From Chiloscyllium plagiosum (Eukaryota), in assembly GCF_004010195.1 (NCBI RefSeq), contig NC_057757.1, positions 7,083,402-7,147,401 of the forward strand: a DNA stretch of 64,000 nt. Direction: 5' to 3'. The notes beneath the pieces were generated by a model, which saw only the letters and a list, made by a program, of their open reading frames with translations, was not told where the DNA came from and did no database searches. This document shows positions 1-64,000 of the stretch, one piece after another (position 1 is the stretch's first letter; each line of letters starts with the position of its first letter). The translations under genes were made by a program, and so were the position numbers.

Positions 1-503
1 TCTTATTTTTCCCTTTATTCTAAAGATGTGCAGATTAGTTGGATTGGCCATTGCCATGGTGTCCAGGCTGGGTGGGTTAGTCATGGGGAAGGCAGGGGTT
101 ACAGGGATAATGGTGGTGTTTGGCTGGGACACTCTTCAGAGGGTCGGTGTGGACTCGGTGGGCCGAATGGCCTGCTTCCGCAATGCAGGGATTAATGGGA
201 GGAAATCTCGCTCGGTCTGACCGAGATGGGGTCTACCCAGCCTCTGGGATGGCCAAGTAAGCCAGGTCAGTTCGAGGGACACGCTGTAACTGATGGCCCG
301 GGTCCCAGGAGATGTTGGCAGCCGCGGGATTCGAATCCCCTCCCCCCTCACTGGTTCCGGTCACTGCAGACTCTCTGGGAGCTGCCCCCTTGCTCCATGC
401 ATGGTGTGGTGGTGTTGGAGGATGCACAGTTGGAGAGCAGAATAAATAGAGATTAGCGATGAACAGCTGTTAGGACCAGAGGAGCATGCAATTACACTCC
501 TTC

Positions 504-798
504 GTGGTGGCTCAGTGGTTAGCACTGCTGTCTTTCACCGTTAGAGACCCAGGTTCTAATTCTATCCGTGGGTGATATCTGTGTGGAGTTTCCACATTCT
601 CCCTTTGTCTGCGTGGGTTTCCCCTGAATGCTCCAGGTTCCTCCCACAATCCAAAGATGAGCAGGTTAGGGTGCATTAGTCAGGGGTAGATGTAGAATAA
701 TAGGGTAGGGCAATGGGTCTGGGTCGAATTTTCTTCGGAAGGTCAGTGTGGACTTGTTGGACCGAAGGGCCTGTTTCCACGCTGTCGTGATTCTATGA
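504..798 (+). mobile_element. HE1-type V-SINE
   Basis: tRNA head gtggctcagtggttagcactgctg, V-domain tgtgtggagttt..ttctcccc..tctgcgtgggtttcc and CR1-like tail gaagggcctgtttcc. A further partial copy lies at 1-192. Confidence 0.85.
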
Positions 799-1581
799 CA
801 TTCACTGTCCGTGCTCAGGAAGTCAGCCCCACTTCATTAAATATTAATAATCTGGACTCGGTTTTAGAGGGTGAAATTCCAAAGTTAACGATAATGGGAA
901 TATCATAAATAATAAAGAAAACAATGGACATGGTGCAACAGGCCGATATGTGACAGTTGAATCATAAAGTTCGACGGCAGAGAAAAAAATCCCCCTTTCG
1001 CTCACCACCTCTGCACAGTCAAAAACCCTCACCTTGCAATTCTCTAATCCCATGTTCTAGCACTCAGCCCATAGCAAATGCACATCTAAATGCCACTTAA
1101 CATTACAAGGATTTCTGCCTCCACCACCCTTACAGGCACTGAGTTCCAGATTCCCCTTCACCCTCTTGGTTTAAAATGTTCTTTCTTTCCCTCAGGTTTC
1201 TTTTATGTTAAATTTATGCCAGACAAAAACTGCTCATGCTAGAGATCAGAAACAAACACAAGAATTGCTGGAAAAGCTAAGCAGGTCTGGGCTGCGTCAT
1301 CATTGATTCATCCGCCTTGGGGAAAAGTTCTTTCCTGTCTCCTCTATCCATGTCCCTCAGCTCAATCACGTAACCCCTTCCATCTCTTCTGCCCTAAGCA
1401 AAATAACCCAGTCGGTCCAATCTCTCTTCATAACTGAAACTCTCCAGCCCATCCTGGTAAATCTCTCTTCTGGTGCTATCCATTCCCCTTCCTATAATGG
1501 GGATTCTAAAACTACACACAACTGTAGCCTAGCCAACATTTTAGACAACCCCAGCACTTAAACTCTGTGCCTCGACCAATG

Positions 1582-1807
1582 CAGGTAGCCCCCACTATCT
1601 GAAAGTAGAGTGTTCCCATAAAACCTTTCATAAGCCAAAATGGCGTAGGGTAAGGAAGAATTAATTTTATGGGAAAATTTCGCCTTTTCTCGTAAAAGCG
1701 AAAAACCTCTTCAGATTTCTTTCAGTTAGCGAAAACAGGTACTAATGTAGGTATTTTGTAAAAGCGAAGTGGCGTAAAGCGAACTTTCAAAAAGCAGGGG
1801 ATACCTG
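1582..1807. mobile_element. Tc1/mariner-pogo (Tigger)-type MITE
   Basis: TIRs caggtagcccccactatctgaaagt and (reverse complement) caggtatcccctgctttttgaaagt; flanked by TG and TA; interrupts a CR1 fragment. Confidence 0.75.
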
Positions 1808-2637
1808 TAAAGGTAAATATCCTATATGCCTCTTAACCATTTTATTCAACTGTCCCAATACCTTAAGGGACCAGTAGACACGCACCCTCTCTGATCCTCA
1901 ATGTTCCCCAGGGTCCTATCATTTATCATGCATTCCCTTGCCTGGTTGGTCCTGCCCAAGGCCAGAGATAAAGGCCAGAGCCCCTCAAAACATTTTTAGA
2001 AGGTAGCCCAGACCCTAACTTTTCGAGTTGTTTCAGGCAGATGTTCAGGTGGATATTCCAGGAGGGATGCAGCTGGTCAAACCAATTGGCTTTAAGTAAA
2101 ATAATTTATTTAGAAGGAAACACAAGCAAAAAATAAGAAATTAGAATCATAATGAATTGAAAACCCATCCAACACGATATCCCCTGAACTTAACAAAGGG
2201 TTGTTCTGAGTTCCTGCAACATCTCATAAACACACCCCTTGGCAAAAAAGGTACATTCAAACATAGGTTCTTTCAGAAAAGGGAGAGAGATGGCAGAGAG
2301 GATCAGCTGGGAATCATTGGCTGAAACATGGAACCTCTTCTCATTCCAGCAGCTACTCTAGGTCCCCAGCCAAAACTAAATCAAACTAGAAAAGTCCCTG
2401 AACTGGGAGAATTGGCCCTTTCATTGTACAACTCTTTAAAAAAAACCCTAAAAGTCCTTTTCCCTATTTGTTGCCTTAGGCAATATCTATTAGCCATAAG
2501 CAAAAGTGGCCTACACCCAGACAAATCGGAACCTCTGCTTTTTACAACCCCTTCTGAAAAAAAAACCCAAAGGACAACACAACCTTGTTAAAGGAACAGC
2601 ATGGTCACACCAAGTAGATCACTTCCCTCTTATCCAG

Positions 2638-2692
2638 ATGGAATTCCATTCGCCACTGATCAATGACTGTCTGTTCAGTGCAGTACGCTGCA
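2638..2692 (+). CDS. Possible small internal exon of the same unidentified gene
   Basis: cttccctcttatccag|ATGGAATTC...CGCTGCA|gtaagg, reading MEFHSPLINDCLFSAVRC; ends in phase 1, compatible with the exon at 8073. Confidence 0.25.
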
Positions 2693-2949
2693 GTAAGGCT
2701 GTCAGATCCAAGAGAGGCAATAAAATAACAACAGTACATCTTGAAAGGAGCTGACAAACATTAAAATTCAACGCACATAAACCTTTGAAGGTGGAGAGAG
2801 AGTGGATGTGAAGACCACTGAAAAGGAAAGACCCCTTATGATCCCTGGTTTTGTTGACAAGAATGCAAAACCAAGAGATTCCTATGTTCTCTAGAAAGGG
2901 TGGAGAAGCCTCCCAGAGAGATTTACTGGAATGATCCCTTTTTAAAAAG

Positions 2950-3291
2950 TCATTCACAGGATGAGGGCATCGCTGGCTAGGCCAGCATTTATTGTCTATC
3001 CCCAATTGCCCAGAGGGCAGTTGAGTCAACCACATTGCTGTGGGTTGGAGTCACATGTAGACCAGACCAGGTAAGGATGGCAATTTCCTTCTCCAAAGAA
3101 CATTAATGAATCAGATGAGTTTTTCCTGATATATTGACTCATGGTCATCATTAGATTCATAATTCCAGATTTTTATTGAATTCAAATTCCACCATCTGCT
3201 GTGGTAGGCTTCAAATCCAGGGGTCCCTGGAATATTATCTGGATCTCTGGATTAACAGTCCGGTGATAATACCGCTTGGTCATTGCCTCCC
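2950..3291 (-). mobile_element. tRNA-headed SINE (SacSINE1/Deu-like) sharing head and tail with the 51-53.8 kb LINE
   Basis: tRNA-like head, core gcaatgtggttgactc..ctgccctctg, tail ggcaattggggatagacaataaatgctggcctagccagc. Other copies at 23760-24110 (-), 26598-26922 (+) and 62243-62375 (+, partial). Confidence 0.7.
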
Positions 3292-3924
3292 CTTAATCCC
3301 CTGGGATTTTATTTACCTAGAGAGACTGAAAACATTGGGAGATTATTAACTTGAGAACCAGGAAGATTTAAAGTTTGACTGAAGTGTTCGAAATTCTGAA
3401 CAATGTGAAAACATTTCCATTCCCCTGAGGGCTGGTAATGAAAGCATACACCTTTAAGCCACTTGAACAGAAGAACCAGACATCTTGAAGAATCATTAAA
3501 ATAAAACCATCATAAAGAGGCAAGAACTGAAATTGCTGGAGAAACTCAGCAAGTCTGGTAGTATGTATGGGGAGAAAGTAGAGCTAACATATCAAGTCTA
3601 GTGACTCTCCTTCAGACCTATTTTACTGGAGAATTGTTATGGTGTGCAGTGAGTTGGAATGCGATGCCTGAAAGGGTTCAGGAAGCAGATTCAGTAGCAG
3701 CTTTCAAAAGGGGGACAATGGATAAGTACTTGAACAGGAAGGAACTAGTGGGGACATTGCAGAGCAGTGGGATCAGTTAGCTAACTTCCACCAAAGAACC
3801 AGAACAAAGTCAATGGGTTGAATGGCCTCCTATACCTTTCTGTTGGTAATGCATTGGTTATTGTCTGTACATCTCTTGAATTGAAATCAAATCATGCTTT
3901 GACCTGGGAAGGAGTCTACGTTTT

Positions 3925-4161
3925 CACACACACGCATACACACCCTCTCCTACACGCTCACACGCACACACACTCATACAAATACACATACACACTCACT
4001 CACAAATACACACACACTCTCATACTCACACATATATGCACACACACTCTCATACCCATACACACAGACACACTCACTCACACAGACAAACTCACACACA
4101 TACACACATCACTCACACATACTCTCATATACACTTGCACACACACACTCACACACACACC
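3925..4161. repeat. (CA)n-rich microsatellite
   Basis: Visible composition. Confidence 0.9.
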
Positions 4162-5344
4162 CAGGACTATCCTGTGCCAATGTCCTTCACCCCAGAAAGA
4201 CCTGTGTAACACACCAATTGATCTAATTGGTTTATGTCAACATCTGTCGTCCAATCCTGTCAGGACCTCATTCTCCCGGATGTGTTTATCTCATACCTTA
4301 ATGTGGCCACATGCTTGTGTAGCCTGGAACTATTACAGGATGTCCCATCACATGACTGACCAGAAATCTCTGCTTCTCCTACTGTCTGGCCTTGCAGTTA
4401 GGATTTGCACATTGGTCCTCAACCTGGCTCCATTATCAGCAAACTTCTTTTTCTTGTAACCCTTTGCAAAAACCTACCAATGGAAAATTTCAAGCCTATT
4501 ATCACTAGGTTTTGGTTAGGCATGATAAGATCCCAAGACAAAGTTGGAGATGGTACACAAATCTGCCCAGGATCCCGCTGAAATACAGAAGAAGTTCAGA
4601 GGGGCTGACTGGCCTGCTTCTGTCTTTAGATTTTGAAACTCTATATTATTATCCTACGTTCTGTCAACCTGGTAAAACTGTCACTGGAGGATCTTTAAAC
4701 CAATCTGTTTCACTCAGAGGGTGGTATGTGTATGGAATGAGCTGCTAGAGGAAGTGGTGGAGGCTGGTACAATTATAACATTTAAAAGGCATCTGGATGG
4801 GTATATGAATAGGAAGGGATTGGAGGGATATGGGCCAAATGCTGGCAAATGGGACTAGGTAAAGTTAGGATATCTGGTCAGTATGGACCGGCTGGACCGA
4901 AGGATTTGTTTCCATGCTGTACATCTCTAATACTCTGTGTTACTACACACCTCTGGAGCAGGTGGGACTTGAACCCAAGTCTTACTAGCTTTGGGGTAGG
5001 GCTGCTGCCAACATACCTTCAAACACGCCCTTCTCTGTCCACAACTGATCAGACTCCTACCATCAGAGGATTGAACCCTGCTTTCCCCACATACTTGGCA
5101 GGAATACTAATTACTATACCAAAGCTTAGCAGTGACTCAAACATGTGCCATAAAAATAGTAAGACTAGTTATGGCCATTTCTAAGCATTAATCACAGAAT
5201 CACAGGATATAGAAGAAGTCTCTCAATCCCTTGATTCTGCACTGACAAAAACGACTCCAAAAAATCTACAAATGACTTTCCTGTACTCAGCTCATAGCCT
5301 TTAATGTTATGAAACTGTGACTTCAAGAGTTGGGACTTCATGTT

Positions 5345-6100
5345 ATAGAGTCACAGAGTCATAGACATGTACAGCACGGAAACAGACCCTTTGGTCCAAT
5401 TTGTCCATGCCGACCAGATAACCCAACCCAATCTAGTCCCACCTGCCAGCACCAGGCCCATATCCCTCCAAATCCTTCCTGTTCATATACCCATCCAGAT
5501 GCCTTTTAAATGTTGCCATTGTACCAGTCTTCACCACTTCCTCTGGCAGCTCATTTCATACACCCACCACCTTCTGCGTGAAAAATCTGCTCCTTAGGTC
5601 TCTTTTAAATCTTTCCCCTCTCACCTGAAACCTATGCCCTCTAGTTCTGGACTCCCCCACCCTAGGGAAAAAACCTTGTCTATTTACTCTTTCTTTGCCC
5701 CTCATGATTTTGTAAACCTCTATAAGGTTTACAAAATCATGAGGGGCTCCAGGGAAAACAGCCCTAGCCTGTTCAGCCCCTCCCTATAGCTGAAATCCTC
5801 CAATCCTGGCAACATCCTTGTAAATCTTTTCTGAACCCTTTCAAGTTTCACAACATCTTTCCGATAGGAAGGAGACCAGAATTGCACGCAATATTCCAAC
5901 AGTGGTCTAATCAATGTCCTGTACAGCCGCAACATGACCTCCCAACTCCTGTACTCAATACTCTGACCAATAAAGGAAAGCATACCAAACGCCTTCTTCA
6001 CTATCGTATTTACCTGCAACTCTACTTTCAAGGAGCTATGAACCTGCACTCCAAGGTCTCTTTGTTCAGCAACACTCCCTAGGACTTTACCATTAAGTGT
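5345..6100 (-). mobile_element. 5'-truncated CR1/HER1-type LINE
   Basis: ORF 5729-6049 RLYRTLIRPLLEYCVQFWSP..LERVQKRFTRMLPGL; tail (ctatgact)n. Confidence 0.92.
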
Positions 6101-6945
6101 CTGTGAGATAGAGTGTATATGTGTGCGTGAGTGTGAGTGTAAAGGGGTCTAAGTTTCTGAGAGAGTGCATGTGTGACTGTGGGAGTGTGTGCATTTGTAG
6201 GAGTGTGTGTGTGTTCCGTAATCCTTTTGGGATCTTTCCTGCCTGTCTGCATTTCTGTAGGAACTTGCGATGTTCAAGGAGATCCTCTCCACTTTAAGCC
6301 AGCAGTTAGTGGTGTCGATAATAGTCGTGATTTGGACACACACTCCTACAGACACACACACTCCCACACACACTCACATGCACCGTCTCACAGACTTAGA
6401 CCCCTTTATATTCACACACACACATATACACTCTTTCTCACAGATACTCATAACTCCCCACCCCAGATACATACACACACATATACGTTTGTGGGGTGAA
6501 TTTGTACTTGCAGAGTTACATTGTACTTTGCTCAAGAACTGCATGAATCCATGTAAGACTCTGTTAACTCATATTTTAGATTAGAATCAGTCTAAACATT
6601 ATGGCACAGACAGCAGCACACAGGGGGCTAACACCTTCAACACATTATCTGGGCTGACACCAATTGTTAAAGTTCACCTGAGAATGTAACTTTTAAAAAA
6701 AGTTTTGTGATTTACATATGAAAGAAGTGAAACTAACATGGTCATTCTAACAGATGAGAGACTTAACAAACAAAGTATTTTTCAATGTATAATTTCAGTT
6801 ACATCACACTGTAAACTTTTGCTATAAATTCTGTGTCTTACAATTGTGTACTCCATAACCACCTGATGAAGGAGCAGTGCTCCAAAAGCTAGTGCTCCCA
6901 AATAAACCTGTTGGACTTTAACTTGGTGTTGTGTGATTTTTAACT
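6100..6945 (+). mobile_element. Penelope-derived non-autonomous element with an internal inverted repeat
   Basis: Ends cacctgatgaaggagcagtgctccaaaagctagtg..ggtgttgtgtgatttttaac; about 110-bp inverted repeat at 6100-6212 and 6336-6444. Related ends at 29405-29590 (-) and 34997-35085 (-). Confidence 0.65.
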
Positions 6946-7167
6946 TTATACACTTCAAGTGCTCACCCAAGTACTTTTTAAAGGTTGTGAGGTTTCCCGA
7001 TTCAGCTACCCTCACAAGCCTGTTAATATTGTGTTCAGTTCTGAAGTATCGTCTTTGGATTCTCAATGTTAACTTGCTTTCTCTCTCCACAGTGCTGCCA
7101 GGTTTGCTGAGTTTTTCCAGCACTTTCTGGTTTATTTTAGTTTTAGATCAGCAGTATTTTCCTTTAG

Positions 7168-7920
7168 GGATGGCATGGTGGTTAGCATTGCTGCCTGACA
7201 GTGCCAGGGACCCAGGTTTGATTCCTGCCTGGCGTGACTACCTGCATGGGGTTTGCGCATTCTCCCCATGTCTGCATGGGTTTCCTCCCATGTGCCAAAT
7301 ACATGTGAGTTAGGTGGATCAGGCATGTTAAAATGGACTATGGTATTCCAGGTTGTGTGGGTTAACCATGGGCATAGTGTAGTGGGTTGGAATGGTCTTT
7401 AGAGGCCCAGTGTGGGCTGAATGGCCCATGTGGGTTTGCTCTGGTTCTCTCCCACACTCCCATTGTCATAGAGTACTGAAACAGACTGCTCAGTTTTGCC
7501 AATCCACTCTGAACATAATCCCAAAACAAATAATTACCCATGGGAAATGGATGCGGATGGATCTGTGATTAGATTAGATTCCCTTCAGTATGGGAACAGG
7601 CCCTTCAGCCCATCAAGTCCACACCAACCCTCTGAAGAGTAACCCACCCACACCTGTATTTAGCCCTAACACTATGGGCAATTTAACATGGCCAATTCAC
7701 CTGGCCTGCGGGGAGGAAACCAGAACACTCAGGAAACCCATGCAGGCACAGGGAAAACGTGCAAACTCCACACAGACAGTTACCCGAGGCAGGGATTGAA
7801 CCCAAGTCCCTGGCACTGTGCTCAGTGGTTAGCACTCTGGGTGCTCAGTGGTTAGCACTCTGGGTGGGATTGTTGGTGTCGACTTGATCGCCTGCTCCTG
7901 TGCTGTCGGGATTCTATGGT
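7168..7920. mobile_element. Cluster of HE1-type SINE copies (+ 7168-7430; - 7570-7820; + fragment to 7920)
   Basis: Same head and V-domain motifs in both orientations; small tandem duplication of gtgctcagtggttagcactctgg. Confidence 0.75.
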
Positions 7921-8072
7921 CTGTGGTATTTGCTTTGTTCTGTCTTTAATTGTTCCCCACCACCCCAAGAAGCTCAAAGAACAATTTATTAAATTTTCCA
8001 ATAAATCACGTTCATCATCAAAGGGATTGTTACTTCCTTGGTGTGGTCATTGACCTCGATCATTGTTTGCAG

Positions 8073-8200
8073 AATGGCAAGCACAGGTGATGCGTGGGAC
8101 TGAGCGCAGCACAGAATGGAGCGTCGAGGAACTGGTTGATGAGGTGATGGCGCGATCTGAGTCTGAGTTTCTCACCCAAGGAGGGGATGCTACAGCCTAA
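8073..8200 (+). CDS. Candidate terminal coding exon of an unidentified upstream gene
   Basis: Acceptor cattgtttgcag|, open phase-1 frame (x)WQAQVMRGTERSTEWSVEELVDEVMARSESEFLTQGGDATA*, then about 500 nt of repeat-free sequence with AATAAA at 8686 and 8719. No homologue recognised. Confidence 0.45.
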
Positions 8201-8924
8201 GGATTGAATCTCAGCCAAAGACACCAGGTCATTCATTAACAGAACAGCTTCTGCGGCCTCACTTTCTCACAAGAAGTTGGCCTTGATCAGTTTCCATGAA
8301 ACCAGAACAGACGTCATTCATTACGAGCTGATAATTGCCCGTGTTAATCAGTTACAGCAAAGAAAGGCATGGTAGTATCATCTGACAAGGCAAATATTGA
8401 CCTAGCCTTTGTGTTAATGGATAACGCCAAGAATCGAACTCATTGGCACCGTGAAATTGCAGACTACGTACTGTCTGCTGTACCTCGTATTCTGTGCCGA
8501 CTCACGAACAATCTATTGATGTGTCCATACAGAGTTGCCCTTGTGCCATCCCTCTACGTTGATTGTTAGTAAATAGTGTAGTCGCGATAAAATAGTCGTA
8601 GAATTAGTGACAGCAATTACAACAACTAAAGTTCGCACAATGTCTTTAAGATAGTAGAATGTTCCAAGACCCTTTGCAGTGACAGAATAAATCATCTTAA
8701 TTTTAAACGTAATTCTTAAATAAAATGTCATCTGGGTGGAGGGAAGTGATGTAGGTTTTTTTTATTCATTCATGGGAACCAGACATCGCTGGCTGGGCCA
8801 ACGAATATTGCCTGTCCCTAATTGCCCCTATCTTGAATTGCTGCATTCTGTGTGTTGCAGGGACACCCGCGGTGTTGTTACTGGAGTTCCAGGATTTTGA
8901 CCCATCCGTGGCGAAAGACTTTAA

Positions 8925-9236
8925 GTGGCTCAGTGGTTAGCACTGCTGCCTCACAGCACCAATGTCTCAGGTTCCATTCCAGCCTTGAGCAACTGTTTGT
9001 GTGGAGTTTGCACATTCTCCCTGTGTCTGTGTGGGTTTTCTCCGGGTGCTCTGGTTTCCTCCCACAGTCACAAAGATGTGCAGGTCAGGTGAATTGGCCA
9101 TGGGAAATTGCCCATAGTGTTAGGTGTATCAGTCAGCGGGAAATGGGTCTGGGTGGGTTACTCTTTGTAGGGTCGGTTTGGACTGGTTGGGTTGAAGGGC
9201 CTGTTCCCACACTGTAGGGAATCTAATCTAATCTAA
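8925..9236 (+). mobile_element. HE1-type V-SINE
   Basis: Head, V-domain and (ATCTA)n tail. Confidence 0.88.
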
Positions 9237-10773
9237 GCAAAGACATGAATTTCCAGGAGTGATTGAAAGGAAAAATGAAGGACAGTGAGGCTGTGAGATT
9301 GAGGAAGTTGGGGGGGAGGGGCTGGGTGATGAAGGGACTGAGAGAGTTCAGAGCCCAGGTATCTTGAGACCACAGCTTCCCTTGCTGGAACGATTGTAAC
9401 TGGAAGAGACTGGAATTAGTAGAGGGCAGAGATTTCAGAGGGTTGCTGGGGTGGCAGGTCATTAGACATTGGAGGCGGGAGACCAGAGAGGGATTTGAAA
9501 GCGAGGATGGGAATTTTAGAGTTCAAGGCTTGCTCAGACAGGATACATTGTAGATCAGGGTGCAGTGGGGTGATGGTTAAATGGGATTTACTGCAGCCTT
9601 CTAGATGGCTTCAAGTTTACAGAGAGTAGAACATGGGTGTCCAGCAGAGAGAGTCCAGTTTGTGGGAGTAAAGGAATAGAGGTGGACTTCAGGAGCACGT
9701 GAACATACGTGGTCAGCTCAGAGTAGAGTCTGAGTTATCGGGTGAGGTTGGACCAGCTAGGACTTTTTTTTCTTCAGAGTGTAGGAGACCAAGGTGGGAT
9801 TTTACAGAAGTGTGTAAGATCACGAGAGACATGGATAGGGTGAATGCACTCAGTCTTTTTCCCAAGGTTGGGAAATCGAGGACTAGGTGGCATCAGTTTA
9901 AGGTTAGAGGGAAAGAATAACAGGGAACCTGAGGGGCAACATTTTTATGCAGAGAGTGGTACACATATGGAATGAGCTACCAACGGAAGTAGTTGAGGTA
10001 GGTACATTAACAACATTTAAAGGGCATTTGGACAAATACATGGATAGGAAAGGATTAGAAGGATATGGGCCAAATGCAGGGAAATGGGGTTAGCGTGGAT
10101 GGATACTTTGGTCAGCATGGACCAGTTTAGGCTGAAGGGCCTGTCTCTGTGCTGTAGGACTCTATGACTCAAGTCCTGGAGTCACATGTAGGCCAGATGT
10201 TCCTTCCCTAAAATATTTAGTGATTTGGACAATCATTGAGTGATCATCATTCCCAAGAACCATTAGAATCCCTACTGTGTGGAAGCAGGCCATTCGGCCC
10301 ATCTGGTCCACAAGGACCCTCCGCGGAGCATCACACCCACATACATTCCCACCCTCCTAACCCTGTAACCATAACAACGGGGTTAACTCTGAAATGGCCC
10401 AATCAGCCACCTCAGTTCAAGGGAAACCTGGGATGGTCACAAGCCAGGAAAAGAACAAAGAGAAATACGTAAGTTGAGGTGAAACCCATGCTAAAAAAAT
10501 TCGGCCCAACAGTCTCCTTGCCTACTCATGACCTGATGATGAGTTCAGTAAATTGGGTGTTCTGACTGCAAACGTTCTGGGTTATGCTGGTTTAGGATAT
10601 TATTAAAGTGGACAGATTCAGAAAAGATTTGAGTATAGGAGTTGGGGTGTCATGTTGAGGTTGTACAGGGCGTTGGTGAGGCCAGTTTTGGACTACTATG
10701 TTCAGTCCTGTTATAGGAAGGATATTATTAAATTGGAGAGGGTTCGGAAAAGATTTACCAAGATGTTGCTAAG

Positions 10774-11077
10774 TTAGCATTGCTGCCTCACAGTGCCAGG
10801 GACCTGGGTTCAATCCCAGCCTTGGGCGACAATCTGTGTGGAGTTTGCACATTCTGCCCGTATCTGTGTGGGTTTCCTCTGGGTGTTATAGTTTCATCAC
10901 ATACTCCAAAGATGTGCAGGTTAGGTGAATTGACCATGCTAAATTGCCCCATAGTGTTCAGTAAAGTGTAGGTCAGGGGTAAATGTAGAGGAATGGGTTT
11001 GGGTAGAATACTCTTCAGAGGGTTGGTGTGGACTTGTTGGGCTGAAGAGCCTGTTTCCACACTATAGGGATTCTATA
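10774..11077 (+). mobile_element. HE1-type V-SINE nested in a CR1 fragment (10605-11205)
   Basis: SINE motifs flanked on both sides by CR1 ORF2 3' sequence. Confidence 0.8.
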
Positions 11078-14000
11078 ATTTTAAGGTGAGAGGGGAAAGC
11101 TTTAAAAGGGACCTGAGGGGTAACCTCTTTGCCCCTGAATTGCCAGAACAGTGGTGGATGCAGGTACAGTTACAATATTCAAAAGACATTTGGACATGTA
11201 TGTGAATTATAGCATCATAGAATCATAGAGATGTACAACATGGAAACAGGCTTTTCGGTCCAACTCGTCCAAGCCGACCCCAATCTAGTCCCATCTGCCA
11301 GCACCCAGCCCATATCCCTCCAAACCCTTCCCACTCATATACCCATCCTGATGCCTTTTAAATGTTGCAATTGTACCTGCCTTCACTTCCTCTGGCAGCT
11401 CATTCCATACACGCACCACTCTCTGCATGAAAAAGTTACTCCTTAGGTCCCCATTATATCTTTCCCCTCTCACCCTAAACCTATACCCTCTAGTTCTGGA
11501 CTCTCCTACCCCAGGGAAAAGAATGTTTAAAGAGACATGAGCTAAATGCAGGAAAGTGGGACCAGTTGGTTGGCATGGACTGGTTGGACCGAAGAGTCTG
11601 TTTTCGTGTTGGATGACTCCGAGGCAACATGGGAGGAAGCTTCTCTCTATGCTTAGCATTCAGCCTCTGCAAACATTGAATGCCAGGCTATTTTAGACCC
11701 CTCCGGGTGATTTGCCAGGGCTCAGTGAGTTTTAATGCAGTTTTTTTAAGCAAGATGCGAGGATTATGACAGTCATTTTTTCCAACTCACTGCCTCCGTG
11801 CTATTTCAAACCATGTGTCTGTTCCTTGCAAGTTTAAAACAAGATTAGTAAGCAACACTTCAAAACCACCATTATCCGGATGCACTATAAACATCCACCC
11901 ACCTTGCCAGACAAGACATCAAATCTCAACCCCAGACAGGTTCAATACCTCCCCATTTAACAGCACTTTAGAGTTGGTGTGTGTGTCGGTGGGGAGGGGG
12001 AGGGGGGGGGAGATGGTGATTTGTAATTTTGGTTGCACTTTGTCACTGGAAGCTGGTGTGAAATCAAAAAGAGATATGGTTTTATATAAGACAACATAAA
12101 AGAGAGAGAATAAAGCTCTAATGCTCCACCAGGTGAAAGCCTCATGCTGTTGTTTAATAAGAAAAATAGAGCAAGCAATTTCTGGAGAGGTGGCATTGAA
12201 AAACAGAGAGGAAGGGTGCAGTTTAAATTGGTAGCGACTTTAAGATCAGGGAAATGGCCCATTTTTATTCGCTCAAGGAATGTGGGTGTCACTGGTTGGG
12301 CCAAATATTACTCCCCTATCCCACTGCCCTTCAAGGCATTGGTGGGGAGCTGCCATCTTGAATCGCTGCAGTCCAGATGGATGTTGAGATATTTCCAGCA
12401 GACGGGCCCAGACTTAGTGACTGTAGACTTGAGACGGTCGCTTAGGAATTCCAGTCAGAATTCAGGAGAATCTTCTCTACCAAAGCAGGCCTTATTACAG
12501 CTTTATCTTGCCTTATAAGCCATCCCTCTTCCCTACAGTTTGCAGAGTGTGTCTGGATAATGGGTGCACATAGGTTGCCAACCTCTGTTCCACGTCTTCC
12601 ATCCAACACTGATTCTCTGTTTTGTTTGAATTTATTGGAAGCATCACTTCCATGATGGTGGTGGAGTAGGAATCCAAGCTGGAGCTAGTCCACTCCATGA
12701 ATTATTTTATTTTATTTCCTCTCTATTTTTGCACCTTTTTGCTTTTTCTTTTTATCTTCTGTCCTCAGGTGGTGTCCAGGATGAAATCTAGTCCGGACTC
12801 CCAGCCTCAGTGTTGACTGGAACTCCTGGCCTCAGTGTGGACTGGAACTCCTGGCCTAAGGGTGGACTGGAACTCCAGGCCTCAGTGTGGACTGGAGCTC
12901 CTGGCCAAGGGTGAACTGGAACTCCTGGCCTCAGTGTGGGACTGGAACTCCTGGCGTCATTGTTGACTGGAACTCCCGGCCTCAGTGTGGACTGGAACTC
13001 CTGACCTCAGTGTGGACTGGAACTCTTGGCCTCAGTGTGGACTGGAACTCCTGGCCTAAGAGTCGACTGGAACTCCTGGCCTAAGAGTGGACTGGAACTC
13101 CCGGCCTAAGGGTGGACTGGAACTCCCGGCCTCAGTGTGGACTGGAACTCCTGGCCTAAGAGTGGACTGGAACTCCCGGCCTAAGAGCGGACTGGAACTC
13201 CCGGCCTAAGGGTGGACTGGAACTCCCGGCCTAAGAGTGGACTGGAACTCCCGGCCTAAGGGTGGACTGGAACTCCCGGCCTCAGTGTGGACTGGAACTC
13301 CCAGCCTCAGTGTGGACTGGAACTCCTGGCCTCAGTGTGGACTGGAGCTCCTGGCCTAAGGGTGTACTGGAACTCCTGGTCTCAGTGTGAACTGGAGCTC
13401 CTGGCCTCAGTGTTGACTGGAACTCCTGGCCTCAGTGTGGACTGGAACTCCCGGCCTCAGTGTGGACTAGAACTTCTGGCCTAAGAGTGGCCTGGAACCC
13501 CTGGCCTAAGAGCGGACTGGAACTCCCGGCCTAAGGGTGTACTGGAACTCCTAGTCTCAGTGTGAACTGGAACTCCTGGCCTAAGGGTGGACTGGAACTC
13601 CAGGTCTCAGTGTAGACTGGAGCTCCTGGCCTCAGTGTTGACTGGAACTCCTGGCCTCAGTGTGGACTGGAACTCCTGGCCTCAATGTGGACTGGAACTC
13701 CTGGCCTCAGTGTGGACTCGAACTCACAGCCTCAGTGTGGACCGGAACGCCCGGCTTCAGTGTGGACTGGAATTCCAGGCCTCAGTGCGGACTGGAACTC
13801 CAGGCCTCAGTGTTGACTGGAACTCCTGGCCTTAGTGTGGACTGGAACTCCCGGCCTCAGGGTGGACTGGAGCTCCAGGCCTCAGCGTGGACTGGAGCTC
13901 CAGGCCTCACCGTGGACTGGAACTCCTGGCCTCAGCGTGGAATCGAACTCCCAGCGTCAGCGTGGAATCGAACTCTCGGCCGTGGCATGGACTTAAACAC

Positions 14001-14924
14001 CTGGCCTCAGTGTGGACTGGAACTCCCGGCCTCAGTGTGGAATTGAACACCCGGCCTTAGCATGGACTCAAACTCCTGGCCTCAGCATGGACTCAAACTC
14101 CTGGCCTCAGCGTGGACAGGAACACTCAGCCTCAGCGTGGACTCGAACTCACAGCCTCAGTGTTGACTGGAACTCCCAGCCTCAGTGTTGACTGGAACTC
14201 CTGCCCTCTGCATGGAATTGAACACCCAGCCGCAGCATGGACAGGAACTCCCAGCCTCAGCATGGACTCAAAATCCAGGCCTCAGCATGGACAGGAACAC
14301 ACAGCCTGAGTGTGGAATTGAACTTCTGGCCTCAGCGTGGACAGGAACACACGGCCTGAGTGTGGAATTTAACTGCTGGCCTCAGCATGGACAGGAACTC
14401 CCGCCTCAGTGTGGACTGGAACTCTTGGCCTCAGCGCGGAATCGAACTCCCAGCGTCAGCATGGAATCAAACTCTTGGGGGTGGCATGGACTTAAACACC
14501 AGGCCTCAGTGTGGACTGAACTCGTGGCCTCAGCGTGGAATCGAACTCCCAGCATCAACGTGGAATCGAACTCTCGGCTGTGGCATGGACTTAAACACCT
14601 GGCCTCAGTATGGACTGGAACTCCCGGCCTCAGCATGGAATTGAACACCTGGCCTCAGCATGGAATGGAACACCCGGCCTCAGCATGGACTCAAACTCCC
14701 GGCCTCAGCATTGACAGGAACACCCAGCTTCAGCATGGACTAGAACTCCCCGCCTCAGTGTTGACTGGAACTCCTGGCCTCAGTGTTGACTGGAACTCCA
14801 GCCTCAATGTGGACTGGAACCCCTGGCCTCAGTGTGGAATCGAACTTCCAGTGTCAGCGTGGAATCGTACTCTTGGCCGTGGCATGGACTTAAACACCTG
14901 GCCTCAGTGTGGACTGGAATTCCA

Positions 14925-15150
14925 GGAGAAAGTGAGGACTGCAGATGCTGGGGATCAGAGCTTAGAAATGTGTTGCTGGAAAAGCGCAGCAGGTCAGGCA
15001 GCATTAAAGGAGAAGGAGAATCGACGTTTCGGGCATAAGCCCTTCTTCAGGAATGATGAGGGTGTGCCAAGCAGGCTAAGATAAAAGATAGGGAGGAGGG
15101 ACTTAGCCCGCTGGGCCCACCCTCCTCATTCCTGAAGAAGGGCTTATGCC
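14925..15150. mobile_element. Penelope pseudo-LTR pieces in inverted arrangement, within the 25-bp array, running into a gap
   Basis: 14925-15105 is the reverse complement of the Penelope tail seen at 35290-35433; attcctgaagaagggcttatgcc occurs in both orientations. Confidence 0.75.
15019..15054 (-). ncRNA. Minimal hammerhead ribozyme motif (Penelope type)
   Basis: Minus strand reads AUUC-CUGAAGA-A-GGGC-UUAU-GCCC-GAAA-CGUC-GAUU: intact CUGANGA and GAAA core, 4-bp stem II and GUC triplet; stem I is weak. Confidence 0.55.
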
Positions 15151-16752
15151 NNNNNNNNNNNNNNNNNNNNNNNNNNNNNNNNNNNNNNNNNNNNNNNNNN
15201 NNNNNNNNNNNNNNNNNNNNNNNNNNNNNNNNNNNNNNNNNNNNNNNNNNNNNNNNNNNNNNNNNNNNNNNNNNNNNNNNNNNNNNNNNNNNNNNNNNNN
15301 NNNNNNNNNNNNNNNNNNNNNNNNNNNNNNNNNNNNNNNNNNNNNNNNNNNNNNNNNNNNNNNNNNNNNNNNNNNNNNNNNNNNNNNNNNNNNNNNNNNN
15401 NNNNNNNNNNNNNNNNNNNNNNNNNNNNNNNNNNNNNNNNNNNNNNNNNNNNNNNNNNNNNNNNNNNNNNNNNNNNNNNNNNNNNNNNNNNNNNNNNNNN
15501 NNNNNNNNNNNNNNNNNNNNNNNNNNNNNNNNNNNNNNNNNNNNNNNNNNNNNNNNNNNNNNNNNNNNNNNNNNNNNNNNNNNNNNNNNNNNNNNNNNNN
15601 NNNNNNNNNNNNNNNNNNNNNNNNNNNNNNNNNNNNNNNNNNNNNNNNNNNNNNNNNNNNNNNNNNNNNNNNNNNNNNNNNNNNNNNNNNNNNNNNNNNN
15701 NNNNNNNNNNNNNNNNNNNNNNNNNNNNNNNNNNNNNNNNNNNNNNNNNNNNNNNNNNNNNNNNNNNNNNNNNNNNNNNNNNNNNNNNNNNNNNNNNNNN
15801 NNNNNNNNNNNNNNNNNNNNNNNNNNNNNNNNNNNNNNNNNNNNNNNNNNNNNNNNNNNNNNNNNNNNNNNNNNNNNNNNNNNNNNNNNNNNNNNNNNNN
15901 NNNNNNNNNNNNNNNNNNNNNNNNNNNNNNNNNNNNNNNNNNNNNNNNNNNAGGTGTAATCTAGGTAGCTGTGGGAGTCAGTTTGGAACTCCAGGCCTCA
16001 GTGTGGACTGGAACTCCCGGCCTTAGCATGGAATTGAACACCCGGCCTCAGCATGGACTCAAAGTCCTGGCCTCAGCATGGACAGGAACACCCAGCCTCA
16101 GCGTGGACTGGAACTCCCAGCCTCAGTGTTGACTGAAACTCCTGCCCTCTGCATGGAATTGAACACCCGGCCGCAGCATTGACAGGAACTCCCAGCCTCA
16201 GCATGGACTCGAACTCCTGGCCTCAGCATGGACAGGAACAAACGGCCTGAGTGTGGAATTGAACTCCTGGCCTCAGCATGGACTTGAACTCCTGGCCTCA
16301 GCGTGGAATTGAACTCCTGGCCCCAGTGTGGACCGGAACCCACAGCCTCAGTGTGGACTCGAACTCCCGACCCCGATGTGAAGCATGGCATGGTCTCGGA
16401 TGTAAGGACTGTTATTCTGAACTCTTATTTCTCTATTTTCCCAACTTACTGCTGGACATCTTATTTCTTTATTTTTCTAATTGGGTTCCCTAAGAATTTG
16501 TACTTTAGAATCTGTACCTAGGTTCCTTGGTACCTAGGATGGCACTGTAAGTGGCGACTTGTAAAATTTTCACTGTACTTATGTGCAGACATGTAACAAT
16601 AAAGCTAATTCTTTCCAATTCAATTCAGTTCAGTAAGGCTGCTCATTCCTTATCTCTAAGTAAGGTTCATCAATTACTTATGTGGTCCCACATTTTCTAA
16701 TGTACACGTGTACATAATAAGTTTTCTAATACACCTCTTTAATGCAATGCCT

Positions 16753-17325
16753 TTGTGCATGGGAAATCATGTCTCACAAACTTGATTGAGTTTTTTGAAG
16801 CAGTAACAAAGAGGATTGATGAGGGCAGAGCGGTAGGTATAATCTATATGGACTTCAGAAAGGCGTTCGACAAGATTCCCCATGGGGGACTGGTGAGCAA
16901 GGTTAGATCTCAACGGAATACAGGGAGAACTAGCCATTCGAATACAGAACTGGCTGAAAGGTAGAAGACAGAGGGTGGTTGAGGAAGGTTATTTTTCAGA
17001 CTGGAGGCCGGTGACCAGTGGAGTGCCACAGGGATCGGTGCTGAGTCCACTACTTTTCGTCATGTACATAAATTATTTGGATGTGAGCATAAGAGGTATA
17101 GTTAATAAGTTTGCAGATGACACCAAAATTGGAGGTGTAGTGGACAGTGAAGAAGGTTACCTCAGATTGCAACAGGATCTTGATCAGTGGGCCAATGGGC
17201 TGAGAAGTGGCATGGGTCGGGTGCTGACAGGTGGGACTAGAATGGGTTGGGATATCTGGTCTGCATGGATGGGTTGGACCGAAGGGTCTGTTTCCGTGCT
17301 GTAGCATCTCTATGACTCTATGACC
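16753..17325 (+). mobile_element. CR1 RT fragment with internal deletion and 3' tail
   Basis: [38 protein letters not shown] and FADDTK. Confidence 0.9.
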
Positions 17326-17486
17326 TCTCACTTCACACACTCATTCCAGTTTCGTCTCTCTTTCTGCTGTCTGAATCACGTGATCAGGTACAGTACCATG
17401 ATTTATATCAACCTTATTGTATCAACTACCTCAGAAAGCATTTGGGAGCCAATAGGATTGATACCATCAAGAGAAATCCAGTTAAG

Positions 17487-18385
17487 AACTTAAGAACTAG
17501 GAACAGGTGTAGGTCATCTGGCCCTTTGAGCCTGCTCCGCCATTTAATAAGATCGTGGCTGATCTTTTGTGGACTCAGCTCCACTTATCCACACTCTCAC
17601 TATAACCCCTAATTCCTTTACTGTTCATAAATCTATCTTTGCCTTGAAAACATTCAATGAGGTAGCCTCAACTGCTTCACTGGGCAGGGAATTCCACAGA
17701 TTCACAACCCTTTGGGCAAAGACGTTCCTCCTCTACTCAGTCCTAAATCTGCTCCCCCTTATTTTGAGGCTATGCCCCCTTGTACTCGTTTCACCCACCA
17801 ATGGAAACAATCTCCCTGCTTCTATCTTATCTATTCCCTTCATAATTTTATATGTTTCTATCAGGTTCCCTCTCATTCCTCTGCATTCTAATGATTATAG
17901 TCCCAGTCTACTTAATCTCTCTTTCTAGGTCAGCCCTATCACTCCAGGATCAACATAGTGAACCTCCTCTGCACCCCCTCCAGTGCCAGTATAATCTTTC
18001 TCCGATAAGGAGACCAAAACTGCACACAGTACTCCAGGTGTGGCCTCCCCACCATTCTGTACAGCTGCAGCATAACCTCCCTGGTTTTAAACTCCAACCG
18101 TCCAGAAATGAAGGACAATATCCCATTCTCTTCTTCATTACCTGCTGCACCTGCAGATCAACATGTGTGATCCATGCACAAAGACACCCAGGTCCCTCTG
18201 CAGAGTAGCATGCTGCAATTTTTCACCATTTAAATAATTGTCCATTTTGCTGTTATTCCTACCAAAATGGATGACCTCACATTGTACTCCATCTACCAGA
18301 CCCTTGCCCACTCACTGAACCTATCTATATCCCTCTGTAGACATTCAGTGTCTTCTGCATGCTTTGCTCTACCACTTATTTTAGT
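17487..18385 (-). mobile_element. CR1 LINE 3' fragment
   Basis: Reverse-strand ORF2 C-terminal remnants and (ttctaag)-type tail. Confidence 0.8.
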
Positions 18386-18387
18386 AC

Positions 18388-18683
18388 ATAGAATCCCTAC
18401 AGTGTGGAAACAGGCCATTTGGCCCATCAAGCTCCAAAGGGCATCCCTGAAACCCTGTATTTCCTATGGGGAATCCACTTAACCGAGATATCCGTGGAGA
18501 CTACAGGCATTTTAGTACCAAACCTGAACATCTTTGGACTGTGGGAGGAAATTGGAACAAACCCATGCAGAGAATGTACAGACTTCACACAGACAATGTG
18601 CAAATACCACACATTCAGTCATCTGAGGGTAGAATTGAACCCAGGACCCTGGCATTGTGAGGCAGCAATGCTAACCACTGTTC
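18388..18683 (-). mobile_element. Degenerate HE1-type SINE
   Basis: Reverse complement of head (gcagcaatgctaaccactg) and tail (gaatccctacagtgtggaaacaggcc). Confidence 0.7.
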
Positions 18684-18724
18684 ACGTGCCCATATCTATA
18701 TACTGTGAAAAGTATTGATATTGT

Positions 18725-20670
18725 TAGACTGACAGAAGATGGAGAGTTGCGAAAAAGGGGTCTTTTTCAGGATGGCAGCTGGTGCCTAGTGGAGTTCTAC
18801 AGGAAGCAATGTTGAGACAACTATTCATTTTATACATTAACGATCTGGATGAAGGAACTGAGGACATTGTTGCTAGGTTTGCAGATGACGCAAAGATCGA
18901 CGAAGGGACAGGTAATGTTGAGGAGGCAGGCAGGCTGCAGAAGGACATGGATAGACTAGAAGAGTAGGCAAAGTAGTGGCAGATGGAATACAATGTTGAG
19001 AAATGTGAGGGTAGACATTCTGGTAGAAAGAATAGAAGTTTAGACTATTTTCTAAATGGGAAAAAGGCTGTGGAAGTCACAAAGGGACTTGGGAATCTGG
19101 GTTTAGGACCATTTGCCGCAGCCATTTTGGCGCAAGCGATTTGGCGCGGCCTGTTTGGCGCAGCCCATTTTGCTGCAGACTCATTTCGGGGCAGAACTAT
19201 TTTGGCGCATCTTATATTTATTCCTTTTCAGGCTTAGTTAAAAGAAATAAAAATAAAAATAATGTTTATTCTCTTTAGTAAAATTATTAAAAAGAAAAAA
19301 AAGAAATAAGTTAATTACGAAAAATGTAAAATATGACGTTTATTCAAAATTATGGGCGATCCCTTGTAAATACTCAACATCATTTCTCTCACTAAATCTT
19401 CTTATGAGTGTTTGTATTCTAGTGTCTGCTTCCCTGAATTTCTTTAATGGTAGGCGTCCACTGCTCTTTCCAGTTGGAATGTGGAATTTATATGAAAGAA
19501 CTTTAAACAATGAGGATAGAACGAACAATCATGCAGAAGCTGCCCACAGGAGATTACAATCCAGTTAAATGGAAATTTATTGACAGTTTACAAAAAGTTC
19601 AGAGAGGAAGGGACATTTACTCTGAGCATCTCGTAGCAGGGCATGATATTCCGTTGAAGTTAAAGAAATTCAGGGCAGCAGACGCTAGAATACAAACACT
19701 TGTAAGAAGATTTAGTGAGAGAAATGATGTTGAGGGATTGCCCATAATTTTGAATAAACGTCATATTTTACATTTTTCGTGATTAACTTATTTCTTTTTT
19801 TTTCATTTTAACATTTTTACTAAAGAGAATAGACATTATTTTTATTTTTATTTCTTTCATTAATGCTTTTAACTAAGCCTGAAAAGGAATAAATATGAGC
19901 TGCGCCGAAATAGTTCTGCGCCTAAATGGGTCTGCGGCAAAATGGGCTGCGCCAAACAGGCCGCGCCAAATTGACCGCGCCAAAATGGCTGCGCCGAATG
20001 GTCCCACTCCGTGGGAATCCTAGATCAGGGTTCTCTTAAGATTAACATACAGGTTCAGTTGGCAGTTAGGAAGGCAAATGCAATGTCAGCATTCATTTCA
20101 AGAGGGCTAGAACGCAAGAACAGTGATGTACTGCTGAGGCTGTGTAAGACTCTGGGCATTTGGAAATTTGTGAGCAACTTTGGGCTCCATATCTCAGGAG
20201 GAAGATGCTGTGTTAGAGGGGGTCCAGAAGAGGTTTACAAGAATAATCCTGGGGATGAAAGGTATTTCATATGAGGAGCAGATGAGGACTCTGGGTCTGT
20301 ACTTAATGGGGTTTAAATGGATAAGTGGGGATCTGATAGAATACAGATAGGCCTGGGTAGAGTGGATATGGAGAAGATGTTTCCACCAGTAGGACAGACA
20401 GCCTCAGAATGAAGGGACAACCTTTTTGAACTGAGATGAGGAGAAATATCTTCAGCCAGATGGGAGGAGTCTGTGGAACTCATTGCTGTAGAGGGATGTG
20501 GAGGCCAAGTTGTTCAGTGTATTTAATAGGTTCTTGATTAGTAAGGAGATCAAAAGTTACAGGGAGAAAGCGGGAGAATGTGCTTGAGAAATGTATCAAC
20601 CATGATCGAATGATCGTGGAGTAGACTTGATGGGCCAAATAGCTTAATTCTGCTTCTACATCTTATGATC
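18725..20670 (+). mobile_element. CR1 LINE fragment split by the MULE insertion
   Basis: LYINDLDEG..RFADDAKI, then QVQLAVRKANAMSAFISRGLE after the insert; sequence rejoins across the TSD. Confidence 0.85.
19099..20011. mobile_element. Non-autonomous Mutator-like (MULE) foldback DNA transposon
   Basis: About 350-bp inverted arms (19099-19448 and 19660-20011) with subterminal ttt(t)ggcgc repeats; 9-bp TSD tgggaatct/tgggaatcc; internal transposase remnant PLLFPVGMWNLYERTLNNEDRTNNHAEAAHRRLQ...WKFIDSLQKVQ...YLQGIAHNF. Confidence 0.85.
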
Positions 20671-20684
20671 TTTTACACCCAGAT

Positions 20685-21245
20685 GGAGGGACAGACAGAG
20701 AAAGATGGAAAGAGACAGTGAGGGGGAAACAGAGAGAGAGAGACATGCAGACAGACAGGGAAAGAGAAAGAGAGAGATATAGAGTGGGAGAGAGAGAGAG
20801 AGATGTAGAGAGAGAGAGAGAGAGAGAGAGAGACGGTCCATCCACATCCTTCGGCAGCCTCCCTGCCTCCTCAACACTATCTATTCCTCCATCGATCTTT
20901 GTGTCATTTGTAAACTATATCAGAGACAGATATATGCAGAGGGAGAGACAGAAATAGAAAGAGAGAGTGTAACAGAAACAGAACGGACAGACAGACAGAG
21001 ACAGAGAGAGGGAGAGAGACTGACATATATAGAGAGAGTGATTGAGATAGAGGCAGAAGCAGAGGGAAAGGGAGTGACAGTGTCAGAAACGAGGAGAGAC
21101 ATAATGGAAGAGAGTGCAAATGACATACAGTGAGAGAGAGAGAGAAAGAGAGAGAGACAGTTAGAGATAGAGATGAGGGAGAAAGAATGGGCCAGCAACA
21201 AAATAAGAGAGTGACAGATAGAGCCGGAGAGAGACATGGAGAGGG
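20685..21245. repeat. GA-rich simple/low-complexity repeat
   Basis: (GA)n and GACA runs, with a short CR1 piece at about 20835-20915. Confidence 0.9.
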
Positions 21246-22465
21246 ACATTGGGCCAGAATTGTTACGCTGTGACATGTTGAGGATGAAGATCTGTCCTAT
21301 CTATTCCATCTCATTCCCATTACAACCAAAAGTGATTGACAGGCATTATAGCCTATGAATTGGTGAGTTGGGTGCAGGAAGGTCGGAGACTGGGTGGAGG
21401 TGAGGTCTAGTCTATGAGGAAGGTCCCGATGGCATGCTTAAATGGGCAGTGGTCTCCACTGGCTCTCAGAGTAGGCTGCAGAAGCATTCACTGCTTTATT
21501 CCAACATGATCATTACCAGAGTGAGTTGAAGAATAGAAATATGATGTCCTTGATCTGGCTGCAAATATTCTAAGGAATATTTACACAGTCTGCTGAAGAG
21601 AAGAAAAAAAAGTTATCTTTATTTGAGAAGTATCTCGCAGTGGCTTCATCCATGAGAGAGAGAGATCGTGTGACTGCATGTGTTCCTGAGCTGAGCTCTT
21701 TTGTACCTTGCGAGTTTTTCACACAATGGGGCGCCAGTTCCCAACTTCCCATGAAACCCACTCCCCAAAGGGGGGGGACCCCAACTCTTTTATTTTTATA
21801 CCTGTTCAGAGATGTTATTACACACCTCTGGAAGAGATGAGTCATGAACTGGGCCTCCAAGGTAGATACTATCACGACAACACAAGGATTCAACTTTTTC
21901 ATTTGAATAGCCACCACTGAAATGACCGTTTGAAGAATGGGGTGCAAAATCAATGGCTTTGGTGAGGGCATATGTGGGGAATGAGGAGAAATGGGACCCA
22001 CCTCTCTCTCAAAGCACGAACCTAGCCCCTTTTTTAAACAATATCATACCACTTTTATCATCTTCTAAGATCTGTGTCGCCAGGCAATTATTCTTCAGTT
22101 CGGCATTTTTGCTTCTACTGATCTCTTTTAGTTCCTCATTCTTGCCAGCCCTAGATTCTCCAGTATCAGCCAAAGTTTCTTTGTGCCATCATCCATAAAG
22201 ATGAGTTGAATTTGGCAAAACATCCAGAGCGAGGCAGTAGCTGGCGGTCTGACCTTGGCCCCTTGGTGAGTTCTCGATGTGGGACCAAAAGCAAGGCCAA
22301 GACCCCCAAAGCAGGTGGCGCCTGGCTCGGGGCTTTGGCGGTCCAAGATCCCAGGAATGAGCCCAACACGGAGATGGAAGTTCCCCCGATGCCTGCAGTG
22401 ATGACGAGAGAAGGGGAGACCAGGAGAAGTGGGCTGAAGTGGAGGAGCTTGTACACTTGTTGGAA

Positions 22466-22755
22466 GGTGGCTCAGTGGTTAGCACTGCAGCCTCACAGCA
22501 CCAGGGACCCGGGTTTGATTCTCAGCCTCGGGCAACTCTCTGTGTGGAGTTTGCACATTTTCCCTGTGCCTGCGTGGGTTTCCTCCGGGTGCTCCAGTTT
22601 CTTCCCACAATCTAAAGATGTGCAGGTCAGGTGAATTGGCCATGCTAAATTGTCCACACAGTTAGGAGCATTAATCAGAGGGAGCTAGGTCTGGGTGGGT
22701 TACTCTTCAGAGGGTCAGTGTGGACTTGTTGGGCCGAAGGGCCTGTTTCCACACT
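22466..22755 (+). mobile_element. HE1-type V-SINE
   Basis: Head, V-domain and tail. Confidence 0.88.
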
Positions 22756-23054
22756 TTTTTCCCAGTCTGTCAGAGATAATTTGCCTCTCTTACCTGCATA
22801 TTTTCCTTTGTTCAGACTTAAGACCCAAGTTTCTCATCAAACTACATGATTTTCAAAGTTAATGTAAAATTATTCCAAATTATGATCATTCTTCCTGAAA
22901 GATTACTACACAATGAGATTGTTAATTAGCACTTTCTCATTGCACAATAGCAGATCTAAAGTCATCATATTCTGGTTGATTCCTGAACATATTGTCCTCG
23001 AGCACCAGCTTGTATACATTCCAGAAATTTGTCCTACACGTGCTTTTTTTTATT

Positions 23055-23675
23055 GAACATAGAACAGCACAGGGCCTTTGGCCCACGACGTTGTGCCAAC
23101 CTCTTACCATACTCTAAGATCAAACTAACCTACACACCCTTCATTTTATTATCATCCTTGTACCTATCCAAGAGTTGCTTAAATGTCCCTAATGTATCAG
23201 ACTCTACTACCACTGCTTGCAGTGCATTCTATGTACTCACCACTCTCTGTGTAAAGAACCTCCCTCTGACATCTCCCCAGATCCTTCCTCCAATCACCTT
23301 AAAATTATGCCCTCTCATGATAGTCATTTCCAACCTGGGAAAAAGTCTCTCGCAATCCACTCCATCTATGCCTCTTATCATCTTGTACACCTCTAGCACG
23401 TCACCTCTCATCCTTCTTCATTCCAATGAAAAAAGCCCGAGCTCCGTCAACCTTTCTTCATAAGACACTCCCTCCAGTCCAGGCAGCATCCTGGTAAATC
23501 TCCTCTGCACCCGTTCTAAAGCTTCCACATCCTTCCTATAATGAGGCGACCAGAACTGAACACAATATTCCAAGTGTAGTCTAACCAGGGCTCTATAGAG
23601 CTGCAGCATAACTTTGTGGCTCTCAAACTCAATGCCCCTGCTAATGAAAGCCAAACTACCATATACCATCTTAAA
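23055..23675 (-). mobile_element. CR1 LINE 3' fragment
   Basis: LQLYRALVRLHLEYCVQFWSPHYRKDVEALERVQRRFTRMLPGL. Confidence 0.9.
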
Positions 23676-23759
23676 AATCCATTAAAATGTGGAAAAGGCA
23701 GGTATAAAAGGATGGAGTGAGTTATCGCTCAACATCTTGAATTCCCATTTGATTTTTTT

Positions 23760-24110
23760 TCATTCATTAAAGAGATGACAACACTGCCGGCTAGGCCAGC
23801 AATTATTGCCCATCCCTAACTGCCCAGAGGGCAGTTTAAGAGTCAACCACATTGCTGCGGGTCTGGAGTCACATGTAGTCCAGACCAAGTAAGGATGGCA
23901 GTTTCCTTCCCTAAAGGGCATGAGTGAACCAGATAGGTTCTTCCGACAATGAATTCATGGTCAGCATTGAACACTTAATTCCAGTACTTTCTGTTTCACA
24001 TTGAATTCAAATGCCATCACCTGCCAATGTGAGATTCAAAACTGGGTCCTCAGGACATAACCTGGATTTTCTTTCATGAATTAACAAATCCAGCGATAAC
24101 ACCACTAGGC
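23760..24110 (-). mobile_element. tRNA-headed SINE, same family as 2950-3291
   Basis: Colinear similarity to 2950-3291. Confidence 0.7.
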
Positions 24111-24359
24111 TGTTCATGCTGTGAAGGAATGGAAAAATGTCTTAATGATAATTGCATTTACCCATTAAAAATAGATTGAAGTCCCCCATAAATATTGTAT
24201 TACTCTGTGTTACCGGCACCTTTGATTTCCTTATTTATATCATGCCCAATATTATCACGACTGTTTAGTTCCCTATGGGCAGCTTCCACATTGTCTGCTG
24301 CTTCTTGCTGTTTCTTAGCTCCTCCCAAACTGAGTTCCAATCTGATTTCCAGTCTCCAC

Positions 24360-25795
24360 TTATTCTGACCTGAGGTGGAGAGGGTCAAGAATGTCAAGTT
24401 CCCAAGAGTGACGATCACCTACAATCTGCTTTGGTCAAGATACGATGGTCAAGAAGGCACAACAATGCCTCTTCTTTCTCAGGAGGTTTAGGGAATTCAG
24501 CATGTCCATAAGGACCCTCACCAGCTTCTACAGATGCACCATAGAACGCACTCTGCCTGGATGTGTAAGGGCCTGGTCTCCCTACCGCTTTTCCCAGGAC
24601 TATAAGAAACTACAGAAAGTTGTGTGCACAGCCCAGACCATCACGGAAGCCAACCTTCCATCCATGGACTCTATCTACACCTCTTGTTGCCGTTGCAAGT
24701 CTGCCAACATCATTAAAGACCCCTCCCAACCGTAATGCCCTCTTCCAATGTCTTCCATCCGGCAGAAGATACAGAAGCTTAAACACACGCACCAACAGGT
24801 TCAGGAACAGCTTAGAACATAGAACATAGATCATAGAACAATACAACACAAAACAGGCCCTTTGGCCCTCGATGTTGCACTGACTTGTGAACTATTCTCA
24901 GTTCGTCCCCCTACATTATCCCAAAGTCATCCATGTGCTTATCTAAGGACTGTTTAAGTCTCCCTAATGTAGTTGAGTTGACTACCTTAGCAGGTAGGGC
25001 ATTCCACGCCCTTACGACTCTCTGCGTAAAGAACTTGCCTCTGACATCTGTCTTAAATCTATCACCCCTCAATTTGTAGTTATGCCCCCTTGTACAAGCT
25101 GATGTCATCATCCTAGGAAAAAGACTTTACTGCCTACCCTATCTAATCCTCTGATCATCTTTTATGTCTTTATTAAATCCCCTCTTAGCCTTCTTCTTTT
25201 CAATGAGAACAGACCCAAGTCTCTCAGCGTTTCCTCATAAGATTCCCTCCAGACCAGGCAACATCCTGGGAACATTCAATTTGTAGTTGTGCCCTCTAGT
25301 ACAAGCTGACGTTATCATCCTAGGAAAAAGTCTTTCACTGTCTACCCTATCTAATCCTCTGATCATCTTGTATGTCTCTATCAAATCCCTCCTTAGCCTT
25401 CTCCTTTCCAATGAGAACAGACCCAAGTCTCTCAGCCTTTCCTCATAAGACCTTCCCTCCAGACCAGGCAACATCCTGGTAAATCTCCTCTGCACCTTTT
25501 CCAATGCTTCCACATCCTTTCTGTAATGGGGCGACCAGAACTGTACACAATATACCAAATGTGGCCGCACAGCTTCTTCCCTGCCATTATTAGACTGCTG
25601 AATGGACCACTCAAATTTTAAATCTAACATTGATCTTGCTTTGCGCCACTCCTGTGCAGTATAATCCTGTACACCTCGCTCTGTCTAAACACCCTATGAC
25701 CAGTATGTCCTTGTACGTTATGATCTGCCTGTACTGCTCGCAAAACAAAACTTTTCACTGGACTTAGGTAAATGAGACAACAATAAATCAAATTA
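24360..25795 (+). mobile_element. Rex1/Babar-like LINE 3' fragment interrupted by a minus-strand CR1 (24814-25568, TSD acagctt)
   Basis: VKKAQQCLFFLRR..FYRCTIE..IIKDPS..LPSGRRYRS..TNRFRNS; acagctt at 24807-24813 and 25569-25575. The CR1 insert has an internal duplication of about 200 bp. Confidence 0.8.
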
Positions 25796-26597
25796 TTAAA
25801 AATCTCATCATTTATTAACTGAGCTATCTTACCTCCTTTTCCATTTTGCCGAACTTATCAGAAATCTCAAACAACCTTGGAGATTTAGTTTCCAGCCTTG
25901 GTCACCATGAAACGATGTTGCTGCTATGCCAGTTAGATCATACCTATCCTTCCATCTGTGCCTCATTATAAATGTTACGTACATTCAGATGGAGTGCCAT
26001 TGATTCTGTGTTTTTTATTATTTTAAAGATATTATTTTTGCAACCTCTGGCCTTACCTGCTTGCATGCTTTTAATCCTCTGTCAGCCTCTTCCAGCCACA
26101 CCAGGACTATTAATGCCTTTAATTACTACCTTGCCTCGCCTTCTCTCTTTAACTCATCATATCTTCCTTCATGCTTGCTATTTAGTTTAAAGCCCTCTCA
26201 AATGCTTAATTATATAATGCACCAGTTCGCTGGTCACAGTAAGTTCAGGTGAAGATCAACTCTCCTAAATCAATTTTCCTAATCTTATTGACGCCCAACT
26301 TCAATTTGCTCCAGGCTCTGGTAATAGCTCAGACACGCTTCCCTTCAAGGTTCTGCTGTTTAATTTGACCCCTAGCTGCCTCATACTTTTGGGGTGCTTG
26401 CTTTTTACTTGATGGGCTAAAGAGTGTTGTTCTGTGCTGGGCACCTCTGTGACTCTCGAAGCGGAATCTTTTTCCTGGTCCTCCCTGTGCTGTTGGCAGC
26501 CATGTAAGTCTTGACCACTGGATCACCTAGCTCCCACTGCAAGTGCCTGCCCTGTTGACGTGTTTGCCCTGGATTGTAGAAGTATCCAGTCATTGCT

Positions 26598-26922
26598 TGG
26601 AGGCAAATGGCATAGTAGTATTATCACTGGATTGTTACTCCAGAGACCCCCTGTAAATTTTGTGGAGACCTGGTTCAAATCTCACTATGGCAGATTGAAT
26701 ATAATAAAAAAATCTGGAACAAAAAGTCTAATGATGACTATGAATCCATTGTTGGAAAAAACCTATCTGTTTCATTAATCCCCTTTAGGGAAGGTAACTG
26801 CCATAATTGACTGGCCTATATGTGACTGCTGACCCACAGCTATGTGGTTGACTCTTAACTGCCCTCTGGGCAATAAATGCTGGCCTAGCCAGCAGTGCCC
26901 ACAACCCATGAATTAATAAAAA
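26598..26922 (+). mobile_element. tRNA-headed SINE, same family as 2950-3291
   Basis: ggaggcaaatggcatagtag...ctggttcaaatc...gactcttaactgccctctgggcaataaatgctggcctagccagc. Confidence 0.7.
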
Positions 26923-26959
26923 ATAATTCTTGAACTCTCCCCTTGCATAAATATTTGCA

Positions 26960-28235
26960 TCATCTATAAATACAGGCCAGGTACTGAAGAGTGGGTAATA
27001 TTATGTCTTTGTTTAAGAAGGGATGCAAGGACAACCCTGAGAACTACAGACTGTGCGTCTGACTTTGGCAGTGGGTAAGCTGTTGGAAGTGATTCATTTA
27101 TATACAATTGGAGAGACAAGGAATGATCTGGAATAGTCAGCATGGGTTTGTGTGAGGGAAATCGTGTCTCACAAACTTGATTGAGTTTTTTGATGAAGTA
27201 ACCAAGAAGATTGATGAGGGCAGAACAGGAGACATTGTTTACTTGGACTTTAGTAAAGCCTTTGACAAGGTTCTGCATGGTAGACCAGTGAGTAAAGTTG
27301 AATCACATGGGATTCAGGGTGAGCTTGCCAATTGGATACAACATTGGCTGTATGGTAAGAGACAGAGTGTGGTGGTGGAGGGTTGTTTTTTGGACTGGAG
27401 GCCTGTGACCAGCCATGTTCCACAGGGATCAGTGCTGGGTCCACTTTGGTTTGTCATTTACATAAATGATTCAGATGAGAATATAGAAAGTGTGGTCAGT
27501 AGGTTTGCAGATTGGTGGTATAGTGGACCATGAAGAGGGTTATTGAAGATTACAAAGAGATCTTGATCAACTGAATCAATGGGCTGAAGAGTGGCAGATG
27601 GAGTTTAATTTGGATAAATGCGAAGTATTGCATTTTGCTAAAGTGAACAAAGGTAAGAGTTATACAATGAAAAGTAAGGCCTTGGACAGTGTTTTCGAAC
27701 AAAGAGACTTAGGGGTGCAGGTATATAGTTTGTTGAAGTTTGTATCACATATAGTTAGAATGATTAAGAAGACATTTAGCACGCTTGCTGTCATTGCTCA
27801 GACCTTTGAGTATAGGAGCTGGGACGTTATGTTAAGATTGTACAGTACATTGGTGAGTCCTCTTCCAGAGTATTGTGTCTAGTTTTGGTTGCCATGTTAA
27901 GGGGGGGAGGATATTATTAAGCTGGAGAGGGTTCAGAAGTGATTAATCATGATGTTGGTGGGATTGGAGGGTTTAAGTTATATGGAGAGGCTGGATAGGT
28001 TGGGACTTCATTCACTGGAGTTTTGGAGGTTGAGAGATGACCTTATAGAGGTTTATAAAATCATGAGGAGTATAGATAAGGTGAATGACAGGTGTCTTTT
28101 CCCTAGGGTGGTGTATTTTAAGGGAACATACTTTTAAGGCAAGGGGCGAAAGATTTAAAAAAGATATGAGGGCAATTATTTTCCACAGAGGGTGTGGAAT
28201 GAACTTCCACAGGAAATGGTGGATGCAGGTAGTGT
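26960..28235 (+). mobile_element. CR1 LINE RT region, decayed
   Basis: [23 protein letters not shown] and MEFNLDKCEVLHF. Confidence 0.9.
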
Positions 28236-28279
28236 GTGTCACTATAGTCTTGCCAGACCATAGCGGCTGCTCTCTCATT

Positions 28280-28890
28280 AGAACATAGAACATTATAGCG
28301 CAGTACAGACTCTTCGACCCTTGATGTTGTGCTGACCTGTGGAACTAATCTGAAGCCCATCTAACCAATACTAATCCATTCACATCCATATGTATATCCA
28401 ATTACCATTTAAATGCCCTTAAAGTTGGCAAGTCTACTACTGTTGCAGGCAGTGCATTCCACACCCCTACTACTCTCTGAGTAAAGAAATTACCTCTGAC
28501 ATCTGTCCTATATCTATCACCCCTCAATTTAAAGCTATGCCCCCTTGTGCTAGCCATCGTCATCTGAGGAAAAAGGCTCTCTCTGTCCACCCTATCTAAC
28601 CCTCTGATTGTCTTGTAAGTCTCAATTAACTCACCTCTGAATCTTCTACTTTCTAACAAAAACAGCCTCAAGTCCCTCAGCCTTTCCTCATAAAACCTTC
28701 CCTCCATACCAGGCAACATCCTAGTAAATCTCCTTTGAACCCTTTCCAAAGCTTCCACATCCTTCCTATAATGCAGTGACCAGAACTGTACGCAATACTC
28801 CAAATGTGGCCACATCAGAGTTTTGTACAGCTGCAGCATGATCTCATGGCTCCAAAACTCAATACCTCTACCAATAAAAGCTAACATATT
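28280..28890 (-). mobile_element. CR1 LINE 3' fragment
   Basis: ORF 28402-28929, ORF2 C-terminus. Confidence 0.9.
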
Positions 28891-29594
28891 GCATTTTAAT
28901 TCTGGGTTCAAATGTCTTCTTAACCTCAATTTTATTCATTTACAATTGAAATCATGTTTGTTTAAACCTTTTTTAGACATCAAAGGTAGAAATTCCAGAT
29001 TTCTTACTGAGAACAGAAAATACTGATGATAATCAAGGGGGCTGGCTGTGGAGAGAGAAAAGGTTTAATGAGATGCTGCTAGACCTGCAAATCATTCCAT
29101 TTTTATTTCTTGTTCCTAGCATCTGCAGTATTTTACTATTACTTTTATTTTTAGTATTGTTGGACCAAAACTTACTTGCGGCCTAACAGACCTTATTTCC
29201 CAGTTCTGTACTGATGCACCTCTTATCCAGAAGCGATGAGGTATGCATCACAGAAACTGTGGAATGATGGCTTTCCCCTCCTCCTCCTAGCAGCACCCCC
29301 AAAGTGGAATGCCCCTGAGTCTCACTGACCACATTCCCAAGGCATTGTTTCGTGGCAGGCAAATTCTGTCTGCTGTAATTTCCTCCCTCTGACTCCATGA
29401 AGTTGGTTAAAAATCACACAACACCAAGATTGTAGTCCATCAGGTTTATTTGGAAGTACTAGCTTTCAGAGCGCTGCTCCTTCGCCAGGTAGCTCGTGAG
29501 GCAGGATCATAAGACACAGAATTTATAGCACAAGATCATAGTGTCATGCAACTGATACAATATATTGAACTTGGTTGTAGCACTTGAGATTAAA

Positions 29595-30635
29595 GGGCTG
29601 GCTCGAAGGTGGAAGACAGAGCGTGGTGGTGGAAGGCTGGTTTTCAGACTGGAGGCCTGTGACCAGTGGTGTGCCACAAGGATCAGTGCTGGGTCCACTA
29701 CTTTTCATCATTTGTATAAATGATTTAGATGTGAGCATTACAGGTATAGTTAATAAGTTTGCAGATGACATCAAAATTGGAGGTGTAGTGGACAGCGAAG
29801 AGAGTTACCTCAGGTTACAATGGATCTTGATCAGATGGGCCAATGGGCTGAGGAGTGGCAGATGGAGTTTAATTTAGATAAATGCGAGGTGCTGCATTTT
29901 GGGAAAGCAAATCTTAGCAGGACTTACACACTTAATAGTAAGGTCCTAGGGAGTGTTGCTGAACAAAGAGACCTTGGAGTGCAGGTTCATAGCTCTTTGA
30001 AAGTGGACTCACAGGTAGGTAGAATAGTGAAGAAGGCATTTGGTATGCTTTCCTTTATTGGTCAGAGCATTGAGTAGAGGAGTTGGGAGGTTATGTTGCA
30101 ATTCCAATCTCCTTCCTATCGGAAAGATATTGTGAAACTTGAAAGGGCTCTGAAAAGGTTTACAAGGATGTTGCCACGGTTGGAGGATTTGAGCTATAGG
30201 GAGAGGTTGAATAGGCTGGGGCTGTTTTCCCTGGAGCGTCGGAGGCTGAGGGGTGACCTTATGGAGATTTATAAAATTATGAGGAGCATGGATAGGATAG
30301 ATAGACAAAGTCTTTTCCCTGTGGTGGGGGAATCCAAAACTAGAGGGTATGGGTTTAGGGTGAGAGGGAAAAGATATAAAAGAGACCTAATGGGCAACCT
30401 TTTCACACAGAAGGTGGTACGTGTATGGAATGAGCTGCCAGAGGAAGTGGTGGAGGCTAGTACAATTGCAACATTAAAAAAGGCATTTGACTGGGTATAT
30501 GAATAGGAAGGGTTTGGAGGGATATAGGCCAGGTGCTGGCAGGTGGGAGTAAATTGGGTTGGGATATCTGGTCGGCATGGATGGGTTGGACTGAAGGGTC
30601 TGTTTCCGTGCTGTAGATCTCTGAGTCTATGACTG
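29595..30635 (+). mobile_element. CR1/HER1-type LINE 3' portion with tail
   Basis: [18 protein letters not shown]..; tail ctctgagtctatgact. Confidence 0.92.
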
Positions 30636-30669
30636 CGACTGTTGTTTTAAATTGCTCACTTAAACAATA

Positions 30670-30998
30670 TGATGATCAGAGGATTCGCGAGGGTAGACAG
30701 TGAGTGTCTTTTTCCTAGGATGATTACTTCAGCGTGTACGAGAGGGCATAACTACAAACTGAGGGGTGATAAATTTAAGAGAGATGTCAAAGGCAGGTTC
30801 TTTACGCAGAGTGGTAAGGGCGTGGAATGCACTACCTGCTAATGTAGTCAACTCAGTCACATTAGGGAGATTTAAACAATCCTTAGATCAGCATATGGAT
30901 GACTTTGGGATAGTGTAGGGGGATGAGCTGAGAATAGTTCACAGGTCGGCGCAACATTGAGGGCCGAAGGGCCTGTTCTGGGGTGTATTGTTCTATGT
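30670..30998 (+). mobile_element. CR1 3' end, tail-to-tail with the long minus-strand CR1
   Basis: Same subfamily as the 24814-25568 insert; tail ttgttctatgt. Confidence 0.8.
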
Positions 30999-33900
30999 CT
31001 TCTTAACAACCCTATCAACCTGGGTGGCAACTTTCAAGGATGCTTGTACCTGGACACCGAGATCTCCCTGCTCATCTACACTACCAAGAATCTTACTATT
31101 AGCCCAGTATTCTGTTACACCTTCCAAAGTCAATCATTTCACACTTTTACACATTAAACTCCAATTGCCAGCTCTGCAGCTTATCTATGTCTCTCTGTAA
31201 CCTGCAACATCCTTCATCACTATCCACAACTCTACCAACCTTAGTGTCATCTGCAAATTTACTAACCCATCCTTCTATGCCCTCATCCAGATCATTTGCA
31301 AAAATGACAAACAGCAGTGGACCCAAAACAGATCCTTGAGGTACCCCACTAGTAACTGAACTCCAGGATGAATATTTCCCATCAACTACCACTGTCTATC
31401 TTCTTTCAGCAATCCAATTACTGACCCAAACTGCTGAATCACCCTCAATCCCATGCCTCCGTATTTTGTGCAATAGCGTACCGTAGGGAACCTTATCAAA
31501 AGCCTTACTGAAATCCATATACACCACATCAACCACTTTATCCTCATTTACCTGTTTGGTCACCTTCTCAAAGATCTCAATAAGGTTTGTGAGGCACGAC
31601 CTACCCTTCATAAAACCATGTTGATTATCCCTAATCAAATTATTCCTTTCGAGATGATTATAAATCCTATCTTTTATAACCCTTTTCAACACTTTACCCA
31701 CAGCTGAAGTAAGGCTCACAGGTCTATAATTTCCAGGGTTGTCTCTACTCCCCTTCTTGAAGAAGGGAACGACATTTGCTATTCTCTAGTCTTCTGGTAC
31801 TATTCCTGTAGACAATGGCAACTTAAAGATCAAAGCCAAAGGCTCGGCAATCTCCTCCTGGCTTCCCAGATAATCCTAGGATAAATCCCATCCAGCCCAG
31901 GGGACTTATCTATTTATACACTTTCTAGAATTGGTAACACCTCCTCCTTATGCACCTCAATCCCATCTAGTCTAGTAGCCTGTATCTCAGTATTCTCCTC
32001 AACGACATTGTCTTTTTCTCGTGTGAATACTGATGAAAAGTATTCATTTAGCACTTTCCCATCTCCTCCGACTCCACCCACAACTTCCCATGACTATGCT
32101 TTGGCCCTAACCTTACTCTAGTCATTCTTTTATTCCTGACGTACTGATAGAAAGCTGTAGGGTTTTCCCTGATCCTATCTGCCAATGACTTCTCATGTCC
32201 CCTCCTGGCTCTTCTTAGCTCTCTCATTAGATCTTTCCTGGCTAACTTGTAACTCTCAAGTGCCCTAACTGAGCCATCACATCTCATCCTAATATAAGCC
32301 TTCCTCTTCCTCTTGACAAGAGATTCAACTTCCTTAGTAAACCACTGCTCCCACGCTCAACAACTTCCTCCCTGCCTGACCGTTACATACTTATCAAGGA
32401 CATGCAGTAAGTGGTCCTTGAATAAGCTCCACATTTCAAGTGTGCCCATTCCCTGCCGTTTCCTTCCCCAACCAATGCATCCTAAATCTTGCCTAATCAC
32501 ATCATAATTGCCTTTTCCCCAGCTATAACTTTTGCCCTGCAGTATATACCTATCCCTTTCAATCACTGAAGTAAACATAACCGAATTGTGATCACCATCA
32601 CCAAAGTGCTCACCTGCCTCCAAATCTAACACCTGGCCAGGTTCATTATGTGGCCAATGTGGTCTTGCTCCTTGTTGGCCTGTCTACATACTGTGTCAGG
32701 ATGTCCTGCACACATTGGACAAAAACTGATCCATTTGAAGTACTTGAATTATCATATTCCCAGTTAATATTTGGAAAGTTAAAGACCCCCATAACTATGA
32801 TCCTGTCACTCTCGCTCCTATCGAGGATCATCTTTGCTATCCTTTCCTCTCTATCTCTGGAACTATTCGGAGGCCGATAGAAAAATCCCAACAGGAGACC
32901 TCTCCTTTCCTGTTTCGAATCTCAGCCCATACTACCTCAGTAGAGGAGACCTCAAACGTCCTTTCTGCAACTGTAATACTGTCCTTGACTAACAGTGCCA
33001 CATCATCCCCCTTTTACCATTTTCTCTGTTCTTACTGAAACATCTAAACCCTGGAACCTGCAATAACCATTCCTGTCCCTGCTCTACCCATGTTTTTGAA
33101 ATGGCTACAACATCAAAATCCCAGGTACTAACCCATGCTGCAAGCTCACCCACCTTATTCCGGATGTTCCTGGTGTTGGAGTAGACACACTTCAAATCAA
33201 CTTCTTGCTTGCCAGTGCCTTCTTGCGATCTTGAAATCTTAGTTCTGACTTCACTACTTTCAACCTCCTGTATATTCGAACTACAATTTTGATTCCCATC
33301 CCCTTGCTGAATTCGTTTAAACCCACCCAAAGAGCATTAACAAATTTCCCCCCCAGGATATTGGTAACCCTCTGGTTCAGGTGAAGACCATCCTGTTTGT
33401 AGAGGTCTCAACAACTCCAGAAAGAGCCCCAAATATCCAGGAATCCAAAACCCTCCCTCCTGCACCATCCCTGCAGCCATGAGTTCAACTTCTTCCTCTC
33501 CCTATTCCTCGACTCACTAGCACATGGCACAGGCAACAAACCAGAGATAACAATTCTGTTCATTCGAGCAATAACCTTCCACCCTAGCTCCCTGAATTTC
33601 TCCCTTAAATCTCCACCTCTCTTCCTACAAATGTGGTTGATGCCTATGTGAACCACGACTTGGGGCTGGTCCCTCTCCCCCTCAAGGATCCCGAAAACGC
33701 GATCAGGGACATCACGAAGCCTGGTACCTGGGAGGCAACACACCAACTATGAGTCTCTCTCTCATTCCCACAGAATCTCCATTCTGTCCCCCTTAATTAT
33801 GGAGTCCTCAATGACTAATGCTCCGCTCATCTCCCCTCTTCCCTTCTGAGCAACAGGGACAGACTGTGTGCCAGAGACCTGTGCCCCATTGCTTACCCCT

Positions 33901-34560
33901 GGTAAGTTGTCCCACTCAACAGTATCCAAATCGGTATACTTGTTGTTGAGGGGAACAGCCACAGGGGATCCCTGCACTGCCTGCTGGTTCCCTTTCCATC
34001 CCCTGACTGTAACCCATCTATCTTCTTCTTTTACCTGAGGTGTGACTATCTCCCTGTAACTCCTCTCAATAACCCCCACCATCTCCCGAATGATCCGAAG
34101 TTCATCCAGTTCCAGCTCCAGTTCCCTAATGTGGTTTTTGAGGAGCTGGAGTTGGGTGCACTTCCCACAGATGCAGTTCGCAGGGACACTAGTGGTGACC
34201 CTTACCTCCCACATTCTGCAGGAGGAACATTCAACTGCCCTAACCTCCATTCCCACTGTTCTAAATTCCCAATGAGATGACAGAAAAACTAAAAGAAACT
34301 AGTCACCTTACCAATCTGGTGCACAGAAATCCTTTTTTTTGTGTTTTGAGGAGGATGGGTAGGAGACACTATTTGAGTAGTGTATGGGGTAAAACAACCA
34401 CCCAAATATAAAACCTCATTTGCCCAGCAGTCCCGTGTCTGCTCCTGCTCAGTTACCGTCCACCTATACACAATGTAAGCTTTAATATCTTTTAAAATTT
34501 ACCTTCCCATCGGGCCTCTAGTCCTCGCTGTTGCTCCTCCCACTCCAACTGCTGCCAAGA
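30999..34560 (-). mobile_element. Near full-length decayed CR1-clade LINE (ORF1 zinc finger/leucine zipper plus SGNH esterase; ORF2 APE endonuclease plus RT), 3' end missing
   Basis: ORF1 pieces CSSC..CGKC..LELELDEL, ALVIEDSII and CLPG..VVHIG; endonuclease [56 protein letters not shown] and FADDTK. Broken by stops and frameshifts. Confidence 0.92.
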
Positions 34561-35094
34561 AAATGAAGGTAAAGAAAGAGAGAGAAGCAACTGGTGGTGA
34601 TTTAACCTGAGGAGCACCACACCTCAGGCAAGGGGTTGAGAAGGAGAACCCTTTATGGTAACCTCAAACTGGTCATGAGAATTGAACCCACACTGTTAGC
34701 ATCATACTACTCTATATACCAGCAATCCAGCCAACTGAGCTAAACCAATTCCTCGATATAAGGATAGTTAAAACATTTCAAAGACATTTGGATAAGAAAT
34801 GTTTGGAGGGATATGGGCCAAGCACAGGCTGGTGGGACTAGTTTAGTTTGGGATTATGGTTGGCATGGACCGATTGGACTGAAGGATCTGTTTCCGTGCA
34901 GAGTGACTCTATGGGTCTGCAACCAAAGCACAATACCTATTCTGTTACCTTTATGGTGTTTAAGTAAGTATTTTACTGGTTATTATTTAATTCAAAGTTA
35001 AAAATCACACACCAGGTTATAGTCCAACAAGTTTATTTGGAAGCACTAGCTTTTGGAGCGTTGCTCCTTTATCAGGTGGTTGTTTAATTAACCT

Positions 35095-35433
35095 CCTTCC
35101 AAATCCACCACAAATTCACCTGCACCTCCACACACATCATTTATTGCATCTGCTGCACCCGATATGGGCTCCACTATATTGGGGAGACAGACCGCCTACT
35201 TGCGGAATGTTTCAAGAACACCTCTGGGACACCCGGACCGACCAACCCAACCACCCTGTGGCTCAACACTTCAACTCCCCCCAACGCCCTTCCCCCAAGT
35301 CCCTCCTCCCCACTTTTTATCTTAGCCTGCTTGGTACACTCTCTTGCTCCTTGGATGCTGCCTGACCTGCTGCGCTTTTCCGGCAACACATTTTCAGCTC
35401 TGATCTCAGCATCTGCAGTCCTCACTTTCTCCT
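35095..35433 (+). mobile_element. Penelope-like fragment with deletion (a second short Penelope-type end lies on the - strand at 34997-35085)
   Basis: IYCICC..LHYIGET...HPVAQHFNS; tail gctgcctgacctgctgcgcttttcc..catctgcagtcctcactttctcc. Confidence 0.75.
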
Positions 35434-35496
35434 AATTCATGTCTCTAGTCCTGCCTGCATTTATGTTATCATTATTTTAATAACATTCTACTTTGA

Positions 35497-35816
35497 GATG
35501 GCATGGTGGCTCAGTGGTTAGCACTGCTGCCTCACAGCACTGGGAATCCGCGTTTGATTCCAGCCTTGGGCGACTATCTGTGTGGAGTTTGCACGTTCTC
35601 CTGTTTCTGCATGGGTTTCCTGTGGATGCTCTGGGTTCCTCCCACAGTCCAAAGATGCGCAGGTCAGGGTGGATTGGTCATGCCAAATTGCCCCACAGTG
35701 TCCAGGAATATGCAGGTTAGTTATTGGAAATACAGGGATGAGGGTGGGTAGCAGTGGGGCATTCTTTGGTGGCACTAGATGGGCCAAATGGCCTGTTTCA
35801 CACTGTAGGGATTCTA
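35497..35816 (+). mobile_element. HE1-type V-SINE
   Basis: Head, V-domain and tail. Confidence 0.85.
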
Positions 35817-37913
35817 TTAAGTTGGTTTAAATTCCCTAGTTAAAACTGTTATGGGAATAATGTACTGATAATCAAGTCACACTGTGGATGCAAATGCTTG
35901 AATGTCATCACTAAAATGACCAAAGAGAATAGAAAACACTTTCCTTCAAACATAATCTGGTTGTTACAATAAACTTGTTCCTCCAACAATTGTCAAAACT
36001 AGTTAACAATGAAGCCAGAATTAAAACTATTTCTCCTTAATCCCAGACCAAGAAAAACTGTGACACAAACAGCCGACAAACCCTGCTACTTAAAAAGGGA
36101 AAGTTAAAGCACTCTCATTGAGCAATAATCTGTGAAGCAGAGTTTGATGTACCCTCTCAGATGATATGATTCTTTTCATTCAAGCCAAATCTCTGACTGA
36201 GGGGAAATCCTCTGACAGCACTTTTCAAACCCACCATCTCTACCACCTGGAAAGACATGGGAACACTGCCAGCTGGAAGCTCCTGTCTCAGCCACTCACC
36301 AGCCTGACTTGGAAATACATCATTATGGCTGCCTCAAAATCCTGGAATTGCTTCCCTGGCAGTGCAGTGTGGCTGTCCCTGCACTTCATGGACTTGCAGC
36401 TGTTCAAGAAGGCAGCTCACCACCAACTTCTCCAGGTCAACGAGCGATGGGTAGCAAATGATGATTTAGGGAATGATACCCCTATCCCGCGTCTGATCAT
36501 CGAAGAGAAAAAAATCCTCTGGAGCAAGAGACTAGAATGATCTGGATAGCTTTGTGAAAGAGCTGACTCAGGAACGATGGGTTGAATGGCCCCCTTGTGT
36601 GTCACATCACAAAGCTCACTCGATGAAAATACCACTGCAGGTACTTGTTGGTTGCAAAACACTCGAAACAGAAAAAATAAGAACTTGACTCGGCCATTTA
36701 GCCCTTCAGTATGATTGCAGCTGATCAACCAACTCAGTTGCCCTGTACCTGCTTTTGCCCCATAGTCTTTTGCCACATCTTGGGGTCACCACAGTCAGGG
36801 GTAGTCAGGGTGGTCGGTTCTGACCAGCCTGACTCATTGGGACCACTTCAGAGAGTAGTTAAGATTCAAACATATTGCTTTGTGCCTGGAGTCACATGTA
36901 GACCAGACCAGCTCCAACTGCAAGCTGTGGAGGGGTTTTCTGCCCTGGCTGCATGCCTCTCGTTGTGTGGTTAATTCAGTGCCTGGGGGTGTGGGCATGT
37001 GGCATACCTTGGCACACCTTTAGTGTTCAGACTATAAGAGACCATAAGACATCGGAGCAGAAATTAGGCCATTCAGCCTATCGAGTCTGCCCAGCCATTC
37101 AATCATGGCCGATACATTTCTCAAACCCTGTTCTCCTGCTTCCTCTCCTTGATAATCAAAAACCTATCCATCTCTGTCTTAAATAAGACTGACCTCCATA
37201 AATCCACTGTTTTGTGACCAATGGGCACCACAGGGGCTAACATAGATGATTTTCTCCAGGAATGACAGAAGAATTTAAACTGTGAGTTTCCTTTGAGGCT
37301 TTGATTCTTGTCGCAGTCCCTCTTTACCTTCTGATGCCTGTTCACTCACTGATCTTAAACCACAATTAAACTCCCAGCCCTCTCCTTGTTTCCCAGCACC
37401 TATGAAACTCCAATTTATGGTTCTGGTAATCTTATTTTTGTGAACTCTGAGACAATTACATCTGAGATCATATAAGCGACCTCTGATTTGAGAATCAATC
37501 AGATCCTCACAGAGTGACCCAAAATCGGAAGAAATTGCAAAATGTGCATCTGATCCCACCGCTGAGGATCATGTAACTGAACATGGGGTCGAGGTTATAG
37601 CTCAGAGATTGAAGCTACCCAGCCAGCTAATATCCAGCTTGTTGCTCTCCCAGTTTTCCTGCAAGCAGGGAGCAGCTTCCTAAGGCTGTTGCTGCATCTC
37701 AAACACAGTCATTGAGTGATGCAGCACCAGGAGACTCCGCAGTGAAGGGAAAGACAGAAACCCGCTGAAAACGAGTCATGCCAAAGTACAGCGAAAAGCT
37801 GTGTTTGCGAGCAATAAGGTAACATTCGGTAATAAAGAGTTTTCTTAGGCAGCAGTGGGGGAATGCTTGTCTAAAATCGGTTCTTTATGATTTTCTTGGA
37901 GGCTTAAAGGTGG

Positions 37914-38798
37914 CTACCAGCTCATAGCCCACCACCAGCTCAAGGCTCACCACCAGCTCATAGCTCACCACCAGCTCAAGGCTCACCACCAGCTCATAGC
38001 CCACCACCAGCTCATAGCCCACCACCAGCTCAAAGCTCACCACCAGCTCATTGCTCACCACCAGCTCATAGCCCACCACCAGCTCAAAGTTCACCACCAG
38101 CTCATAGCTCACCACCAGCTCAAGGCTCACCACCAGCTCATAGCCCACCGCCAGCTCATAGCCCACCGCCAGCTCATAGCCCACCACCAGCTCACAGCCC
38201 ACTGCCAGCTCATTGCTCATCACCAGCTCATAGCCCACCACCAGCTCACAGCTCACCACCAGCTCATAGCCCACCACCAGCTCATAGCCCAACACCAGCT
38301 CACAGACCACCACCAGCTCATAGCCCACCACCAGCTCATAGCCCACCACCAGCTCACAGACCACCACCAGCTCATAGCCCGCCACCAGCTCACAGCCCAC
38401 CACCAGCTCACAGCCCACTACCAGCACATAGCCCACCACCAGCTCATAGGCCACACCAGCTCACAGCCCATCATCAGCTCACAGCCCACCACCAGCTCAT
38501 AGCCCACCACCAACTCATAGCCCAGCACCAGCTCACAACCCACCACCAGCTCATAGCCCACCACCAGCTCACAGCCCACCACCAGCTCATAGCCCAGCAC
38601 CAGCTCATAGCCCACCACCAGTTTGTAGCTCACCACCAGTTCATAGCCCAACACCAGCTCATAGCCCACCACCAGCTCACAGCCCACCACCAGCTCACAG
38701 CCCACCACCAGCTCATAGCCCACCACCAGCTCATAGCCCACCACCAGCTCATAGCCCACCACCAGCTCATGGCCCACTACCAGCTCATAGCTCACCAC
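37914..38798. repeat. 18-bp minisatellite (agctcatagcccaccacc)n
   Basis: Tandem units; produces spurious (YELVVG)n ORFs on the minus strand. Confidence 0.95.
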
Positions 38799-39421
38799 AT
38801 TTCCTGATATGGTCTTCTCTACAATCCAGTCCCAAAACAGTCCTTCCTGTTGAGACCTAGTTTACTGCATCAGGTGCTCCCAGTGTGGCCTTCTCTACAT
38901 GAGGGAGACCAAATGTAAACTTAGGGAATGGCTCAACGAGCATCTCAGCCAGGCCCACAGGGACCAACCGGACCTCCCAGTCACCATTCATTTTAACGAG
39001 TCCTCCCATTCCGCTTCAAGCATGACCATCCTTGGTGTCCTCCATTGCCATAAAGAATCAAACTGCAAATTGGTGGAACAACACCTCATCTTCTGCCTGG
39101 GCAGCCTACAGCCTGGAGGACTCAACATTGAGTTCTCCAATTTCAAATAACCTCCCTTCCTATCCCCCGACTCTCTTCCCAGCTCCTCACCCTCCCTTCC
39201 ACTCCTCCCAGTCACCTATCGTATTCATCCCTCCCATCGACCAACTAGGTCATACCCTCTACATGTCTTCACCTATCTCCATTTCATCACCCTCCCCCCA
39301 CTTTATTTGCAGCTCCCCTTACCCCCACCCCCAGTCCTGAAGAAGGGTTACACCCAAAACATTGACTTCTCCACCTCCTGATGCTGCCTGGCTTGCTGTG
39401 TTCTTCCAGGCTCCTGCCAGT
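38793..39421 (+). mobile_element. Penelope-like element 3' fragment (GIY-YIG endonuclease remnant plus pseudo-LTR)
   Basis: LVYCIRCSQCGLLYMRETK..PVTIHFN..SHS..KLVEQHLIFCLGSLQPGGLNIEF*; degenerate hammerhead motif at 39333-39367. Confidence 0.85.
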
Positions 39422-39759
39422 CTACCAGCTCATAGCTTGGCAACTTCAGTGAAAAATTGTCACAATGAAAAGAAAAATACCTGCATGTGTAATGTATAAG
39501 TGGAGGTTATGAATTTATGAATTTTTCCTTTCCAATGGCAGATCATAGTAAGCAAGGGCATTGATCACAGGGTGAAAAAACACTTGCACAGAGTGAGGAA
39601 TACAGGTTACATTGCGAAGGATGAGATCAGCATTAACAGGATCAGCATTATTTGAATTTAAGTTTATACGTGTAGGATGGTTATAAGAAATGTTACAGTT
39701 AGATCTACTGTAGGGAATTCACAAGGAGTCTCCTGGTATTGGCGCCACTTTGTCCTTTT

Positions 39760-40420
39760 AGAGACAGACAGTGAGGGCGACTGAGAATTTGTGAGTGACA
39801 GACAGAAACAAAAATAAACAGGCAGACAGAGGGAGAAGGAAACAGAGGATTAGAGACATTGCAAGAAACACAGAGAGGAAAACAAAAAAAAACAGAAAAG
39901 GTGAGAGAAAGACAGAGAGCCACCCAGTAACAGAGATAGGGCAGTGAGATGCAGGGATAGGGAGACAGGCAGAGAGAAAGAGACAGAGATAGATGCAGGA
40001 AAGGAAGAAGAGAGACAGAGAGAGATGCACACAGAAACAGAAATAGAACAGAGAGATAAAGGGATAGTGAGAGAGAATGAGATGGAGATAGAAAGACAAA
40101 GATAGACAGAAAAACACAAACAAACAACAAAAAGAAGGGAGGGAGAAAGACAGACAGGTAGAAATGGACACGAGAGAGAGAGGCATACAGAAACAGAGAG
40201 ATGGAGACAGAAAGACATGGGGGGACAGAAAAAAGATAGAAAGAGAAAGACAGAGAAGAAAGAAAGAGAGAGACAGAAGGATGGAGAGACAGAGAAAAAA
40301 AGCAGATCAATAGAGACAGAGAGAGGGAGACACAAAGCAAAACATAGAGAGCGGGGGACAGAGGAAAACAGATAGAGGAATAGAGACAGAAGGAGAGATG
40401 CAGTAAGGCAGAGAGGGAGT
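39760..40420. repeat. Purine-rich (GA/GACA) low-complexity tract
   Basis: Visible composition. Confidence 0.9.
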
Positions 40421-41349
40421 TTAAATGATGAATACAGACATACATCAAAAGGGAAATCTAAACTCGAAGAAAACAGAAAATGCTGTAAATACTCAACAGG
40501 TCTGACATGATATGTGGAGAGAGAAAAAGGTTTAATGTTTCTTATGAAAGCTGACAGAGCTGAATCTCCATCTCTCATGAATATTCCCAACACTGGTCGC
40601 ATTTCCTTTGGATTCCAGTGTTTTAAGTGGGGATTGGTCCATGTCCTCTCTGATTGCCCATTGGTTGGAGAAGGGTGACTGATGGGGTCTGAAAAGGTTC
40701 ATGGCAAAAGGTCATGGAGTTGAAATGTTTAATGCTGCTTCTCTGTCCACTCGGTTATCTCCAGCATGTTCAGTTTTTAGTATCACTACTGTAGTAGCAG
40801 CTGCAGACACAGCCCCGTTTGTGCACAGGGGCTTTCGACTGTTGAATACACTGATATCATGGAATGTGGAAGTTTGTTCTTTGAGGGGTGGGTATGGGAG
40901 CTAGAAGCCCCTGGAGATGTTGCAATATAACTATAAACACCTGGGTATGTGGCTTAGTGTCCTTGCTGGAAATTTTCCCAGTTTTCTTCAGTCTAATTTA
41001 TTTATGGATTTGGGTTGGAACTAACCTGACGTCAATATTTATAATACTTTGCCAGGAAAGTTCACGCACAGGAAAGAGTAGATTTACTTCATCTGAGTCA
41101 GCAAACCCTGAGCCAGCAACACAGAGACCAGTCAATTAACCTGAGTCTACCAACTAATTTGAATCAATCACTTCAGTCACCTTACCTGGGTCAGCACTTG
41201 GAACCAACACTGTGACCAGTTAACTGGCCAGGAGTCAGTTAACCACAGAGTCAACTAACCTGGGTTCACGAGCTGGGGGTCAACTAACCTGGGCCAGTAA
41301 TCTGCTAATCTGAATCAAAAAACTCGCTTCAGGAGTCAGCTCCATTAGA

Positions 41350-41982
41350 TCACCACTGGGACAGTCTGTAATCCGGATCAACACATGGATAGTCTATAGT
41401 CTGGATCAGCACTGGCACATCCTGTAATCTGGATCAGCACTGGAATAGTCTATAATCCGGATCATCACATGGCTGGTCTATAATCTGGATCAGCACTGGT
41501 ACAGTCTCTATTCCAAATCAGCACTGGGGCAATCTCTAATCTGGATCAGCGTGGGATAGTCTATAATCTGGGTCAGCACTTGGACAGTCTATAATCTGGA
41601 ACAGCACTGGGACAGTCTGTAATCAGGAACAACACTGGGAGAGTCTATCATCTGGAACAGCATTGGGACCGTCTATAATCTAGAACAGCATTAAGACAGT
41701 TTATAATCCGGGTCAGCACTGGGACAGTCTATCATCTGAATTAGCACTGGCACAGTCTATAATTCAAAACAGCTCTGGGACAATGTATAGTCTCGATCTG
41801 CACTGGGACGGTTTATAACCCAGCTCTGCACTGGGACAGTATCTAACCCAGCTGTGCACTGGGATACTGTCTAGCCGGGGTCTGCACTGGGACAGTATCT
41901 AACCCGGCTGTGCACTGGGACAGTGTCTAGCCGGGGTCTGCATTGGGACAGTATCTAACCCGGTTGTACACTGGGACAGTGT
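41350..41982. repeat. 28-bp minisatellite (gcactgggacagtctataatctggatca)n ending about 67 bp before the claudin ATG
   Basis: Tandem units; the last ones alternate between two variants. Confidence 0.9.
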
Positions 41983-42049
41983 TCAGGCCGACTCCTGGCT
42001 GCAATTCCCCGCCTCCCTCGCTCTCTGAGCCGGACTCTGCTTTCCCGGG

Positions 42050-42263
42050 ATGTCGGCGCTAGACGCTGCCGGCTTCGTGCTGGCCATGCTGGGCTGGGTG
42101 CTGATCGGAGTGTGCCTGGGGGTAGACCAGTGGAGAGTCTCCAGTCTGGACGGCAGTGTCATCACCACCTCTACCATCTACGAGAACCTGTGGAAAAGCT
42201 GTGCTAGCGACTCGACCGGAGTTTACAACTGCAGGGACTTCCTCAGCCTGTTCGGCCTCTCAG
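42050..42263 (+). CDS. CLDN15: Claudin-15 exon 1 (TM1 and extracellular loop 1)
   Basis: Translates MSALDAAGFVLAMLGWVLIGVCLGVDQWRVSSLDGSVITTSTIYENLWKSCASDSTGVYNCRDFLSLFGLS, with the claudin W..LW..C..C signature; very close to recalled CLDN15 ([34 protein letters not shown]). Ends at a phase-1 donor CAG|gtacat; CpG-rich. Confidence 0.95.
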
Positions 42264-42379
42264 GTACATTCTAGCAGCGCCCCGAGGAGAGTGGAGGGGT
42301 GTGTGCGTGTGAGAGCAGGGAAGAGGGACAAAGCAGGGTGGCTACAGCCTTCATACTGACACTGGGTACCCCATTCTCC

Positions 42380-45020
42380 CTGTTTCAGCCCCTCCCATAA
42401 TCCTGTAGCAATTCCAAATTAATCCCACTGCTCACATTCTCTCCATAGTCCTGTATCAATCCCTCAACTAATCTCACTCCCCAGCGCTTTCCCTATAGCC
42501 CTGTGTCAATCTGTAAACTAATCTCACTGTCCCATTCACTCCCCATTGTTCTGTATCAATCCCAAACTAGTCCGAAGACGTATGGGTTAGGTGAATTGGT
42601 CATGCTAAATTGCCCATAGTGATAGGTGCATTAGTAGGGAGTAGGTGAATGGGTTTGGGTGGGTTACTCTTCGGAGGGTCAGTGTGGACTTGTTGGGCCG
42701 AAGGTCCTGTTTCTGCACTGTAGGGAATCTAATCTAATCTAATCTATTCCTACTGTCCTGCTCTCTCCCCATGGTCATCTATCAATCCCAAACTATTCCC
42801 ACTGTCCCGCGCTCTCCCCATGGTCATCTATCAATCCCAAACTATTCCCACTAACCCACTCTCTCCCCATAGCCCTGTACCAAACCTAAACTATTACCAG
42901 TGCCCGCACCTCCCTGTAATCCTGTATCAATCCCCAAACTAATCCCACTGTCCCACACTCTCTCCATAGCCCAGTACCAATCCCAATTTAATCCCACTGC
43001 CCCACACTCTCTCCATAGCCCAATATCAATACCAAACTGTTTCTACTGCCAGGCTCTTTCCCATTGCCATATTTCAATTGCAAACCAATCCCACTGCCTT
43101 GCATTTTCCCCTGTATCATTCCACTGCCCAGCTTTTTCCACAGTCCTGTATCAAATCCTCAAATTAATCTCACTGCCCCATTCTCTCCCCATAGCCCTCC
43201 ATCAATTCCAAATGAACCCCACTGTACTGTCCTCTACTCATAGCCCATAGCCTTTTATCAATGCCAAACTAATACCTCTGCCCCACTGTCTCCCCAGAGT
43301 CCTATATCAATCCCCAAACTCATCTCACTGCCCTACCTTCTCCCCATATGCCTATACCAATCCCAAACTAATCCCGCTGCCTCGCATTCTCCTCATGGTC
43401 CTGTATCGATCTAAATACTAATCCCACTGTGCCACTGTGTCTCCACTTACCTGTATCAATCCTCAAACTAATTCCACTGCCAGACTCTCTCCCCAATGCC
43501 ATATTTAAATCCCAAACTAATCCCACTGCCCCGTGCTGTCCCCATGGCCCTCTATCAATACCCAAACAAATCCAACTGTCCAGCTCTTTCCATAGCCCTG
43601 TATCAAATCCTCAAGCTAATCTCACTGCCCCAGTTTCTCCCCGCAGGCCTGTTCTATCCCAAACTAATCCCATGGCTGTGCACTCTCCCCACAGTCTAGT
43701 ATCAATCCCCAATCTAATACCACTGCCCCACTCTCTGCATAGCCATGCATTGGAGCTCTGTATCAATCCCAAACTAATCTCACTGCCCTGCTTCCTCCCC
43801 ATAGTCCTGTATCAAACCCAAACTAAGTTCACTGCCCGGCTCTCTCCCCATAGTCCAGTATCAAACCCAAACTAATTTCAGTACCTCACTCTCCCCCAGT
43901 AGCCCTGTAACAATCCCACATCAATCACACTTCATTCATCACTCTCCCTACGTATGCACCTCCCAATAGTCAGTCCTATAGCGGATTGATGAGAAAACAT
44001 CTCAAATACTATGTGCCGTTATGGTCTCCTTATTTAATTAAGGATGTGTGTGCTGGAGACGGTTCAGAGGAGGTTTACTAGATTTTTACCTGGGATGAGT
44101 GGGTTGTGTAATGAGGAAAGGCTGCCCTGACTGGGCCTGTACCCACTGACATTTGAAAGAGCGAGGGGTAACTTGATCGAAGTGTACAAAATGCTGAATG
44201 ACCTTGACAAGGTGAATGAGCAAAGGGCTGTCTCTCCTTTTAGGTATGTCCAACATAAGGAGGCATTGCTTTGAAATGAAGGGTCACCCATTTCGGACAC
44301 AGAGTGAAGGGAAACATTCTCTCTCCAATGGTTGTGTGACTTTGGAATTCCTAACATGCAGGGATGGTGGAGTCATTGAATATTTTGAAGGGTGGGTTCT
44401 GGTTGGGAAGGAGACGCAGTGGTTTTTGGTGGTAAATGGGAATGCAGAATACTGACAATTAAACAATGATCTTATAAAATGGTGGAGCAGGCTTGAGGGG
44501 CCAACTAACTAAAAATCCCATTGCCTCACTTTCTCTCCACCGTCCTGTATCAATCCCAAACTAATCATACTGCCCCGCTCTCTCCCCATACCCTGTATCA
44601 ATCCCCAAACTAATCCCACTGCCCTGTGCTCTCCCATTGTCCAGTATGAAACCCAAACTAATGCCAATGTCCCATTCTCTTCCCATAGCCCTGTATCAAT
44701 CCTAAAATGATTCCCACTTCCCCCTCTCTTCCCATAGCACTGTATAAATCCTTAAACTAATCCCACTGTCCTGCTTATTCCTCATAGCCCTGTATCAACC
44801 CCAAATGAATCCCACTGCCCCATTCTGTCCCTATAGCCCTCTATCAATTCCAAACTAATCCCACTGTCCTATGGTCTCCCCATAGACCTGTATCAATCTG
44901 CAAACTAATCCCACTGCCCTGCTCTCTCCCCATATCAATCTAAAAACTAATCCTACTGCTCTGCTCTCTCCCCATAGCCCTGTATCAATCCGCAAACTGA
45001 TCCCACTGCCCCAGTCTCTG
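42380..45020. repeat. Degenerate tandem array of about 49 bp (atcaatcccaaactaatcccactgcccc..ctctccccatagccctgt) at the start of intron 1
   Basis: Period 49 measured between 42781 and 42830; interrupted by a SINE half (42575-42745) and a CR1 piece (43970-44505). Confidence 0.88.
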
Positions 45021-45639
45021 CCAAAGGACTAGACATGGCAAATACTGGAATGATGCTGCTGATAACCATGGAATCTAAAACCAGGGATCACAGATGATGA
45101 TATGGGGTGGGATGAAGAGAAATGTCTTTAACCAGCGAATGGGGAGCCTGTGGAATTCTTTGCCACAGAAAGCAGTTGAGACCAAAACATTGTGTGATAT
45201 CAGGAAGACGTTCCATATTGCATTTAGGGTGAAAGGCATCAAAGGATAGAGGAGGAAAGCAGGAACAGGTTATTGATCTGCCATATTGAATGGTGGAGCA
45301 GACTCAAGGGCTACATGGCCTCTCCTACTCCTGTTTTCTTTCATGTTCCTCTAATTCCGGTCTCTTGCGTATCCCCAGTTTTAATTGTTCCACCTTTGGC
45401 TTCAGTTACCTAAATTCCCTCAAATCCCGAGCTTTGGAATCCTCACCTGACATCGTTAAAACTACCCTCCCACCCACCCACAACTCCATCCTACCTCCTT
45501 CAAGCCCATCTCCATCACCGGGACTCTGACAGCCTGCTCCAACATCTGCTGCTGTGACTCAGTGTCACACTTGTGCTCCCTTGAAGCCCCTTTCAGTAGG
45601 CGCTTTACAAATGCAGTGTTATCAATCAGCACATACTCG

Positions 45640-46270
45640 TACTCAAGAAAAATAACAGAATGCTGGCCTTTCCGTCTAAGAGGACTGCAGTGTAGGAATT
45701 CAAAAGTTATACTGCAACTATACAAAACCCTGGTCAGACCTCACTTTGGAGTACCGTGAGCAGATCTGAACTCCACACCTTAGGAAGGGTATATTGGCTT
45801 TAGAACAGGCACAGTGTCAGTTTACAAGAATAATACCTGGACTTCAGGGGTTAAGTTATGAGCAAAGATTATGCACATTAGGCCTGTTTTCTCTAGAATT
45901 TAGACTGTTAGGAAGTAATCTGGTCAAATCTTCAAGATAATAACAGGAAAAGACAGAATAGATAAACTATTTCCATTGGTTGGAGAGTTTAGAACTGGGG
46001 CATTGTCTAAGCATTGGGGCCAGGTCATTCAGGTGAGATATTAGGAAGCGCTCTGACACACAAAGGCTGCAAGAAGTTTGAAATCTTCTCCCTCAAATGA
46101 CAGTGGATACTGCGTTAGTTGTTAATCTTAAACCTGAAATAGACTTTTTTTTATTAAGCAAAGGAGTGAAGGGATATGGGCCAAAGGCGTAAAGGCCACA
46201 GATTGGCCAGGATCTCATTGAATGGGGGAACAGACAAGAGGGGCTGAATGGCCCATTCCAATGTTCAGAC
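45640..46270 (+). mobile_element. Old CR1 fragment in claudin intron 1 (others at 43970-44505 and 45020-45350)
   Basis: VILQLYKTLVRPH remnants. Confidence 0.75.
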
Positions 46271-46604
46271 AAATTCAGAAAAGGAGGAATCCATTTGACC
46301 CTTAAACAGTGCTGCGCCATTCAGCAGCTGACCCGATTGTGCTACCTTCCTGCATAGTCCTCTCCATTCCCTGTAAACCTTTCGTATACTCTGTCACCCA
46401 CATCTGCTCACTGCTGCCAGCACCAATCGGCCCCCGAATTCCAGAGGCTGTTTTGGGCATTGTGAGGGACCCTGGGGAAGTGGGACCACTCAATGCAGCC
46501 GGCAGTCCTTTGGTATCTCTGGGACTATTATCCTCTGAGGCAAAGCGCTGTCAGTACAAAGGTGTGTCCCCAAATGATATGAAGTTAAGAAAGGACACAA
46601 GTCC

Positions 46605-46910
46605 GGCCCTGGGAGTGTTTGATGGGGGACAGTGTAGAAAGAGCTTTACTCTGTATCTAACCCCGTGCTGTACCTGTCCTGGGAGTGTTCGATGGGGGAA
46701 TAGTGTAGAGAGAGCTTTACTCTGTATCTAACTCCGTCCTGTCCCCGACCTGGAAGTGTTTGATAGGGGACAGTGCAGAGAGAGCTTTACTTTGTATCTA
46801 ACCCCATGCTGACCCTGTCCTGGGAGTGTTTGATGGGGGACACGTGGAGGGAACTTTACTCTGTACCTAGCCCCTTGCTTTCCCTTACCTGGGAATGCTT
46901 TGTGGGACAA
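46605..46910. repeat. Tandem repeat of about 70 bp (ctgggagtgtttgatggggacagtgtagagagagctttactctgtatctaaccccgtgctg..)
   Basis: About four units, period 70 between 46609 and 46679. Confidence 0.85.
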
Positions 46911-47763
46911 TTGATGGATACCCTATTGTACGCCTCCCTAAAATCTCTGATCTCACCCCTTCCTGTTTCACTCTCCTTCCTGTCACCATAGCCTGGGAGA
47001 CAGTGTCTTGACATTACCCCTATGACTTGTCTAGTGAACAGGCCAAACCCAATATTTCAATGGAGTCAGGACAGTGTTGTCCTGAGAGTGCTCTGCATTG
47101 ATCTTAGATATCAGGGGGCTCAGTTCAACAGGACACCTGATGTTGATTGCTACCTTATTCCGCCCCCAATACCCCGGGCACCCATGTTGAAAACCGTATT
47201 AAAGAAACACTGAGGACTACAAAGGTACAGAATCTACTCTTTTTGGATCAAGTGTTGCTGGGTGATCTGGAGAGTTGTTAATATGCATTCAGATGAAGCC
47301 TTTAAAGACCTTTGACGTGAATGGCTTTTGAAACAAGGATAGAAGACAGATGAGAAACATTGTCCTGCTGCCGAGCAACATGAGAACGAAGGGTGAGGCC
47401 CTCAACCCCATTCAACCCCTCAAGCCTGTTCTGTCCATTCAACGAGATGAGGACTGACCTGTGGCACTACTCCATGAAACAGGGAGAGACAATTGGCCTG
47501 TTAGAAAGAGAGAACTTCTCAGTAGCTCATTGAGTACGGCAAGTTTCGTTCAGAGAGGGGTGCAGGTGAACTGGATACAATCAAAGACCTGTAACATCAG
47601 CAGCATAGTTTGGCAGTCTCCCTAACAGTCGGGGCAGAAGAAAAGTCCCGAATGCTTTATATGTTAGTGACAGAAAGGTTCCGTCAGCAGAAGGTGATAG
47701 AAGGTAACATGGAGTGTTTGCACAAGAGACAAAAAGAGCTCAGCATGGCCACACCCATTGGGA

Positions 47764-47940
47764 CAGTCCGTTCTGCTATAACGTGACAATTGTGTTCCTT
47801 GTGCTGTAGACGATCGCTAACCGAAAATCGCTCTGTCCGTTCAGCAAAAAGTTTGTGTTATCCAAACAACGTCCACAGTTCGTCAATCGCGTTATAGCCA
47901 ATCCGTGCTGACAAAACCCACGTTATAGCAGAACGCCCTG
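47764..47940. mobile_element. Tigger/MER6-like MITE in claudin intron 1
   Basis: TIRs cagtccgttctgctataacg and cgttatagcagaacgccctg, with TA at the 3' side. Confidence 0.75.
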
Positions 47941-49309
47941 TATGGTCGTTTAAGGTGGAGGGAGGTGACCGTTCACTTGAGGTTTGAGTGTCTCTAAGTT
48001 GGTTGTTGAGGGTAAAAAAGGTTGTATCTTTTTCTCTCTTATTTGTAACGAGACCGTTTCAGATGGCTTTTGCAAAAGAGTTTTTTCTTTTTTGCATTCT
48101 TTTGTTAATAAATAAAATTTTAATAAAATAAATAATGACGTTCTTTTGTTAAACGCACACTGACAGTCTCCTTGAAATATGATCAGTGACTGTGAACAAT
48201 TTAAAACAAAACTTCAACTTTTGGTCCATCAAACCAAGTTTCGATCTGGGGTTTAACTTGCCCAGCTTTACCATCAGCTGGGATCAGGGCAGTAAAGCCC
48301 TGGCAGAACCTCATCTGAGCCCATGAGTGATTTGGTTCTTATTGCTTGGGTGTTGTTTGATCGCATTGTCAAGGATCTCATTCAATCCAGGGACGGATAT
48401 GATGGGGACATTGTCTGTAAGGTGTGATTCGGTGAGTATGGTCGGACAGTCTGCGGGACAGCTCTCCTAAATCTGGCTCAAGTCCTTAGATGTCAATTCA
48501 GGGGAATGTGACAAACTGAGAGAGAGAGAGAGCTGTTTTGCTGTTGCTGTATGCAAGATAGAAGACAACAATGTTTCAAACCTCCTTCAACTGCACCCAT
48601 AACCTCTATATCCAGATGGACAAGGATATATGGGGACATCACTTCCTATAAGTTCCCCTCTGAGCCACTCGCCATCCTGACGTAGAATATATTTGCCATT
48701 CCTTCAGTGTGGCCAGGTGAAAACCCCTGGAATTCCCTCCCCACCAGCACTATACTGAACGGACTGCAGCAGGTCAAGAAGGCATGTCTCTTATTAGAAT
48801 TCAGCAATAGGGCGCTCAGATCGGAAGATTTGAGTCGAACAATGTGTTCTTCTCGATGATCGACTATGGGATGGATCACCACTCAGATCACAGTCCGTGT
48901 TTTATCAGCCCTACTGCGAACTGTAATAAGGCTTAATGCGTGAACTTTGAAGCTGGGTTGAGATAACAGCGAGATTAGATTACAGAACCTTGAGACAACT
49001 TTCCGATACGAACCCAATGTCCAGGTTGAGTGTGTTCTGTGTTTCGGCATTTACTATCTTTTTTACATCCGCTCAACAACTCACCTCTTTACACAGCATG
49101 AAAAGCCCTCCATCGCAGAGTGAACTCTGTTGCTGTGAGGGAATTTAAATGTTCCTGAGCTGGTTATAACCCAATATGAGACAGCAACGATTCCAATCTG
49201 GATTAACAATTCACCCCTACAGAACTTCTCTGCTTCGTCACACCAGTCCTTCATTACTCCAAGTCTGCTTTTCATGCATGCATGTATTGTCCAGCATTCC
49301 CAATATTCT

Positions 49310-50105
49310 AAATAGGAGATGGAGTTTGATTTGGATAAATGCAAGATATTGCATTTTGGTAAAATAAACAATGGCAGGACTTCTACAATTAAAAGCAAGG
49401 TCTTGAGTGGTGTTATAGAACAGAGGGACCTAGGGGCTCAGCTACATAATTTTTGAACTTTGTGTCGACAGGGTGGTTAAGAAGGCGTTTAGCATGCTTG
49501 CTTTCATTGCTCAGACCTTTGGGTATAGGAGTTGGGACATCATATTGAGGTTGTACAGGACGCTAATGAGGCCACTCCCGGAGTACAGTGTCAAGTTCTG
49601 GTCTCCCTGTTATAAGAACGATATCATCAAGAGGGTTTAGAAAAGATTTACCAGGGTGTTGCCTTGAATGGACGGTTTGAGTTATAAGGAGAGGCTGGGT
49701 CTTTTTCTCACTGGAGCGTAGGAGATTGATGGGTGACATTCTCGAGATTTATAACATCATGAGGGGTGTAGGTAAGGTGAATGGTAGCTGTTTTTTCCCT
49801 ACGATGGGGGATTTCAAAACTAGGGGGCATATTTTTAAGATGAGAGGAAAAAGATTTAAAAAGAACATGAGGGGCAACTTTTTTACACAGAAAGTGGTTT
49901 GCATGTGGAATGAACTTCCAGAGGAAGTGGGGGATGCAGATACAGTTACAAGGTAAAAAAAGACATTTGGTTAATTACTTGTATAAGAAACGTTTGGAGG
50001 GATATGGGCCAAGTGCAGGCAGGTGGGACTAATTTAGTTTGGGATTATGGTCGGCGTGGACTGAAGGGATTGTTTCTGTGCTGTATGACTCTATGACTCT
50101 ATAAA
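49310..50105 (+). mobile_element. CR1/HER1-type LINE 3' fragment
   Basis: ORF2 C-terminal remnants and tail ctgtatgactctatgactctat. Confidence 0.88.
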
Positions 50106-51061
50106 CTAGTATTTAAATTGCTAATTTCCTCTGTAATTACTCACTATATAATACAATACTATACTAATGTACCTCCTGGCTTTTCCACATCCATGCACTC
50201 ACTGTGAGCGTACATCTTCTGGCTAATTCAATAATGACACAGTTTAAGCCACACTGTTAAACTGAGAGCTTGTAACATGGTGGCAGGGACTGAGATTGAA
50301 TGTTGAACATTGAATTGGGCCAGATGGCTTACTCCTACTCCTACTCCTTATGGTGATGTGCAGCAGGTTCCATATCAAATTAAAGTTGACTGTCACACAA
50401 CTAATCACTGATATGAGCATCAAACTATCCTGCGTTGTCATAAAATCTGATCCTATCATGTAATAAAGCTCTTTACTTCTGTATAGAGTATCACAGCATG
50501 CTATAATGTTCAAGTGTAAAAAACGTAAGAAATGGGAATAGGTCATTCAGCCCATTGAGTCTGTCCTCCCATTCCACACGACCATGGTGATCTTTGGTTT
50601 CAATGTCACGTCCCACCCGCTCTGTATATTCCCAAACATCTCTCAGTGTCAACCCTGTCAAACTCCTTAAGAACCTTGTAGTTCTCAATGAGATCACCTT
50701 GCGTTTTTCCAAACTCCAAAGGGACAGTGCGGTGGCTCAGCTGTTAGCAACACTGCCTCACAGCACCGAGGTCCTGGGTTCAATCCCAGCCTCGGGTGAC
50801 TGTGTGTTCTTCCCCATGTCACAGTGCCTAGAGTGGGGAAGTAACACTGAAGATTGTGTCCTTTAAACGCAGACAGCAGGAACCACATTTCTGTAAGTCT
50901 GCTTGGTTTGTCCATATGTCCCACTAATGCTGAGTGACCCTCAGAGCCTGGCTTGTTTAGGTCAGCAATTCAAGTACTAGGTTGGTAGGGACTTGATACC
51001 TGTGATTGGGTACTGGGTATCTGCAATGCTTTGGTTGGGGCACTAGGTATCTGGTGATTTT

Positions 51062-53760
51062 TTTTACATTCACTGGTGGGATGTGGGCATTGCTGGCTGG
51101 GCCCAGCATTTATTGCCCATCCCTAGGTCCTCCTTGAGAAGGTGGGGGTGAGCTGCTTTCTTGAACTGCTGCAGTCTGCCTACAGTGCCATTAGGGAAGG
51201 AATTCAAGGATTTTGACCCAGTGACACTGAAGGAACGGTGATATATTTCGAAGTCAGGTTGGGCAGTAGCTCAGAGGGGAGCTTGCAGGGGGTGGTATTC
51301 CCATGTATCTGCTGCCCTTGTCCTTCTAGATGGAAGTGGTCGTGGGTTTGGAAGCTGCTATCTGAGGATCTTTGGTGAATTCCTTCAGTGAATCTTTAGA
51401 TGGTACACACTGAGCATCAGTGGTGGAGGGAGTGGATAATTATAAATGTGGTGCAAATCAAGCAGAGCCTGCTTTGCCCTGGATGGTGTTACGTTTCTTG
51501 AGCATTGGAGCTGCCCCCATCCAGGCAAGTGGTGAGCATTGAACCTGCCTTGTGCCTTGTAGATGGTGGACAGGCTTTGAGGAGTCAGAAGGTGAGTTAC
51601 TCGTCAGTGTTCCTAGCCTCTGACCTGCTCTTGTAGCCACTGCATTTATATGACCTGGGCAATTTTCCACATTGTTGGGCAGATGCCACTGTTTAAACTG
51701 TATTGGAAGAGCTTGGCTAAGGAAGCAGCAAGTTCTGGAGCCCAAGTCTTCGGGACTATTGCTAGAATGTTGTCAGGACCCATAGCCTTTGCAATATCCA
51801 GCGCCTCCAAAATTTTCTTGAGTTGAATGGCTGAAGACTGGTATCTGTAATGCTGGGGGGCACTGAACGATGCTTCAGCTTTACCTTTTGCACTGATGTG
51901 CTGGGCTCTTCCATCATTGAGGATGTCGATATTTGTGGAGCCTCCTCCTCTAGTGAGCTGTTTAATTGTCCAGCACCATTCACGATTGGATGTGGAAGGA
52001 CTGCAGAGCTTAGATTGATCTGTTGGTTATGGATTCCTTAGCTCTGTCTATCACTTGCTTCTTATGCTGTTTTGGCAAGTAATCCTGTTTGGTGGCTTCA
52101 CCAGGTTGACACCTCATCTTCAGATATGTCTGGTACTGCTCCTGGCTGCACCCTCCTGCACTCTCCATTGAACCAAGGTTGATCCCCTGGCTTGATGGTA
52201 ATGGTTGAGTGGGGGATATGCCAGGCCATGAGTTTGCAAATTGTGTTGGAGTACAGTTCTGCTGCTGTTGATGTCCCACAGGGATGCCCAGTCTTGAGCT
52301 GCTAGATCAGTTCAAAGTCTGTCCCAATTAGCTTGGTGATACTGCCACACAACATGATGGAGGGTATTCTCAATGTGAAGGTGGGACTTGGTCTCCACAA
52401 GGACTGTGTAGTGGTCACTTTGACCGATACTGTCATGGACAGATGTTTCTGCAACCGACAGATTGGTAAGGATGAGGTCAAGTATGTTTTTTCCTCTTGT
52501 TCATTCCCTGCCCACCTGCCACAGACCCAGTCTCGCAGTGATGTCCTTTAGGACCTGACCAGCTTGGTCTGTGATACTGCTGCCGAGCCACTCTTGGTGT
52601 TGGACATTGAAATCCTCCATCCCCTGAGTACATTCTGTGCCCTTTTCATCCTCAGTGCATCCTCCTAGTATTGTTGGACATGGAAGAGTACTGATTCATC
52701 AGCCAAAGGAAGATGGTACATGGTAACGAACAGGAGGTTTCCTTGCCCATGTTCAACCTGAGGCCATGAGACCATGGGGTCTGGAGTCAATGTTGAGGAT
52801 TCCCAAGCAATTCCCTCCTGACTGTATCCCACTGTGCCACCATCTCTGCTGGGTCTGTCCTGCCAACAAGACAGGATATATCCAGAGGTGGTGTGGTGGT
52901 GTCTGGGACATTGACTGTAAGGTATGATTCCGTGAATATGACTATATCAGGCTGTTGCTTGACAAGTCTGTGAGACACTCTCCCAATATTGGCACTAGCC
53001 CCCACCTGTTAGCAAGGAGGACATTATGGGATCGACAGGGCTGTTTCTGCCGTTATTTTTTCCGGCGCCTAGGTCAGTGCGAGGTCGTCTGACCAGTTTC
53101 ATTTCTTTGCTGAACATTTGGGTGATTGATACAACTGAGTGGCTTGCTAGGCCATTTCAGAGAGCCGTTAATTGTCAACCACATTGGGCTGTGGGTCTGG
53201 AGTCATATGTAGGCCAGACCAGGTAAAGGATGGCAGTTTCTTTCCCTAAAGGACTTTAGTGAACTGGATGTGTTTTTCCTGACAATCAATTTATTGAATT
53301 AATAATTCCAAATATTTGTTTTTGAATTCAAATTCCACAATCTGCCATGGTGGGATTTGAACCTGGGTCGCCAGAATATTAGATGAATTTCTGGATTAAT
53401 CGTCTTTAGGGTGACATGGGTTAGCACTGCTGCCTCATGGCACCAGGGACACGTGTTTGATTCCAGCCTCGGGTGACTGTCTGTGTGGAGTTTGCACATT
53501 CTCCTTGTGTCTTTGTGGGTTTCCTCCAGGTGCTCCAGTTTCCTCCCACGATCCATAGATGTGCAGGTTAGGGTGGACGGGCTATGCTAAATTACCCATA
53601 GGGTTGTGCAGGCTCGGTGGGTAAACCTTGTGAAAATGCAGGATAGGGTTATGGGGCCTGGATGGGAGGGTCAGTGTGGACCAGTTGGGCCAAATGGTCT
53701 CTTTCCACACTGTAGGGATTCTATGATCTAGTGATAATGCCACTAGACCATTGCCTCCCC
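51062..53760 (-). mobile_element. Decayed CR1-group LINE (APE plus RT remnants) with a tRNA-derived 5' head, interrupted by an HE1-like SINE
   Basis: Minus-strand head gggaggcaatggtctagtgg...ccaggttcaaatccc (A and B boxes); coding remnants RLVKQQPDIVIFTESYL and AVATRAGQRLG..SPLAWMGAAP; tail gggcaataaatgctggg..cccacatccc. Confidence 0.75.
53409..53728 (+). mobile_element. HE1-type V-SINE inserted in the tRNA-like head of the minus-strand LINE
   Basis: SINE motifs; host head sequence resumes at 53729 (ctagtgataatgccactag). Confidence 0.85.
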
Positions 53761-53910
53761 ATAACTGATTGGACACTGGTATCTGTTTGACTGCATGGTG
53801 GGTATCGATGTGGTGATTTGACTAGTTGACTGGATGTTGGGATTGGCTTGTTTCCATATTCTATTGCAGTGTGATGAATTGACCACCCAACCTCTGTCTC
53901 CTGTTTTTAG

Positions 53911-54075
53911 ATTATATCCGTGCTTCCCAGGCCTTGATGATCATTTCCATCTTGTTGGGATTTTTTGCTGGAATTACCAGTTTGTTTGGACTGAAATGCA
54001 CACTACTGGGTAACACGGAACCCACTGTGAAGGCAAAGGTGGCTACTGCTGGAGGGGTCCTGTTTATTATAGCCG
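53911..54075 (+). CDS. CLDN15: Claudin-15 exon 2 (TM2, intracellular loop, start of TM3)
   Basis: Acceptor ctcctgtttttag|, donor G|gtgagt; 165 nt, phase 1 to 1. In frame gives (D)YIRASQALMIISILLGFFAGITSLFGLKCTLLGNTEPTVKAKVATAGGVLFIIA. Confidence 0.95.
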
Positions 54076-55157
54076 GTGAGTGGGTGGGGAGCTGAGTCCC
54101 AGTGCACTGTGTAAGGGGGAGTGGGAAGGTGTGTATGTGTGTGTCTGTGTATGTGTGTCTACATGTGTCTGTAAGTGTGTGTGAGTTTGTGTGTGTGGTC
54201 AGTTGGGGTAGGAGCTGGATGGTAGGGGNNNNNNNNNNNNNNNNNNNNNNNNNNNNNNNNNNNNNNNNNNNNNNNNNNNNNNNNNNNNNNNNNNNNNNNN
54301 NNNNNNNNNNNNNNNNNNNNNNNNNNNNNNNNNNNNNNNNNNNNNNNNNNNNNNNNNNNNNNNNNNNNNNNNNNNNNNNNNNNNNNNNNNNNNNNNNNNN
54401 NNNNNNNNNNNNNNNNNNNNNNNNNNNNNNNNNNNNNNNNNNNNNNNNNNNNNNNNNNNNNNNNNNNNNNNNNNNNNNNNNNNNNNNNNNNNNNNNNNNN
54501 NNNNNNNNNNNNNNNNNNNNNNNNNNNNNNNNNNNNNNNNNNNNNNNNNNNNNNNNNNNNNNNNNNNNNNNNNNNNNNNNNNNNNNNNNNNNNNNNNNNN
54601 NNNNNNNNNNNNNNNNNNNNNNNNNNNNNNNNNNNNNNNNNNNNNNNNNNNNNNNNNNNNNNNNNNNNNNNNNNNNNNNNNNNNNNNNNNNNNNNNNNNN
54701 NNNNNNNNNNNNNNNNNNNNNNNNNNNNNNNNNNNNNNNNNNNNNNNNNNNNNNNNNNNNNNNNNNNNNNNNNNNNNNNNNNNNNNNNNNNNNNNNNNNN
54801 NNNNNNNNNNNNNNNNNNNNNNNNNNNNNNNNNNNNNNNNNNNNNNNNNNNNNNNNNNNNNNNNNNNNNNNNNNNNNNNNNNNNNNNNNNNNNNNNAGGC
54901 GTGAGTGGGGGAAGGTGTGAGTTGGGAATGTCTGAGTGGGAGGTGGGAATTAGGTCTGATTTTGAAGGATGTGAATTGGGGGAGATGGGAAATGAGAGTG
55001 TAGGTCCTGGGAGTGAGTTTCATGGGGGAGGGAAGGGGGTGTTGTTAGTGATTAGTGCTGTGAACTCTGCTCATTCTGCTTTCCTCAGTGTTTAATAATA
55101 CTGTAATTCTGAGGCTGTGAATAACAGTGGTGGGTTTGAGGATGCATAGACTGAGGA

Positions 55158-55800
55158 TGGTGTATTTGGCATTGGTGCATTTGGTGTTGGTGCATTTGGC
55201 ATTGGTGTGTTTGGTGTTGGTGTGTTTGACATTGGTGCATTTGACGTGGTGTGTTTGGCAATGGTGTGTTTGGCATTTGACATTGGTGCATTTGATGTTG
55301 ATGCATTTGACATTGGTGTATTTGGCATTGGTGCGTTTGACAGTACGTTTGAGGTTGGTGCATTTGACATTGGTGTGTTTGGCGTTGTGTATTTGACAGT
55401 ATGTTTGGAATTGGTGTGTTTGGCATTGGTGCATTTGGCATTGGTATGTTTGGTGTTGGTGCATTTGGCATTAGTGTGTTTTGCATTGGTAAGTTTGACA
55501 TTGGTGCATTTGGTATTGGTGTGTTTGGCATTGATGTATTTGGCATTTGACATTGGTATGTTTGATGTTGGTGTATTTGGTGTTGGTACGTTTGACAGTG
55601 TGTTTCATGTTGGTGCATTTGACGTTGGTGTGTTTGACATTGGTGCATTTGGCATTGGTGCATTTGGTGTTGGTCTGTTTGGCACTGATGCATTTGGCAT
55701 TGGTGTGTTTGGCATTGGCACATTTGATGTTGGTGTGTTTGGTGTTGGTGCATTTGGCATTGGTGTGTTTGGCATTAGTGTTATAAACATTAGCATGTTT
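55158..55800. repeat. 15-bp TG-rich tandem repeat (ttggtgtgtttggca)n abutting the exon 3 acceptor
   Basis: Tandem units; source of the low-complexity ORFs at 55045-56027. Confidence 0.92.
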
Positions 55801-55824
55801 GATGGTGATATTTTTCTTCCGCAG

Positions 55825-55906
55825 CCCTGTGTGCAATGGTCCCAGTTTCCTGGTACGCCTTCAATGTCACTGTGCAGTTTTATGATCTGACCTACCTCGG
55901 AACCAA
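55825..55906 (+). CDS. CLDN15: Claudin-15 exon 3 (TM3 and extracellular loop 2)
   Basis: Acceptor tttttcttccgcag|, donor AA|gtaagt; 82 nt. Gives (A)LCAMVPVSWYAFNVTVQFYDLTYLGT(K), compared with CLDN15 [27 protein letters not shown]. Confidence 0.95.
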
Positions 55907-56554
55907 GTAAGTGACTGCCACGTGGTGAGCTGGCATTCCTCAGGCAGGTGACAGTTTGGGTCACCATCCAACATTCAAACCTGACTCCTTTGCACAGGAA
56001 CATGCCCACATTGAAGGGAGAGAGCAAAACTATCCTTGAGAAAAGGGTGGGTGCCAGTATTGGGACGCACTGTCTCAGTGCAGTATTCCCTCAGTGTTGT
56101 GTCTCTGAGTGGGTAACCCCCTCACTGCTGGCTCTCTCACCCTGGGTTTAAGGTCCCCGAGTGAGATGTGAACCCCCAGTGCAGCGACTCCGAATTGATG
56201 CATATTTTGGATGCCGCAACCAGAGATGTGACTCCCCCGAGGGTCGAGGTTGGGCAGATTCAGCATCCGGGATGACCGAGTGAATACATGACCTGGATTT
56301 AGGCCTTCCATCCCTCCCGATTCATCAATCCGTGTGGATCAGGAGCGGAAGTAGAGTCATAGAGATGTACAGCATGGAGACAGACCCTTCGGTCCAATTT
56401 GTCCATGCCAACCAGACATCCCAATCTGACCTTGTCCAATTGCCAACGCTTAGCCCATATCCCTCTAAACCTTTCCTATTCATATACCCATCCAGATGCC
56501 TTTTAAATGCTGTAATTGTACCAGCTTCCACCACTTCCTCTGGCAGTTAATTCA

Positions 56555-59105
56555 ATAGACAATAGACAATAGGTGCAGGAGTAGGCCATTCTGCCCTTCG
56601 AGCCTGCATCACCATTCAATATGATCATGGCTGATCATCCTTAATCAGTATCCTGTTCCTGCCTTATCTCCATAACCCTTGATTCCACTATCCTTGAGAG
56701 CTCTATCCAACTCTTTCTTTCATGAATCCAGAGACGGCCTCCACTGCCCTCTGGGGCAGGGCATTCCACACAGCCACCACTCTCTGGGTGAAGAAGTTTC
56801 TCCTCATCTCTGTCCTAAATGGTCTACCCCGTATTTTTAAGCTGTGTCCTCTGTTTCGGCACTCACCCCGCAGCGGAAACATGTTGCCTGCCGCCAGAGT
56901 GTCCAATCCTTTGATCATCTTATATGTCTCAACCAGATCCCCTCTCAGTCTTCTAAACTCAAGGGTACACAAGCCCAGTCGCTCCAGTCTTTCAGTGTAA
57001 GGTAATCCCGCCATTCCAGGAATTGACCTCGTCCAGGTGTGGTCTCACCAGGGCCCTGTACAGCTGCAGAAGGACCTCTTTGCTTCTATACTCAATCCCT
57101 CTTGTTATGAAGGCCAGCATGCTATTAGCCTTCTTCACTACCTGCTGTACCTGCATGCTTACCTTCATTGAGTGGTGTACAAGAACCCCCAGATCTCTCT
57201 GTACTGCCCCTTTACCTAAATTGATTCCACTTAGGTGGTAATCTGCCTTCCTGTTCTTGCCACCAAAGTGGATAAGGATCCATTTATCCACGTGAAAGTG
57301 CATCTGCCATGCATCTGAGCACTCACCTAACTTGTCCAGGTCACCCTGTAATCTCCTAACATCCTCATCACATTTCACCCTGCCACCCAGCTGATGAAAT
57401 TTGCGAATGTTATTGCGAATACCATCTTGTATATCCTGAAGATAGATTGTAAAAAGCTGCGGTCCCAGTACTGATCCGTGCGGTACCCCACTGGCCAGTG
57501 CCCGGCATTCCGAAATGGAGGGGTGGAGGAGTGTGGAAGGATGAGAGAATGCAGGCTGCGGCCCTATGAAGCAGGGGGAGGGCTTGCAGTTGGCCTGTGT
57601 GGGGATGTGGGAGACTACAGGAGCCTGGTGGGCAAGGGCTAGCTGAAAGGCAGCTGGAGGGACGGAGGGAGGGAAGCACGCACGGAGGAGGAAGAGCAAA
57701 GAGAAAAGAGAAAAAAAAGCCAAAGGGGATAAAGAGAAAGAGCAAGAAAGAAAATGTGGCTGGCCAGCACGCCTTGAAGTAGGCAGAAAAGGCAGGGGCC
57801 AGCGCCTACGGCCATACTAGTCTGAAAACGCCCGATCTCGTCTGATCTCGGAAGCTAAGCAGACTCAGGCCTGGTTAGTACTTGGACGGGAGACCGCCTG
57901 GGAATACCAGGTGCAGTAGGCTTTTTCCGCCAGCAGTGGCTGCTCAAGTCACCCCTCTGCACTTGTCTTGTGCCAGGCAATGGAGCGGCAGGTTATTTCT
58001 GCNNNNNNNNNNNNNNNNNNNNNNNNNNNNNNNNNNNNNNNNNNNNNNNNNNNNNNNNNNNNNNNNNNNNNNNNNNNNNNNNNNNNNNNNNNNNNNNNNN
58101 NNNNNNNNNNNNNNNNNNNNNNNNNNNNNNNNNNNNNNGGGGACTTATCAGCCTTCAGACCTAACAGTCTCTCCAACACCAATTCCTGGCAAATATAAAT
58201 TCCCTTCAGTTCAGGTCCTTCAGCCACTGTTACCTCAGGGAGATTGCTTGTGTCTTCCCCAGTGAACACAGATCTGAAGTACCAATTCATTCTTCTGCCA
58301 TTTCTTTGTTCCCCGTAATATATTCCCTTGTTTCTGTCTTCAAGGGCCCAATTTTAGTCTTAACCATTTTTTTTGCCTTTCACATACCTAAAAAAGTTTT
58401 TACTATCCTCCTTTATATTATTGGCCAGTTTACTTTCGTACCTCATTTTTTCTCTGCGTATTTCCTTCTTAGTAATCCTCTGTTGTTCTTTAAAAGCTTC
58501 CCAGTCCTCTGTTTTCCCACTTATCTTTGCTATATTATACTTTTTCTCTTTTAACTTTATATGTTTCTTAACTTCCCATGTCAGCCACGGCCACCCATAC
58601 TTCCTCCTAGGATCTTTCTTCCTTTTTGGAATGAACCGATCCTGCAACTTCTGCATTGTACACAGAAATATCCGCCATTGTTCCTCCACTGTCCTCCCTG
58701 CTAAGGTATTGCACTATTGAAATTTAGCCAGCTCCTCCCTCATAGCTCGATAGTTCCCTTTATTCAACAGGAATATTGTCACTTCTGATTGTACCCGCTC
58801 CCTCTCAAATTGCAGATTGAAGCTTATTGTATTATGGTCACTACTTCCCAATGGCTTCTTCACTTCGAGGTCACTGACCAATTCTGGTTCGTTGCACAAT
58901 ACCAAATCCAGAATTGCCTTCTCCCTTGTCGTCTCCAGCACCAGCTGTTCTAAGAATCCATCTCTGAGGCACCCCACAAAGTCTCTTTCTTGAGGTCCAA
59001 AACCATCCTGATTCTCCCAGTCTACCTGCATGTTGAAATCCCTCATAACAACTGTAGCAACATCTCTGTGACAGGCCAATTTCAGCTCCTGATTCAACAT
59101 TACAT
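56555..59105 (-). mobile_element. CR1 LINE (RT and 3' end at 56555-57510; endonuclease/linker at 58139-59105) interrupted by the 5S unit and a gap
   Basis: ASGVPHGSVLGPQLFTIY and LQLYRALVRPHL; after the gap ILDLVLCNEP..LGSSDHNTISF. Confidence 0.85.
57804..57923 (+). rRNA. 5S rRNA gene, full length, followed by a Pol III T-run terminator
   Basis: GCCTACGGCCATACTAGTCTGAAAACGCCCGATCTCGTCTGATCTCGGAAGCTAAGCAG...TTAGTACTTGGACGGGAGACCGCCTGGGAATACCAGGTGCAGTAGGCTT. Box A, intermediate element and box C are present; TTTTT at 57922-57926. Confidence 0.95.
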
Positions 59106-59533
59106 CATTCCATCCATGCACCACCCTCTGCGTGAAAACGTTACATAGAACAGTACAGCATAGTACAGGCCCTTGGCCCTCCATGTTGTGCCGGCCTTTT
59201 ATCCTACTCTAAGATCAAACTAACCTACATACCCTTCATTGTACTATCTTCTGTGTGCCTACCCAAGAGTTGTGTAAATGTCCCTAATGTATCTGACTCT
59301 ACTACCACCGCTGGCAGTATATTCCACACACTCACCACACTCTGTTGCCTCTTCAGTCCTTTCTAAATCTATCCCCCTCACTGTAAACCTATGGCCTCTA
59401 GTTCTTGTATATTTACCCTATCAATGGTCCGCCCAGGATTTTATAAACCTCTATAAGGTCACCCCTTAGCCCTCGACACCCCTGACACTTCAGAATATGG
59501 ATCAAATATTCAAGTTTAGACAAAGAGAAGAAT

Positions 59534-59872
59534 GGGTGACATGGTGGCTCAATGGTTAGCGCTGCTGCCTCATAGCACCAGGGACCCAGGTTTGATTCCA
59601 GATTTGGGCAGCCATCTGTGTGGAGTTTGCACATTCTCCTCGTGTCTGCGTGGATTTCCTCCGGGTGCTCCAGTTTCCTCCCACAATCCAAAGATGTGCA
59701 GGTGAGGTGAATTGGCCATGCTAAATTGTCCCATAGTGTTCAGGGATGTGTAGGTCAAGTGTATTAGTTGGTGGTAAATGGTAGGGGAATGGGTCTGGTG
59801 GGATACTCCTTGGAGGGTCGGTGTGGACTTGTTGGCCAATTGGCCTGCTTCCACACTGTTGGGATTCTATGA
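59534..59872 (+). mobile_element. HE1-type V-SINE
   Basis: Head, V-domain and tail. Confidence 0.88.
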
Positions 59873-59949
59873 TCTTGGTCTTTCATCCCTGCTTTATCCA
59901 AACTCTCTGTTCCGCCCATCCCTCCACTTTGGCTTTTCCCCACTCTGTT

Positions 59950-60660
59950 CATAGAGTCATAGAGATGTACAACATGGAAACAGACCCTTCGGTCTAACCC
60001 GTCCATGCCGACCAGATATCCCAACCCAATCTATTCCCACCTGCCAGCACCCGGCCCATATCCCTCCAAACCCTTCCTATTCATATACTCATCCAAATGC
60101 CTTTTAAATGTTGCAATTGTACCTGCCCCCATCACATCCTCTGGCAGCTCATTTCATATACGTACCACCCTCTGTGTGAAAACGTTGCCCCTAAAGTCTC
60201 TTTTATATCTTTCTCCTCTCACCCGAAACCTATGCCCTCTAGTTCTGGACTCTCCGATCCCAGGGAAAAGACTTTGTCTATTTATCCTATCCATGCCCCT
60301 CATCATTTTGTAAACTTCCATAAGGTCACCCCTCAGCCTCTGACGCTCCAGGGAAAACAGCCCCAGCCTGGTCAGCCTCTCCCTATAGCTCAAATCCTCC
60401 AACCCTGGCAACATCCTTGTAAATTTTTTCTGAACCTTTTCAAGTTTCACAACATCTTTCCGATAGGAAGGAGACCAGAATTGCATGCAATATTCCAACA
60501 GTGGCCGAACCAATGTCCTGTACAGTCGCAACATGACCTCCCAACTCCTGTACTCAATATCTGATCAATAAAGGAAAGCATACCAAACGCCTTCTTCACT
60601 AACCTATCTACCTGCGACTCCACTTTCAAGGAGCTATGAACCTGCACTCCAAGGTCTCTT
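59950..60660 (-). mobile_element. CR1/HER1-type LINE 3' fragment
   Basis: ORF 60154-60534; near-identical family to 5345-6100. Confidence 0.92.
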
Positions 60661-61072
60661 CCATCTTGCAACTTTGTCTATTTGCCTTTACCTCCTCCCC
60701 TGCCCAATTTGTCCACCTCCCTGTTTGCTTTGTCTATCTGCCCACCTGCCCTCCCCCTTTGTTACAAAGATGAGTGGAAACACTTCCACCCTGTCACAAA
60801 ACCCTGCACTAAAAGTTGCAAGTTGGCAATACTATTGACCTACCCAGGGAGCAGAAAACAAATCCATTGGTTAGTGTTGGAAAAGGAGAAATTGCGGAAA
60901 GTTTTTGATGCCCCCTACCAACCACTAGCAATAGTCCTGTGTTTAGTGAGTCAGTCTGGAGGAGTGTGGTTGGGGGGGGGATGTTCCTTTGGCAAAGGTT
61001 TGGAGAGTGAGGGGGTGCTTAAGGTCTACAGTTGTCAATACCCACCGTTGTCTCCCCCCTGTCTAATACGAG

Positions 61073-61180
61073 GTACGAACTGGGACCGGGCCTCTACATT
61101 GGCTGGGCGGGAGCATCTCTGGAGCTGATTGGTGGGATCTGCCTGTGCTGCTCGTGCCGAACGGCCAAGGATGTCAGAGG
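61073..61180 (+). CDS. CLDN15: Claudin-15 exon 4 (TM4 and palmitoylation-type cysteines)
   Basis: Gives (K)[35 protein letters not shown](G); donor GG|gtaagt. The in-frame acceptor is an uncommon gag|. Confidence 0.93.
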
Positions 61181-61792
61181 GTAAGTCTCAAAGCCCCTCC
61201 TGTTGTGGGAACGTGTTAACAGCACTGTGGCTGCCCCCACCCCAACCTTGTCATGGGTCCTACTGTATCCCCAGGGTGCTGACCTCTCCGGCCTGGGATT
61301 GGCACCATCCCTCACTCCTCCAACCCCTCCCCCTTCTCAATGGGGTGCCTGGATCTGCCCCTTTGTCCATTTGAACACCACCCCCTGGGCATTGCCTGGG
61401 GTACTGACTCCCTGGGCCCTCCTTCGCTGGGTACCGAACGTCTTCCCTCCTCGAACACACTGACTCTCTGCAGCCTGCCAACCCCAACATCTCCCCCCAC
61501 CCCTATCTGGGCACCGTGCAGTCCCTGCCCACTCAATATCGAACAATGAGCATCCGATGCTATTTCACAGAGATTGGAAAAAAAATCAACATTCTCCTCT
61601 TTGGAAACAGAGAATGCTCCCACACTACCACGCTGCTCCCCCTTGCCACCCCCTGCACCATCCCCTCCCTGCTGCTTCCTCCCTGGTTCCAGCCTGCCTC
61701 CCTACATGCCCAGACACGGGCTCAACATCTTGAGATCTCACGTTGACGAGTGAGATGGTGGATCCGTCACTCTCATGTGTTTTTTCTTGCAG

Positions 61793-61907
61793 TAGCTACA
61801 CGTACACATACAGGACGGCCAGATCCCCCCAGCCGGGAGAGGTGACCAAGAAGTGGAACTCGGAGCCGGATAATGCCAGCAACTACGGGAAGAACGCTTA
61901 CGTTTGA
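61793..61907 (+). CDS. CLDN15: Claudin-15 exon 5 (cytoplasmic tail with PDZ-binding YV)
   Basis: Acceptor ttttttcttgcag|; gives SYTYTYRTARSPQPGEVTKKWNSEPDNASNYGKNAYV*, with TGA at 61905-61907. C-terminus matches CLDN15 KYGRNAYV. Exon lengths 214+165+82+108+115 = 684 nt, in frame. Confidence 0.93.
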
Positions 61908-62952
61908 GGGCGTTCTTACCTCTGGTGCCTTGACTCTCTCTGGTGCGTGGGCTTGGGGCGGGTCCTTACTCTGTGGGGGATGGCTATCTCCTGTCACCCT
62001 ACATGCATCCACTTCCAAACCTCGTGAGATAGGACTGGAGTGAATTTTTTTCTCTCTCTCTCTATAGCCTTTTGCTAAAAATATCTGATCATTGTTTCTG
62101 ACGGAGCTTCTATATAACCGATCGATACAACATGATTCAATGCGTGTCTCTCTCTCGCTCTTTCTCCCTCCAACACTTCGCCGCGACCAGCGAAGAGAAA
62201 CCAGACTTAATGTTTCAGGTGCGGTGACTCTCAGAACAGTCATCCTTACCTAGTCTGGCCTGGCCTACATGCGACTCTAGACCCACAGCAATGTGCTTGA
62301 CTCCTTTGGGCAATTAGGGATTGGCAATAAATGATAGGCCTAGCCAGCGACGTCCTCATCCCGTGAGTGAATCAAAGAAAAAATGAGCAAGATCCCTATT
62401 TCCACCCTCTGTGCTTTGAGAGGTGACAAAATGAAATCAAAGTTTGTGGTTGGTGGGGAAAGCAGAGGTGAAGGCAAAAATGGATCTTATCGAATAGTGG
62501 AGCAGCCTCAAAGGGGCCGAATGGCCTAATTTGCTTCTTGCTCCTATTGTGAAAGCAAGTCGGTGTGAAACATGCCTGTGATAAAAGATCAGTAGCTAAT
62601 TTCCTCTGTGCTAATCAGTGACTGTATTACGCACTGATAATATCGATTGATTAGTTCTAATGAGATCTGGAATCTTGTGGTGCACTTCAGCCTTAACAAT
62701 TGAAAGTGAGCTATTGTATCCCTGATAACCCCCCCCCCCCCGTTTGTAACGATACACAAATCTCCCACCGGAAGGCCACAAATGATCTCCAGGGCGCGCA
62801 CTGAGTAATTGTTCTGTGTGACCGGGCATAGAAGGTTCTTCCGAAATGTTCTGCAAATTCACTTGTAAACATGGCGCGGGAGAGTGACCTTTGTACTTTA
62901 CCCTCACCTTAATAATAATACTGTCCGAATCAACAAAAAATGTAATCAGATT

Positions 62953-62958
62953 AATAAA
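62953..62958 (+). terminator. Candidate polyadenylation signal of the claudin-15 transcript
   Basis: AATAAA in non-repeat sequence about 1 kb after the stop codon; an earlier AATAAA near 62326 lies in a SINE tail. Confidence 0.4.
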
Positions 62959-64000
62959 ACTGCGTCCAGGCTCATAAACTTTTATTAAAGTTCACTTCCA
63001 AATCCGGCAAGAGCTTTACGTGGATGTTTCGGGGTTGCCTATAATTGTGGGGTCTCCGCGTTGGGAATTTTGCATTTTATTTGGGATGAGGATAAGTTCA
63101 GTGGTGTGTTTTTGTGTGTACGGGATGCCCCAGAAAGGTACAGATTCCTTGGTGAGCGCTCTGGACTTTGAATCGGAGTTCAGATCCTGAGAGTACCTTG
63201 ATTGCTGCCGCCTCAGCTGATGGAAATTTCTGAATGACCCTGGTGTAATAAGGAACCAACAGTTCAATCCTTGTTCCGCTGCCACCTCAACCAGCTCCTC
63301 ATCATGATGTTCAGTCAGGAGCTCAGCTTGATCTGGAGCCCCTCTGCACAAATGGGTCACCTCATAATTGTCTTCAATCAACCTCCACCCTGCCACTTAT
63401 GAGACCACTCTTTGCTGCCATTTCCACATCCCTCTTGCCCTTTGCTGTCAGTGACTTTGGGTTCCACAGCACTGTCAAGAAATATTTTAGCAGCTTCTTA
63501 CCTTGCACTCATCAGGACCTTTGCAAGAATGCTGATGTACGAGAAGAGAGTGACACTATTATATGGTGTTCACCTTGAATTGGTATTCTTGCAGACTGTC
63601 CTGATAACTGCAAGTCAAAAATGTGTCTTTTGTTAGTAATACTGAAGACATTGGTTCAGCCAGTTTTGGAATACTGCGTACAATTCCTGTCTCCGGTGGA
63701 GGTAGGTACAATTACAAAATGTAGAAGGCTTCTGTAAGTAAGTATGTAAGTAAGAAGGGTTTAGAGGGATATGGGCAAAATGCTGGCAAATGGGACCAGA
63801 TTAGTTTAGGATATCTGATCAGTGTGGACAAGTTGGACCGAAGGGTCTGTTTCCGTGCTATATATAACCCAACGACTCTGTGACACTATGACTATGCTAC
63901 AGAAGGGATGTGAAAACTTTGGAGGGTGCAAGAGAGGTTTACCTGAATTGGAGCCTATTAGTTATAAGAATATAGACTTGAATTGATTTTACGAGAGTGT

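Follow-up and report, generated by a model that had tools for sequence, protein, structure and literature searches.

A non-autonomous FLYWCH/MULE derivative with a probably extended TIR in a decayed LINE of Chiloscyllium plagiosum

Based on the portions of the published papers available to us, several described systems resemble the element that we report here from the shark Chiloscyllium plagiosum. Tm1 of Meloidogyne (PMC3169594) shares with it a 9-bp TSD, asymmetric 7-bp tips that lie outside the inverted repeat, a GGA core, tandem units of about 14 bp and non-autonomous forms of about 0.9 kb, and its FLYWCH-MULE transposase of about 470-500 amino acids is of the same size as that of the element's relatives. 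The two differ in the sequences of the unit and of the second tip and in the host, a nematode in the case of Tm1, and in the available text the TIRs of Tm1 are described without coding sequence. Muta1 of Aedes aegypti, a member of the Phantom group (PMC5225508, PMC5499845), has a FLYWCH and DDE transposase in which tryptophan and glutamate stand 18 residues apart and aspartate and histidine 24 residues apart, as in the element's relatives; it also has, like the element itself, an 8-9 bp TSD and a type 2 foldback TIR with subterminal repeats. These repeats bind the Muta1 transposase. Unlike the arms described below, however, the TIRs of Muta1 are 145 bp long, are treated as symmetric and have a palindromic tip and, in the same portions of text, no coding sequence.

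The replacement of one end by the other has been described in other superfamilies. In Rpmar49 and Rpmar17, mariner elements of Rhodnius (PMC4678618), and in Drosophila mariner MITEs (PMC4161770), the interior of one end is replaced by the inverted other end and the long TIRs carry transposase homology; these copies are non-autonomous and measure about 0.9-1 kb, as does our element. They belong to Tc1/mariner, use a TA target and were shown to be multi-copy, whereas the present element is known from one site. Deletion between adjacent copies was the explanation given for them (PMC4678618, PMC4161770). In the 2RT copies of Galileo (PMC3573991), which are also non-autonomous, one end has gained an inverted copy of the internal sequence that adjoins the opposite TIR, and repair by non-allelic recombination was proposed for this TIR extension. 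Galileo differs in that it belongs to the P superfamily and that the recruited sequence consists of the non-coding F1/F2 regions. In maize, Mu killer (PMC3440606) is a MULE derivative with an inverted partial duplication of the transposase gene, from which a long hairpin is possible, as it is here. In Mu killer both TIRs come from one end, about 1.3 kb of the 5' part of mudrA is involved and silencing has genetic proof. The TIRs of our element do not come from the same end in this sense, as two tip types are present; its copied coding part is 35 codons of the 3' end, and the element is known from sequence alone.

The locus was analysed in a 64-kb window, the whole stretch of contig NC_057757.1 in which all positions given here are counted. 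The sequence-only reading had described a 913-bp AT-rich insert in a LINE ORF2, with a 9-bp TSD, inverted arms of about 350 bp and subterminal repeats of about 15 bp, and each of these features was reproduced (Table 1). The element spans 19099-20011 (913 bp) and has a GC content of 36.7%, against about 45% in the neighbouring 1-kb bins. When its inverted arms, 19106-19447 (342 bp) and 19660-20004 (345 bp), are aligned, 309 of the 332 ungapped columns are identical (93%); the gaps measure 12, 10 and 1 bp, and the arms share perfect runs of 41, 35, 32, 27, 25 and 21 bp. The arms exceed the 100 bp that mark the TIRs of the MULE superfamily, and about 107 bp of each is subterminal array. At each end the GGAC core and seven subterminal units lie in identical register, with spacings of 14, 14, 14, 15, 16 and 16 bp. 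The two TSD copies, TGGGAATCT and TGGGAATCC, lie outside both ends and match at eight of nine positions, for which the chance at a fixed offset is about 1e-4; a reading shifted by one base, a perfect 8-bp duplication, fits too. The duplication falls within the 8-10 bp given for MULEs (PMC5499845). Its sole mismatch is the last base, which abuts the first G of the element, and CpG decay is the likely cause. Rfam gave no match at the element, and no host gene spanning it was found among the 12 ORFs scanned.

Table 1. Features of the element and of the LINE that it interrupts (positions in the window)
Feature	Position	Strand	Basis
Decayed CR1-like LINE ORF2 to the left of the element (RT core FADD)	18734..19089	+	paralogue alignment
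Left TSD copy TGGGAATCT	19090..19098	+	
Left tip of 7 bp, GGGTTTA, beyond the inverted repeat; T-Y-A type of native end	19099..19105	+	
Left subterminal array (7 units, 14-16 bp each) with GGAC core	19106..19212	+	
Inverted copy of the AT-rich 3' untranslated region, GC 17%, without 12 bp kept in the right arm	19213..19339	-	
Last 35 transposase codons with the stop, as an inverted copy (KKFREAD...YLQGIAHNFE*)	19340..19447	-	
Single-copy spacer, transposase remnant: W 19482, catalytic E 19536, frameshifting deletion near 19560-19567	19448..19659	+	
Transposase C-terminus, original orientation; 10-bp deletion near 19735; stop 19755-19757	19660..19757	+	
AT-rich 3' untranslated region, GC 20%	19758..19897	+	
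Right subterminal array (7 units) and GGAC core	19898..20004	-	
Right 7-bp tip CGGAGTG; native end type A-R-G	20005..20011	-	
Right TSD copy TGGGAATCC	20012..20020	+	
Interrupted LINE ORF2, part after the insertion	20021..20302	+	paralogue alignment

The flanks join in frame across the insertion site. A LINE ORF2 paralogue from the window, which carries Pfam RVT_1 (E 4e-9), aligns with residues 100-210 to the left of the element and with residues 209-256 to the right, and the insertion therefore interrupts a single LINE copy. We call this LINE CR1-like, a name that does not come from a repeat library. The claim that removal of the insert restores the CR1 held in part: the frame is kept and the paralogue spans the site, but the restoration is only local, as the interrupted LINE has other stops and frameshifts and is decayed. 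The window is depleted of CpG (observed/expected ratio of 0.28) and contains many LINE ORF2 fragments. In the two arrays the ratios are 0.92 and 1.15, and CpG being still abundant there fits an insertion younger than its surroundings.

Elsewhere in the window, a full-length 5S rRNA match at 57804-57922 on the plus strand (Rfam RF00001, 107.9 bits) adjoins a LINE ORF2 fragment at 56992-57816 on the minus strand, and may be a dispersed or retroposed copy. An inverted pair of 232 nt at 4708-4939 and 5352-5583, 84% complementary and 412 nt apart, probably consists of two opposed retroelement pieces. Long minisatellite-like arrays with repetitive open frames occupy about 13640-15080, 37885-38860 and 55045-55890. 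Runs of N, which mark assembly gaps, are found at about 15150-15950, at 54230-54900 and near 58150-58300, and two of them adjoin repeat arrays.

All peptides that had been named in the arms and the spacer were found, and their assignment to a FLYWCH/Phantom-like Mutator transposase gained support. The 39-residue spacer peptide does have MULE/DDE matches, with 207 proteins at E<=0.001. Among the longer matches, PF10551 (MULE) was present in 7 of 17 scanned, six of them above the cut-off, and FLYWCH in 4 of 17; among the matches of the closest shark relative, P0003, the two domains were present in 16 and 11 of 29, respectively. In a local comparison of 154 proteins, 69 matched the second peptide and 26 matched the left arm on the minus strand, so that transposase homology lies in the copied part, as in Rpmar49. 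A word-indexed search with the 56-residue second peptide found no match among the longer proteins. Pfam assigned no family to five element and flank pieces, nor to four further flank pieces; the element's own pieces lack a match because they are located downstream of the modelled domain. An atlas search returned unnamed clusters, and the nearest named family, MULE at 0.83, is a lead only.

The glutamate at 19536 stands 18 residues after a conserved tryptophan, and the spacing is equal in all three full-length relatives printed. In Muta1 the corresponding residues are W401 and E419, at the same spacing of 18, and E419 is needed for transposition (PMC5499845, PMC5225508), in agreement with the proposal that this residue is the catalytic glutamate. 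The spacer, put earlier at about 210 bp, measures 212 bp and is single-copy. It encodes both peptides as described, but their separation is a frameshifting loss of about 6-7 codons as compared with the homologues. The right arm is without YLQ, which was removed by the 10-bp gap. An autonomous MULE has a FLYWCH finger, both aspartates and CxxH. Only the last 100 or so of about 465 residues are kept here, with two frameshifts, and the zinc finger and both aspartates are absent; the element is thus non-autonomous. These results indicate that it is a real, non-autonomous, Tm1/Phantom-like FLYWCH/MULE derivative with a probably extended TIR. Membership in the Phantom family itself (group 20 of PMC6446971) is at most putative, the tree given below being composed of database matches.

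The outermost 7 bp of the two ends are not inverted copies of each other. The tips GGGTTTA and CGGAGTG differ at four of seven positions, three by transversion, with a binomial p of 7e-4 against the arm background and, as compared with 23 of 332 in the arms, a Fisher p of 0.001 (both post hoc). For comparison we used 80 related loci from invertebrate relatives at about 40-70% amino-acid identity, mostly of one family, so the counts that follow are not independent. In all nine loci with both ends called (eight distinct insertions), the tips differ at 3-5 of 7 positions, and in seven of the nine the called ends are flanked by a TSD of 8 or 9 bp. Of the 21 upstream tips, 15 have T-Y-A at positions 4, 5 and 7 and one has A-R-G; of the 14 downstream tips, two have T-Y-A and eight A-R-G. 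These counts retain L021, L025 and L068, whose tips seem to have been miscalled, and L056 and L058, whose calls could be displaced by a single base. The left tip of the element is T-Y-A and the right tip is A-R-G. With the tip profile the left tip scored +3.7 to +3.9 bits and the right tip -0.75 to -1.35. Many loci (L016, L037, L048, L051, L069, L074, L080 and others) are derivatives of 0.8-1 kb that contain the transposase C-terminus only; 20 of the 21 upstream tips come from such short copies, a bias in that the search patterns sat in the C-terminus. In a second family (L026, L054, L063) the orientation is opposite to that of the main one, with the T-Y tip on the downstream side of the transposase, and hence the polarity is not fixed and only the difference between tips is consistent.

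The ends are Tm1/Phantom-like in their build, with asymmetric 7-bp tips, a GGA core and tandem units of about 14 bp. The left tip shares five of seven letters with Tm1 motif A1. By eye, the right tip and the repeat unit are unlike Tm1 A2 or C, and the element is not Tm1 proper. The firm point is that it carries two different tips, in the manner of native elements, and not two copies of one end. An origin by duplication of the right end, as the sequence-only reading had it, is not supported by this pattern: the tips differ as native left and right tips do in Tm1 and in the related loci, and only the interior was copied.

The closest proteins by identity are two hypothetical proteins of Chiloscyllium punctatum, encoded on scaffolds that measure 1.35 and 0.80 Mb; they are 89% and 85% identical to the element along some 35 residues. 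The pair carries the accessions GCC34585.1 and GCC36898.1, and its members, P0002 and P0003, share a TDNN change and the same end residue, features pointing to a possible amplified non-autonomous subfamily miscalled as genes. The best longer relatives are invertebrate transposases, with 67-69% identity over 93 residues, and one cluster of relatives contains a Homarus americanus protein. One protein, P0117 (499 aa; FLYWCH 5-66, MULE 201-291), has domain coordinates near those published for the Tm1-A transposase (496 aa; 5-66; 197-294). A tree of 44 rows and 165 columns unites the element with the two shark proteins (support 98/91); this clade joins a four-row set with the lobster protein (98/86), and around them stand sequences of insects, mites and nematodes. 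Apart from the sharks, no vertebrate was named in the 30 clusters looked up or among the names printed elsewhere, where most matches are unnamed. At the DNA level, the similarity of the element to the 80 related loci is limited to stretches below 100 bp. No relative was found among viral contigs (0 of 71 candidates), and no viral vector; prokaryote genomes held none either (0 of 52 candidates), and the exact TIR pattern had no match in metagenome contigs. In a search of sequencing runs, 16 runs of three organisms contained 20-32% of the sampled words, none contained half of them, and no RNA run was among the matches listed; four further rows, with shares below 0.2, were disregarded. The position of the shark clade among invertebrate elements suggests horizontal transfer, and transfer into the shark lineage is plausible, within the limits of a short alignment, thin sampling and so restricted a DNA similarity.

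How, then, did the long arms arise? Both Chiloscyllium punctatum proteins extend colinearly upstream through the junction (RRLRRGNGRRP), which makes 19447/19448 a rearrangement point. The inverted match on the left extends for 34-161 bp in nine of the ten complete related elements and for 295 bp in the tenth, and none of the 80 related loci, many clipped by contig ends, has transposase matches on both strands; the long coding arm is thus derived and not the norm of the group. Probably, repair replaced the inside of the left end with an inverted copy of the inside of the right end, a case of TIR extension. While a break or an excision gap was being mended, the left end would have paired with the right one via the shared arrays, and the right interior would have been copied about 235 bp further inward, through the 3' UTR and the last 35 codons. 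Copying would then have rejoined the coding strand at a microhomology of 2-3 bp (a TAA or AA overlap), as deduced from the relatives' proteins and not from parent DNA, and the left tip would have remained native throughout. The parent transposase, acting in trans, would have recognised the two different 7-bp tips and the subterminal arrays and inserted the element into the old LINE; the insertion event follows from the TSD, and we infer the enzyme step from Muta1 biochemistry. What speaks against TIR extension is that the tip types were taken from invertebrate relatives and not from intact ends of the shark family. Divergence is higher in the subterminal zone than in the inner arms (p 0.04), but this contrast is lost without CpG sites (p 0.15) and so does not mark the exchange point.

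Among the relatives, L055 has an upstream-type tip on a downstream interior and L056 has swapped tips. Overall, L055 (600-800), L056 (730-1680) and L057 either have the interior flipped with respect to the tips or combine a downstream interior with an upstream-type tip, which shows exchange between the two ends in this element group. Such exchange speaks for TIR extension and also leaves room for a two-step route, in which a crossover between the arrays inverted the interior and recombination or a template switch with a normal copy then joined two 3' interiors. This route would yield the same product with two different tips kept, and the tip-swapped copies L055-L057 speak for it, but it needs two events and a partner copy and no tip-swapped shark copy was seen; we consider it unlikely. 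An autonomous parent that already had long TIRs with an inverted coding end, of which the element would be a plain internal deletion, accords with the perfect register of the two arrays and with the range of MULE TIRs, from 14 to 500 bp and up to 613 bp in the Phantom group (PMC6446971). Given that inverted coding sequence is absent from the 80 loci, within the same limits of clipping, that complete relatives carry short inverted ends and that the longest Galileo TIRs occur only in non-autonomous copies (PMC3573991), we regard such a parent as quite unlikely. The model put forward for Rpmar49 and Rpmar17 (PMC4678618), applied here, would have the whole right end duplicated in inverted orientation, for instance by deletion between neighbouring copies, and then transposed as a two-right-ended unit. 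It would account for arms that are 93% identical including the coding sequence and for a TSD outside both ends. It also predicts identical tips, whereas the observed ones show the pattern of a native pair, and the single Tm1 element with one motif at both ends had no TSD (PMC3169594), which leaves this origin improbable. That the structure is an assembly or library artefact, a fold-back chimera, is barely credible: N gaps do occur elsewhere in the window, but a chimera should have near-identical arms, and here 23 sites differ between them and each arm carries a deletion that the other lacks; the two flanks, moreover, agree with the TSD and with the interrupted LINE.

Under TIR extension, with native tips, the TSD marks the time at which the ends were inserted, not that of the rearrangement, and the foldback may have formed before or after arrival. 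Native tips and a TSD fit a rearrangement in place equally well, so that the TSD is no proof that the foldback moved as a unit. No sibling foldback copy was found within the 64-kb window, and the antisense-arm peptide was found in none of 198 proteins, both weak tests; a search with the junction-spanning ORF gave 11 matches covering 38-56% of the query. The odds are about even between a foldback form that was amplified and one made in place at a single site.

The long transposase-derived hairpin that had been anticipated was recovered in the RNA fold of the element strand, at -559.5 kcal/mol with a z of -40 against 20 shuffles. Read-through RNA from either strand would form a duplex of about 340 bp matching the 3' end of the parent. 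The shark copies seen are all broken, and any silencing role is therefore probably historical. The hairpin model is disputed even for Mu killer of maize (PMC3440606). It is a long shot that FLYWCH/MULE elements entered cartilaginous fishes horizontally from marine invertebrates, that an amplified and mobile two-tip foldback family arose there and that its hairpin gave small RNAs against the 3' end of the parent transposase, as a vertebrate counterpart of Mu killer.

The question of MULEs in vertebrates is contested rather than blank. In the portions available to us, a 2019 survey (PMC6446971) doubts vertebrate MULEs and leaves the question open, PMC4350176 lists MuDr in human and PMC9004415 puts the number of human MULE-MuDR protein fossils at 437. 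In the main text of PMC7070016, as available, there is no mention of MULE, MuDR, Mutator or shark; its supplements and those of PMC6446971 may list vertebrate MULEs; the accessible parts of PMC5381603 and PMC13320814 contain nothing on MULEs. In a literature search that covered few subscription papers, we found no such form in an animal MULE and no shark MULE family. End-replacement with long TIRs is already known from mariner and Galileo, and the foldback extends this rearrangement to an animal MULE, a modest addition that would outgrow modest if siblings or small RNAs were found. The retained asymmetry of the tips predicts that this element group requires two different ends. Of stronger interest than the hairpin is the presence, in a cartilaginous fish, of a MULE whose structure is clear and which is nested within a set of invertebrate elements. 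With transposase homology, ends typical of the group, a TSD in the host LINE and a clade with two Chiloscyllium punctatum proteins, the element provides a concrete test case.
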